DNA from: Macrostomum lignano | Taxonomy: Eukaryota | Length of the DNA: 64,000 nt | Direction of reading: 5' to 3' | Assembly: GCA_002269645.1 (NCBI GenBank) | Contig: NIVC01001500.1 | Location: forward strand, 62,001-126,000 | Shown: piece by piece, positions 1-64,000 of the stretch | Layout: every line of letters starts with the position of its first letter | Position numbering within the stretch: position 1 is the first letter of the stretch | Notes under the pieces: generated by a model | Seen by the model: the letters and a program-made list of their open reading frames with translations, nothing else | Databases searched by the model: none | What the model was told of the DNA's origin: nothing | Program-made: the position numbers and the translations under genes

Positions 1-310
1 TTTTATTGCCTATAGCCTCGCACCTGTACAAATATAGTTTTATTGCCTAGCCTCACACCTGTACAATTATAATTTTATTGCCTATAGCCTCACACCTGTA
101 CAATTATAGTTTTATTGCCTATAGCCTCACACCTGTACAATTATAGTTTTATTGCCTATAGCCTCGCACCTGTACAATTATAGTTTTATTGCCTATAGCC
201 TCGCACCTGTACAATTATTGTTTTATTGCCTAGCCTCACACCTGTACAATTATAGTTTTATTGCCTATAGCCTCACACCTGTACAATTATAGTTTTATTG
301 CCTAGCCTAG
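1..310. repeat. About 37-39 bp minisatellite (TTTTATTGCCTATAGCCTCACACCTGTACAATTATAG)
   Basis: About 8 tandem copies. Confidence 0.95.
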
Positions 311-368
311 TTCACACCTGTAAACTGTATGATTATCGTTTTTTTATCACACATCGTCTATTACTATT

Positions 369-10433
<10,065 letters not shown>

Positions 10434-11499
10434 CCTGCAGTCTGGGAGCATTGTGCCGTCTTCCAATTCGAAGGTCGACGAGCTGACATGCCAGATGTCA
10501 CATGACTGCAGCGGGATAGACCGTTTGTGTGAGCAATACCATTTTAATTTGAGCGATTTAAATGCCACAGTGAAAATTTATACTCAAACGATTACTCAGG
10601 ACGGGACCTGTGAACTGAACATATTTATAAGATCATTTTATTAGACTTTCATTAGTCTCGAGACCGAAACTAAGCTTTGATAGGAAAAACACGACCATGA
10701 GACAGGATTGCATGTCGTTTGAAATTTGTTTAGGGTATTTGAATGATTGAATTATTCTACTCGAAGCAAAATTTGTTGATTAATTTCTAAAACTGTACCA
10801 TTCATGTACATGAAAACTTTGTTATACTTTGTACATATAAACAAGCATGTCAGATTTATTAACGCCCAATCGTTTTTATTATTGCAAAAGTAAAACAAAA
10901 TAAATGATCGATTCCCCTTCCTCCTTCTCGTTGATAAAGTACACAAATAGTGTGAAATGTACTTTTAGCTTTAATATATCATAACGATCTGTTTACTTTG
11001 TACCTGAATTTTACGTGAAATCACTTAAAAAAAATTTACGAAGTCATTTGCTTACGAAGACAGTTGAAAAAGTAAAATTATAATAAATAATAGTAAGAAA
11101 CAGAAGGTATTAGCAAACAAATTACTAGTAGTAGTGTATACAAGAGTGCGTCTGTTTCTTTACAAAATAAAAAGTTAAAAAAGGCGAAGAGGAAACACAA
11201 AACACTTGACATGCAATAATTTACACAAAAGGTGGACAATCTGATCAAAATCAGTAATTCATAGTCGAATACTTAATTTCTTCAAGAGGGACTCTGACAG
11301 TACAAAAAAACATAAAACAGGACAGGTTGAGCAATGTCAATAATAATGGCTGGCCACAATTAGCCAACATGAATAACAGAAACAGAAATTAATTTGCTTT
11401 GAAACTACTTTTTCGAATTAAATAAAAGTAGTCAGTAATCTTGCTAAGGCGGATAAAAATGCAAAAGCTATTTAAAAGACTTGGCTAAAGCAAATAGTA

Positions 11500-12150
11500 A
11501 TAAAAACGAGACAGAACAAAGACTACACAGAGAAGCAAACGGTAAGAATGAAACAGAACAAAGACTACACAGAGAAGCAAACGGTGAGAATGAGACAGAA
11601 CAAAGACTCTACAGAGAAGCAAACGGCGAGAATAGGACAGAACAAAGACTACACAGAGAAGCAAACGGTGAGAATGAGACAGAACAAAGACTACACAGAG
11701 AAGCAAACGGTGAGAATGAGACAGAACAAAGACTCTACAGAAAAGCAAACGGTGAGAATGAGACAGAACAAAGACTCTACAGAGAAGCAAACGGTGAGAA
11801 TGAGACAGAACAAAGACTACACAGAGAAGCAAACGGTGAGAATGGGACAGAACAAAGGAATTAAGACAGAACAAAGACTCCACGGAGAAGCAAACGGTGA
11901 GAATGAGACAGAACAAAGACCCTACAGAGAAGCAAACGGTAAGAATGAGACAGAACAAAGACTTGTGAATAGAGAGAATCAAACGGTGAGAATGGGACAG
12001 AACAAAGACTTCACAGAGAAGCAAACGGTGAGAATGGAACAGAACAAAGACTTCAAAGAGAAGCAAACGGTGAAAATGCGACAGAACAAAGACTCCATAG
12101 AGAAGCAAACGGTGACAATGAGACAGAACAAAGACTTGTGAATACAGAGA
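11500..12150. repeat. About 42-bp minisatellite (GAGACAGAACAAAGACTACACAGAGAAGCAAACGGTGAGAAT)
   Basis: Tandem array between the convergent NR and kinase 3' ends. Confidence 0.93.
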
Positions 12151-12243
12151 ACCAACACATGATTCAGAGAAAACAAAGAGTAAAGAAAAGGCAAGAAATA
12201 GACAAAGATCTTTTATACACAACAAAGATTATCAATTGCCAAC

Positions 12244-15200
12244 TCAAGAAAGGTCGCAACGATGCTTTTTCTTCCCAGTCTTTCTCTCCACCTGTTTGAT
12301 GGTCGGCTCAGCCGAAGCAGCAGAAGGGGAGCAGTCCACAGTAACAGGAGACCTGCTCTGACCAGCCAGTCTGTACTGACTCATAATTCGATCGATTGCA
12401 ACCGACTCAGACTCAAATTCAATAACATCAGTGGGTTGAATCCAGTTAGCATCGGGCTTGGACTGCTCAAGCATCCAGCGATATTTTCTAGCCTGCTCTA
12501 TGGAGGGCCGGTTGCCTGGCTGCTGGGACATGAGCTCGGCGATCAGTTCCCGGCACGGCTTGCTAACCCAATCTGGCAGGGTGTAGCTACCGGCTGCTAT
12601 GGCCTCGTAGATTTGCAGCACGCTGCGACCCGTGTACGGCACTTGGCCGCTGACCATGAAGTAGAGGCTGACGCCGCAGCAGTACATGTCCAGTTTGCGG
12701 CCGGAAAGCCGCCTGCAACCTGTGGCCACCTGGCGATGAGGGATGACGGATGGGCAGTCAGCTGAGCTGCTCAAGCGGTACACGCTTGTCGTGCGATTCA
12801 CAGCCATGAGGGCCAACCTCCAAAGCGCAGAGAGTGTACATGCCTAACGGTTAGACAGTCAGGGGCCGCTGTACATCCTGTGTGAGCGTGTGCATGAGTG
12901 CTGTGCCTGCGTACAGTATTGGCGCGCTTGTGTGTGCTCAGGAGTCAGTCCCGATGAAAACGGTTACCCAGGCCAAGAAGTGTTGGGCTGCGCCCTTCCA
13001 GTGCGTATGTACTCGTACTTGTGTATCAATTTTGCTTGCCATCCCGCCCCGTCCCCCGTCTCGCTCCCGGGCCAGAGTTTGTGAGAGGCGCAAGTCTCAA
13101 CCCTGGCCTAGCCCTTTGCACCCAGCCCCCGGCCCAACCTCTGTCCAATCTGGGTGCCGACCCTACCCCCTCCCTCGTTGCCCGCCTCACCCTGGGGCTG
13201 CTCGTATTGGCTGGCTGGTTGATAAGCCGGCTGGGCCCCAGGGTTTGGCTCGCCCTCTCCAGTCTGCCCCACTCCTTCCCCCTTTTTTGTGTATTATTTA
13301 AATGCTAGCCCTGAGCGGGCTGCGCTCCACGTTGGTGTCCGCTCGTTGTTCATCTGCACTTTGCTCGTTCGTCTGCATTCTGGTTGTTCGTTCGCTTAAC
13401 TGTTGTGATCGATTGCAATTTGTTCGATTAAACTGTCTGCTCTCGGCCAATAAATACTTCGTTAAATTCCAAGTATCTGACTGGAGAGGTGAGCTCGAGC
13501 TTTCGTTCTTCTGGGTTGCCGCGTGGGGCCGGGATCTGCAGGGACACCTGGGAACGGTGAACTCTCGCCGATCCCAGGGTGTTCGGTCAGGCGAACTCTC
13601 GCCGAACCGAGCGAGACAGGGTAGGAATAGCCGGGGTGAGGGCTGGGACCGGGGTGTCTCAGGCGGGGAGGGCCCGAACCTTGACCCGTCCAGCGGCCAT
13701 TAGGCCGAGACACAACAGAAGCGTCCCAGAGTCACTTGCGTCGCTGCAGATATGCTGTAGGTAACACAGGTAAAGTAGGAAAGCAGTGATTCCTAGATAA
13801 CTCTAAAGCAACAAGATGTCACGGTGCAAGTCACCAAAGAGTCGTCAAACAGTCGCCTAAGAGTCAATTTGAAGCGTTTTATTGTCCGCGACTTTAAAAC
13901 GACTCTGAGACGACGCAAGTGACTCTGGGGTCGTAGAGTCGTACCTGAGGCGTGCTGGGGTCGCTTTAGAGAGAGAGAGAGAGATAAGTGCTTTCGGCGC
14001 CTCAGCCATTGATCAGGCTCTTACGCCACTAGAGATATATAGATTCCAAGTTGGGAGTGTACTAATGTACACTAAGATCCTAATTAGAGCTAAGAGGACT
14101 GTACATCGAGCCGGGCAAGCGGCGCCAGTCAGGCCGAGAGCGGGCCCTACCCCCGACCCTCAGAGCGTACGCCTACCCCAAACCCAATTGGCTTATCTAA
14201 ACCTCCCCGGGGCTGGCAGGGGTTAAGTGAACCTCTGGGGCAGCCCGTGCCTTCTCCTGGGTTAGAAAATGCCAAAAAATGGTCCGAAGACCTCCCCACG
14301 GCCGTGGCCACCCGGAGGAGCCTCCCCACCTACCAGACCCCGGGTACTCATGCCAAGACAGTCTCTTATTTTTGAAGCGGCAGGAGGGCTAATCGCCGGG
14401 ACTATTTCACCCTTTGCTTCGCCAACCCGCCATTTCTATAGTGACCGTGCCAACGGTCTCGTCCTGCTCAGACTCAGTCCTGGTTCTGGCACACTCCAGC
14501 TTTAATAGGGTCGCTGGCTGTTCGCTCAGAGGGCACTCCGAGGGGGACCGTCAGAGCACCAACTGGAACAGGTATAGGCCTGCCTTCCTATACAGCTACC
14601 CACAGCCCTTCCTGATCCACTATTACCCTCCAACCCTACCCAGCCTACTAACTCATTACAAGCTTTCGGCCAGGCAGAGACAAGTTTCACAGGTTAGGCG
14701 CCTCTATGCGAGACAAAACCAGGGGTCGCTTAGAATCACAGAGCTGCGTCTAAAGCGCATCTGCGTCACTTAATGAATCAAAATCGCATTTTGCATTTGT
14801 AACAACTCTATATATTCAACTTGAGTTAGTAGTGCTGTGCTTACACAACGACTGTTGGACGACTTTTCGCAACTATTTTACGATTCTGCAACTCTCACGT
14901 GATGGGCCCGTGACTCAACAGTCGCTAGAGTCACTAGTGAGATGTTTGCAATAACTCTATAGCGATTCTGGTCACGATAACGTGTCCACAGCCTTCCTAC
15001 GAATCATTATTTTATAATAAATCACAGGTCAGGGTTCAGGTAATCACGGATGAGGATTAAGCCCTTTGGACTCGATAGAAATTTGGGATTTTAGGACTAC
15101 ACAAGTGCTAGTTGGCTGGCTACAAAGACTTTATTTTGATACCTCGGGCGGTTGAATAGCGGGCGTGGCCTGACTGCCAGTGATGACGTCATCATCGGCA

Positions 15201-15844
15201 GAATCGGCGGTCGGACCCAGCTCCGACAGCCATTCGCAGACGCCAAAATCGGTTATTTTAATTTCGTGTACTTCTGTCAGCAACAAATTGCCAGGCTTGA
15301 GGTCTTTGTGCACCAGGCGCATGGAGTGCAGGTACTCGACGCCATTTAGTAGTTGGGCAAAATAGCAGCGAGCCTGAGATTCTGGCAGGTGACGGCAGGT
15401 AGGCAACTCGCCGTCTGACGTGTCGCTAAATGATGCAGGATCCAGGCCTTTAGTCTGCAGGTCATGCAGACTGCAGACTGCCCACTCCATCACTAGGTAA
15501 CGCTTTGCACCATCATTAGAAAGAAAATCAGCGAAGAGTTTAGCGACATTTTTATGCTCCAATCGTTTCATTGCATTGGCCTCGCGATCGACATTTTCAA
15601 CTCCGCGCGGCAGTTTTTTTACTAATCTAAGAGTGATGATCTTCACAGCCAATCGGCGCTGGTCGTCAATGTCAACGCAGAGTTTGACTTTGCCATAGGA
15701 GCCTTCGCCTAGCAGGCCGCCAACTAAATAACGATTTAGCAGCAGTTTTGGCACTTTAGTGGCATAAACTATTGGTGGGGCATCCAGCTTGGTTATCAAA
15801 TCATTTAAATTGCATGAGAATGAATCATCAGCCATTGCTTCCAT
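12244..15844 (-). CDS. STK11: STK11/LKB1(PAR-4)-like serine/threonine kinase, 395 aa. Exons 15844-15143 and 12729-12244
   Basis: LLGEGSYGKVK, AVK, HKDLKPGNLLLT, DFG and QPPE are LKB1-type motifs. Donor GAG|gtatca at 15142 and acceptor cgccag|GTG at 12729 give QPPE-VATG...GRKLDMYCCGVSLY, which follows LKB1 QPPEIANG...GFKVDIWSAGVTLY. Divergent, so it may be a paralog. Confidence 0.85.
12790..12950 (+). mobile_element. Headless copy of the same SINE family
   Basis: GCCAACCTCCAAAGCGCAGAGAGTGTACATGCCTAACG...GGCCGCTGTACA..TGTGTGAG aligns to the reverse complement of 19800-19970. Confidence 0.7.
12981..13717 (+). mobile_element. Solo LTR, 737 bp, inside the STK11-like intron
   Basis: Termini TGTTG...CAACA; 4-bp TSD GAAG (12977-12980 and 13718-13721); TATA-like TATTTAAA at about 13295 and AATAAA at 13449-13454. 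Confidence 0.7.
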
Positions 15845-17764
15845 AGTGTGTAAATAATACTGACTTAGGAAAATATAGCTAGCTCATGCAGAAATGATAT
15901 TTGAATACTATTAAATAAAAGTACATATATGCCATTTAGAAGGTAGCTTATTAGATTAAATAATTAAATAAGAGATTTTATTATTATTGTTTTTCGTTTG
16001 TTTCTGTTTCTTACATTTTTGTTTCTTGAAATTATAGGATTAATACAAATTGAGGTTACTACAAATATCTGTTAGACTCTGGCTAGTACTCGTATATTGA
16101 GCATTGTGCAACAGCCATCCAAATCTACAATTGTACAAGTCAAAAGGTAACATTAATAGGATCTATTGCTAAAATGCCAAGTAGCAATTATATTAAAACC
16201 TGAATCCTTTTAAGTTGCTTGGGCTTAGTACCTATAAAAATGCAAACTTCTTAAGGCTTATAATATCACTATATATAGCAGCATATGATATTAAGAGCTA
16301 GATTCATGCAATGCTATATAAGACAGGAAGACACAAACAAAAATACAATTGTGTATATAAAGCAAATGCTACTTTTTAAACCACTTAAGTGCAATTAGCC
16401 CAAACAGACAAGGTAAAAAAATGACTAGTTAGGGGTCTATATACTCATAAATAGACCTAAGTGCAAGGGTATGAGCAAATGGTAAAGACAAGATTAGAAT
16501 AAGGCTTATGATAAACAAAAATGAAGACTAATAAACATACCATGATTGATAGGATAAAGTTTAAAAAATTATAAGCTATATCTCATTCATAATCATTTGA
16601 ACACTTATTGATAGTTGATAGTTCAAAGATATTTGAATAGGCCTACAAACTCTGTGAAAGTCAAATATACATAACAATTATAAACAAAAATGCAACTAGA
16701 AACTTAGTTTTAATTTTAGTCTAAGTCTTAATTTTTAAACATTTAAAATTTTTTATATATTGTAATAAAGTATAGGTTGAGCTTTTAACCAGACAAAATA
16801 TACTATATATAGCATTTGTTAGCTAAGTTTAATAGATAACTCAAAATAAAATCTTGTAATTATGGATGCAAAGCTAACATTTATTGATTTATCAATAATA
16901 GCACTATTGTTTCAATGTAATATTAATAACAGTTAAAATTCTTATAATATTTAATAATAGGATTAGCTAGACTAGCCTAGATATTTGATAGGTGTTCAAT
17001 AATAGTATTTGTGTGGATATGTCATATGTGTTTTTAGTGTAGTCTAGTTTTCTATCTATAGCTTGATAGCTAAATATAGTCATGGAAATTCAATGAAGAA
17101 GAAGAATGAATTATTCTTAAGCAAAGGATTTTTTAAGTTTTTTGTTTTCGTTGATTGTAGCAGTAAGCTTTGGAGAAACACGTACAACTTCAAACAAGAG
17201 CTTCAAAGAAGAGAGCTCGAACTAAATTGTGTCTAAGAAATTTGTGATTTTAATTTCTCGCCGCGTTTTTTCTCCACTGCGGCTCTTCACGACGTTTTTC
17301 GAGCTCAAACATCGATCGATCTTAGAAACAAAATAACTGCTATTCCATAGACCATAACGAGAAATCGGTAGGAACGGTAAAAGCATTGAATTGGCAGAGT
17401 CTGTCTAATCTGCAATTATTTCTTTTCAAAAAAAATTATTTTTTTATTATAGCTACGCAATATAATGACTTTAATTCACTAATTCAGCAAACTAGATGAA
17501 TACAGGATAATACTCGTATAAGATCTCATTTGATCGGTTTCAACCGAATCACTGTTCCGTGGTGTGTGCAGTTTTCACCGCTTGATTAGCGGTGAAGCTT
17601 GATTGTGTTTTTCAAGTGAAATGGCGATTGCAGCCACGACTGCCAGGCACTAAATGTGATATCGTTCAGTTCGATTTGAAAAATTGATTATATCAAGAGT
17701 AAGGCGCAAGAACTTCTGAAGTATTGAATGTATAGACCCTGTTGAGATTTTTTTAATAGAGTTT

Positions 17765-18591
17765 TTTAATGAAACTCGCCAACTGGCGTTACCGGTAAGC
17801 TAAAGAACATCATTTTCCATTCGGACAGCCAAGCTGCCTTGTTCGCCATCAGTGGCTGCAGCAGCAATTCTGCTACAGAATCACCAACAAAATCACCCTC
17901 AAGTGGGTTCCGGGGCATGTGGGGATCCGAGGGAATGAGTTGGCTGACGCCCTTGCGAAAGTTGGCGCCTCTGGCTCCGATCTCTCGGTCCCGAACCCCT
18001 TGTCCCGATTCCTGGCTGTGTCATCGACTCGCGCATCAAAGCGTGGATCAGGACCCCGCACCGCTCGACTTGGGCGAACTGCACCACCTGCAGGCAATCC
18101 AGAGGCGCTGTCCCTCAGCCCTCTCACCAGCTCCGGAAGCTCCTCTTGCGCCTCTTGCGCAGAGACATCCGGGCTGCCACCCTTTCAGGTCACGGCTGCT
18201 TCTCTAGGCACCAGTACCTGCAGGGCAACGCCACCAACGCCATCTGCAGTTTCTGTAACTCAGGTGACGAAACCGCTGAGCATTTCGTCAGCATCTGTCC
18301 CGCCTTTACGCGAGCCAGACTCACTTACCTTGGGCCACACACATCTATTACTGAAGCGTGCAAACCCGAAAACTTAAATCAGCTCATGCGCTACCTCCGG
18401 GCCACCCACAGGGCTGAACTCTCCTTTCCAGAGAGCACTATAGCTGCTGGCGACACTGGGGGACCTCCCTGGGCGGCGCCAACCCTTCGTCCATAGCGAC
18501 GCGTCGGCCGTTCAGGGATTAGCGGAATGGGCGTTCGCGCCTTCCCGCTGTGTCCCCCCGGGACAGCCCTGCAGCTAAGTCAAAGTAAGTC
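17765..18591 (+). mobile_element. 5'-truncated non-LTR retrotransposon 3' end (RNase H plus Cys/His motif; LOA/R1-like, I group)
   Basis: SDSQAALFAI, LKWVPGHVGIRGNELADALAK, then LSGHG...CSFC...ETAEHFVSICP with frameshifts; hairpin-rich 3' UTR; TAAGTCAA repeat tail. Confidence 0.85.
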
Positions 18592-19089
18592 AAGGCGCAA
18601 GCACTTCTGAATTATTGAATATATAGACCCTTCTGGCAGCTATAAATATATAGAGTATGTTGAGATTTTTTAATAGCTAGATCTTGACTATGTACAATAC
18701 TTGACGTATGAATGTACTTGACGTAAATTAGCTCCAGGAAGGTCCCAGAGGGGATTTCTTGTAGAAAATTTTCAGATCATACAAATGTATACAAATGTAT
18801 CTCTGATGAGGGAAAATGAGTAGCATTTTCTTCGAAACCTGTTGAATTGAGTGCAGTTTTACCGAAATAGAACGCAGTTTTACCGAAATAGAACGCAAAA
18901 AGGTGTAGTGACATAGAGTCTAGAGTTGTAAATCACACTGCGTTTTCTCTTGAGACGAAGCGTACGATGGTGCAAAAACTCCACAGAGACTTAAGGCTTC
19001 ACTGTCGGCTTTGACAAGGAGCCCAACGAGCAGTTCAAAGAGCTCTGCACCCGATGCTCAGGGAGCAGAAGTCACTTGACCCAAGCGGA

Positions 19090-19690
19090 AGCGCAGGCAG
19101 AACGTGGTGATTCCGTTTGATACAGTTTTTGGCCGCATACTTTCATCCTAGCTATCCGGATCACATCAACCTGGCGGGCCTAATTGGCTTAGCGCTGGGT
19201 CACGAGATCGGCCACATGTTCCATGAAGAAATGAGAAACCTTCAAGTATCCAATGTTAATGCAGAGACCCTCTGTTCAATTTATCAACAACAACAACAAA
19301 ACCTGAAACAAGTTGGTGCCATGGTTGAGCAAAATTGACCCAAGATATTGTTGATATTAATGGGCACGAAATAGCCTACCAGGCTTTGCAGTGGCTTCGC
19401 AAGGAGAAGAGCAACAGATCGGGAGGCGGATCATCGCCCACGATGGACGTGCCCGATCCCGTGGGTCTGGGACTCTTGCAGGACCAACAGTACTTCGTCG
19501 GCGCTGCCCAGATTTGGTGCCGCAAAACTGATACGCCGAATGCGTAGCCTTCATAAGCGCGACGAGAAGCACAATCAGCAGAGACAGCATCCGGGATGAA
19601 CATGGTGACGATTTTGCCGCGGCGTTCCCGTGTCGACCTGGCGACTGAATGAACCCGATTGAGAAGTGCGACACTGCCTTTCTGATTTGA
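19090..19690 (+). pseudogene. Decayed M13 (neprilysin-family) metallopeptidase C-terminal domain
   Basis: NVVIP..YFHPSYPDHINLAGLIGLALGHEIGH (HExxH), QDIVDING, QQYFVGAAQIWC and DFAAAFPCRPGD*MNPIEKC follow the M13 domain order. Frameshifts near 19115, 19335 and about 19545; in-frame TGA near 19648; no introns seen. Confidence 0.75.
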
Positions 19691-19789
19691 CTTTATAAAG
19701 TCATCTAAAACAGCACTGGTGTATGTGTGTTTTTTTTAGAGGCAGGGGGGTTGTGTGCACCCTGGCGCACTTTAAGCGACATAGGCACA

Positions 19790-20086
19790 CAACCGGCGAG
19801 AGGCATTACTGCCCATTCCGCCGACTCCCCTGAGCAGGCATACAAACGCGCGGATACGTACGCAGGCACACACTCACACAGGAGTGTACAGCGGCCCTAA
19901 CTTTATATTATCGTTAGGCATGTACACTTCACTGCGCCTTGGGGGGTTGGCTCTCAAGGCCGTTAATTGCACAAGCAGAGCCAAGCCGAGATTCCAATTC
20001 AGCCCCAAATTAATGTGACTGCACTTGGAATCGAGCCTGGGTCGCTGGCACACCAAAGCAGCTGTGCTACCGCTGGGCTACGGCTC
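19790..20086 (-). mobile_element. tRNA-derived SINE, near full length
   Basis: A box TAGCCCAGCGG (20080-20070) and B box GGCTCGATTCC (20037-20027) in a tRNA-like head that does not form a full cloverleaf; body matches other copies in the window. Confidence 0.75.
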
Positions 20087-20919
20087 AGCGGTATGTGTGT
20101 TTGCTGATGTAACAAAAAATAAGTTGTCAAGTCAAAGTCTAGGTGCAAACCGTTTTCTGGTGGTGTTTACGCTCGCAAGGACGCAAACAACCTTATTATG
20201 GTTTCGACAGCTGACCATTTCATAAGCTTACAGTTTCACGAGCTCGAAAACTTCAAAAGACACGTCATTATTGTCAAAGTGTCTTAAGTTGTCAAAGCGC
20301 CGCTTTGAATTGTCAAAACACCCGTGTGCATGAGTGCGTGAATGCGTACGGCATTGGAGCGCTTGGGTCAGGAGTCAGAATTGCCTCAGCGCCGCATGGT
20401 GTCCACAGTTATTATTAAGATTGTTATTAAAACATAGATGAATTTCATGTACCTTTATACCTGGCTTCATTGTGGGTGTTCCTCCTGGGTCCACCCACCA
20501 TATCATCAACTAGTTGGTATGGAACTTACACGTACGTTCATTGTTCTCGTCATCAGTATAATACGTAATTGCACATCCGTAATGCTAACTAAGGTCATCC
20601 TCACCTGCACTTTTAAAGCTGTATTGCAATTAAGAGTCCTGCATTTCGTCAGAAGCCCCCTGCAGTTGCTGTCCTGGCTACGGTCTACAGAAGCATCAGT
20701 GCATTAAATTTCTACAAATATGCGCAGAGTTTAATTTCAACCCCGATTTTTGCTTGCAATTTTTGGCTTTGCTAAAAGCTTTTATTGAGAGTTTTGAACA
20801 AAACAATGGGCTGGTGAATTCTGCCTTTAAAACGTCGCAAATCATATTACAGACATTTAACCTCAAATCTTTCGGGACTAGACAAAACCATTATTTATAA
20901 TGTAATAATACAATATGTA

Positions 20920-21470
<551 letters not shown>

Positions 21471-22149
21471 GATAAAACAATGACATTGGTAGTCCTTGAG
21501 ACACGCTGATTGCACTCTTTGAACCAGAATTTCGCAGCATTTTTAGTGAATTGAATCAGTGCAGAACATTTGTAGGACTGCCGCTCGTACGTGAAATTCG
21601 CAGTGTAGCGCTTGAAAAAATTAAATCTACAAACCAATCTTGAACGGCAAAGAACGGCAAAGAATACCTTGGCTTGTCCCGCCGGTTTAAACAAAATGAA
21701 GAGCCAATCGCTGCGAGGCTTAATGAAGCTTCACGGATTAAGGTGTTTGCTAAATCATGCTTTTTTCGCGCCTGTCTCCACAACCCTTGAAAAAAGGCAT
21801 TTCCTAATTAGAACTGGCTGGGGAACGGTTGTTCCCACTGAATATCAGTACTGCGTTCCCTTTCCTCACTAATATTATCCCAGTATATGTTTAACAGTTG
21901 TAACCGCCTGGGGCAGCGCAGGCTGTAATGTTTATAGCTTGAGACGTACGCCGAAGTTGAGTTTGCTACCGATAAAACTGTTGAGCAGATAAGCTCGTGC
22001 AGGCATTTTTGTGGGATTTGTCATCGCTATTAGTGCAATTCAATTTGCGCATTGCTTGACATCCAATCATTTCTCTCTGCTTTGCTTGCATCCAGTCTTT
22101 GTAGCTGCGTGTCTCATTCACTTCGGTACCTGCTTCTCATTGGTGTCTT

Positions 22150-22445
22150 TTGTCTTCTCCTTCCTCTCCTCTCTCCTCTCTCGTCTCGTCTCCTCTCTCT
22201 CCTCTCCCCTCTCTCGTCTCCTCTTTCCTCTCCTCTCTCTCCTCTCTCCTCTCTCGTCTCTCCTCTCCTCTCTCTCCTCTCTCCTCTCTCCTCTCTCGTC
22301 TCTCGTCTCCTCTCTAGTCTCTTCTCTCCTCTCTCGTCTCTTCTCTCCTCTCTCCTCTCCTCTCCTCTCAGCTCTTCTATCTCCTCTCCTCTCTCCTCTC
22401 CTCTATTTTCTCCTTCTTCTCCTCCCTTATCCCTTTCTCCTCTGA
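22150..22445. repeat. CT-rich low-complexity tract
   Basis: (CT)n/(CTCCT)n. Confidence 0.9.
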
Positions 22446-22682
22446 CAATCTTCACTCTCCTCTCTTTCTGTTTCAACTGTCCTCATGCATTCAGCTTCGC
22501 TCTGAAACACTTGCATTTGCGTACAGGTAAAATACTATAAGAACAAAACAGCTGATAAACCCATAAAGCACTGCTTGCCAACAGTTATTAATTCAAGTTT
22601 ATTCTACCATTTTTCAATAGCGGCACACAGACTCCTTTGATTTGCATAAGATTTTTCATGGTTTCGTCAACAAGAAACTTTT

Positions 22683-24761
22683 TCAGCCAATAAAACCTGG
22701 AGCGCTTCGTTCGAGCCGCCGTTGCTGCTCCCGCAGCAGGTATTGGATTGTGGCTTCGTCCATGGGGATGTACTCGCCGAATGTGGGAATTCCTGACAAC
22801 GAAGAGGACAATCGCTTCTTGTAGGTGGGCATCATTTTTAATTCTTCTACGTCATAGTTCCCGTTGTCAGGGTAAAAGACGTCAGAGTCGGTCTCCTGTT
22901 GACGAACTGAAAAGGCCTCGGTTGTCGGCAGTTGAAGGCAGTGAAGTGTCGCGACGACCAGCAGCAGTGCTGCGGCGAATGGCGCTGCCGGGGGGTTGTA
23001 AACATAGATAGGAGCATTGGCTATTTTGACCAATTAATTATTAATTAATTAAAGATACGGGGATGAGGAGTAAGGTGAATGTGAAGTGGGGGTGGCCGCG
23101 GAGAGAGGTGGCTGCAGAGTGGGGTTAGCCGCGGAGTGGAGTGGCTGCGGAGTGAGGTGGCTGCGGAGTGAGGTGGCTGCGGAGTGGAGTGGCTGCGGAG
23201 CGGGGCTGCGGGTGGCTGCAGAGTGGTGGGGTTGGCCGCGGAGCGGGGTGGCTGCGGAGTGGGGTGGCTGCGGAGCGGGGCTGCGGGTGGCTGCGGAGTG
23301 AGGTGGCCGCGGAGCGGGGTGGCTGCGGAGTGAGGTGGCTGCGGAGTGAGGTGGTCGTGGAGTGGGGCCGGCCGCGAAGCGGGGTGGCTGCGGAGAAAAT
23401 TGGGTGATGGAGCGCGAACGATTGAAACTAAGGTATATTTGAGCTCTACTGGTAGATTGAGAGAATTAATTATTGATGATCCTTGATATGGATAAAAAAG
23501 TGGATTCTGGCTGGCTCACTTCTTTTACTCTCAGGCTTACTAGTAGACAATTCTCTAGTTACGCTCTAGAGCTTTGAAATATTTTGCCTGAATTTATCAC
23601 CTAGCAAAGCAATCAGTCAAGCTGGCGCTTGCTCTACCAGCGTATTTGTCATTAACCTCGCTCACGATCGCTCAGAATGCAATCAAGCAAAAAAATGTAG
23701 TATGAAGGGAATTGAAAAAATATATATTAATTACTATATTTGTAATACGAGCTGCAAGGTAAAAATTTGTATTCACACAGAATTTTAAAATAGATCTTAA
23801 TGTTAAGCCAGAAAGGCGCTCAGTGAGAGGCCAGAGAGGCACTCAGTGAGATGCCATAGAGACACTCAGTGAGAGGCCAGAGAGGCACTCAGTGAGAGGC
23901 CAGAGAGGCACTCAATGTGAGGCCAGAGAGGCACTCAGTGAGAGGCCATAGAGGCACTCAGTGAGAGGCCATAGAGACACTCAGTGAGAGGCCATAGAGG
24001 CACTCAGTGAGAGGCCATAGAGGCACTCAGTGAGAGGCCAGAGAGGCACTCAGTGAGAGGCCATAGAGGCACTCAGTGAGAGGCCATACGCTCGTAGAGG
24101 CACTCAGTGAGAGGCCATAGAGACACTCAGTGAGATGCCATAGAGGCACTCAGTGAGATGCCATAGAGGCACTCAGTGAGAGGCCATAGAGGCACTCAGT
24201 GAGAGGCCATAGAGACACTCAGTGAGAGGCCATAGAGGCAACTCAGCGAGAGAGTAAAACTATTGCCCTCAATTGACCCCGGTGCTGAAATACAGCCTCA
24301 TCAATGTCAACGCCAATCACATTAACAATTTCGTAGAGACGGCGGGCAAGTCAACATCAGTTTAGACGAATTGGTTCTGGCAATTGATGCGGTGACTCTT
24401 CAGGGAGCCTGGGGGGGGGGGAGGGCAGCCGTCAGCGCGGTCAGCTGCCCACGCACAGAAATTCAGCAAATTTGGTCACACAGGGCTTGTTGCCTTTTCA
24501 ACGATAAGAGAAGTGTCTATTTCTGCTGAATTAAATAAATACTGATTAACTGACTGAAGTCTATTCTCATCTGATAGATGCAATATACGCTCTTATGCTA
24601 CTTTCTTGATGAGGAAACCTCAGTGGAGAAGAAAAACATGATTGAGATTAGCGGTGGATTAGAAAAGATTATAGAAGAATAAGGAAATTGAAAAAAAGTT
24701 AAAAAATATAACGCTTTGACAAGGAAAGCAGGAGGGGTTCACAAATCCCAGACAGATTGAC

Positions 24762-24806
<45 letters not shown>

Positions 24807-24977
24807 TACAGACATCCACTAAGACAGACAGACAGACAGACAGACATACACTAAGACATACAGACAGACAGACAGACAGACATACACTAAGACAGACAGA
24901 CAGACAGACATACACTAAGACAGACAGACAGACAGACAGACATACACTAAGACAGACAGACAGACAGACATACACTA

Positions 24978-25022
<45 letters not shown>

Positions 25023-25136
25023 CACAGACAGACACACAGACAGACAGACAGACAAACAGACACTAAGACAGACACTAAGACAGACTGACAGACACGGACT
25101 GAACTCACCGCACGATTGCCGTAACCCAAATCTCAT
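22683..25136 (-). CDS. Putative neuropeptide prohormone, 109 aa. Exons 25136-25109 and 22984-22683
   Basis: The ORF-track start is TTG. ATG exon [10 protein letters not shown]|gtgagt (donor 25108) joins ggcag|CG (22984) in phase, giving [33 protein letters not shown] (signal-peptide-like), an acidic spacer, KKR, then 41 aa plus terminal Gly and stop (amidation signal). Confidence 0.75.
23085..23395. repeat. G-rich minisatellite (GGGGTGGCTGCGGAGT)
   Basis: Tandem degenerate copies in the prohormone intron. Confidence 0.9.
23815..24245. repeat. About 22-bp minisatellite (GAGGCACTCAGTGAGAGGCCATA)
   Basis: Tandem array. Confidence 0.93.
24760..25095. repeat. (GACA)n with CACTAA interruptions
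   Basis: Abuts the prohormone exon 1 donor. Confidence 0.93.
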
Positions 25137-25255
25137 TGGCAAGCAGCAGAGTTATTAATTTCAACGGTTCTGCAGTTTGTGAGGCCACCTTTATTAGCCA
25201 ATCGCTCCCAATTTCTGCAAGCAAAGCAGACGCTGCTGCAGGCGGCCAATGCTGC

Positions 25256-25323
25256 TTATATAAAGTACAATCATTATTCAGCAAATTTTTTGGTCCGCAG
25301 CCAATGGCGGTTCGATAGCCAAT
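25256..25323 (-). promoter_or_regulatory. Candidate TATA box and CCAAT boxes of the prohormone gene
   Basis: TATATAA on the minus strand at 25262-25256, about 120 nt upstream of ATG 25136; CCAAT motifs at 25301 and 25319. Confidence 0.5.
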
Positions 25324-25634
25324 CAAGCTGGGCTTGCAGGTGAATTTCATAATTTCATAATATCGTCTTACCGGAGGCTTAGCAGTGGTTGCTATTGGCA
25401 ACAAACGAGCTGTCCCACCTTCTCCGTGTCTGCAGCATATGATAGATGTCTTTGTAAATTGATTTGATGTTAAGATGGCGGTGGCAGTGGATACTGTACA
25501 GTATAATGTTTTAAAAAATCGAAAAGATCATTGCAAATATACTGAAAGCAAATTCTGAAGCTGACGGAAACAGCCGATAAAAACAACAAAAAAATAAAAA
25601 CAGTAAAAATAGGTAAAAAAAACCACCATGGCCA

Positions 25635-26509
25635 AAAGCAACAACAACAACAACAGCAAAAATCCCAGTGACAAAACAACAACAACAACAGGAACAATCC
25701 CAGTGACAACACAACAACAACAACAGGAAAAATCCCAGTGACAAAACAACAACAACAACAGGAACAATCCCAGTGACAAAACAGCAACAACAACAGGAAC
25801 AATCCCAGTGACAAAACAACAACAACAACAGGAACAATCCCAGTGACAAAACAACAACAACAACAGGAACAATCCCAGTGACAAAACAGCAACAACAACA
25901 GGAACAATCCCAGTGACAAAACAGCAACAACAACAGGAACAATCCCAGTGACAAAACAACAACAACAACAGGAACAATCCCAGTGACAAAACAGCAACAA
26001 CAACAGGAACAATCCCAGTGACAAAACAACAACAACAACAGGAACAATCCCAGTGACAAAACAACAACAACAACAGGAACAATCCCAGTGACAAAACAGC
26101 AACAACAACAGGAACAATCCCAGTGACAAAACAACAACAACAACAGGAACAATCCCAGTGACAAAACAACAACAACAACAGGAACAATCCCAGTGACAAA
26201 ACAGCAACAACAACAGGAACAATCCCAGTGACAAAACAGCAACAACAACAGGAACAATCCCAGTGACAAAACAACAACAACAACAGGAACAATCCCAGTG
26301 ACAAAACAGCAACAACAACAGGAACAATCCCAGTGACAAAACAACAACAACAACAGGAACAATCCCAGTGACAAAACAGCAACAACAACAGGAACAATCC
26401 CAGTGACAAAACAGCAACAACAACAGGAACAATCCCAATGACAAAACAACGACAACAACAACAACAACAGCAACAATCCCAATGACAAAACAATAACAAC
26501 AGCAACAGC

Positions 26510-26550
<41 letters not shown>

Positions 26551-26589
26551 AAACAGCAACAATCCCAATGACAAAACAATAACAACAGC

Positions 26590-26621
<32 letters not shown>

Positions 26622-26745
26622 AAACAAAAACAACAATCACAATGACGAAACAGCAGCAACAATCCCAATGACAAAACAACAACAACAACAACAACAACAA
26701 ATATCAAGTATCAACAAATATCACAAATATCAACAACAACAACAG
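25635..26745. repeat. 33-bp CAA-rich minisatellite (CAACAACAACAGGAACAATCCCAGTGACAAAA) grading into (CAA)n
   Basis: More than 20 copies; related units recur at about 27385-27543, 27793-27893 and 32507-32590. Confidence 0.96.
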
Positions 26746-27382
26746 CTTGACCTTGTCGAAGAACAGAGACCTAATCATCTTGACCGACAGTAAGTCCGCC
26801 GTCGTGGCCACTGCGAATGAGAGTTACCAGAACGGGAGCCAATTCAGATTGATCGGCAGACTCAGGAAGGCGAGCGAGTGGTGTAGCATCTCGATACAAT
26901 GGATCCCCGGCCACTGTGGCATCAAGAGTAATGAGAGGGCTGACGAGCCGGCTAAGCAGGCCGCGCAGTTGCCCCAAGGGCAGACGGCTGTCGAGGACGA
27001 GGCGTTGCTCAGGCACTTGAAGCACCGGTGGAGGCCCAGCATAAATGACGCCCGTCTGAGATCAGTGTACGGAGGTGCGATCGAACGCGTCGACTGTGGC
27101 AGAAAAGTGGCTACCATCTTATCGCAGCTTTGATCGGGCCACTGTAAGCTCGCCAAGTATTGGAGACAGAAGGTGGGTCTGGAAGGCGAAGGTGTTTGCG
27201 AGCTATGCGGAGAAATGGAAGATAAAGATCACTGGTGGAAGTGCGCGCGTTGGGATGGTCTCCGTCAGCGTATCGGTTTGATGGAGTTGGAAGACCTCAG
27301 GAAGGAGAACATGGTTCCTAAGAGGTTCCTAAGGGCGGCCCACCCGCAGTGGATTGCCTGATGGTACGGGGCCGAGGACACA
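26746..27382 (+). mobile_element. I-group LINE 3' fragment A (RNase H to 3' end), decayed
   Basis: LTDSKSAV, IQWIPGHCGIKSNERAD, LSQL*SGHC, CELC...HWWKC; flanked by CAA repeats on both sides. Confidence 0.85.
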
Positions 27383-27543
27383 CACAACAACAACAGCAAC
27401 AACAATCCTAATGACAAAAAATAACAAAACAATAACAACAGCAAAAATTCCATTGATTAAACAACAACAGCCCCATTGATAAATCAACAACAACAGCAAA
27501 AATTCCATTGATTAAACAACAACAACAACAACAACATCAGCAA

Positions 27544-27657
27544 CACCCCCTGGGATTTACTCCCAGCCTGCTGGGTAATCAGCAGGCCCTATCCGGCGCC
27601 GCGTCTTTGTCGCGGGGGGGAGGCAACGCCCGTTCTTCGGGCGGCGAAGAGCGCCGG
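27544..27657 (+). ncRNA. HDV-like self-cleaving ribozyme (predicted by manual folding)
   Basis: P1 27544-27550/27614-27620 (6 of 7 bp); P2 CCGGCGC 27593-27599/GCGCCGG 27651-27657; P3 GCG/CGC around L3 TCTTTGT; P1.1 C27605-G27622 and T27606-A27621; GCAA; P4 CGCCCG/CGGGCG; J4/2 GCGAA with catalytic C at 27645. Confidence 0.75.
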
Positions 27658-27792
27658 AAATCGGTCACCGCTCCTGGCTCAGGGGCGGTGGATGTGGCTC
27701 GGTCCGGCCCTCTGTGCTCAGCCTTTGTCGCTGGCTCTGTCAGCGGTAGGGGTTTGGTACCTGGTCCGGTTATTCCGAGCTCGGTCCGCAGT
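27544..27792 (+). mobile_element. Short non-autonomous retroelement B with 5' HDV-like ribozyme and (CAA)n 3' flank
   Basis: 249 bp GC-rich, hairpin-rich segment with no recognisable protein motif, embedded in CAA repeats. Ends TCCGCAGT(CAA)n, like LINE D TCCGCACT(CAA)n. Confidence 0.7.
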
Positions 27793-27893
27793 CAACAACA
27801 ACAACATCAGCAACAATCTCAATGACAAAACAACAACAACAACAACAGCAACAATCTCAATGACAAAACAACAACAACAACAACAGCAACAAT

Positions 27894-28450
27894 TCCGGGC
27901 AGCCGCCGCCGAGGCCGGCATTGCGTGAGCCCGCGAGTGCTCCGTCATCGCCTGGACGGACGGCTCCGCTGAGGAGGGTACCAGCAACGGGGCGGCGCCG
28001 CCGTCATCGAGTTCAGGGACGGTCGCCCCGCGGTCACCGTCCGCGCCGCGGCCGGTGCTCTGTGCAGCAGCTTCCAGGCCGAACTTGTCACGATCCAGAC
28101 CGCCCTGTCCTACTGCCTCCGTGAGGGCCCGGCCCTGCCCCGCAGCATGGCGGTTCTCACTGACAGCCTCAGCGCTCTGACCGCCCTGGAGCAGGGGCCC
28201 GCCCGCCAGTCTACCGCTACCGGTGCGACCTGCTGGCAGCTCATCGCCGGCTCCTCCGGCCGCACTGATTTTCTTTTCTGCTGGGTCCCCGGGCACGCCG
28301 GCATCGATGGCAACACCGCCGCGGGCCTTGCGGCCGCCGAAGCCGCCACTCTCGCGCAAGCGCACAACAGCAACAATCCTATCGTGCACGTGCCTATCAG
28401 CATTAGCTCGGCCCGCGCCGCCATCCGCCGCGATCGCCGCGTCCTCGACG
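27894..28450 (+). mobile_element. I-group LINE RNase H fragment C, decayed
   Basis: WTDGSAEEG / GGAA..AAGALCSSFQAEL..TDSLSAL..WVPGHAGIDGN; TGA at about 27927 and a frameshift at about 27990; the last catalytic Asp is replaced by Gly. Confidence 0.85.
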
Positions 28451-28459
28451 CCCGCATTC

Positions 28460-31400
28460 TCGGCCCACAACGAAATGCACGCGGACGGAAAGAAGGACCT
28501 GCCAATAACAAGGGCCTCAAGGTCCTGCAATGGAATGCGGACGGCATCCGAAACAAAATGGGAGAACTGGAGGAGCTGGTCCAACGCCTCAAAGTTGATG
28601 TTGTCATGATCCAAGAATCTAAGCTTGACCCCGTCTCCCGCACGCCAAAGATCCCCGGCTTTACCACCGTGAGAAAAGACCGACGAACGCTACGTTCCAG
28701 CGAGATGTACAAGGGAGGAGGCCTCCTCACGTTCATCCGCCAAGAAACCCCCTTCCGGCGGCTCAAAGGCTGGAGTGGGGGCACGGTGAAAGGCTGCCGC
28801 ATCGTGATCAACCTTAGCGCCAAACAGCGTCTCGTGCTCACTAACATCTACCGGCCGCCCATCAGGCGCAGTGCTGGCGCCGACTGCCGGGAGCACCCGG
28901 ACATCGATCTCTGGCTGAAGCCGCACCAGTGCGAGATTATTGCTGGCGACTTTAATATCCATCACACGACCTGGGGTAGTCTGCCTGGCCAGGGGCCGAG
29001 GGCGCCGAACAAGCCAAAGCCCTGCTGGAGTGGTGTGACAGTAATGGGTATTGTGTCCTCAACTCGGGCTCCCTCAACCTGTCTCGATCGCCGCGACGGT
29101 GGAGAGAGTGCCCCCGACATCAGCCTCGCTAGCGCTTGGCCTCGACGACCTCTGCTCGTGGAGGCCCTTGACGAACTGGGCTCTGCCCACAAACCCATTC
29201 TCATCACTGTGGATGGCGACCGCGCTAGCACCGACCAGAAGATTTGTCTCGCCTGGGCCTGGCAGAAAGCTGACTGGAACAGCTACCAGGCCCAGCTCGA
29301 AGACGATAGCAATGAGCTCAACAACGGCACTGTCAAGCAGCAAATCCAACGCCTCTGCTTTCGTATGAGTAAGGCGGCCAAAGCTTGCATTCCCATGAAG
29401 CGCGTCTCCTCCAAAAACAAGCCCTACTGGGATTCGGAGCTCTCTAGTCTTCGGGACGAAAGAAACAGACTCAGATCCCGTGGCGGTGACCCGGACGAGT
29501 GGAAGCGCAAGAATGCCGAGCTCAACAGGGCCTGCGCGGAGAAAAAAGCCGCCTTCTGGCAGGAATTTGTGCAGGACCTGTCTAGTTCCTCTGACATCAA
29601 AAAAATGTGGCGTACCATTAAAACCCTAAGTGCTGGAGAGCAACCGACCGCGAAGAACGAAATCCTAGTGGCGGACGGAAAGGAGTGCAGCTCGGATCGC
29701 GACAAAGCAAATGCTTTTGGCCGACACTACGCCAAGATCAGCACCCTCAAGCATGACGCCGCTGACCGCGCCTTCAAAGTTAGCACTGCGAAGCCTTTGA
29801 ATAAGTATCCCACGGGGACCTCCGAGTACGATTGCGCCCTCACCATGGAAGAACTCAAACGAGTCATCTCACACCCCGACGTCACCAAAAAAGCCGGCCC
29901 CGACGGCATCGAAGCGGCTTTCTTCAGACACCTGCCGGACTCGTGGCTCACGGCCTGGCTCACGGTCTTTAATCGGTGCTGGTCCCTAGGGCACTGCCCG
30001 GGAGTCTGGAAGAAGGCGGTTATCGTCCCACTTTTGAAAGAGGGCAAAGACCCAGCCAACTGCAGCAGCTTCCGGCCTGTTAGTCTCACTTCCATCTGTG
30101 TTAAAATCATGGAGCGCATTGTGATGGACCGGCTCATGCACTGGATCGAACTCAACAACACGCTGCAACCGTGGCAAGCTGGTTTTCAGAGAGGGCGTAG
30201 CTGCGAAGAACAAGTGGCGCGTCTGGTCCAGGAAATCCAAGACCACTGGGAACAACGCCCGCCTCGCAAACGATCGCTGTCACCCTTGACTGCTCCCGCG
30301 CCTTCGACCGGGTCTGGCGTACCCGCCTCCTTGCCCGTCTCATGGATGAGGGAGTCCCGGGTCGCATGGTGCACTGGTTTGCCAGCTTCCTGGAGGGGCG
30401 CCAGATTGCCGTCCGCGTGGGCGATACGATTGGCAAATGGAGGCCGCTTAAGGAGGGGGTGCCGCAGGGGGCAGTGTGCTCGCCGGTGCTCTTCCTCCTG
30501 TACATCAATGACTGGGCGGACTCCCTGGTCCCAGATGTCAACTACGCCGGCTTTGCTGACGACCTGGGCGTCTGGGCCTCGGGCAACAACATCCAGCAGA
30601 TTGCGGAGCGCCTTCAACTGGCCATCGATCGCATCGACGCCTGGGCCACAGATCTCCGTATCGATCTCAATCCCCTCAAAACTGAATGCTGGATCTTCTC
30701 GAGAGACCGCAGGGACCGCGACCGTACCCTCAACCTGTGCATCCGAGGCCAGCAACTCCCAACCAGGCAGGAGCTGCTCTACCTGGGTGCCTGGATCGAC
30801 AGCGGCCTGCTCTTCAAGCGGCAGTCCGACGAAGTTGCCGCCAAACTGCGCCGTCGTTGTGCTGTCCTGCGTGCACTGTCGCATCGCGAATGGGGGTGGG
30901 ACCGCGCCACGCTTAGGACGGTGTATAAAGCCGTGGTGGAGTCTGTGGTTTGGCATGCGGCTGTAGCCTGGATGCCCTGGCTCTCCCAGACTCGCCTCAA
31001 TGACCTGGACAGAGCCCAAAAAGTGGCTCTGAGACTTGTCTCTGGTCTACCAAGCTCGACTCCTAGCGTGGCCATCTACCGTGAGGCCGATTGTGTGCCC
31101 ATCAGCCTGGAGGCCAAACGACGAGCGCTGGTCGCCGTCGAAAAGGCGCTCCGGCGGTCCGAGGCGGACCCCTGGAGGTCCAGGTGTGAACTCAGGACCC
31201 CCACCCGGCTCAAAGCCAACCGTGGCCTCCGCGAACAAGCTCACTCAGTGCTCAACGAGATCCTCCCACACAGCCGTCTCCCGGAAGCCTGGGTCAGAGC
31301 CCCGCCGTGGGACACGCTCAGCGGCTCGGACCGGCTGAGGCTCTATCCGTAACTGGTGAGACCGCTCCGTAAATCCGACAGTCAGATCACCCGCGATCCG

Positions 31401-32506
31401 ATCATCGCCGACACCTTCCGAGAACGCCTGCCCAGTACCTGCTACTTCACGGACGGCTCCGCTTCGGGTGGCACCGCCAACGGCGGCGCCGCCTGGATCC
31501 TGTTTGACCAGGGGCCTTTTCATATTACCAATTCCAGAACCAAAATCGGTTCGGAATTCCAAGAAAAACAGCAGTATAACTATTTAACTCTGTTAATATT
31601 TGACTGCCTTAACAACCTAACTTAGCACAATTTTTCACTTTCTTCTTGGCGATTGTCATTCAATAATAAAAACGTTATAGCACGTATCTCCCTCTAGTTA
31701 TGGAGACAAAAAGTTATACTTCACAAATTGGTTCTGGTTCTGGAACCAGAACAAGCAATATGAAAAGGCCCCAGGAGACGGGCACGATCATCCAGGGCGG
31801 CTACTCTGCAGCGGGCAGATGGTGCAGCTCCTTCGAAACCGAGCTCCGCGCGCTCCGAGATGCCGTCGTGGATGTCATCCAGCAGGACGTTGACACCGCC
31901 GCCCTCCTCACCGATAGCCAGGCGGCCGTCAGAGCTCTGATAGCCGACCGGCCCACCACTAACGCGCTACTCGAAGACCTGAAGGCCCTTCTTCGGCAAG
32001 CAGCTGGCCGTTGCGTTCTCACGATCCAGTGGATTCCCGGCCATGCTGGCGTGGCTGGTAACGAGTTCGTCGATCGCGAGGCCAAAGCCGCAGCTCTTCT
32101 GGATCAAGCCCAAGTGGCCATCTCGCTCGAAGCAGCCAAGCGGTTTATCTACCGCCGTCTCGAGTACCTTCCGGACCTGACCGGCCATCTGAAGGAGACT
32201 TACCAAGGACGCATCACGCACCATAACGGCAGCCGGCGTGAGCAAGTCCTCGTTGCGCAGATGAGAGCTGGACACTGCCCCTCCTCGGCCTATTACGCTA
32301 AGCGCATCGGCAAAGCTCAGCTGGCCGAGTGCAGGCTTTGCGGGCTCGAGGTAGACCAATTCCACCTGGTCCACTGCCCTGCGATCGATGTCGCCCGAAG
32401 ACAGAACAACATTTGCGATCTGAAAGACCTAGCCGATGGGAACCTGGTGGCGCGGCTCCTGGAGTGGATCGAATGGACCCCGCTCTAGGCGGCTGCACTC
32501 CGCACT
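28460..32506 (+). mobile_element. Near full-length Ingi-like (I group) non-LTR retrotransposon D: APE endonuclease, RT, RNase H, C-terminal Cys/His motif; disrupted
   Basis: EN: VLQWNADG, IQESKL, GGGL, GDFNIHH, PDISLA, SAHKPI. RT: GPDGI, FRPVSLTS, QAGF, GVPQGAVCSP, FADD, YLG. RNH: FTDGS, TEL, TDSQ, WIPGHAGVAGNEFVD. Also QMRAGHC and CRLC..H..C. Frameshift at about 30268, TAA at 31350, MITE insertion 31512-31771; 3' end in (CAA)n. Confidence 0.92.
31512..31771. mobile_element. PIF/Harbinger-type MITE, 260 bp
   Basis: Perfect 15-bp TIRs GGGCCTTTTCATATT (31512-31526) and AATATGAAAAGGCCC (31757-31771); CAG duplicated on both sides. Removal restores the LINE frame (WILFDQ-ETGTIIQ). Confidence 0.85.
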
Positions 32507-33364
32507 CAACAACAACAACAACAACAACAGCAACAATCCCAATGACAAAACAACAACAACAACAACAGCAACAATCGCAATGACAACAAACTGCAACAAA
32601 TAATCAACAATATAAAATTTGGACAATCTATAAAAGCACGGGCTAAAAGCTCTTACTCATGCTACTATACATTAAATAGGAAGTTAGTCCAGCTTTCACG
32701 GAAATCTGTAGTTTCCAACAGCCTATCCGGGAAAAGATATAAATTCTATAAATATTCATCATTCTATCAGCTATAAAAAAGTGCAAACTGACTGACCCAA
32801 CCACAGGCAGATCCCCAACCTCAAAGTTTCAGGCGAATCTCGAAATTTCTCCAACCCGCTGTGTCTCTGCGTGTGTGCTCTCCTCATTCTCTCATCCCAC
32901 TGGCACATTTGTCTCACTCATGGATGGAGGCCCTCGACTGTCACCAGAGGCTGGGGGAGGGCTGTGCTTCAAGCTCTCTTATGCTCTCCCCTAGGGGATA
33001 TAGTGGAGCAGCAGTGGAAAAAAAATTAAAGAGAAATTCTAGGGAATGAAGGCTCTTTGGAAGCGCCACTGTGGCACACACAGGGTGAGCCATGGCTATG
33101 ACGGCAATGACTGTGATGAGATTTCAGAGACGGACAAAGATTGCGAGTCTCTACGGGCCTCATCTATTTGCAGAATAATACTATATCTACAGATTTTATA
33201 TTGGTGTTGTACATGTAAATGAGAGGGCAATAGAATGTTTGTCATACAGATGTGTGCCTGCCACATGAACTATTCATCACACGACATCGCAAAACAAAAT
33301 CTATTATCTAAGTCGACTCTAGAGGCTCTGATGTTCTTTTTCTGGGCAAATCCCAGTTTCTTGT

Positions 33365-34540
33365 TCCACCCTCTCTCCCCTGTCTAATCTCTCTCTACCC
33401 ACCTCTCTCCCCTGTCTAATCTCTCTCTACCCACCTCTCTCCCCTGTCTAATCTCTCTCCACCCACCTCTCTCCCCTGTCTAATCTCTCTCTACCCACCT
33501 CTCTCCCCTGTCTAATCTCTCTCTACCCACCTCTCTCCCCTGTCTAATCTCTCTCCACCCACCTCTCTCCCCTGTCTAATCTCTCTCTACCCACCTCTCT
33601 CCCCTGTCTAATCTCTCTCCACCCACCTCTCTCCCCTGTCTAATCTCTCTCTACCCACCTCTCTCCCCTGTCTAATCTCTCTCCACCCACCTCTCTCCCC
33701 TGTCTAATCTCTCTCTACCCACCTCTCTCCCCTGTCTAATCTCTCTCCACCCACCTCTCTCCCCTGTCTAATCTCTCTCCACCCACCTCTCTCCCCTGTC
33801 TAATCTCTCTCTCTACCCACCTCTCTCCCCTGTCTAATCTCTCTCTACCCACCTCTCTCCCCTGTCTAATCTCTCTCTCCACCCACCTCTCTCCCCTGTC
33901 TAATCTCCCTCTCTATTCACCTCTCTTCTCTGTCTAGTCTCTCTCTATTTATCTATCTAACTCTCTCTCCTGTCTAATCTCTCTCTCCACCCACCTCTCT
34001 CCCCTGTCTAATCTCCCTCTCTATTCACCTCTCTCCTCTGTCTAGTCTCTCTCTATCCATCTCTTCTCCTCTGTCTAGTCTCTCTCTATCCATCTCTCTC
34101 CTCTGTCTAGTCTCTCTCTTTATCCATCTCTCTCCCCTGTCTAGTCTCTCTCTATCCATCTCTCTCCTCTGTCTAATCTCTCTCTCTCTCTATCCACCTC
34201 TCTCCCCTGTCTAGTCTCTCTTTATCCATCTCTCTCCCCTGTCTAATCTCTCTCTCTCTCTATCCATCTCTCTCCTCTGTCTAATCTCTCTCTCTATCCA
34301 CCTCTCTCCCCTGTCTAGTCTCTCTTTATCCATCTCTCTCCCCTGTCTAGTCTCTCTCTATCCATCTCTCTCCTCTGTCTAGTCTCTCTCTATCTACCCA
34401 TCTCTCTCTCCTGTCTAGTCTCTCTCTATCCATCTCTCTCCTCTGTCTAGTCTCTCTCTATCCATCTCTCTCCTCTGTCTAGTCTCTCTCTTTATCCATC
34501 TCTCTCCCCTGTCTAGTCTCTCTCTATCTATCCATCTCTG
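33365..34540. repeat. About 31-bp CT-rich minisatellite (CACCTCTCTCCCCTGTCTAATCTCTCTCTAC)
   Basis: Tandem array. Confidence 0.93.
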
Positions 34541-34944
34541 CAATTGCGGCGCTACAAGTATATGTCTATTAGATAGAGGAACCCATAGCACTGATATACC
34601 GTATATCCAGCTCAACTAAAAGTACATTCGCTACTCTCTCATTGGGTTAGCTGATTTTGGGATAGAGACGAGTTTTTAGGTGCACTGGGTTAAGCGGCCA
34701 CAGCAGTGTCTGCTGCCCTGCCCTGACAGTCTGCTGGCTGTGTGGGCGATGGGAAAGGTTGAGAAGAGGTGACTGGACATGCGTCTGAGAGTGCTCCGCT
34801 GCCTCCCCTGTTACAGTCGCCAAAATCTTAGCACGCGATCAGAGATATCAATTCAGTATTTATAAATCATCGCTTCGTGTCGATAAAAGAGCTGCTATCT
34901 TGTCTTTTTTATCTTTAAAGCATTCTGTTCCTATTCTATCCCTA

Positions 34945-35885
34945 TTTTTCAGATTTCTATCATTTGTTCCTCAGATTTCTATCTTTCTATTTCTCAGATT
35001 TATTTTTTTCTACTTCTCAGATTTCTATCTTTCTATTTCTCAGATTTCTATCTTTCTATTTCTCAGATTTCTATCTTTCTATTTCTCAGATTTCTATCTT
35101 TCTATTTCTCAGATTTCTATTTTTCTATTTCTCAGATTTCTATTTTTCTATTTCTCGGATTTCTTTTTTTCTACTTCTCAAATTTCTATCTTTCTATTTC
35201 TCAGATTTATTTTTTTCTACTTCTCAGATTTCTATCTTTCTATTTCTCAGATTTCTATTTTTCTATTTCTCAGATTTCTATTTTTCTAATTCTCGGATTT
35301 CTTTTTTTCTACTTCTCAAATTTCTATCTTTCTATTTCTCAGATTTATTTTTTTCTACTTCTCAGATTTCTATCTTTCTATTTCTCAGATTTCTATCTTT
35401 CTATTTCTCAGATTTCTATCTTTCTATTTCTCAGATTTCTATCTTTCTATTTCTCAGATTTCTATCTTTCTATTTCTCAGATTTCTATCTTTCTTTTTCT
35501 CAGATTTCTATTTTTCTACTTCTCCGATTTCTATCTTTCTATTTCTCAGATTTCTATCTTTCTATTTCTCAGATTTCTATCTTTCTATTTCCCAGATTTC
35601 TATCTTTCTACTTCTCAGATTTCTATCTTTCTGTTTCTCAGGTTTATATCTTTCTATTTCTCAGGTTTATATCTTTCTATTTCTCAGGTTTATATCTTTC
35701 TATTTCGCAGATTTCTATTTTTCTACTTCTCAGATTTCTATTTTTCTATTTCTCAGATTTCTATTTTTCTATTTCTCAGATTTCTATTTTTCTATTTCTT
35801 TGAGCACTATTTTTCTATTTCTTTGAGCACTATTTTTCTATTTCTTTGAACACTATTTTTCTATTTCTTTGAACACTATTTTTTG
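34945..35885. repeat. About 23-bp minisatellite (TTTCTATCTTTCTATTTCTCAGA)
   Basis: Tandem array. Confidence 0.93.
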
Positions 35886-36499
35886 TCTTAAACTCGAACA
35901 GTTTCTAAGAAAGCATTCTAAGAAAGAACCGCATTTCCTGTTCCTTTTGTCTTCTATTTAGTTTCTCCTGATAATCAGGCAGTGATTCAAAAGGCCCCAA
36001 ATCCCAACAGTCTGCATAGCAACAAAGATCTGCATGCTCTTCCCGTCAGTTGATTGAATTCTCCAGCCACTCATGCCGGATCACGCGCAGCAGATATTTT
36101 TGTTGCCGAGGGCAAGAGAAGTCAAAGGGAGACGAGCGAACAACTTGGATTAGAATTCACTTCTTTTAACCAAGGAGTTTTCGATGCACTGCTTCTAATT
36201 AATGCTTCAATATACTTGAAGGCTATGCAGCGCTATTATTATTTCTTCAAGCACAGCTTCTTCTAGTAGAAGAAACAAACAAAGCGAAAAAACACAAAAG
36301 AAATACATTTCTAAGAAAACGCGTTAAAAGTACAGCGCAGAGAAACAGTTACAACCGAAAGCTGAGTCTGCATAGCAGTTTGAGAAACTGACACATTACC
36401 AAATCAACGTCACTTCAGGTCTAATTTATCGATCGAAAAATGCTCTTTATCGAATTTCATTGCGCACAGGGACAGAAGGAAAAACCTGCAGCTTCACAT

Positions 36500-36592
36500 G
36501 CACGGGAGTGAGCCTGTGTGTATGAGTGCTGTGTCTGTGTACAGTATTGGCGCAAGTGTGTGCTCAAGGAGTCAGCGGAATGGCGAAATTTT
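36500..36592 (+). mobile_element. Diverged 3' fragment of the same SINE family, downstream of the MCTP stop
   Basis: ATGAGTGCTGTG..TACAGTATTGGCGC..GTGTGCTCA.GGAGTCAGCGGAATGGC matches 12895-12948 and the reverse complement of 19810-19850. Confidence 0.55.
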
Positions 36593-36667
36593 TAAGAAGC
36601 AAAATCCGACATTCAAATCAATATTGGAGAAATTGGAAATGTTACGAAATTGCGGTTATCAAGCCGA

Positions 36668-41101
<4,434 letters not shown>

Positions 41102-41779
41102 GATGATGCTGATGCTGATGACTCAGCGATGTCGCCGACTGCGGGAGAGTGTTTTTGAGTGAGCTGCAATGTGGGAGTGAGACAGACACACAGAGACAGA
41201 ATACAGAGAGCTTGATGAGGCTCTGCGCTGCTATATACAGAAACAGAGCATATTCCAAAGTGGAGCGATGGTCGGATAGAGGGAGAAAATTGGGGAACTG
41301 AGGAGGGGTGGAGGGTGAGGAGTTTCGTGAGCAGCTGCCGGCCAGAGGGGGGAAGAGCCAGAGTAGGTTGGCAAGAGCTGAATTAGAAAAGTTCGCTTCC
41401 ACCCTGTCCAATGCAAAGTAGTTCCCAGCCCGATTGGCTGTGAAAGACAATTCAGTGAGGACAGAAACAGTGGATTTTTACATGAAATTGAATTGTTTTG
41501 TTATAATGCGCAGAAAAGCCGGAATCTAGATGGACTCTTTTATTTTCCTTCACCTTCTATCCTTCCCTCTTCCCTCTCTCTCACCTTCTTCTCTCTGCAT
41601 TCTCAAAGTCGTTAAGCAGACAGTGAGCCAGTTCGAGTTTTTTTTTAATTGAGAACTGCCCGGGCAGACAGAGAAGAGGAGCTGTCGAGGGTCAGGAAAA
41701 ATCTAATAGCCCCATCTCTTGGCTAATAGTTTCATACGTTATGCTTACCTACCGTAGGTAATTATTTCATCCTTCTCTC

Positions 41780-42275
41780 AGTCTCCCCAGTCCCTGAGTC
41801 CCCTAGTCCCTGAGTCCCCTAGTCCCTGAGTCCCCTAGTCCCTGAGTCCCCTAGTCCCTGAGTCCCCTAGTCCCTGAGTCCCCTAGTCCCTGAGTCCCCT
41901 AGTCCCTGAGTCCCCTAGTCCCTGAGTCCCCTAGTCCCTGAGTCCCCTAGTCCCTGAGTCCCCTAGTCCCTGAGTCCCCTAGTCCCTGAGTCCCCTAGTC
42001 CCTGAGTCCCCTAGTCCCTGAGTCCCCTAGTCCCTGAGTCCCCTAGTCCCTGAGTCCCCTAGTCCCTGAGTCCCCTAGTCCCTGAGTCCCCTAGTCCCTG
42101 AGTCCCCTAGTCCCTGAGTCCCCAAGTCCTTGGGTGTCCCAATCCCTGAGTCCCCAGTCCCTGAGTCCTTCACTCCCTTAGTCCCCAGTCCCTGAGTCCT
42201 CCACTCCCTGAGTCATCCAGCCCCTGAGTCCTCCAGTGTCTCAGTTCCGTCAGTCCATGAGTCCCCTAGTCTCTC
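41780..42275. repeat. 19-bp minisatellite (AGTCCCTGAGTCCCCT-AG)
   Basis: Tandem array. Confidence 0.93.
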
Positions 42276-42567
42276 AGTTCTGTCAGCTTTTACAATTCCT
42301 CCTAACAGAACCAAATATACAGACAAGTAATGCAACCTGCACAGACCAAAATCCTATCAGCTCGACAGCAATAAACACACTGTAGGGAGAACATCAATCC
42401 GATATGGTGAGTAACTCAAGCCCCATAAACGTGAGTGAGCAGCCTGGTCGCATTTCGACTGGTTTTATAACTTGTTTAATCGTGCGCCTTCGCGCTGTAG
42501 GCGATCACATCGATTTCCGCATCTGAGGGCAATTTGATACAGTTTGGGGCAAGAGACGCAAGAGACG

Positions 42568-45425
<2,858 letters not shown>

Positions 45426-45874
45426 ACTCTCAATCCATCCTCCCCAAAAGCTTAATGCCTCTTCAGACCTTAAAGCCCGAGCACTGCAGGTTGCAGGCAG
45501 GATCAGAGTCCCTCCGTGAGCAAACGCGAGCACCTCTCTCCCTCTGCCCCCATCCCCTGAAAAAAGCAGAAAAAAGGCCGAGTCCAGAAGCTAGCTGACC
45601 AGCTGACCAGCATCTTTCTTTCTTCATCAGATTTTCTTGCCTGTTCTCGGTAGAAGACGGATCAGGCGTGCTTGGCCTATGCTAGCTGCTCCACTTAGCA
45701 AACAAGCTCAAGGCTCAATGGCCGCCCACCAACCCCTGATGTTAATCTCCCGCCTCGTTCCGCTTCCCTTAAAATCCTAGTTTTTTAGCAGCATGGGTGC
45801 AAAAACACCCAACAAACTACAGCTGTTTGAGGGCTGCAAGAAAAATGAAATACATAAAGAGCGATTACCTAAGG

Positions 45875-46240
45875 ATCTGTGGAGCAGAGCATGGCGCCAT
45901 TCATGAAGGATCTGTGGGGTGGGGACAGAGCATGGCGCCATCCTGAAGGATCTGTGGGGTGGGAACAGAGCATGGCGCCATTCCTGAATGATCTGTGGGG
46001 TGGGGACAGAGCATGGCGCCATTCCTGAAGGATCTGTGGGGTGGGAACAGAGCATGGCGCCATTCCTGAAGGATCTGTGGGGTGGGGACAGAGCATGGCG
46101 CCATTCCTGAAGGATCCGTGGGGTGGGGACAGAGCATGGCGCCATTCCTGAATGATCTGTGGGGTGGGGACAGAGCATGGCGCCATTCCTGAAGGATCCG
46201 TGGGGTGGGGACAGAGCATGGCGCCATTCCTGAAGGATCT
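45875..46240. repeat. About 42-bp minisatellite (GGATCTGTGGGGTGGGGACAGAGCATGGCGCCATTCCTGAA)
   Basis: About 8 copies. Confidence 0.93.
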
Positions 46241-46571
46241 AGGGAGGGGTTTGATATAGCATGACGCTGTGAGGATGGCGTTATCCCCTACCGCAATCCC
46301 AGATCCTCCAGGATTAAGGATGAGAATATTGACCTCCAGAGTGCGGAAAGTGCTCAGTTAAAATAATTCACTATACAGTAGAATCAGCTGCATAGTAATT
46401 CAATAAATTTGTTTGCAGGGCAGAGGGTATACTGAATGCATAATTAATTGATTAATAGCAGCCAGGACCCGTATAGAAGCTGTGTGTAATGCAGAAACAG
46501 ATACAGCATCTGAGAATAATTAGCGGTACTGCAGTTTAGTTGTTTGATTTAGCGGCCGCGCATGGTCCTCT

Positions 46572-46998
46572 CTATGTGAGGAGTGCCATTTCCTATGTGA
46601 GGAGTACCTTTTCCTATGTGAGGAGTGCCATTTCCTATGTGAGGAGTGCCTTTTCCTATGTGAGGAGTGCCTTTTCCTATGTGAGGAGTGCCATTTCCTA
46701 TGTGAGGAGTGCCATTTCCTATGTGAGGAGTACCATTTCCTATGTGAGGAGTGCCATTTCCTATGTGAGGAGTGCCATTTCCTATGTGAGGAGTGCCATT
46801 TCCTATGTGAGGAGTGCCATTTCCTATGTGAGGAGTACCATTTCCTATGTGAGGAGTGCCTTTTCCTATGTGAGGAGTGCCTTTTCCTATGTGAGGAGTG
46901 CCTTTTCCTATGTGAGGAGTGCCATTTCCTATATCTGAGGAGTGCCATTTCCTATGTGAGGAGTGCCATTTCCTATATGTGAGGAGTGCCATTTCCTG
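46572..46998. repeat. About 23-bp minisatellite (CTATGTGAGGAGTGCCATTTC)
   Basis: Tandem array. Confidence 0.95.
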
Positions 46999-47511
46999 GT
47001 TAGAATAATTTAATGCATAATGATATGATATAAATATTTTCTATGAAACAAAACTGAAACTTACCAACTCTTAATACAGCAATACCATTCTTTTTGAAGC
47101 AACAATCAATCTAAATCCAGCATGGTTCTCTATAGTAAAATTACAATGTGTAATAATAAATGGTACAATCAATACAAAAGCAGTGAGGTGTGCATTGATT
47201 TAAACAAAACAACTAAGGGTATACCTTAAATCTATTCCTGTACAGTGGTAAGAACTGAGAGAGGGTGCACACACCTCGGGAGAATCAGTCGTCTCCAGGC
47301 ATTTCAACACCAAAGTATTGATTTTATAAGCTTTGCAAATTCTAAAATCGGCATGCAGTTTGAGGTAGAGAGAGAGGAAAGGAGATTATAGGTTGGTAGT
47401 AAAAACAACATGCCCACCCACTACCCGGAGAATTTCATGCATGGCCTGAAGAGCACGGGCAAGTACAGGAATAAACTGGTTGCGGCTAGCCCGCCTACTC
47501 AATCTGCAAAA

Positions 47512-49240
47512 TATGCTAGTGTCTGTAGCTGCCTGTGCTAGTGTCTGTAGCTGCCTGTGCTAGTGTCTGTAGCTGCCTGTGCTAGTGTCTGTAGCTGCCT
47601 GTGCTAGTGTCTGTAGCTGCCTGTGCTAGTGTCTGTAGCTGCCTGTGCTAGTGTCTGTAGCTGTATGTCCTAGGGTCTGTAGCTGCCTGTGCTAGTGTCT
47701 GTAGCTGCCTGTGCTAGTGTTTGTAGCTGCCTGTGCTAGTGTCTGTAGCTGCCTGTGCTAGTGTCTGTAGCTGCCTGTGCTAGTGTCTGTAGCTGCCTGT
47801 GCTAGTGTCTGTAGCTGCCTGTGCTAGTGTCTGTAGCTGCCTGTGCTAGTGTCTGTAGCTGTCTGTGCTAGTGTCTGTAGCTGCCTGTGCTAGTGTCTGT
47901 AGCTGCCTGTGCTAGTGTCTGTAGCTGCCTGTGCTAGTGTCTGTAGCTGCCTGTGCTAGTGTCTGTAGCTGCCTGTGCTAGTGTCTGTAACTGCCTGTGC
48001 TAGTGTCTGTAGCTGCCTGTGCTAGTGTCTGTAGCTGCCTGTGCTAGTGTCTGTAGCTGTATGTCCTAGGGTCTGTAGCTGCCTGTGCTAGTGTCTGTAG
48101 CTGCCTGTGCTAGTGTCTGTAGCTGCCTGTGCTAGTGTCTGTAGCTGCCTGTGCTAGTGTCTGTAGCTGCCTGTGCTAGTGTCTGTAGCTGCCTGTGCTA
48201 GTGTCTGTAGCTGTATGTCCTAGGGTCTGTAGCTGCCTGTGCTAGTGTCTGTAGCTGCCTGTGCTAGTGTCTGTAGCTGCCTGTGCTAGTGTCTGTAGCT
48301 GCCCGTGCTAGTGTCTGTAGCTGCCTGTGCTAGTGTCTGTAGCTGCCTGTGCTAGTGTCTGTAGCTGTATGTCCTAGGGTCTGTAGCTGCCTGTGCTAGT
48401 GTCTGTAGCTGTATGTTCCAGTGTCTGTAGCTGCCTGTGCTAGTGTCTGTAGCTGTATGTCCTAGGGTCTGTAGCTGCCTGTGCTAGTGTCTGTAGCTGC
48501 CTGTGCTAGTGTCTGTAGCTGCCCGTGCTAGTGTCTGTAGCTGCCTGTGCTAGTGTCTGTAGCTGCCTGTGCTAGTGTCTGTAGCTGTATGTCCTAGGGT
48601 CTGTAGCTGCCTGTGCTAGTGTCTGTAGCTGTATGTTCCAGTGTCTGTAGCTGCCTGTGCTAGTGTCTGTAGCTGCCTGTGCTAGTGTCTGTAGCTGTAT
48701 GTCCTAGGGTCTGTAGCTGCCTGTGCTAGTGTCTGTAGCTGTATGTCCTAGGGTCTGTAGCTGAATGTTCTAGTGTCTGTAGCTGTAGGTCCTAGGGTCT
48801 GTAGCTGAATGTCCTAGTGTCTGTAGCTGTATGTCCTAGGGTCTGTAGCTGTATGTCCTAGGGTCTGTAGCTGCCTGTGCTAGTGTCTGTAGCTGCCTGT
48901 GCTAGTGTCTGTAGCTGCCTGTGCCAGCGTCTGTAGCTGCCTGTGCCAGCGTCTGTAGCTGCCTGTGCCAGCGTCTGTAGCTGCCTGTGCCAGCGTCTGT
49001 AGCTGTCTGTGCCAGCGTCTGTAGCTGCCTGTGCCAGCGTCTGTAGCCGCCTGTGCCAGCGTCTGTAGCTGTCTGTTCAAGTGCCTGTAGCTGTCTCTCT
49101 GATGTCTGTAGCTTTGCTGTCTGTCTGTAGCTGTCTGTCCAAGTGCCTGTAGCTGTCTCTCTGATGTCTGTAGCTTTGCTGTCTGTCTGTAGCTATGCTG
49201 CCTGTCTGTAGCTATGCTGCCTGTCCTAGTGTCTGCAGCT
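47512..49240. repeat. About 21-bp minisatellite (GCTAGTGTCTGTAGCTGCCTGT)
   Basis: Tandem array with a recurring variant TGTATGTCCTAGGG. Confidence 0.96.
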
Positions 49241-49619
49241 GTCTGTGTGATGACTGGCCAGTCCGAAGTGTCTGTCTGTCTGTCATTGTGTCTTTAGTGT
49301 CCATCAGCTAGAGAAGACAACTATCAGCCATTTCAAATGCAAATTGAAGTAGACAGACGCAGAGAAAAAAGGTAAAAATAAGTTGAAATAAAAACGAACT
49401 TCAGGGCTTACATATAATTAACATTCAGTTCTGCATAAGAAGCTGCAAACGAGAGCAAATTTCAAAACTATTTGTTAGGACACGTATATTTGCCTTTTAA
49501 AACACACATTTATTCGTTATTTTCATAGAAAACAGTTGGTAAAGATCGACACCTAACCACAAGTCAGCATTGCAACTATTAGAGGGCGACTAAGAAAACC
49601 TAAAACTAAGATTTGGTGA

Positions 49620-50085
49620 GAGAGAAATAGAGACGTGTAGGCGGGAGAGAGATAGAGGGGGGAGAAAGAAGAAAGAAGGATAGAGAGGGAAAGGAGGAGA
49701 GGAAGGGAGGCGAGGAGGTAGGGGTAGAGGGAAAGGGAGAGTAGGAGAGAGGAAGGTATGGGTAGAGAGGGAGACGAAGGGAGGGGGAGGGGAGGAGGGA
49801 GAGTGTGAGAGAAGGAGAGAGAGAGAGGAGAGAGGGAGGTAGGAGTAGAGAGGGAGAGGAAGAGAGGAGAGAGGGAGGTAGGGGTAGAGAGGGAAAGGGA
49901 GAGAGGAGAGAGGGAGGTAGGGGTAGAGAGGGAGAGGGAGAGAGGGAGGTAGGGGTAGAGAGGGAAAGGGAGGGGGAGGAGAAGAGGGAGAATGTGAGAG
50001 AGGAAGAGGGAGAGAGGAGAGAGGGGAGAGGGAGGTGGGGATAGAGGGTAGACAGGGAGAGGGAAGTAGAGGGAAACAGACACGG
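49620..50085. repeat. Purine-rich (GA/GGA) low-complexity tract
   Basis: Direct reading. Confidence 0.88.
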
Positions 50086-50185
50086 GAATGGAGAACTGCA
50101 GGAAGCCAATTAAAAATTAATTAGCAGCGCCGAGACACGAGCGGCACTTGAGAAGATTCAAAGGAATGAGCACTTATAACTGAGC

Positions 50186-50762
50186 CAGTGGTGTGATTGG
50201 AAAGTTTGCCCAATTTCGCGCCGACTGAAAATTTTCGCGCCATGCCAATGATATTCTACTGACAGCCAAATAAGTCAATTGATGACACTTTTGAGGATGC
50301 GTCTGGCTACCAATTAGCATGTCTCTCAAGTCCCAGCCGTGTCCCGCCTGAACTTCTTGTTGGCGATGTTGGGTGGAATCTTTGAATCTGGGCAAATGGC
50401 CATCAGATCCTCGGCAAGGTCCTCTTCTGACTCGAAGCTGCGATTCTTCAGTGCAATCCTGACAACACACACATCTGATCTCTGCCGCCCTTGCAGACGT
50501 AGCAGCCACATCTTCATTGTCACTTTGCTTCTTTGCGACCACGAAATTCTCCACGAATCTCGAAATTCTCGAGATTAATCTCCTAAGCTATGACATTCTT
50601 GTATTTCATACTGTCTGACAAGAGAATAAGTGTAAAAAGCAGAAAATAAGAATGCAATTTTCGCGCCCATGGTTCCACAAAATTTCGCGCCAGACCCCCA
50701 GGATTCGCGCATTCGCGCCATTTTCGCGCCTGGCGCGAATTCGCGCCTGAATCACACCACTG
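50186..50762 (-). mobile_element. hAT-type non-autonomous DNA transposon, 577 bp
   Basis: 13-bp TIRs CAGTGGTGTGATT / AATCACACCACTG; perfect 8-bp TSD AACTGAGC (50178-50185 and 50763-50770); subterminal TTCGCGC repeats; possible remnant N-terminal transposase ORF (MENFVVAKKQSD...) on minus. Confidence 0.88.
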
Positions 50763-51284
50763 AACTGAGCTAGCCCACCCTAAAAAAACACAGCTTTGGC
50801 CAAACGGAAGCTCAATCCAGAGCAATAACTCAACTAAATTTGAATTAGAACATCGAACAAAGGTAGAGTACATGTGAGCGCTGTGCTCAAGCATCACCGT
50901 TAGCAGCGACCCTAAATAATTAAAACAAAACGCCAAGGAGCACAACACGGAATAACAACAATAACAACAATATAATGATGAAATAAAAAAGTCTTACAAT
51001 AACAACTAATCGTACTGACTAATTCAGAAGTCAGTAGCATATGCTGCGCACAAAAGAAATGAATGTGCTAGACACAAAATTTCAGAATTTTGTTATTACT
51101 TTCGGCAAATAAAAGACTCAATGCAAATTTTAATAATTCAAAACTGACTTCTTCAATAAACGAGCAATGACTTGAAGATCTAGCTATTGAATTCATATTC
51201 AAGCAAGCAGCATGTAACAATATTACATATGCGGCTGTCTGTCTGTCAATCTGTGCCTGTTTGTATTGTCTGTACAGTCATATC

Positions 51285-51810
51285 CAACTGTCAGACTATC
51301 TGTATCTTACTGTCAGACTGTCTATCTTACTGTCAGACTGTCTGTATATTACTGTCAGACTGTCTATCTTACTGTCAGACTGTCTGTATATCTTACTGTC
51401 AGACTGTCTGTATCGTACTGTCAGGCTGTCTGTATCTTACTGTCAGACTGTCTGTCTATCTTACTGTCAGACTGTCTGTCTATCTTACTGTCAGACTGTC
51501 TGTCTATCTTACTGTCAGACTGTCCGTATCTTACTGTCAGACTGTCTGTATCTTACTGTCAGACTGTCTTATCTAACTGTCAGACTGTCTATCTTACTGT
51601 CAGACTGTCTGTATCTTACTGTCAGACTGTCTATCTAACTGACAGACTGTCTATCTTACTGTCAGACTGTCTGTATCTTACTGTCAGACTGTCTGTATAT
51701 CTTACTGTCAGACTGTCTGTATATCTTACTGTCAGACTGTCTGTAGATCATACTCTCAGACAATCTGTACCTTACTGTCAGACAGTCTGTACTTTACTGT
51801 CAGACTGAAG
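51285..51810. repeat. About 20-26 bp minisatellite (TATCTTACTGTCAGACTGTC)
   Basis: Tandem array. Confidence 0.92.
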
Positions 51811-52592
51811 TGATCTTAATTTAAGCATGTTATGCCCAATGTTATTTTTTAGTCTAATGCGAACCTCAGAAGGTTTTTCTATCAGGAAAGTACAGCACAT
51901 GCTTGTGCACCAGTAAAGATCCTATTGCGTGAAGCGAACACCAATGAAATGCGTTATTGAAATCATATATATACTAGCGTTCAGTGAGAATGAAGCCTCT
52001 CTCCAGTTTTTCCCGGTTCTCGGCTCTCCGCCTCTTTGCCTCCTCAACTGCTCCGCTAGCTTGCCCCAACAATCGGGCCTGAACTCTAATATCCCGATTT
52101 AACAGAGATAAATCCGGACAAACGTCAATTCGTGCAACAATATCGATAAGTAGCCTGTGGCTCCATTTTCACTGAATTGCTTAACAAATTTGCGTAATTG
52201 CGTGATCAATATCCTATTAGGAATTGCTACTAACATTGATTAGTAATAAAAATCTTGTTGAAGGTTAGAGATCGAGAGAAACAAATCGAACCTCCGACTT
52301 ATTTGATTCAACAGCAACATCAACGATCATAATCATCGTCAGAGGGGCACACCCCCGCAACACATTATTCAAAAACATTTGAAGACAGTCGGTACCTTAC
52401 TGTCAGACAGTATATAACTGTCATCTATGCATGTATGCCCTACTATCAGCCAGTCGATTGTCTGTAAATTTTACTGTCAGACAGTGCCTTACAGTAAAAA
52501 AGAAAGTGAATATCTTTCGTCAAATTCAAACAATACATCAGGGTTGAGGTCAATCAAGGTCAACCTGGCATCCCCAAGCCGCAGCTGTCAGA

Positions 52593-55500
52593 TCAGGACC
52601 AGAGCCGGAACAGGGCCTTCCTGGCGGCCAGGCGCTGAGTCACAAAGGACCCGATGATCATGCCAATAGTGACAGCGGCAATAAAAGCATAATCAAAATC
52701 TGCTTTCAACACGTCGAACATTTTCGACGGTTGCACCCGAGTGCAGAACAGGTCCGTGCCGTGCACAAACAGCAGGCTGGTGGACTCCAGGCCTGTTGGC
52801 ACAGTCACCATGCCCTCAACCCGGTGCAGGCTCTGGTTGTAGTTCACTATGGCCTGGGTGGACATCGGCACCTCCGGGTGGTACGGCATTAGGCCCTCCT
52901 CCTGGAACTCCGGCGTCATGTCGAACGGACGGCGAGGGTCCAGGAATGCCTGGACGAGATGAAGGGAAGAAGAAATTAAGGATGAAAATAAGCTTTCTTA
53001 CCTCTCCCACTAGCCACCTCACTCCTTGCACCCACCTCACTCCCTGCACCAACCTCCCTCCCTGCACCCACCTCCCTCCGTGCACCCCCCTCCCTTCGTG
53101 CACCCACCTCTCTCCTTGCACCCACCTCCCTCCTTACACCCACCTCACTCCCAGTACTCACTTTCCTTCCCGCACCCTCCCTCCTTGCACCCACCTCACT
53201 CCTTACACCCACCTCACTTCCTGCACCCACCTCCCTCCCAGCACCCACCTCGCTCCCAGCACCCACATCCCTCCCAGCACCCACCTCCCTCCCAGCACCC
53301 ACCTCCCTCCCAGCACCCACCTTCCTCCCAGCACCCACCTCCCTCCCAGCACCCACCTCCCTCCCAGCACCCACCTCACTCCCAGTACTCACTTTCCTTC
53401 CCGCACCCACCTCCCTCCTTGCACCCACATCCCTCCTTGCACCCACCTCCCTCCTTGCACCCACCTCCCTCCTTACATCCACCTGACTCCCAGTACTCAC
53501 TTTCCTTCCCGCACCCTCCCTCCTTGCACCCAACTCACTCCTTGCACCCACCTCACTCCTTACACCCACCTCACTTCCTGCACCCACCTCCCTCCCAGCA
53601 CCCACCTCCCTCCCAGCACCCACCTCCCTCCCAGCACCCACCTCACTCCCAGTACTCACTTTCCTTCCCGCACCCACCTCCCTCCTTGCACCCACATCCC
53701 TCCTTGCACCCACATCCCTCCTTGCACCCACATCCCTCCTTGCACCCACCTCCCTCCCAGCACCCACCTCCCTCCCAGCACCCACCTCACTCCCAGTACT
53801 CACTTTCCTTCCCGCACCCACCTCCCTCCTTGCACCCACATCCCTCCTTGCACCCACATCCCTCCTTGCACCCACATCCCTCCTTGCACCCACCTCCCTC
53901 CTTGCACTTACTTTATTAAGCTCCATAATACCGCCAGAACGCAATGCCAATAGCACAGATTTAGCCGTGATGCCTCTCTCAGTTTGGCTAACAGCCAGAT
54001 GCTGCACAGGAGCCGGCAGGATGTAGGACTGTTTGCCAACAATAGGCTGCGTAGCGTTCATACAATCGCGCAAGCCGTTACCAGCGAACAGCTCCCAGAC
54101 GGACAGTTGAAACCGGCGCTGCTTCTGATTCCATAGCGAGTACACAAGCCAGTGCTCGCTGTGTACAAGGCTTACAGGTCCTGAGCTGTGATGGTGAGTC
54201 GCCGAGGCCACAACGCGGCCAGAAACGGTGTCTATCAGCCAGATGGTGATCTGCCCGAATGGGATGAGTTGGTTGTCACGTAATTAATGAAATTGCCTAC
54301 TCAATGACCCTCCTGTCAACTACATGACCCTCCTATCTGCCACATGACCCTCCTATCTACCACATGACCCTCCTATCTACCACATAACCCTCCTATCTAC
54401 CATATGACCCTCCTACCCACCACATGACCCTCCTTTTTACCACATGACCCTCGTATCTACCACATGACCTTCTATCTGTCACATGACCTTCATATCTACC
54501 ACATGACCCTCCTATCCACCACGTGACTCTCCTATCTACCACATAACCCTCCTATCTGCCACATGACCCTCCTATCTACCACATGACCCTCCTGTTTACC
54601 ACATGACCCTCCTATCTACCACATGACCCTCCTGTTTACCACATGACCCTCCTATCTACCACATGACCTTCTATCTATCACATGACCTTCATATCTACCA
54701 CGACCCTTATGTCTCCCACACATCCTCTCGGCAACGCTGAAGCCAAACAAAGACTACCTGAGTGAAAGCGTCTCCGATCTGTGGCGCCGGAGTCACCATA
54801 TCCTTAGCCAGAGTGGCAACGGCCAGCAAATTCGGATTCAAATATTTGTACAACACGTGACGATTGCCAAGCACGCGGCCGACTGAGTGCACCTGCTCGG
54901 TTGGTCGTCTGGCCGCCGTGACCAGAATTGGCTCGTGCAGAGCCAGCCGCCAAGTTGATATCGCTGACATCTGCTGCTGCTGCTGCTGTTCCGTCAGGCG
55001 GAGGCGATAGCCCTGTGCGATTCAATCATCAGAGATTTTGTGAACTCTGACCTACTTTCAGTAGCTCTTATGAACACAATTTGTAAGATCTAGCTAAAAT
55101 GACTTTAAATACTTAAAACTTCAAAGACAGTGGGAGATCTGACTTAATTTATCAATCAACCAATCAATCAATGACGATGAGAGACCTGACTAGATCAATC
55201 AAATAAACAATTGATTAATCATTCAATCATTCAATCGATGAATAATCAATCATTCAATTGATTAATCAATCAATCAATCAATCGATCAATCAATCAATCA
55301 ATCAATCGATCAATCAATTAATCGGTCAATCAATCAATCAATCAATCAATTAATCGATAGATTAATCAAATCAACCAATGACACTAAGAGACCCGACTCG
55401 ATCGATCAATCAATCAATGGATCAATCAATCAATCGATCAATCAATCAATTAATCGAATAATCAATCAATCAATTAATTAATCGATCAATCAATCAATCA

Positions 55501-58500
55501 ATCTATCAATCAATCAAACAAATCAATCAATGACACTGAGACCTGACTCAATCAATCAATCAATAGATCAATCAATCAATCAATCAATTAATCGATAGAT
55601 TAATCAAATCAACCAATGACACTAAGAGACCCGACTCGATCGATCAATCAATCAATCAATCAATCGATCAATCAATCAATCGATCAATCAATCAATTAAT
55701 CGAATAATCAATCAATCAATTAATTAATCGATCAATCAATCAATCAATCAATCTATCAATCAATCAAACAAATCAATCAATGACACTGAGACCTGACTCA
55801 ATCAATCAATCAATCGATCAATCAATCAATTAATCGAATAATCAATCAATCAATCAATTAATTAATCGATTTATCAATCAATCAATTAATCTATCAATCA
55901 ATCAAACAAATCAACCAATCAATCAAATCAACCAATGACACTGAGACCCGACTCAAACCAACCTGCAGCAGCCGGTTATCCCTATCGATTGTGTACAGAT
56001 TCAGCGATTTGAATCCGTGCGGCAAAGCAGTCTTAGCCGGATAAAGGGTCACTTGAAGAGTGTCAGACAGCAGCATCAGTGGTCGAATGTACTGGCCATC
56101 GTCGTGACTGGGCTGAGGCACTAGCAGAGCCTGAAGCAGACGCGATTGCAGGCGCTGAGCAAGTCCGATCCCAATGCCAGTTATCGGGTTGAATGAGAAC
56201 AGCACGGGCCGGCCTGTGCTGGAGTCTCTGCACAGTACAGTGGCCATCGGTTCCAGCGGGAAATGCGCCGTAGTTCGCTGGATGTACAGCGGCATCTGGC
56301 CGCCTGCCAACGGCTCGATGCGGGCTTCTGTGGAGGTTTTAAATAGTTCGTTGACTATCCAGGGTCTGGAGGGTGGTTGGTTATCCAGGGTGTGGAGGGT
56401 GGTTGGCTATCCAGGGTCTGGAGGGTGGTTGGTTATCCAGGGTCTGGAGGGTGGTTGGCTATCCAGGGTCTGGAGGGTGGTTGGCTATCCAGGGTCTGGA
56501 GGGTGGTTGGCTATCCAGGGTCTGGAGGGTGGTTGGTTATTCAGGGTTAGGAGGGAGTGGATGATTAGCCAGGGTCTGGAGAGAGGATGATTAGCCAGGG
56601 TTTGGAGAGAGTGGATGATTATCCAGGGTTTTGAGAGTGGATGATTAGCCAGGGTTAGGAGGGAGTGGATGATTATCCAGGGTTTGGAGGGAGTGGATGA
56701 TTATCCAGGGTTTGGAGGGAGTGGATGATTATCCAGGGTTTGGAGGGAGTGGATGATTATCCAGGATTTGGAGGGAGTGGATGATTATCCAGGGTTTGAA
56801 GAGTGGTTGATCATCCAGGGTTTGGAGATGGTGGTTGATCATCCAGGGTCTGGAGATGGTGGTTGGTTATCCAGGGTCTGGAAGGTTGAATATCTATAAA
56901 TATTGAATCCTTAATTATCAGGTGAACCAACCAGTCCTGGCAGACTTTGCAGCAGTTCCTTCAGCAGCAGCGGCGGCAGCTGGCATGGGAATCATCAGTC
57001 GCCACACCGATCGACCCGTGGCAGAATCCAGGGCAGCCAATTTGCCGTCCTTGGTGGCAACGACAAGCAATTTGTGCAGATTGAATTCATCGCGGATCAG
57101 CGAGCCGGCGCCGCTGCCGGAGCTACTGGCAGCGGAGGCTGGAGGGGCTGGCGCCTCATCGGGGTAGCCGAATTCGCCAAGAGAGTCAGCCTGACTGGCG
57201 GGCCTAGCGCCCCAACACAACATGAGATGCTGCAGCACGTGAATAAAATGATGCACTTGGCCACTTAAGCGCTGGGCAAAACTGGAGAAGACACTGCCGC
57301 CAGGGGTCACCAGTTCGTCCTTTAGGAGTCAAAATCAGTAGTTTGATATTCGTTTTAAAATCGTCTAGAGGCATTTTTCAGGATAGTCTAGGGGCGATTC
57401 TCAGGGATACTCTAGGGGCGATTCTCAGGATAGTCTAGGGGCGATTCTCAGGATAGTCTAGGGGCGATTCTCAGGGATACTCTAGGGGCGATTCTCAGGA
57501 TAGTCTAGGGGCGATTCTCAGCATAGTCTAGGGGCGATTCTCAGGATACTCTAGGGGCGATTCTCAAGATAGTCTAGGGCGATTTTCAGGATAGCCTAGG
57601 GGCGATTCTCAGCATAGTCTCGGGCGATTCTCAGGATAGTCTAGGGGCGATTCTATGGATAGTCTCGGGGCGATTCTAAAAATCGTCTAAGGGCGATTCT
57701 CAGGATAGTCTAGGGGCGATTCTCAGAATAGTGTAGGGGCGATTCTCAGGATAGTCTAGGGGCGATTCTCAGCATAGTCTAGGGGCGATTCTCAGGATAC
57801 TCTAGGGGCGATTCTCAGCATAGTCTAGGGGCGATTCTCAGGATAGTCTAGGGGCGATTCTCAGCATAGTCTAGGGGCGATTCGCAAGATAGTCAGCCCA
57901 CCTCATCAGCGGATGGCAGATCCACAGCTTCCACGGACACGATACCCGCCAGGGACTCCTCTCGCATCCATTGCCTTTCGCCAGTATCGTCGAAAGCGTG
58001 CAAATCGGCGTCCCTAGTTGCCATGACAACCCGATAGCCGTAGCTGCCGCCTTTGCGGACAAAAGTGACCGGATAGAGTTGAGAAACTCGGCCGTGATGA
58101 CTAGCAAAGCTCAGACTGATTTTATTTGAAGCTACTAAGCTGCTTGACGAGCTCGCTTCGAGGGTGACGCCGCCGCCACCGTCGCCCTGCTGTCTCAGCA
58201 GGAATCGAACCTGGCCCCGATAGCGCAGCAGGGAGCCGGCTGGCAGCGATTCCCCAGTCGGGCCGGTTGCTAATGACGCGTCAAGCATAGCAACAACAGC
58301 GCCGCTATTAGAAGTCAGCTGGAACAGATCCTGCCCGCCAATTTCTTCAACCGACTGCCAGGGCCCGGCGTGGCCAAGCTGCTCTGCTAGGCTGGGCGGC
58401 AACTGCGGTTGAAATAAAAAAACATGCGCTTTTCATCTACTATAGGTAGAAATGTGCGAAAAACAATTATTAATTTGTATTGGCTTTTACCGGTTTAAAA

Positions 58501-61500
58501 TCCGAGCCAGAGGATAGAGAGAGCAGCCTGATCGAGCCGGCGGGATCTAGACAGGCCAGTGTGCTCACAGAGATGGCGCACCTTGAAAATGGGGATATTT
58601 GATTGTCATTGAAAATGGGGATATTTGATTGTCAGTGAAAATGGGGATATTTGATTGTCAGTGAAAATGGGGATATTTGATTGTCATTGAAAATGGGGAT
58701 ATTTGATTGTCAGTGAAAATGGGGATATTTGATTGTCAGTGAAAATGGGGATATTTGATTGTCATTGAAAATGGGGATATTTGATTGTCAGTGAAAATGG
58801 GGATATTTGATTGTCAGTGAAAATGGGGATATTTGATTGTCAGTGAAAATGGGGATATTTGATTGTCAGTGAAAATGGGGATATTTGATTGTCATTGAAA
58901 ATGGGGATATTTGATTGTCAGTGAAAATGGGGATATTTGATTGTCAGTGAAAATGGGGATAATTGATTGTCATTGAAAATGGGGATATTTGATTGTCATT
59001 GAAAATGGGGATATTTGATTGTCAGTGAAAATAGGGATATTTGATTGTCAGTGAAAATGGAGATATTTGATTGTCAGTGAAAATGGGGATATTTGATTGT
59101 CAGTGAAAATGGGGATATTTGATTGTCATTGAAAATGGGGATATTTGATTGTCATTGAAAATGGGGATATTTGATTGTCAGTGAAAATGGGGATATTTGA
59201 TTGTCAGTGAAAATGGGGATATTTGATTGTCAGTGAAAATGGGGATATTTGATTGTCAGTGAAAATGGGGATATTTGATTGTCAGTGAAAATGGGGATAT
59301 TTGATTGTCAGTGAAAATGGGGATATTTGATTGTCAGTGAAAATGGGGATATTTGATTGTCAGTGAAAATGGGGATATTTGATTGTCAGTGAAAATGGGG
59401 ATATTTGATTGTCAGTGAAAATGGGGATAATTGATTGTCAGTGAAAATGGGGATATTTGATTGTCAGTGAAAATGGGGATATTTAATTGTCAGTGAAAAT
59501 GGGGATATTTGATTGTCAGTGAAAATGGGGATATTTAATTGTCAGTGAAAATGGGGATATTTGATTGTCAGTGAAAATGGGGACAATTGATTATCATTGA
59601 AAATGGGGATAATTGATTGTCAGTGAAAATGGGGATATTTAATTGTCATCGGAAATAGGGAGATTTGGCATGAAAATGGGGATTTTAAGATTAGTACTCA
59701 TAACAGTGAAGATTTACCGTTGCAGAGAGGTCAGCCACTCTGCCTTCACAGTGGCAGTTCTCTTAGCAACGCCGCTCTCGGTGCCAAATCGGTGCAGGCG
59801 CATTTTGCCAGCCGTCGGGTCAAAGGTCACCACGGTCAAGCCGTCCGGATTCGGGAATGACGTCACCTCGGAACTGGATGAGTGGATAGGGGGTTAGGCC
59901 ATGTACACTCTCTGTGCCTTGAGGGTTGGCATCCTCTTTAAATTACCACAGGAAAACGCTATCTATATTAGAAACCGAGTATCAATAAAACTACACGGAG
60001 ATCTTTCTCGTTCACCACTCACTGGTTTTCACCAGAGCCAGCATCTAGATTGGCCGCCCATTCCAGCGCGCCAGTTAGCGGCGCTACGGCAACCAGACGA
60101 CGCGCTGTGCTGGCGAAGACAAGGGACCGGTCGTCGTCGGGATCCTCGTGACAGGCCAGGCTGCCGCTGGTTGAGTGTGCGGGGAGAGAAGTTTTTTGAG
60201 AGCTTTAATATACTGGAGTATAACTGAATTTGGACTACCGACATAAGCAATAGCGACGAAAGTTCGGAACTCGAAATTATCGAATTTCTATTAATGCCAG
60301 CGAACATTCGTTAAGGATTATCAAATCATCACGAAGGATAAAGGAATCTTGGTGAGGGATTACCAGATCTTGCTGAGGGATTATCGGATCTTGCTGAGGG
60401 ATTACCAGATCTTGCTGAGGGATTATCGGATCTTGCTGAGGGATTATCGGATCTTGTTGAGGGGTTATCGGATCTTGTTGAGGGAATATCGGATCTTGCT
60501 GAGGGATTATCGGTTTTTGCTGAGGGATTATCGGATCTTGTTGAGGGATTATCGAATCTTTTTGAGGGATTATTGGATCTTGCTGAGGGATTATCGGATC
60601 TTGTTGAGGGATTATCGAATCTTTTTGAGGGATTATCGGATCTTGTTGAGGGATTATCGGATCTTGTTGAGGGAATATCGGATCTTGCTGAGGGATTATC
60701 GGTTTTTGCTGAGGGATTATCAGATCTTGTTGAGGGATTATCGGATCTTGCTGAGGGATTATCGGATCTTGTTGAGGGATTATCGGATCTTGCTGAGGGA
60801 TTATCGGATCTTGTTGAGGGATTATCGAATCTTTTTGAGGGATTATTGGATCTTGCTGAGGGATTATCGGATCTTGTTGAGGGATTATCGAATCTTGTTG
60901 AGGGATTATCGGATCTTGCTGAGGGATTATCGGATCTTGCTGAGGGATTATCGAATCTTTTTGAGGGATTATCGGATCTTGCTGAGGGATTATCGGTTTT
61001 TACTGAGGGATTATCGAATCTTTTTGAGGGATTATCGGATCTTGCTGAGGGATTATCGAATCTTGTTGAGGGATTATTGGATCTTGCTGAGGGATTAGTG
61101 CATATTGATAAAGGATAATCGGATACTAACGAAAATCTTATTAGAAAATGGTATTATATTTAATATATTTTTTATGTAAAAAAATGACTGACTAGAAAAA
61201 ATGGGATAATACCCATATTTTAGTAACCATAAATTTAAAAATAACTCACGCAAATTTTGCTTCCAGCTGCTCTTGAACGGAAATTTCGTAATTCAAAATT
61301 CCACGGCTAGTGCTCCAGGAGCGGAGCAGCCCGTTTGACATGGAGAACAGAGCTGCAGTAATAAATCATAAATGGGAATTGATTATTCTTTTAGGCTGAA
61401 CTGTTAAAATGGTAAGATGATATAATTCTCCTCTTGTGTGTCCCGGTTCTCTTCAGAATGTCTCTACCAGCTATCCCATTGTCCTTTGAAGTGCCTCTAC

Positions 61501-61830
61501 CAGCCATCCCACTGTCCTTTGAAGTGTCTCTACCAGCTATCCCATTGTCCTTAAAAGTGTCTCTGGCTGTTTTCCGAAGCAAAACAAGCACCGGTGCCTG
61601 TACCTCCATCGCAGAGTTTAATTCCATTAACCGGGGCATCCTCTAAGAAGTGTCGCCAGATAATCCGACTAGACTTGAGCCCAATAGCGGCCAGCACATT
61701 GTGGTCCGTGGCAACAAACAGTCGACGAGACGAGGAACCGCCCTGAAGCTGCTGACTGCGCTGTTTAGTGGTGGTACCAGCCGGCAGATCAAATTCCAGG
61801 TGCTGGACACGGCCAACAAACGGGCGAGTC
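52593..61830 (-). CDS. EMC1: ER membrane protein complex subunit 1, 5'-partial. Exons 61830-61604, 61352-61250, 60166-60023, 59873-59718, 58581-58491, 58402-57902, 57319-56932, 56327-55963, 55012-54758, 54250-53912, 52949-52593
   Basis: Motifs [118 protein letters not shown] and a C-terminal TM. All ten introns are GT-AG with matching phases. The signal-peptide exon was not located (probably upstream of 61830 or outside the window). Confidence 0.92.
53015..53905. repeat. 18-bp C-rich minisatellite (GCACCCACCTCCCTCCTT) with higher-order units, last EMC1 intron
   Basis: Tandem array. Confidence 0.93.
54305..54710. repeat. 21-bp minisatellite (ACCACATGACCCTCCTATCT)
   Basis: EMC1 intron. Confidence 0.92.
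55150..55950. repeat. (CAAT)n compound microsatellite
   Basis: EMC1 intron. Confidence 0.92.
56355..56885. repeat. About 27-bp minisatellite (TATCCAGGGTCTGGAGGGTGGTTGG)
   Basis: EMC1 intron. Confidence 0.92.
57370..57890. repeat. About 23-bp minisatellite (GATAGTCTAGGGGCGATTCTCAG)
   Basis: EMC1 intron. Confidence 0.93.
58583..59660. repeat. 26-bp minisatellite (GAAAATGGGGATATTTGATTGTCAGT)
   Basis: About 40 head-to-tail copies, no spacers; EMC1 intron. Confidence 0.96.
60345..61097. repeat. 21-bp minisatellite (GAGGGATTATCGGATCTTGCT)
   Basis: EMC1 intron. Confidence 0.95.
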
Positions 61831-64000
61831 CTGCCGATATTGTTATGTTTTTTTGTTTTAAACAATTTAAACATTTTAGTAGCCTAATCTCATATTCTCT
61901 TATGAGCCACAGCAGCTCAGCAATTCCCAAATTTTTAAATAATTAGGAATAAAATATTTAGTATTATAACAATAGCTCTATCAAATCTCTGGTAATCAAA
62001 CACATTGTTTATAGAAAAACATATCCTATTCTTTTAAGCCACTTTCTTAAATCCAATTGCAGCTTGTTCAAGTGCCAATGTGAACAGAGAATGCTAAAGG
62101 ACCATTACCAAGTCCCACCTCAAACCACAAAGTTCAAAATGCAAGTGTGGGAATGTATACTATATGCATCTAATCTGTGTTGAAAGTAGCACATGTCATG
62201 TTTGAATTTTATTATACTGTCCAATTTTCTACTGGAGAGAAAATAGTTCTTTTGATATCAAATTCAAAATTACTGGAAACTATCATGGTCATTTAGCAGA
62301 AATTCAAGCTGAAGATCCAACTGCTGAAGATCCAACTACTGCTACTAGTGTTATCTCTGGCAAAAAGTATCCAGTGAGGCATTGCAGTTTTTGTTAAGGC
62401 TACTATAGAAAATTATGTGTTAAATCCAGTTTGATAAATCTATTGCTGAGTTTGGAGCCAAAACATGCTCTTTTTGCTATTCATAGGCATTCTATAGAGA
62501 AAGAAAAAAGGATTCTTTGCACAATAACCCACTATATATCAATGAGTCTAGAAAGTTTCAATGCCAAGTATGCATACATTTTCTGGTGGCTATATTCAGA
62601 AAATTTTGGCTATATCCCTATCAACACTATAAATATACAGCAGTGATCACATAGAGCTTCTGCAAGTGCAAACCATGCTCAAGGAAGACAAGTGGGCTCT
62701 TGTTCATATTGGTGCAACAGGGGGTCTGGTTGCTCAGCCAACATTGGAGCCTGACTAGCAGTTATTGCTCTGTAGTCTTATAGTTCAAGATACAAATGTC
62801 ATTGTGACATCTGTTGCTGATGCTAAACTGGCAAAGATGAAACAGAAAACAGAAAACTCTTTCTGAGCTCATTTTTAAGGACTACTCTCACTTCTGTTGA
62901 GATAGTATCTGGAAGGTCAGGCAAGGTGCCAGAATATTTTTCTTAGACCTTAGCTGAGTGCAGATTCACTAGGTGCTTCATAGTGCTTCATACCTTTGGG
63001 TAGTAGACATTTTATTCATTGAACTAGAACAGTCAACACTTCCAATTGAGCAACATGATGTATATTTTGTTCTGTTCTTTGCATAGTTGATCTTAAAAAA
63101 AGTCATCAATGCTTGCAAGTCTTTTTAAGAATAGCCTATGATAGTTTTTAGGCATAGTCAGTAATTAGTAGAAGTTGAATTCTTAAAGACTATAATTAAT
63201 ATATGCACAATAAAATATATCATTAATCTAAGTTATTAAAATTATTAAAAACCAAATCATAGGCTATACCATGATTAATAAAAAATTGAAATAACCAGGA
63301 AACAAAAAAATTATTCTCTAACTTGATCCTCTATGGCAGCCAAATCCTGAACTATGCGGGACATCTTTCCCATTTCTCATACTAGACCATGTCAATGTGC
63401 CAGACTATGCCTACACTACTGGACTAATCCATGCCAGACATTATCTATAATAATGGCCATTGGCTATAATAGGAATATGATCTTATAGTTCTAGTTAATT
63501 TAGGCCTAGCATCAAGATGATTGATAACTATTTTGTTTGTTGCTAGTATGTTTACCACTCCTTTTTTCTACAAAAATTAGAGGTTGGACAAGTAGAAAAT
63601 TTTGGTTGGGCATGAATTTTTTTGAAATTTTTAGCATCAAGTATGATTATGATTGTGAATGTGAATTTATATTTATAGTAATACAAAATCTGAATTATAT
63701 TCCTGCCAAATTCATGCCAAAATGGACACTACTCTCAAGTTAACAAATTTAAATGTGCTAAAATTGTTTGTAAGTTACCTTGTCTGCCTGTTGTGGGTGT
63801 TTGCAATAAGAGATATTATGAGTTATATAAATTATAACACAATATCTTTTTGAAGCAAATTTACATTTAGAAATCTAATGAATTCAATGAAACAGAAAAC
63901 TATTTCTAAGAATATCATTTATTTAACATATTAGTAGCCTAACTGCCTAACTAGGGGATATACAAATATATCTTCCTACCTCAACAATTTTTTTCATGCT

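What the first reader, a model, noticed from the sequence alone, without database searches (positions are those of the whole stretch)
22683..25136. Unannotated neuropeptide precursor predicting a 41-residue amidated peptide
Seen: a 28-nt ATG exon 2.1 kb upstream completes a signal peptide. After KKR comes [42 protein letters not shown]-stop (22811-22686). Established: terminal Gly is the amide donor; CRF/DH44/egg-laying-hormone peptides are about 36-46 aa, amidated, often begin with an LS/IS motif, and CRF contains LLRE and ends Ile-amide. Inference: a possible flatworm CRF/DH44/ELH-like hormone. Alternatively, cleavage at RR yields [14 protein letters not shown]. Family assignment is by eye only.
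Basis: partly seen in the sequence, partly recalled or inferred. Interest (0 to 1): 0.75.

Follow-up and report, generated by a model that had tools for sequence, protein, structure and literature searches.

The report
Orphan flatworm amidated-peptide precursor gene
This is a real, transcript-backed two-exon gene of the flatworm Macrostomum lignano, already in GenBank as a "hypothetical protein", that looks like a typical small flatworm neuropeptide precursor ending in ...APGFI-amide, but no test supports calling it a CRF/DH44/egg-laying-hormone relative.

Summary
The sequence observation holds at the stated coordinates. Exon 1 is 25136-25109 (28 nt, ATG, GTGAGT donor), the intron is 2124 nt, and exon 2 is 22984-22683. 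The 109-aa product has a signal-peptide-like N-terminus, an acidic spacer, KKR, a 41-residue peptide, Gly and stop.

"Unannotated" applies only to function. The window is Macrostomum lignano contig NIVC01001500.1, and the spliced product is identical to GenBank PAA67216.1 (Mlig010686.g1, "hypothetical protein"). That annotation was built from RNA-seq transcripts. Two paralogous loci share the same junction. The coding sequence is 99.4% identical between paralogs, against about 84% for intron and 3' flank.

The CRF/DH44/ELH assignment failed each sequence or structure test:
- No Pfam CRF or ELH hit at E<=10.
- 1.4 bits against my own family profile.
- No CRF or urocortin hit in PDB.
- Pro/Gly at six positions, with a predicted helix only at peptide residues 19-36.

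No homologue was found among 1.8 billion representative proteins.

The architecture matches generic flatworm neuropeptide precursors, 12 of 29 of which end in Gly-stop in a cestode set. Internal RR and RLER sites could release [14 protein letters not shown] or SAPGFIamide, which fit the P-x-F-[V/I]-amide motif.

Verdict: a plausible lineage-restricted prohormone whose mature product is undetermined. Interest is modest.

The parts
25255..25262 (-). TATA box (TATATAAG), 32 nt upstream of the inferred transcript 5' end
   Evidence: Read directly from the sequence. The partial gene model of paralog g3 starts at the base equivalent to window 25230.
25137..25230 (-). Inferred 5' UTR (94 nt). It has no upstream ATG, and the start context is GCCAATG.
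   Evidence: The 5' end is inferred from the g3 model. It is 97.9% identical to paralog g2.
25109..25136 (-). Coding exon 1 (28 nt): MRFGLRQSC plus the first base of the Ala10 codon. This is the n-region of the signal peptide.
   Evidence: It is identical in all three paralogs and is part of the annotated CDS of PAA67216.1.
22985..25108 (-). Intron (2124 nt, GTGAGT...CAG), largely made of three tandem-repeat arrays: 24749-25094 (CAGA-type), 23807-24252 (23-mer) and 23089-23395 (GC-rich 16-mer).
   Evidence: The donor is GTGAGT in g1 and g2 and GTAAGT in g3, and the acceptor is conserved.
22914..22984 (-). Start of exon 2: the rest of the signal peptide ([24 protein letters not shown]). Candidate signal-peptidase sites lie after C25 or A33.
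   Evidence: Rule-based analysis. AlphaFold2 predicts a helix at residues 10-26. SignalP was not available.
22821..22913 (-). Acidic spacer, F34-Y64 (31 aa, 7 acidic and 2 basic residues).
   Evidence: Predicted as coil with low pLDDT.
22812..22820 (-). KKR tribasic prohormone-convertase site.
   Evidence: Read from the sequence and conserved in the three paralogs.
22689..22811 (-). The 41-residue C-terminal peptide [41 protein letters not shown]. The predicted helix covers only peptide residues 19-36.
   Evidence: There is one substitution in paralog g2 (L72F, peptide position 5).
22707..22721 (-). Internal basic sites: RR (22716-22721) and the overlapping R-L-E-R site (22707-22718). Cleavage would release LERSAPGFI-Gly or SAPGFI-Gly.
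   Evidence: Whether either site is used is not known.
22686..22706 (-). SAPGFI plus Gly, the amide donor immediately before the stop. This is the P-x-F-I-amide type C-terminus.
   Evidence: Gly-stop endings occur in 12 of 29 cestode neuropeptide precursors. In Schmidtea NPP-22, mass spectrometry detected AKYFRLa, and that precursor ends in AKYFRLG-stop.
22683..22685 (-). Stop codon TGA.
22598..22603 (-). AATAAA polyadenylation signal, 80 nt after the stop.
   Evidence: Its use is inferred, not shown.

Best explanation
The locus is Mlig010686.g1, one of three near-identical copies of a small gene in Macrostomum lignano. It has its own TATA promoter, two coding exons and a short 3' UTR.

It encodes a 109-aa secretory pre-prohormone of the kind catalogued in flatworms as 'npp' or 'spp' genes. 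The parts, in order, are a signal peptide, an acidic spacer, a KKR convertase site, and a C-terminal peptide whose final Gly (directly before the stop) would be converted to an Ile-amide.

Inferred mechanism:
1. Co-translational entry into the ER.
2. Cleavage by a PC2-type convertase after KKR, and probably also after RR and/or RLER.
3. Trimming of the basic residues by a carboxypeptidase.
4. Amidation of the C-terminus.
5. Release of ...APGFIamide, as the 41-mer, as [14 protein letters not shown] or as SAPGFIamide, acting on an unknown receptor.

Shown: the gene structure, its transcript-derived annotation, conservation of the paralogs, and the motifs. Inferred: secretion, processing, amidation, expression in neurons or endocrine cells, and bioactivity.

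The gene has no detectable homologue outside M. lignano and should be treated as a lineage-restricted orphan prohormone, not as a member of the CRF/DH44/ELH family.
For: - Identity and annotation: the spliced product is 100% identical to PAA67216.1. The window equals NIVC01001500.1 and the CDS span is the same.
- Transcript basis: the Mlig_3_7 GenBank annotation comes from StringTie/TACO transcripts built from RNA-seq plus TransDecoder ORFs (PMC5730564).
- Constraint: between g1 and g2 the CDS is 328/330 identical. Upstream is 96.8%, the 3' end of the intron 84%, the 3' UTR 84% and downstream 83%. The junction is the same in all three copies.
- Gene-like signals: a TATA box 32 nt before the model's 5' end, no upstream ATG, and an AATAAA 80 nt after the stop.
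- Signal-peptide features and an acidic spacer.
- Architecture matches real flatworm precursors. Twenty-nine Taenia crassiceps NPPs are 71-146 aa; 12 end in Gly-stop and 5 more in Gly plus basic residues.
- In Schmidtea NPP-22, a Gly-stop precursor, mass spectrometry detected the amidated peptide.
- M. lignano has a nervous-system-expressed PC2 homologue that is essential for development (PMC4490696).
Against: - There is no direct evidence of expression site, secretion, processing or amidation.
- No orthologue was found, so conservation of KKR and the terminal Gly across species could not be tested.
- Both g1/g2 coding differences are non-synonymous and none is synonymous. The exon conservation could therefore reflect gene conversion or nucleotide-level constraint rather than selection on the protein.
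- Both the KKR and RR sites are followed by Leu, which is reported (from memory) to be a less favoured P1' residue in some taxa.
- The gene ID was not found in the supplementary tables of three M. lignano expression papers, so no tissue information was obtained.
Confidence: 0.6

Rival explanations
1. One reading: the 41-residue amidated peptide is left uncut at RR and is a divergent flatworm orthologue of CRF/DH44/egg-laying hormone, acting on a class B (secretin-type) GPCR.
For: - The length (41 aa), the C-terminal Ile-amide, an N-terminal L-S/S-L-S motif and an 'LLRE' tetrapeptide resemble family members (sequence).
- Internal dibasic pairs stay uncut in several family members (from memory).
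- DH44/ELH similarity is known to be confined to short stretches and hard to detect by BLAST (PMC3890597).
Against: - No Pfam CRF or ELH hit at E<=10.
- 1.4 bits against a profile of 14 family peptides, and only 8 residues aligned.
- phmmer against PDB finds no CRF, urocortin or sauvagine chain.
- Six Pro/Gly residues, including A-P-G just before the C-terminus. The predicted helix covers only residues 19-36.
- The family's conserved C-terminal block is absent.
- A survey of nine lophotrochozoan phyla that included Platyhelminthes reported the ELH/DH44 motif only in annelids, nemerteans, molluscs and arthropods (PMC6425005).
Confidence: 0.05
2. The bioactive product is the short C-terminal peptide (SAPGFIamide or [14 protein letters not shown]), and it is a single-copy flatworm representative of the spiralian P-x-F-[V/I]-amide family (Mytilus inhibitory peptide, F[V/L/I]amide). 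This is a sub-case of the best explanation that adds a family claim.
For: - The C-terminus S-A-P-G-F-I-Gly fits P-x-F-[V/I]-amide.
- RR and R-x-x-R sites lie just upstream of it.
- The family is documented in molluscs, annelids and others (PMC6188537).
- FLamide, FVamide and FIamide endings are described as ubiquitous in lophotrochozoans (PMC8557429).
Against: - Known family precursors carry many copies. This gene encodes one copy.
- The match is four residues long and was noticed after the fact.
- The same source warns that convergence of such short motifs is likely, and the family's receptor is unknown.
Confidence: 0.15
3. It is a small secreted protein, or an unprocessed orphan protein, that is not a signalling peptide (for example a gland or body-fluid protein). 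On this view KKR, RR and the terminal Gly are coincidental.
For: - No homologue, no domain and no expression data.
- M. lignano has many fast-evolving lineage-specific secreted proteins (PMC7336406, title and abstract).
- Both paralog differences are non-synonymous.
Against: The combination of a signal peptide, an acidic spacer, a tribasic site, a Gly-stop ending and a length of about 100 aa is exactly the flatworm NPP architecture. It is unlikely to arise together by chance.
Confidence: 0.2
4. The ORF is a chance TransDecoder call in a non-coding or spurious transcript, and no protein is made.
For: The ORF is short and has no homologues. Exon 1 contributes only 9 codons.
Against: - Exon 2 is 99.3% identical between g1 and g2, while the flanking intron and 3' UTR are about 84%.
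- The ATG is the first in the inferred transcript and has a good context.
- The frame is open through both exons in g1 and g2.
- The domain logic is coherent.
Confidence: 0.05

Closest known systems
Flatworm neuropeptide precursor (npp/spp) genes as a class (McVeigh 2009; Collins 2010, PMC2953531; Koziol 2016, as used in PMC11196405)
   Same: A 70-150 aa pre-prohormone with a signal peptide, an acidic spacer, a KR/KKR site and an amidated peptide at the extreme C-terminus that often ends in Gly-stop.
   Different: No sequence similarity to any of 29 cestode NPPs (best phmmer score 5.9 bits). No shared 3-4-mer motifs with the Schmidtea and Schistosoma prohormones in the Collins supplements. The segment after KKR is unusually long (41 aa) for anything outside the NPF family.
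Flatworm npp-2 (RGFIamide in Taenia, RGLIamide in Schmidtea)
   Same: The C-terminus ...GFI-Gly-stop gives a GFIamide ending, as in Taenia crassiceps Npp2.
   Different: npp-2 has 2-6 tandem KRRG[FL]IG copies and a Cys-rich spacer. This gene has one copy, no Arg before the Gly, and no Cys after the signal peptide.
Spiralian PxFVamide / Mytilus inhibitory peptide / F[V/L/I]amide peptides
   Same: The P-x-F-[V/I]-amide C-terminus is preceded by small residues (S-A-P-G-F-I-NH2), if RR or RLER is cleaved.
   Different: Those are multi-copy precursors of 5-7-residue peptides. Here there is a single copy behind a 30-aa N-terminal extension. The link is motif-level only, and convergence is likely.
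CRF / urocortin / DH44 / egg-laying hormone family (Pfam PF00473, PF02323)
   Same: A predicted amidated peptide of 41 aa ending in Ile-amide, an N-terminal S-L-S motif, an LLRE tetrapeptide, and a central amphipathic helix.
   Different: No profile match. Helix-breaking Pro/Gly residues lie in the N-terminal third and next to the C-terminus. The conserved C-terminal block is missing. An RR/RxxR site lies within the peptide.
Flatworm NPF/NPY family
   Same: A peptide of about 40 aa, amidated, at the very C-terminus of the precursor and ending in Gly-stop. It has N-terminal prolines followed by a Tyr-containing helix (compare Taenia crassiceps NPF).
   Different: There is no R-x-R-F/Y-amide ending. 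The hallmark intron inside the Arg codon before the last residue (PMC2953531) is absent, because exon 2 is continuous from residue 10 to the stop.

Membership tests
CRF/DH44/ELH | Significant match to family sequence profiles (Pfam CRF PF00473, ELH PF02323, or a profile of mature peptides) | tested here: not met
   hmmscan against Pfam at E<=10 gave no CRF or ELH hit. My own HMM of 14 peptides scored 1.4 bits, and 3% of shuffles scored at least as high. phmmer against PDB at E<=10 gave no CRF-family chain.
CRF/DH44/ELH | Mature peptide of about 36-46 aa with an amidated C-terminus | tested here: inconclusive
   The sequence predicts 41 aa plus a Gly donor only if the internal RR and RLER sites are not cleaved. 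No peptidomic data are available.
CRF/DH44/ELH | Largely continuous amphipathic helix running to the amidated C-terminus, with Pro/Gly confined to the N-terminal end | tested here: not met
   Pro/Gly lie at peptide positions 7, 9, 12, 16, 38 and 39, against at most position 10 in CRF and DH44. AlphaFold2 predicts a helix only at precursor residues 86-103, which are peptide residues 19-36 (single sequence, moderate confidence).
CRF/DH44/ELH | Cognate secretin-type (class B1) CRHR/DH44R receptor present and activated | not testable with these tools
   No M. lignano proteome search or receptor assay was available.
PxFVamide / Mytilus inhibitory peptide | C-terminal P-x-F-[V/I]-amide | tested here: met
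   The sequence ends A-P-G-F-I-Gly-stop. The motif definition comes from PMC6188537 and PMC8557429. Amidation itself is inferred.
PxFVamide / Mytilus inhibitory peptide | Multi-copy precursor of short peptides flanked by basic sites | tested here: not met
   There is a single copy in the precursor, and no further copies in the window or the paralog loci.
Flatworm npp-2 (RG[FL]Iamide) | Tandem KRRG[FL]IG repeats and a Cys-rich spacer | tested here: not met
   Compared with Taenia crassiceps Npp2 and Smed-npp-2, the candidate has one GFIG, no preceding Arg, and no Cys after residue 25.
NPY/NPF | C-terminal R-x-R-[FY]-amide, and an intron within the Arg codon preceding the last residue | tested here: not met
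   The peptide ends in APGFI. Exon 2 is uninterrupted from residue 10 to the stop. The hallmark is described in PMC2953531.
Generic flatworm neuropeptide precursor (npp/spp) architecture | A 70-150 aa precursor with an N-terminal signal peptide, an acidic spacer, a di- or tribasic site, and a C-terminal peptide ending in Gly-stop or Gly plus basic residues | tested here: met
   for the candidate. for the reference sets (12 of 29 end in Gly-stop and 5 of 29 in Gly plus basic residues). The signal peptide was judged by rules only, not by SignalP.
Generic flatworm neuropeptide precursor (npp/spp) architecture | Expression in neurons or secretory cells, and PC2-dependent processed peptides detectable by mass spectrometry | not testable with these tools
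   No expression or peptidomic data could be reached. The gene ID is absent from the supplements searched.

The most novel reading that the evidence does not exclude
The gene is the first recognised platyhelminth member of an ancient bilaterian peptide family, diverged beyond the reach of profile searches. It could be a truncated CRF/DH44/ELH-type hormone used as the intact 41-mer. Somewhat more plausibly, it could be a single-copy flatworm orthologue of the spiralian PxF[V/I]amide (Mytilus inhibitory peptide) system, whose receptor is still unknown.
Probability: 0.15. Interest if true: 0.55.

Novelty: new member of a known kind. Interest (0 to 1): 0.3.

Why it matters
If the prediction holds, M. 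lignano gains one more candidate peptide hormone. M. lignano is a transgenic, regeneration-competent model flatworm and an early-branching platyhelminth. The candidate has a clear, testable product (...APGFIamide) and a compact promoter (TATA plus less than 1 kb of unique sequence) that could drive reporters in the producing cells.

It would also illustrate how lineage-restricted flatworm neuropeptide genes sit in public annotations as 'hypothetical proteins'.

It does not at present bear on the evolution of the CRF/DH44/ELH system, because that link failed each sequence and structure test available here.

Tried and rejected
1. Word-indexed homology search of the full precursor against 5.8 billion proteins at E<=10. 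It found only the three M. lignano copies.

2. Exhaustive phmmer of residues 34-109 against 1.84 billion representatives. The five non-self hits are a bacterial repeat lipoprotein, a PG-rich repeat protein, an LVIVD/FG-GAP repeat protein and two very long proteins whose sequences I did not fetch. They match through 2-10 weak repeated stretches that inflate the E-value. I judged them spurious on inspecting the first three.

3. Pfam scan of the precursor and of the 42-mer. No CRF or ELH hit, only a sub-threshold CSPP1_C hit.

4. phmmer of the 42-mer against PDB. Only Lon protease at E=0.2.

5. My own CRF/UCN/DH/ELH profile. It scored 1.4 bits.

6. phmmer and blastp against 29 Taenia crassiceps NPP precursors. 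Nothing significant.

7. Search with Taenia crassiceps Npp2 to collect the npp-2 family. Only Taenia hits came back, so no profile could be built.

8. Motif look-ups in the Collins 2010 supplements (Schmidtea and Schistosoma prohormones). No shared motifs.

9. Full-text searches for Mlig010686, PGFIamide, APGFIG and GFIamide found no paper. A search for RGFIamide and variants returned only false matches.

10. The gene ID was not found in the supplements of PMC5816591, PMC7336406 or PMC12896417. Some of those files may have been truncated when stored.

11. McVeigh 2009 and Koziol 2016, the main flatworm NPP catalogues, are not held. I cannot exclude that this precursor is already listed there.

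12. The NPF reading was rejected for lack of the RxRF ending and of the hallmark intron.

13. The frameshift in copy g3 was considered as evidence of pseudogenisation. It was rejected as probably an assembly indel, because g1 and g3 differ almost only by gap columns.
Full report
**What is there**

On the minus strand of the window, an ATG at 25136 opens a 28-nt exon (ATGAGATTTGGGTTACGGCAATCGTGCG). It is followed by the consensus donor GTGAGT.

After a 2124-nt intron, a pyrimidine-rich acceptor (...TTTACAACCCCCCGGCAG) precedes exon 2 (22984-22683). The intron is largely made of three tandem-repeat arrays.

Splicing gives a 330-nt ORF encoding 109 aa: [109 protein letters not shown]-stop.

The frame of exon 2 stays open upstream of the acceptor but has no ATG before the hydrophobic stretch. 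An upstream start exon is therefore required.

**Where it comes from, and whether it is annotated**

The spliced protein is 100% identical to GenBank PAA67216.1, "hypothetical protein BOX15_Mlig010686g1" of Macrostomum lignano.

The window matches contig NIVC01001500.1 of assembly GCA_002269645.1. The annotated gene spans exactly the same 2454 nt.

The GenBank annotation of this assembly was derived from genome-guided RNA-seq transcript assemblies (STAR, StringTie, TACO, TBONE), with ORFs called by TransDecoder (PMC5730564). The 25109/22984 junction therefore rests on transcript evidence, although I could not inspect the reads myself.

"Unannotated" is thus true only of function.

**Paralogs**

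Two further loci exist, and both have the same exon structure and junction.
- g2 (PAA92792.1, contig NIVC01000040.1) has an intact 109-aa ORF with two substitutions, S43A and L72F.
- g3 (PAA48113.1, partial, contig NIVC01004233.1) has a GTAAGT donor and a 1-nt deletion in exon 2.
- g1 and g3 differ almost only by gap columns over about 1.9 kb. The g3 deletion is therefore most likely a long-read assembly indel, or else g3 is a very recent or allelic copy.

Identity between g1 and g2, by segment:

| Segment | Identity |
|---|---|
| CDS | 328/330 |
| Upstream 500 nt | 96.8% |
| 5' UTR | 97.9% |
| Last 330 nt of the intron | 84% |
| 3' UTR | 84% |
| Downstream | 83% |

Exon 2 is thus an island of conservation between diverged non-coding sequence. 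Both differences are non-synonymous and none is synonymous. The data therefore show constraint (or gene conversion) on the exon, but do not by themselves prove selection on the protein.

**Gene signals**

- A TATATAAG box lies at 25262-25255, 32 nt upstream of the position where the g3 transcript-derived model begins (25230).
- The inferred 94-nt 5' UTR has no upstream ATG.
- The start context is GCCAATG.
- An AATAAA lies 80 nt after the stop.
- tblastn finds only this one copy in the window.

**Protein anatomy**

- The N-terminus has two Arg followed by a 19-residue uncharged run (maximum Kyte-Doolittle value 3.1). Candidate cleavage sites compatible with the (-3,-1) rule lie after C25 and A33. 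AlphaFold2 predicts a helix at residues 10-26.
- A 31-residue spacer follows, with a net charge of -5.
- KKR comes next, then the 41-residue segment and Gly-stop.
- Within the 41-mer, Pro/Gly sit at positions 7, 9, 12, 16, 38 and 39.
- Only peptide residues 19-36 ([18 protein letters not shown]) are predicted helical, with pLDDT about 80-87 in an otherwise low-confidence single-sequence model.
- Two further potential convertase sites overlap at the end of that helix: RR|L and R-L-E-R|S.

Three end products are therefore possible: the 41-mer amide, [14 protein letters not shown] and SAPGFIamide. The sequence alone cannot choose among them.

**Comparison with real flatworm precursors**

A published set of 29 Taenia crassiceps NPP precursors (PMC11196405 supplement) is 71-146 aa long. 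Twelve end in Gly-stop and five more in Gly plus basic residues, typically after an acidic spacer and a KR site.

In Schmidtea, NPP-22 ends in AKYFRLG-stop, and the amidated peptide was detected by mass spectrometry.

M. lignano has a PC2 homologue that is expressed in the nervous system and is essential for development (PMC4490696).

The candidate therefore fits the generic flatworm prohormone architecture well. It shows no significant sequence similarity to any of the 29 cestode precursors. It shares no short motifs with the Schmidtea or Schistosoma prohormones in the Collins supplements.

**Test of the CRF/DH44/ELH idea**

- Pfam, which holds curated CRF and ELH models, gives no hit at E<=10 for the precursor or for the 42-mer.
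- A profile I built from 14 CRF, urocortin, sauvagine, urotensin-I, insect DH and molluscan ELH/CDCH peptides scores the 41-mer at 1.4 bits. The alignment covers 8 residues, and about 3% of shuffled versions score as high.
- phmmer against all PDB chains, which include CRF-family ligands, returns only a Lon protease at E=0.2.
- The helix-breaking residues and the A-P-G-F-I ending are unlike the family's helical, conserved C-terminal block.

They are the length, the Ile-amide ending, the L-S/S-L-S motif and LLRE. They do not rise above chance in any test I could run.

**Other families considered**

- **Flatworm npp-2.** It yields RGFIamide in Taenia and RGLIamide in Schmidtea, from tandem KRRG[FL]IG repeats behind a Cys-rich spacer. 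The candidate shares only the GFIamide ending.
- **NPF/NPY.** These peptides are also about 40 aa and sit at the precursor's C-terminus. They end in RxRF/Y-amide and carry a hallmark intron in the Arg codon. Neither feature is present here.
- **Spiralian PxFVamide / Mytilus inhibitory peptide / F[V/L/I]amide group**. S-A-P-G-F-I-amide fits this motif. However, those precursors are multi-copy, the match is four residues long and was noticed after the fact, and the literature itself warns of convergence.

**Homology at large**

The word-indexed search found only the M. lignano cluster. The exhaustive search returned five additional hits, all in long proteins matched through several weak stretches. 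The three I inspected are unrelated repeat proteins, and I judge all five spurious.

Short, fast-evolving peptide precursors are expected to escape such searches, and the libraries hold few flatworm transcriptomes. Absence of hits therefore says little beyond "orphan at this sensitivity".

**Verdict**

The best-supported interpretation is a lineage-restricted secretory prohormone that produces one or more ...APGFIamide peptides (confidence about 0.6). Whether the 41-mer or a short C-terminal peptide is the product remains open.

The CRF/DH44/ELH assignment is not supported (about 0.05). The main rival is an ordinary small secreted protein whose processing motifs are coincidental (about 0.2).

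The finding is a new member of a known kind and of modest interest. The main flatworm NPP catalogues (McVeigh 2009; Koziol 2016) could not be read, so prior description cannot be excluded.

Noticed in passing
L003:3001-5968 (contig NIVC01004233.1, paralog g3); equivalent to window about 22958: Paralog g3 has a 1-nt deletion in exon 2 (CTGCTGCT-GTC). This made the annotators emit a 140-aa 'partial' protein that reads the 5' UTR in another frame. g1 and g3 otherwise differ almost only by gap columns, so the deletion looks like a long-read assembly indel rather than a pseudogene.
   Followed up: partly
window 22985-25108 (intron), 20918-21474, 25640-26467: The intron is largely made of three tandem arrays: a CAGA-type array at 24749-25094, a 23-mer array at 23807-24252 and a GC-rich 16-mer array at 23089-23395. 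A perfect (TAGA)x139 array lies downstream of the gene, and a 35-mer x24 array lies upstream. The array lengths differ between paralogs (intron 2124 nt in g1, 2669 nt in g2).
   Followed up: partly
window 28147-32488 (+): A non-LTR retrotransposon sits about 3 kb upstream of the gene. Its long ORFs carry endonuclease/exonuclease/phosphatase, reverse transcriptase and RNase H domains.
   Followed up: partly
window 12683-15874 (-), ORF 15131-15844: A protein kinase gene (Pkinase domain, E=6e-33) lies downstream on the same strand. It is annotated in GenBank as a 405-aa product that runs beyond the locus I fetched.
   Followed up: no
window 36668-41101 (-): Large exons encode several C2 domains plus a PRT_C-type C-terminal region. 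This looks like a multiple-C2-and-transmembrane (MCTP-like) gene.
   Followed up: no
g1 against g2 coding sequence (window 22856 and 22767 equivalents): The only two coding differences between the paralogs are both non-synonymous (S43A, L72F). There are no synonymous changes, even though the adjacent intron and 3' UTR show about 10% mismatches. This could be gene conversion limited to the exon, or constraint at the nucleotide level. It is unexplained.
   Followed up: partly

What the first reader, a model, noticed from the sequence alone, without database searches (positions are those of the whole stretch)
25635..32590. Four I-group retroelement pieces stacked in one (CAA)n minisatellite: probable microsatellite-targeted insertion
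Seen: fragments A (26746-27382), B (27544-27792), C (27894-28450) and D (28460-32506) are all in the same orientation. A, B and C each start in CAA repeats, and A, B and D end in them. The spacers retain the complex 33-bp unit (CAACAGCAACAATCCC/CTCAATGACAAAA), so the array predates the insertions and is not merely a set of element tails. The three RNase H domains differ in sequence, indicating independent families or insertions. Established: some APE-type LINEs are microsatellite-specific (Waldo, Mino, Koshi/Kibi). Inference: an Ingi-like lineage with (CAA)n specificity, using these arrays as safe-harbour landing sites.
Basis: partly seen in the sequence, partly recalled or inferred. Interest (0 to 1): 0.78.

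Follow-up and report, generated by a model that had tools for sequence, protein, structure and literature searches.

The report
LINE insertions stacked in CAA minisatellite
Three separate insertions of retrotransposons that carry (CAA)n tails sit in the CAA tracts of one older minisatellite, so this animal LINE lineage seems to prefer CAA-repeat sites, a known kind of behaviour with a new target.

Summary
A 35-38 bp CAA-rich minisatellite (25635-32590) carries four same-strand retroelement pieces. A is a 5'-truncated RNase H/CCHC end. C is an internal RNase H fragment. D is a decayed endonuclease-RT-RNase H element. The three RNase H domains are only 33-36% identical.

Two corrections. B (27546-27792) is not a coding fragment. 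It is a complete 247-nt non-coding retroposon whose first 112 nt read as an HDV-like ribozyme, with P1 starting at B's first base. C lacks its own 3' end and is fused to D's truncated 5' end, so there were probably three insertion events, not four.

B is flanked by a 23-bp duplication containing an array variant (CATCAG) found nowhere else in the window. The array therefore predates B.

Relatives from other genomes (30-50% identical) carry (CAA)n or (CAC)n(AAC)n tails. In three of them a full-length 5' end directly follows a CAA-type run ending in CAG. One relative has no CAA at its 5' flank.

Best reading: a preference for CAA…CAG sites, driven by pairing between the RNA tail and the target, and not shown to be strict specificity. 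Ingi-clade membership could not be decided. This is a new member of a known kind.

The parts
25635..26745 (+). Upstream part of the CAA-rich minisatellite. It has 23.7 homogeneous 35-bp units, then degenerate units with (CAA) runs of up to about 15 repeats.
   Evidence: TRF; motif scans (0 expected by chance).
26746..27384 (+). Element A: the 5'-truncated 3' end of an I-group LINE. It holds the C-terminal half of RNase H and a CCHC-type Cys/His motif (from 27197). There is one in-frame TGA at 27131-27133 and a short 3' UTR.
   Evidence: Pfam RNase_H E 8.4e-07; alignment; stop codon.
27385..27545 (+). Array spacer between A and B, made of divergent units. It includes a possible 3' TSD copy for A (CAACAACAACAG at 27385-27396, with the 5' copy at 26734-26745) and the 5' TSD copy of B (27523-27545).
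   Evidence: The A duplication is not diagnostic because the same string recurs in the array.
27546..27792 (+). Element B: a complete 247-nt non-coding retroposon, highly structured. Its 3' end, CCGAGCTCGGTCCGCAGT, resembles the 3' UTR ends of LINE relatives (L008, L003).
   Evidence: Fold z-score -4.36; 3' end comparison; TSD.
27546..27657 (+). Probable HDV-like self-cleaving ribozyme. P1 27546-27551 pairs with the G run at 27614-27620. A structured J1/2 insert spans 27553-27592. P2 27593-27599 pairs with 27651-27657. P3 is 27601-03/27611-13, with L3 TCTTTGT. GGCAAC is at 27622-27. P4 is 27628-42. GGCGAA is at 27643-48, with the candidate catalytic C at 27645.
   Evidence: Rfam RF02682, 30 bits, E 0.018 over 8.5 kb and 0.14 over the window, below gathering 44. 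Coordinates. MFE folds recover P1, P3 and P4, or alternatively P2.
27793..27893 (+). Array spacer of 2.7 units of 38 bp. Its first 23 bp (27793-27815) are the 3' TSD copy of B, carrying the unique CATCAG variant.
   Evidence: TRF.
27894..28460 (+). Fragment C: an internal piece of a third LINE family, truncated at both 5' and 3' ends. It holds a whole RNase H domain with one frameshift near 27990. It carries a unique in-frame 24-nt insert (28363-28386) whose first 19 nt match the array unit. It joins D with no tail in between.
   Evidence: Pfam RNase_H E 2.7e-06; alignment.
28461..32506 (+). Element D: APE endonuclease (from 28516), RT, RNase H and CCHC (from 32330), with an 18-nt 3' UTR. It is 5'-truncated just upstream of EN, so it lacks the 2A and PHD regions seen in relatives. 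It is decayed by frameshifts, one stop codon and a MITE.
   Evidence: Pfam; frame analysis; relatives.
31512..31771 (.). A 260-bp MITE inserted in D's RNase H domain. It has 15-bp perfect TIRs (GGGCCTTTTCATATT) and a 3-bp TSD (CAG). Removing it restores the reading frame.
   Evidence: the repeat finder; translation.
32507..32590 (+). D's (CAA)7 tail or target copy, followed by the last two array units. Unique sequence begins after about 32615.

Best explanation
A pre-existing 35-38 bp minisatellite, in which each unit holds a (CAA)n-CAG tract, received three independent target-primed reverse-transcription insertions, all in the CAA-sense orientation.

(1) A is a 5'-truncated LINE.
(2) B is a full-length short non-autonomous element. 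Its 5' end was set by an HDV-like ribozyme, and its 3' end mimics that of the LINEs.
(3) C+D is a 5'-truncated LINE (D) whose cDNA jumped onto the RNA of another LINE family (C) before joining the target.

The elements belong to an I-group lineage with APE, RT, RNase H and CCHC domains. In relatives this is a single ORF with an N-terminal 2A peptide and PHD fingers. The RNAs end in (CAA)n.

Inferred mechanism: the endonuclease nicks the TTG strand, and the RNA's CAA tail pairs with the nicked (TTG)n to prime cDNA synthesis. That fixes the orientation and favours CAA…CAG sites. The second-strand cut falls 0-10 nt past the CAG.

Shown: the domains, the orientation, B's duplication, and the tails and 5' junctions of relatives.
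Inferred: the nick positions, the tail-target pairing, the template jump, and ribozyme activity.
For: - Domains and strand.
- The only CAA array in 64 kb holds every CAA-tailed element found there. The one other LINE fragment in the window (17.8 kb) has a different tail and lies outside the array.
- B's 23-bp duplication carries a variant that occurs only twice in the window.
- All three empty sites rebuild an in-phase unit.
- Tails in relatives: L001 (CAA)6, L003 (CAA)n, L004/L014/L084 (CAC)n(AAC)n.
- 5' junctions in relatives:
  - L010: a unique AT-rich flank, then (AAC)7ACAG, then a full-length element.
  - L009: the second element starts right after the first element's tail, CACCACAACAACAG.
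  - L087: a host HTH_32-like ORF is cut at profile position 49 of 73, exactly at CAACAACATCAACAG.
- Ribozyme. Published precedent says cleavage falls at the first nucleotide of P1 and that structured J1/2 domains occur (PMC4908430). HDV-like ribozymes sit at the 5' ends of L1Tc/ingi and R2 (PMC3185411, PMC4035085).
Against: - Only one locus from this genome could be examined. No other copies of A, B, C or D were available, and the nearest protein in the databases is 64% identical.
- The duplications for A and C+D consist of strings that recur in the array, so they are not diagnostic.
- L001 is a CAA-tailed relative with no CAA at its 5' flank and unrelated 3' flank.
- The ribozyme scores below Rfam's gathering threshold. 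It rests on a single sequence, so no covariation can be counted, and nothing similar was found in relatives.
- The 5' boundaries of L084, L004 and L006 are uncertain.
- The C/D junction could also arise from D inserting into C followed by a deletion.
Confidence: 0.6

Rival explanations
1. Strict sequence specificity. The lineage's endonuclease recognises (CAA)n or an AACAG motif, and nearly all copies sit in such repeats, as with Waldo, Mino, Kibi and Koshi.
For: The AACAG string recurs at tail ends or 5' junctions in the window (A) and in L008, L009, L010, L084 and L087. There are three events in one array.
Against: L001 lacks CAA at its 5' flank. L004's tail is followed by an unrelated flank, and its possible target has only AACAAC. 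L087's target is a 15-nt imperfect stretch inside an ORF, not a microsatellite. No census of the source genome was possible.
Confidence: 0.2
2. No targeting. The elements insert at random, the CAA at each 5' side is just the tail of the upstream neighbour, and the stack reflects chance or relaxed selection in a repeat-rich, tolerated region.
For: (CAA)n is an intrinsic tail. The region is packed with neutral repeats.
Against: The spacers contain complex units, not pure tails. B's duplication contains unit sequence with a unique variant. More than 30 other arrays in the window carry no LINE insert. Three events fall in about 2% of the window, all in one orientation. Relatives L010 and L087 have host-derived CAA runs at their 5' junctions.
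Confidence: 0.1
3. The array was born from tails. The minisatellite itself grew from an early element's (CAA)n-CAG tail and nearby sequence, and later copies simply inserted into earlier tails (self-targeting).
For: Head-to-tail stacking occurs in L009. Tails in relatives also end in CAG. C carries a 19-nt array-like string inside its ORF.
Against: No element in the window ends in the unit's AATGACAAAA part. The 1.1 kb upstream of A holds 27 or more units with no element body. Apparent unit-like strings after the tails of relatives proved to be the next element's 5' end (L009) or are too short to judge.
Confidence: 0.1

Closest known systems
Microsatellite-specific APE-type LINEs (Waldo (ACAY)n and Mino (AC)n in the R1 clade; Kibi (TC)n and Koshi (TTC)n in the Tx1 clade; Kojima & Fujiwara 2004, cited in PMC4640811 and PMC3706591)
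   Same: Insertion into a simple repeat in a fixed orientation. The element's 3' end matches the target repeat. Flanking duplications are made of repeat sequence.
   Different: The target motif is different (CAA…CAG), and the element type is different: an RNase H-bearing I-group element whose relatives have 2A and PHD regions. The specificity looks looser. Genome-wide specificity has not been shown.
Ingi/L1Tc with RIME/NARTc (trypanosomatid Ingi clade)
   Same: Relatives have a single ORF with an N-terminal 2A peptide (PMC3708506) and an RNase H domain. An HDV-like ribozyme sits at the 5' end and is shared with a short non-autonomous partner (PMC3185411, PMC4035085).
   Different: The tail is (CAA)n and not poly(A). 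PHD fingers are present. The host is a metazoan. RT similarity does not separate Ingi from Nimbus. The ribozyme has been seen only in the short element B, not yet in a LINE.
R2 SIDEs and R2 template-jump chimeras (PMC3414825)
   Same: B consists of a 5' ribozyme plus a LINE-like 3' end, which is the SIDE design. C+D looks like foreign RNA copied onto the 5' end of a LINE cDNA by a template jump.
   Different: R2 uses a restriction-like endonuclease and targets 28S rDNA. Here the endonuclease is APE-type and the target is a CAA tract.
I factor and other I-group LINEs with trinucleotide tails, such as (TAA)n
   Same: APE-RT-RNase H-CCHC layout and a simple trinucleotide 3' tail.
   Different: The tail motif differs. 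The I factor has a separate ORF1 and no reported ribozyme or 2A peptide (from my own knowledge, not checked here).

Membership tests
I-group non-LTR retrotransposons (Ingi, I, Nimb, Loa, R1, Tad1, Loner, Outcast; PMC4640811) | APE-type endonuclease N-terminal to RT | tested here: met
   D: Exo_endo_phos E 9.8e-10, RVT_1 E 2.8e-19.
I-group non-LTR retrotransposons | RNase H domain downstream of RT | tested here: met
   RNase_H hits in A, C and D; aligned with relatives.
I-group non-LTR retrotransposons | C-terminal CCHC-type Cys/His motif | tested here: met
   CRLCGLEVDQFHLVHC in D and CELCGEMEDKDHWWKC in A, conserved in relatives.
Ingi clade | RT groups with Ingi/L1Tc in a phylogeny | tested here: inconclusive
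   No labelled reference set was available. D's RT is 30-36% identical to two Elysia sequences from a data set that is mostly Ingi, and 32% identical to a Nimbus reference.
Ingi clade | Single ORF with an N-terminal 2A-like peptide | tested here: inconclusive
   GD(V/I)ExNPGP is present in relatives L004, L006, L010, L084, L086 and L087. D is 5'-truncated, so the feature cannot be seen in the window.
Microsatellite-specific LINEs | Most genomic copies lie in one repeat type and in one orientation | not testable with these tools
   The source genome is not in any searchable collection. Only this locus (three events) and scattered relatives were available.
Microsatellite-specific LINEs | Target duplication made of repeat sequence, with the 3' end matching the repeat | tested here: met
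   B's 23-bp duplication; CAA tails in relatives.
HDV-like ribozyme | Nested double pseudoknot (P1, P1.1, P2, P3, P4) with a catalytic C in J4/2 | tested here: met
   All helices and the GGCAAC and GGCGAA core strings can be placed. P2 is 7/7 Watson-Crick pairs and is not scored by the Rfam model.
HDV-like ribozyme | Reaches the Rfam gathering score | tested here: not met
   30 bits against 44 for RF02682. The model's P1 is replaced here by a distal P1 across a 40-nt J1/2 insert.
HDV-like ribozyme | Covariation and self-cleavage | not testable with these tools
   There is only one sequence. No homologue was found in the 114 loci fetched.
SIDE/RIME-type non-autonomous partner | Shares both the 5' and 3' ends with an autonomous LINE | tested here: inconclusive
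   The 3' motif CCGAG…CCGCAGT is shared with L008 and L003, and loosely with D. No full-length LINE 5' end from this genome exists for comparison.

The most novel reading that the evidence does not exclude
A widespread I-group LINE lineage of marine invertebrates is truly sequence-specific for (CAA)n-CAG sites. It frees its RNA from read-through transcripts with a 5' HDV-like ribozyme that has a large J1/2 domain, and it mobilises a ribozyme-plus-3'-end SIDE-like partner. That would be the first CAA-targeting LINE, and the first pairing of a ribozyme with microsatellite targeting outside rDNA elements.
Probability: 0.35. Interest if true: 0.6.

Novelty: new member of a known kind. Interest (0 to 1): 0.5.

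Why it matters
If the preference is real, it adds a new target (CAA…CAG) and a new clade to the short list of repeat-targeting LINEs. It also provides a natural case in which tail-target pairing, a 5' ribozyme and a non-autonomous partner can be studied together. More broadly, it illustrates how minisatellites grow into composite repeat islands. It would not change current understanding of how LINEs work.

Tried and rejected
1. Other copies in the window: blastn found none. tblastn found only an unrelated RNase H LINE end at 17.8 kb.
2. Source genome: the RT search gave at most 64% identity (Macrostomum lignano). A host MCTP-like ORF gave only 37-38% identity to molluscs and 34% to M. lignano. 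The host is therefore an unidentified metazoan and no census was possible.
3. Ribozymes in relatives: permissive Rfam scans of 22 loci found nothing. My own HDV descriptor found B, but it has a background of about 1.45 hits per shuffled window, so it adds little.
4. Viral contigs: no relatives.
5. Clade assignment: the PDB search returned only L1 and R2. Gastropod supplement sequences did not separate Ingi from Nimbus. The 2A paper's RT set is not held.
6. The idea that the array unit (CAATGACA) is conserved after the tails of relatives: rejected. In L009 the post-tail sequence is the next element's 5' end, and the other matches are very short.
7. An HDV-like reading of the 5' ends of L006, L010 and L087: they show hairpins only, with no canonical core.
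Full report
**What is there.** The region 25635-32590 is the only CAA-rich array in the 64-kb window.
- TRF reports a 35-bp unit (AACAACAACAACAACAGGAACAATCCCAGTGACAA) x23.7 at 25640-26467 with 96% matches. Degenerate units follow, then 38-bp units at 27793-27893 and 32511-32586.
- The 23-nt core of the unit occurs 31 times, always on the + strand and only inside this region. Shuffles give 0 expected.
- (CAA)6 runs occur nowhere else in the window.
- The window as a whole is an animal gene region crowded with more than 30 unrelated mini- and microsatellites.

**The inserts**.
- A (26746-~27384) encodes the C-terminal half of an RNase H domain and a CCHC-type motif. It has a single in-frame TGA.
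- C (27894-~28460) is a whole RNase H domain of another family with one frameshift. Homology to relatives stops about 90 codons before their C-termini.
- D begins just upstream of its APE endonuclease (LKVLQWNADG at 28516). It runs through RT, RNase H and CCHC to an 18-nt 3' UTR ending at 32506.
- D is dead. It has an out-of-frame stretch in EN, a frameshift near 30270, a TAA at 31350-31352, and a 260-bp MITE at 31512-31771.
- The three RNase H domains share 33-36% identity.
- All pieces are on the + strand.

**B is something else.** B (27546-27792) has no coding potential and folds very stably (z = -4.36).
- A permissive Rfam scan gives one non-repeat hit in the whole window. It is an HDV-like ribozyme (RF02682, 30 bits; E 0.018 for the 8.5-kb region and 0.14 for the window; gathering score 44) at 27588-27658.
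- Read by hand, every element of the fold can be placed:
  - P3 GCG/CGC with L3 UCUUUGU
  - a G7 P1' strand
  - GGCAAC
  - a P4 hairpin
  - GGCGAA, with the candidate catalytic C at 27645
  - a perfect 7-bp P2 (CCGGCGC/GCGCCGG), which the covariance model does not score
- The best P1 partner for the G run is CCCCCU at 27546-27551, the very first bases of B. It is separated from P2 by a 40-nt J1/2 insert that forms two hairpins.
- MFE folding of whole B recovers this P1, together with P3 and P4. Folding of the first 115 nt recovers P2.
- HDV-like ribozymes cleave at the first nucleotide of P1, and large structured J1/2 domains are known (PMC4908430).
- Such ribozymes define the 5' ends of R2 and of L1Tc/ingi RNAs and their short partners (PMC3185411, PMC4035085).
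- B's 3' end (CCGAGCTCGGTCCGCAGT + CAA) resembles the 3' UTR ends of LINE relatives L008 and L003, and loosely that of D.
- B is therefore best read as a complete SIDE- or NARTc-like non-autonomous element (PMC3414825).
- This rests on one sequence. There is no covariation, and no homologue was found in relatives.

**The array came first, at least for B.**
- B is flanked by CAACAACAACAACATCAGCAACA at 27523-27545 and at 27793-27815.
- The CATCAGCAACA variant occurs only at these two places in the window. This is a target-site duplication made of unit sequence.
- Deleting B plus one copy rebuilds a normal unit.
- The same in-phase restoration holds for A (CAACAACAACAG on both sides) and for C+D taken together ((CAA)5CAGCAACAAT on both sides). 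Those strings recur elsewhere in the array, so they are only consistent with duplication and not diagnostic.

**C and D probably arrived together.**
- C is truncated at both ends, lacks a tail, and abuts D's truncated 5' end.
- No remainder of C follows D.
- A template jump of the reverse transcriptase from D RNA onto C-family RNA explains this in one event. Such jumps are documented in vivo (PMC3414825).
- The alternative, D inserting into C followed by a deletion, is not excluded.

**Relatives elsewhere.** The D RT finds relatives at 30-64% identity. The best named hit is from Macrostomum lignano, and the rest come from marine and sand metagenomes.
- Contigs were fetched.
- Their 3' ends carry intrinsic trinucleotide tails:
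  - L001: (CAA)6, then an unrelated flank
  - L003: (CAA)n
  - L004, L014 and L084: (CAC)n(AAC)n
  - L008 and L009: tails ending in CACAACAACAG
- Full-length relatives have one ORF with a 2A-like peptide, PHD fingers, APE, RT, RNase H and CCHC.
- Where a full-length 5' end can be placed, it follows a CAA-type run ending in CAG:
  - L010: unique AT-rich DNA, then (AAC)7ACAG, then the element.
  - L009: a second element starts directly after the first one's tail.
  - L087: a host HTH_32-like ORF is cut at profile position 49 of 73, exactly at CAACAACATCAACAG.
- L084's contig starts with AACAACAG, but the element boundary there is uncertain.
- L001 is a counter-example. It is 5'-truncated and has no CAA at its 5' flank.

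**Interpretation.**
- The tail is a lineage trait, so CAA after an element proves nothing by itself.
- Four observations together favour a real insertion preference for CAA…CAG sites:
  - unit-containing spacers
  - B's duplication
  - three same-orientation events in about 2% of the window
  - host-derived CAA runs at 5' junctions in three other genomes
- The most likely mechanism is pairing of the RNA's CAA tail with the nicked TTG strand, possibly helped by endonuclease preference.
- Strict microsatellite specificity is not shown, and L001 and L087 argue against it.
- Clade: I group is established. Ingi versus Nimbus is unresolved.
- The host is an unidentified metazoan.

**Verdict.** The locus is real and correctly described. 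The case is a new member of the known class of repeat-targeting LINEs, with a probable ribozyme-headed partner as a bonus.

Noticed in passing
window 31512-31771: A 260-bp AT-rich MITE sits inside D's RNase H domain. It has 15-bp perfect inverted ends (GGGCCTTTTCATATT) and a 3-bp duplication (CAG). Removing it restores the reading frame (…FDQ|ETG…).
   Followed up: partly
window 28363-28386: Fragment C has an in-frame 24-nt insert (CACAACAGCAACAATCCTATCGTG, 8 aa) that is absent from seven homologues. Its first 19 nt match the surrounding minisatellite unit. Possible causes are a templated repair patch or a template switch. It remains unexplained.
   Followed up: partly
window 17790-18590: An unrelated 5'-truncated LINE 3' end (RNase H plus a Cys/His motif) ends in TAAGTCAAAG-type repeats and not in CAA. 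It is flanked by imperfect direct repeats of about 45-60 bp (about 17701-17760 and 18594-18690), which is unusually long for a target duplication.
   Followed up: no
window 1-64000: More than 30 different mini- and microsatellite arrays (periods 4-46 bp, up to 2.9 kb) lie between long intron-poor host ORFs. These include a kinase-like ORF at 12244-15844 (-) and an MCTP-like ORF at 36668-41101 (-). The best protein identity to any database species is only 37-38%.
   Followed up: partly
window 19170-19240: A short ORF fragment contains a zinc-metalloprotease HExxH motif (…GHEIGHMFHEE…), followed by a short CAACAACAACAACAA run. It may be an exon or a pseudogene piece.
   Followed up: no
L087 1-545; L087-L114 generally: Contigs deposited as bacterial or archaeal MAGs (for example an 'uncultured Granulosicoccaceae' bin) carry animal-type LINEs and a eukaryotic HTH_32/DUF4817-like ORF. 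This indicates host contamination in those bins.
   Followed up: partly
L086 1-80 and 4545-4905: A more distant relative has a (GTC)12 run at its 5' side and roughly 100-bp tandem repeats containing CGTCGTC after its 3' end. Other sublineages may prefer other repeats.
   Followed up: no
L009 4125-4900: Two elements of the lineage lie head to tail. The second begins immediately after the first one's CACCACAACAACAG tail.
   Followed up: partly

What the first reader, a model, noticed from the sequence alone, without database searches (positions are those of the whole stretch)
27544..27657. HDV-like self-cleaving ribozyme heading a 249-bp non-coding retroelement
Seen: every element of the HDV double pseudoknot is present in order. 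P1 is CACCCCC/GGGGGGG with one A.G mismatch at the CAA junction. Two extra J1/2 hairpins (TGGGA/TCCCA, CCTGCTG/CAGCAGG) follow, then a 7-bp P2, a 3-bp P3, a 7-nt L3 TCTTTGT with U20 and G25 in the canonical positions, J1/4 GCAA, a 6-bp P4, and J4/2 G-C-G-A-A with the catalytic C (27645). P1.1 shows a compensatory change (U22-A38 instead of C22-G38), which argues for conserved structure rather than chance. Established: HDV-like ribozymes cap the 5' ends of R2, RTE, LOA and Ingi/L1Tc retrotransposons; the L1Tc type has a C-G first pair as here; trypanosome RIME/NARTc/SIDER are short ribozyme-headed derivatives. Inference: this is an undescribed flatworm-type short element that liberates its own 5' end from read-through transcripts of the CAA array.
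Basis: partly seen in the sequence, partly recalled or inferred. Interest (0 to 1): 0.92.

Follow-up and report, generated by a model that had tools for sequence, protein, structure and literature searches.

The report
HDV-like ribozyme heading short retroelement
A 247-249-bp retroposed DNA copy, flanked by a target-site duplication, begins exactly where a hepatitis-delta-type self-cutting RNA fold would cut; this arrangement is already known from other jumping genes, so it is a credible new example, not a new kind of thing.

Summary
Window 27544-27657 (+) contains every helix and conserved nucleotide of an HDV-like double pseudoknot in the right order. Rfam gives only a sub-threshold match: RF02682, 30 bits against a cut-off of 44, E = 0.0013 locally and 0.14 for the whole window. 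That model cannot see P2 and mis-places P1. A strict descriptor of my own hits only this site in the window and nothing in about 4.5 Mb of shuffled sequence.

New evidence comes from a 23-bp direct repeat, CAACAACAACAACATCAGCAACA. It occurs only twice in the window and brackets 27546-27792. Removing the insert restores a perfect 38-mer satellite unit. The unit was therefore retroposed, and its 5' end coincides, within a 2-nt CA microhomology, with the predicted cleavage site.

It lies in the same CAA-rich satellite, in the same orientation and at similar unit positions as three neighbouring degenerate APE-RT-RNase H LINE copies. It ends in ..TCCGCAGT; one of those LINEs ends in ..TCCGCACT.

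Best reading: a non-autonomous, ribozyme-headed non-LTR element, comparable to R2/R1 SIDEs and NARTc.

Not shown: cleavage activity, covariation (single copy, no outside homologues found), the autonomous partner's 5' end, or the host. The host is a metazoan; "flatworm" is unproven. New member of a known kind.

The parts
27523..27545 (+). Left copy of the 23-bp target-site duplication, CAACAACAACAACATCAGCAACA. The last two bases (CA) are ambiguous with the element's first two bases.
   Evidence: Exact 23-mer present only at 27523 and 27793. The ACATCAGCAACA variant occurs only at these two places in 64 kb.
27544..27551 (+). P1 5' strand and predicted cleavage site. Register i: cleavage 5' of C27544, CACCCCC, 7 bp with an A.G mismatch. 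Register ii: cleavage 5' of C27546, CCCCCU, 6 bp.
   Evidence: Sequence reading, descriptor hits starting at 27544-27546, energies, TSD boundary.
27551..27565 (+). J1/2 hairpin 1 (UGGGA-UUUAC-UCCCA).
   Evidence: MFE fold.
27566..27587 (+). J1/2 hairpin 2: 9 bp capped by a GUAA (GNRA) tetraloop. Together with hairpin 1 it forms a structured peripheral domain between P1 and P2.
   Evidence: MFE and centroid fold. Role of structured J1/2 domains in large HDV-like ribozymes: PMC4908430.
27593..27599 (+). P2 5' strand, CCGGCGC.
   Evidence: Seven Watson-Crick pairs with 27651-27657.
27601..27613 (+). P3 (GCG/CGC) enclosing the 7-nt L3, UCUUUGU. U27604 and G27609 are at the positions of the conserved U.G reverse wobble. 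C27605 and U27606 form P1.1.
   Evidence: (aligned to the UCUaCGU consensus).
27614..27620 (+). P1 3' strand, GGGGGGG.
27621..27626 (+). P1.1 3' strand (A27621, G27622) followed by J1/4, GCAA.
   Evidence: Matches the AGGCAAC consensus of RF02682 exactly.
27627..27643 (+). P4 hairpin: 6 bp, CGCCCG/CGGGCG, loop UUCUU.
27644..27650 (+). J4/2, GCGAAGA, with the candidate general-acid cytosine C27645.
   Evidence: Aligned to the GGCUAAGA consensus.
27651..27657 (+). P2 3' strand, GCGCCGG. This is the 3' end of the ribozyme.
27658..27792 (+). Structured non-coding 3' body of the short element. It ends ..GGTCCGCAGT directly before the CAA repeat. Inferred to be the part recognised by a LINE reverse transcriptase.
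   Evidence: Fold of -70.5 kcal/mol, z = -3.67. Last 9 nt match LINE_A's pre-tail 9 nt at 7 of 9 positions. No protein or DNA similarity to LINEs otherwise.
27793..27815 (+). Right copy of the target-site duplication. The first (CAA)4 could alternatively be the element's own tail.
27816..27893 (+). Continuation of the 38-mer CAA-rich satellite into which the element inserted.
   Evidence: TRF period 38, 98% matches. Empty-site reconstruction.
26747..27522 (+). LINE_B: a 5'-truncated LINE 3' end (RNase H domain plus a C-terminal Cys/His motif, stop at 27361) and its degenerate CAA-rich tail. The short element inserted into this tail.
   Evidence: Pfam RNase_H, tblastn, sequence.
27894..28365 (+). 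LINE_C: an RNase H-only LINE fragment, truncated at both ends.
   Evidence: tblastn 34% identity to LINE_A RNase H. Junction with the satellite at unit position about 25.
28384..32620 (+). LINE_A: a 5'-truncated, frameshifted APE-RT-RNase H LINE. Its ORF pieces lie in three different frames: 28147-30966, 30342-31352 and 31700-32488. The 3' UTR ends ..CTCCGCACT, followed by a 38-mer CAA tail at 32507-32620. It is a candidate relative of the autonomous partner.
   Evidence: Pfam Exo_endo_phos, RVT_1, RNase_H, ORFs, 3' end.

Best explanation
Window 27546(27544)-27792 is one retroposed copy of a short, non-coding, non-autonomous non-LTR retroelement. Its first ~112 nt encode an HDV-like self-cleaving ribozyme.

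Proposed mechanism, steps inferred unless marked:
1. The element has no recognisable promoter of its own. It is transcribed as part of a longer read-through transcript of the CAA-rich satellite and LINE cluster.
2. The ribozyme folds into the nested double pseudoknot: P1, P1.1, P2, P3 and P4, with a two-hairpin J1/2 domain that draws P1 and P2 together.
3. C27645 in J4/2 acts as general acid. The RNA is cut immediately 5' of P1, leaving a 5'-OH on the element's first nucleotide.
4. The structured 3' body, ending ..TCCGCAGT plus (CAA)n, is bound in trans by the reverse transcriptase/endonuclease of a satellite-targeting APE-RT-RNase H LINE.
5. That LINE copies the RNA by target-primed reverse transcription into the 38-mer satellite unit.

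Shown here: the fold, the target-site duplication, the coincidence of the element's 5' end with the predicted cleavage site, and the target and orientation shared with LINEs.

Not shown: cleavage, transcription, and mobilisation in trans.
For: Fold:
- All HDV-like elements are present in order.
- Rfam RF02682 gives 30 bits, E = 0.0013 locally. It matches the consensus in L3, AGGCAAC, P4 and GGC.AAGA.
- P2 (7 Watson-Crick pairs) and P1, which the model ignores or mis-places, are independently present.
- The strict descriptor hits once in the window and 0 times in about 4.5 Mb of shuffles.
- Nested sub-structures score -47 to -53 kcal/mol. The P1 duplex adds -10.7 to -11.6, so the full pseudoknot competes with the -58.8 kcal/mol nested MFE.

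Retroposition:
- The exact 23-bp direct repeat is unique to the two flanks.
- Removing the insert and one repeat copy gives a perfect 38-mer unit that differs by one base from its neighbour.
- The inner boundary of the repeat is 27545/27546. The CA microhomology also allows 27543/27544. Both are the two possible P1 starts.

Link to LINEs:
- The element sits in the same satellite and orientation as LINE_B, LINE_C and LINE_A.
- The four 5' junctions fall at unit positions about 19-30, and every 3' junction falls at the start of the (CAA)n block.
- The last 9 nt before the tail match LINE_A's at 7 of 9 positions.

Non-coding and not a pol III SINE:
- No protein relatives of the only open frame.
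- No tRNA in or near the element (the only ARAGORN call in the window is at 7992-8086) and no other Rfam match to it at E <= 1.

Precedent:
- HDV-like ribozymes define the 5' ends of R2, R4, Dong, Baggins and L1Tc (PMC3774820).
- R2 and R2/R1 SIDEs are a ribozyme plus a LINE 3' end, found interspersed with R1 copies at the target (PMC3414825).
- L1Tc starts with C1 (PMC3185411).
Against: - The Rfam score is below the curated cut-off (30 vs 44 bits), with a window-level E of only 0.14. No other Rfam HDV family matched.
- There is a single copy in the window. No homologue was found outside, so there is no covariation evidence at all.
- The cleavage-site pair is C-G, not the usual G.U wobble.
- Register i has an A.G mismatch at the second P1 pair. 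A P1 mismatch abolished in vitro cleavage in the horseshoe crab R2 (PMC3774820).
- Apart from 7 of 9 terminal nt and the tail, there is no detectable similarity to the LINE copies in the window.
- Neither LINE in the window retains a 5' end, so it is unknown whether any autonomous element carries this ribozyme.
- Five contigs carrying four related LINEs from elsewhere (one at 45% identity but with almost no 5' flank, three distant) show no HDV-like hit.
Confidence: 0.7

Rival explanations
1. The fold descends from a genuine HDV-like ribozyme, but this copy or family is catalytically dead. It would be a retroposed relic whose P1 and cleavage-site pair no longer support cleavage.
For: - C-G instead of G.U at the cleavage site, and an A.G mismatch at P1 pair 2 in register i.
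- P1 mismatches correlate with loss of in vitro activity in some R2 ribozymes (PMC3774820).
- The neighbouring LINEs are all truncated or frameshifted, so the cluster is old.
Against: - All other core positions are intact: catalytic C, L3 U and G, P1.1, P3, and perfect P2 and P4.
- Register ii gives a mismatch-free 6-bp P1.
- R2 P1 stems are 6-7 bp, and a quarter carry mismatches.
- L1Tc cleaves with C1.
- The TSD is still perfect over 23 bp, so the insertion is not ancient.
Confidence: 0.15
2. Chance look-alike: a GC-rich stretch that happens to satisfy the HDV descriptor, with no ribozyme ancestry.
For: - Rfam is below threshold, window-level E = 0.14.
- My analytic estimate of about 1e-9 per position still allows a few strict-descriptor hits per gigabase genome.
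- The P1 requirement alone is weak, because any C-run within 80 nt would satisfy it.
Against: - 0 strict hits in about 4.5 Mb of shuffles.
- Consensus-level sequence matches in J1/4 and J4/2 that the descriptor does not use.
- The P1 start coincides within 0-2 nt with an independently defined retroposition boundary.
- The context is exactly the kind in which such ribozymes are known.
Confidence: 0.07
3. The ribozyme is the 5' UTR of one long LINE spanning 27546-32620: ribozyme, then an internal CAA repeat, then the ORF. It would not be a separate short element.
For: - An open frame runs from about 27895 through the RNase H-like piece into the APE-RT region up to 30966.
- HDV-like ribozymes normally head full-length LINEs.
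Against: - The unique 23-bp duplication brackets only 27546-27792 and restores an intact satellite unit.
- 27894-28365 is an out-of-order RNase H fragment, only 34% identical to LINE_A's own RNase H.
- That fragment is separated from LINE_A by a satellite remnant, ACAACAGCAACAATC.
Confidence: 0.06
4. The ribozyme serves the upstream LINE_B. It would trim that element's read-through transcript at the end of its CAA tail, as a 3'-end processing device.
For: It lies 185 nt downstream of LINE_B's stop codon, directly after its tail.
Against: - The TSD shows it arrived as a separate insertion into a pre-existing tail.
- LINE_A's tail is not followed by any such fold.
Confidence: 0.02

Closest known systems
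R2 SIDEs and R2/R1 hybrid SIDEs of Drosophila (Eickbush & Eickbush 2012, PMC3414825)
   Same: - Short non-autonomous non-LTR elements made of a 5' HDV-like ribozyme plus a 3' end used by a LINE's TPRT machinery.
- Hybrid SIDEs have target-site duplications and lie interspersed with the autonomous element's copies in tandem at a specific repeated target. This matches the arrangement seen here.
   Different: - SIDEs are demonstrable internal-deletion derivatives with clear identity to R2 or R1. Here the body has no detectable similarity to the LINEs in the window beyond about 9 terminal nt and the tail.
- The target is a CAA-rich 38-mer satellite, not rDNA.
- SIDE ribozymes were shown to cleave; this one was not tested.
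L1Tc ribozyme (L1TcRz) and its non-autonomous relatives NARTc, RIME and SIDER in trypanosomatids (PMC3185411, PMC4035085)
   Same: - An HDV-like ribozyme occupies the very first nucleotides of an APE-RT-RNase H LINE and of its short non-coding derivatives.
- The element starts with C, so the first P1 pair is C-G.
   Different: - L1TcRz is a minimal 77-nt ribozyme with a single-pair P1.1 that doubles as an internal promoter. Here the ribozyme is about 112 nt, with a 2-bp P1.1 and a 42-nt structured J1/2 region (two hairpins plus a 5-nt linker).
- The host is a metazoan, not a kinetoplastid.
- No sequence relationship was tested or seen.
Large HDV-like ribozymes with a structured J1/2 (P1.2) peripheral domain, e.g. 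drz-Agam-2 (PMC4908430)
   Same: A structured insert between P1 and P2, which in those ribozymes accelerates cleavage by bringing P1 and P2 together.
   Different: Here there are two side-by-side hairpins, one with a GNRA loop, rather than a single closing helix. Any effect on activity is unknown.
Rfam RF02682, HDV-F-prausnitzii (minimal bacterial HDV-like ribozyme)
   Same: Best covariance-model match. Same L3 pattern (UCU..GU), the same A-G P1.1 partner, and AGGCAAC and GGC.AAGA junctions.
   Different: - Score of 30 bits is below the 44-bit cut-off.
- The P1 strand is displaced by a 42-nt insert.
- Eukaryotic retroelement context. This is a resemblance of the core, not family membership.
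Satellite- or microsatellite-specific LINEs with 5' HDV-like ribozymes, such as Dong and R4 (named in PMC3774820)
   Same: Target-specific elements that depend on co-transcription with a repeated target and use a 5' ribozyme to free their RNA.
   Different: From my own knowledge, Dong and R4 use a restriction-like endonuclease. The LINEs here have an APE endonuclease and an RNase H domain. Their clade was not determined.

Membership tests
HDV-like self-cleaving ribozymes | Nested double pseudoknot with P1, P2, P3, P1.1 and P4 in the canonical order and connectivity | tested here: met
   Reading of 27544-27657, descriptor hit, helices P2, P4 and the J1/2 hairpins in the MFE fold, energies.
HDV-like self-cleaving ribozymes | Catalytic cytosine in J4/2 followed by purine-rich A-minor nucleotides (G-C-N-R-A) | tested here: met
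   G27644-C27645-G-A-A, aligned to GGCUAAGA of RF02682.
HDV-like self-cleaving ribozymes | 3-bp P3 closed by a 7-8-nt L3 carrying the conserved U and G of the reverse wobble | tested here: met
   GCG/UCUUUGU/CGC, with U27604 and G27609. Importance of that G: PMC3774820.
HDV-like self-cleaving ribozymes | P1.1 mini-helix between L3 and the nucleotides 3' of P1 | tested here: met
   C27605-G27622 and U27606-A27621. The same U/A and C/G pattern is in the RF02682 consensus.
HDV-like self-cleaving ribozymes | G.U wobble (G at +1) at the cleavage-site end of P1, and a mismatch-free 6-7-bp P1 | tested here: not met
   +1 is C, paired with G27620, in both registers. Register i has an A.G mismatch; register ii is a clean 6 bp. 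A known active exception has C1: L1Tc.
HDV-like self-cleaving ribozymes | Score at or above a curated covariance-model threshold (Rfam) | tested here: not met
   No gathering-level hit. Best is RF02682 at 30 bits vs 44.
HDV-like self-cleaving ribozymes | Covariation that maintains the helices among homologues | not testable with these tools
   Single copy in the window. No homologues retrieved.
HDV-like self-cleaving ribozymes | Site-specific Mg2+-dependent self-scission giving a 5'-OH product, abolished by mutating the catalytic C | not testable with these tools
   Requires an in vitro transcription and cleavage assay.
Ribozyme-headed non-autonomous non-LTR elements (SIDE / NARTc type) | Retroposed unit with a target-site duplication | tested here: met
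   Unique exact 23-bp repeat at 27523-27545 and 27793-27815. The empty site reconstructs a satellite unit.
Ribozyme-headed non-autonomous non-LTR elements (SIDE / NARTc type) | The element's 5' end coincides with the ribozyme cleavage site | tested here: met
   TSD inner boundary is 27545/27546, with CA microhomology back to 27543/27544. P1 starts at 27544 or 27546.
Ribozyme-headed non-autonomous non-LTR elements (SIDE / NARTc type) | 3' end shared with an autonomous LINE | tested here: inconclusive
   Only 7 of 9 pre-tail nt match LINE_A, plus the same CAA 38-mer context, target position and orientation. No longer similarity.
Ribozyme-headed non-autonomous non-LTR elements (SIDE / NARTc type) | The same ribozyme at the 5' end of the autonomous partner (origin by internal deletion) | not testable with these tools
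   All LINE copies in the window are 5'-truncated. The window ORF is not on record elsewhere.
Ribozyme-headed non-autonomous non-LTR elements (SIDE / NARTc type) | No coding capacity of its own | tested here: met
   The one open frame has no relatives. blastx against LINE proteins gives all E > 1.
Classical pol III SINEs (tRNA-, 5S- or 7SL-derived head) | 5' part derived from a small RNA gene with an internal pol III promoter | tested here: not met
   ARAGORN finds no tRNA here. The Rfam E-value scan of 27300-27900 shows only the HDV-like hit plus noise.

The most novel reading that the evidence does not exclude
The element is not a deletion derivative of a LINE. It would be an independent 'ribozyme-SINE' lineage: a structured non-coding RNA that acquired an HDV-like ribozyme, with a two-hairpin GNRA-capped J1/2 domain and a C-start P1, as its only 5'-end-defining device. 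It would parasitise satellite-specific APE-RT-RNase H LINEs in a poorly sampled spiralian-like animal. That would extend the 'co-transcribe with a repeated target, then self-cleave' strategy from rDNA (R2, R1 SIDEs) to an ordinary CAA minisatellite. It would also extend it to a region of the animal tree where the two flatworm LINE/ribozyme papers I retrieved describe twister variants in Schistosoma (PMC8501958) and an R2 HDV-like ribozyme in the planarian Schmidtea (PMC3774820).
Probability: 0.3. Interest if true: 0.6.

Novelty: new member of a known kind. Interest (0 to 1): 0.45.

Why it matters
If active, this is a compact natural example (about 250 nt in all) of the minimal RNA needed for non-LTR retrotransposition: a self-cleaving 5' cap plus a 3' recognition domain. 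It sits in a satellite-targeted system outside rDNA and outside insects and trypanosomes.

It offers a clean test of two questions. First, do target-specific LINEs in general rely on read-through transcription plus ribozyme processing? Second, how far can the HDV core tolerate a C-G cleavage-site pair, P1 slippage and a two-hairpin J1/2 domain?

Practically, such minimal ribozyme and 3'-module pairs are the kind of template that R2-based insertion tools use. For genome annotation, it shows that sub-threshold Rfam HDV hits can be rescued by checking P2, P1 and TSD boundaries.

Tried and rejected
- **Rfam at gathering thresholds over the whole window:** nothing.
- **Other copies in the window:** 38-nt core pattern with up to 3 mismatches and blastn with word size 9. 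Only the CAA repeats recur.
- **Outside copies via a translated open frame** against 5.8 billion proteins: no hit.
- **Metagenome contig scan with a ribozyme-core DNA pattern:** no match.
- **Metagenome scan for LINE relatives** with a 3-sequence profile: no confirmed locus.
- **Exact-protein look-ups:** the window's RNase H ORF and the M. lignano protein P0002 are not on record. P0001's contig has no 5' flank.
- **Five contigs carrying four related LINEs (L001-L005):** one at 45% identity with almost no 5' flank, three distant; scanned with Rfam at E <= 1, no HDV-like hit.
- **Similarity of the short element to LINE_A, LINE_B or LINE_C:** none above shuffled controls at DNA level. blastx E-values are all above 1.
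- **tRNA or pol III-SINE origin:** rejected.
- **Reading it as a 3'-processing ribozyme of LINE_B, or as the 5' UTR of a 5-kb LINE:** rejected because of the TSD.
- **Identifying the host:** only 'metazoan' is secure. The MCTP exon is 37% identical to molluscs and 34% to M. lignano. The RT is 46% identical to M. lignano.
- **Literature search for Macrostomum plus ribozyme:** nothing relevant.
Full report
**1. What is in the sequence**

Window 27544-27657 (+) reads:

CACCCCC-UGGGAUUUACUCCCA-G-CCUGCUGGGUAAUCAGCAGG-CCCUAU-CCGGCGC-C-GCG-UCUUUGU-CGC-GGGGGGG-AG-GCAA-CGCCCG-UUCUU-CGGGCG-GCGAAGA-GCGCCGG.

- P1: 27544-27550 with 27614-27620, with an A27545.G27619 mismatch.
- Two J1/2 hairpins. The MFE fold extends the second to 9 bp with a GUAA (GNRA) loop.
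- P2: 7 Watson-Crick pairs, 27593-27599 with 27651-27657.
- P3: 3 bp.
- L3: 7 nt, with U and G at the conserved positions.
- P1.1: 2 bp, C27605-G27622 and U27606-A27621.
- J1/4: GCAA.
- P4: 6 bp.
- J4/2: G-C27645-G-A-A.

**2. Is it more than chance?**

Rfam at curated thresholds finds nothing in the 64 kb. In E-value mode the only relevant match is RF02682 (HDV-F-prausnitzii) at 27588-27658, scoring 30 bits against a cut-off of 44. E is 0.0013 for the 601 nt searched and 0.14 for the whole window. There it is the only hit outside simple repeats.

The alignment shows why the score is low. The core is matched at consensus level: P3, L3 UCU..GU, the P1 3' strand, AGGCAAC, P4 and GGC.AAGA. The model has no P2, and it cannot bridge the 42-nt J1/2 insert. 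It therefore pairs the G-run with the wrong upstream heptamer.

P2 and the true P1 are thus extra, independent evidence. A strict descriptor of my own required:
- P3 with 3 Watson-Crick pairs;
- L3 of the form U....G;
- P1.1 with 2 Watson-Crick pairs;
- P4 of at least 5 Watson-Crick pairs;
- J4/2 of the form CNRA;
- P2 with 7 Watson-Crick pairs;
- P1 with at least 6 of 7 pairs.

It hits this site only, on either strand. It hits nothing in 40 dinucleotide shuffles of the window plus 400 shuffles of the GC-rich neighbourhood, about 4.5 Mb. A loose version gives 5 hits against 0.75 expected, so only the strict version is informative.

My rough analytic expectation is about 1e-9 per position. That is negligible for the window, but it allows a few hits per gigabase. 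The context evidence below therefore matters.

**3. The unit was retroposed, and its 5' end is the cleavage site**

The 23-mer CAACAACAACAACATCAGCAACA occurs exactly twice in the window, at 27523-27545 and 27793-27815. Its diagnostic ACATCAGCAACA variant occurs nowhere else.

Deleting 27546-27815 leaves CAACAACAACAACATCAGCAACA+ATCTCAATGACAAAA. This is a perfect 38-mer unit one base different from the next unit. That is a classical target-site duplication around a 247-bp insert.

The target continues with CA after the duplication and the insert also begins CA-like. The true 5' end can therefore be 27544, 27545 or 27546.

Those positions are the two possible P1 starts:
- Register ii: starts at C27546, with a clean 6-bp CCCCCU/GGGGGG P1 and a 4-bp P3 (C27600-G27614).

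Register ii is marginally more stable: -50.1 vs -47.3 kcal/mol for the nested part, and -11.6 vs -10.7 for the P1 duplex. It also avoids a mismatch next to the scissile bond.

R2 ribozymes have P1 stems of 6-7 bp (PMC3774820). A P1 mismatch abolished in vitro cleavage in one of them. I therefore consider register ii at least as likely.

**4. Surroundings**

The insert sits in a cluster of non-LTR elements, all on the + strand, embedded in a CAA-rich 35-38-mer satellite (array 25640-26746):
- LINE_B: 26747-27361, RNase H plus a Cys/His motif, 5'-truncated, with a degenerate tail up to 27545.
- The short element.
- 2.7 satellite units.
- LINE_C: 27894-28365, an RNase H fragment.
- A 15-nt satellite remnant.
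- LINE_A: about 28384-32506, APE, RT and RNase H by Pfam. It is 5'-truncated and split over three reading frames. It is followed by the same 38-mer at 32507-32620.

The four 5' junctions fall at unit positions about 19-30. All 3' junctions fall at the start of the (CAA)n block. This points to a common, sequence-specific insertion machinery.

The short element ends ..GGTCCGCAGT and LINE_A ends ..CTCCGCACT immediately before the tail. That is 7 of 9 identical at a fixed position, roughly p = 1e-3 by my estimate.

The 3' 135 nt of the short element fold unusually well, z = -3.67. Beyond this there is no DNA or protein similarity to the LINEs. There is also no tRNA or small-RNA head, and no relatives for the single open frame.

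**5. Mechanism (inferred from known systems)**

1. The satellite and LINE cluster is transcribed by read-through.
2. The HDV-like fold cuts 5' of P1 and releases an RNA with a 5'-OH at the element's first base.
3. The structured 3' end and (CAA)n tail are used in trans by a satellite-specific APE-RT-RNase H LINE for target-primed reverse transcription.

This is the logic demonstrated for several known systems:
- R2 (PMC3774820) and its SIDEs, including R2/R1 hybrids. The hybrids carry TSDs and lie interspersed with R1 copies at the target (PMC3414825).
- L1Tc, NARTc, RIME and SIDER (PMC3185411, PMC4035085).

Structured J1/2 domains accelerate large HDV-like ribozymes (PMC4908430). L1Tc shows that C at +1 is compatible with activity.

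**6. What could not be done**

There is only one copy in the window. No outside copy or close LINE with a 5' end was reachable. Five contigs carrying four related LINEs (one at 45% identity with almost no 5' flank, three distant) carry no HDV-like hit. Covariation, copy number, the autonomous partner's 5' end and catalysis therefore remain open.

The host is a metazoan. An MCTP exon is 37% identical to molluscs and 34% to Macrostomum lignano. The best RT match is M. lignano at 46%. 'Flatworm' is possible but unproven.

**7. Verdict**

This is a real HDV-like ribozyme fold that defines the 5' end of a TSD-flanked, non-coding, probably LINE-dependent retroelement. It is a new member of a known kind.

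Confidence in this reading is about 0.7. The main residual alternatives are that this copy is catalytically dead (0.15) or that the fold is a chance look-alike (0.07).

Interest is moderate at 0.45. It is a neat, compact, testable example in an under-sampled animal and in a satellite-targeted system, but it is conceptually anticipated by SIDEs and NARTc.

Noticed in passing
window 25640-32620: Four non-LTR insertions (LINE_B, the short element, LINE_C, LINE_A) lie head-to-tail on the + strand within one CAA-rich 35-38-mer satellite. Their 5' junctions fall at unit positions about 19-30, and every 3' junction falls at the start of the (CAA)n block. This suggests satellite-specific LINEs, or LINE tails that seed the satellite.
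   Followed up: partly
window 27894-30966: One open frame runs from the LINE_C RNase H fragment across a 15-nt satellite remnant into LINE_A's APE-RT region (ORF 28147-30966, 939 aa). This is most likely a chimeric artefact of nested insertions, not an RNase H-APE-RT protein.
   Followed up: partly
window 28384-32488: LINE_A is degenerate. The APE plus N-terminal RT, the C-terminal RT, and the RNase H plus Cys/His tail lie in three different frames (28147-30966, 30342-31352, 31700-32488). It lacks a 5' UTR and start codon.
   Followed up: yes
window 36668-37909 (-) and 39803-41101 (-): Two large exons of a multiple-C2-domain transmembrane protein (MCTP; Pfam C2 and PRT_C). They are separated by a 1.7-kb (TCTA)n tract at 37961-39625. 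Best matches are molluscan MCTPs at only 37% identity, so the host is a poorly sampled metazoan.
   Followed up: partly
window 12244-12816 (-) and 15131-15844 (-): Two ORFs carrying the C-terminal and N-terminal halves of a protein kinase domain. They are probably exons of one gene.
   Followed up: no
window 1-64000: Extraordinary density of micro- and minisatellites (78 TRF rows). Examples: 2.9 kb of (AGTT)n-type repeat at 42570-45424, 1.7 kb of (TCTA)n, and many 20-46-nt minisatellites between GC-rich unique segments.
   Followed up: no
window 7992-8086 (+): ARAGORN calls a 95-nt tRNA-Arg(CCT) next to a GT-rich repeat. The length implies an intron or a false positive.
   Followed up: no
window 17892-17969 (+): Short RNase H-like remnant (26 aa, about 50% identical to the LINE RNase H domains). 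It is another decayed LINE fragment.
   Followed up: no
window 9936-10433 (+): Weak, below-cut-off Pfam match to a nuclear hormone receptor ligand-binding domain (E = 0.0029).
   Followed up: no
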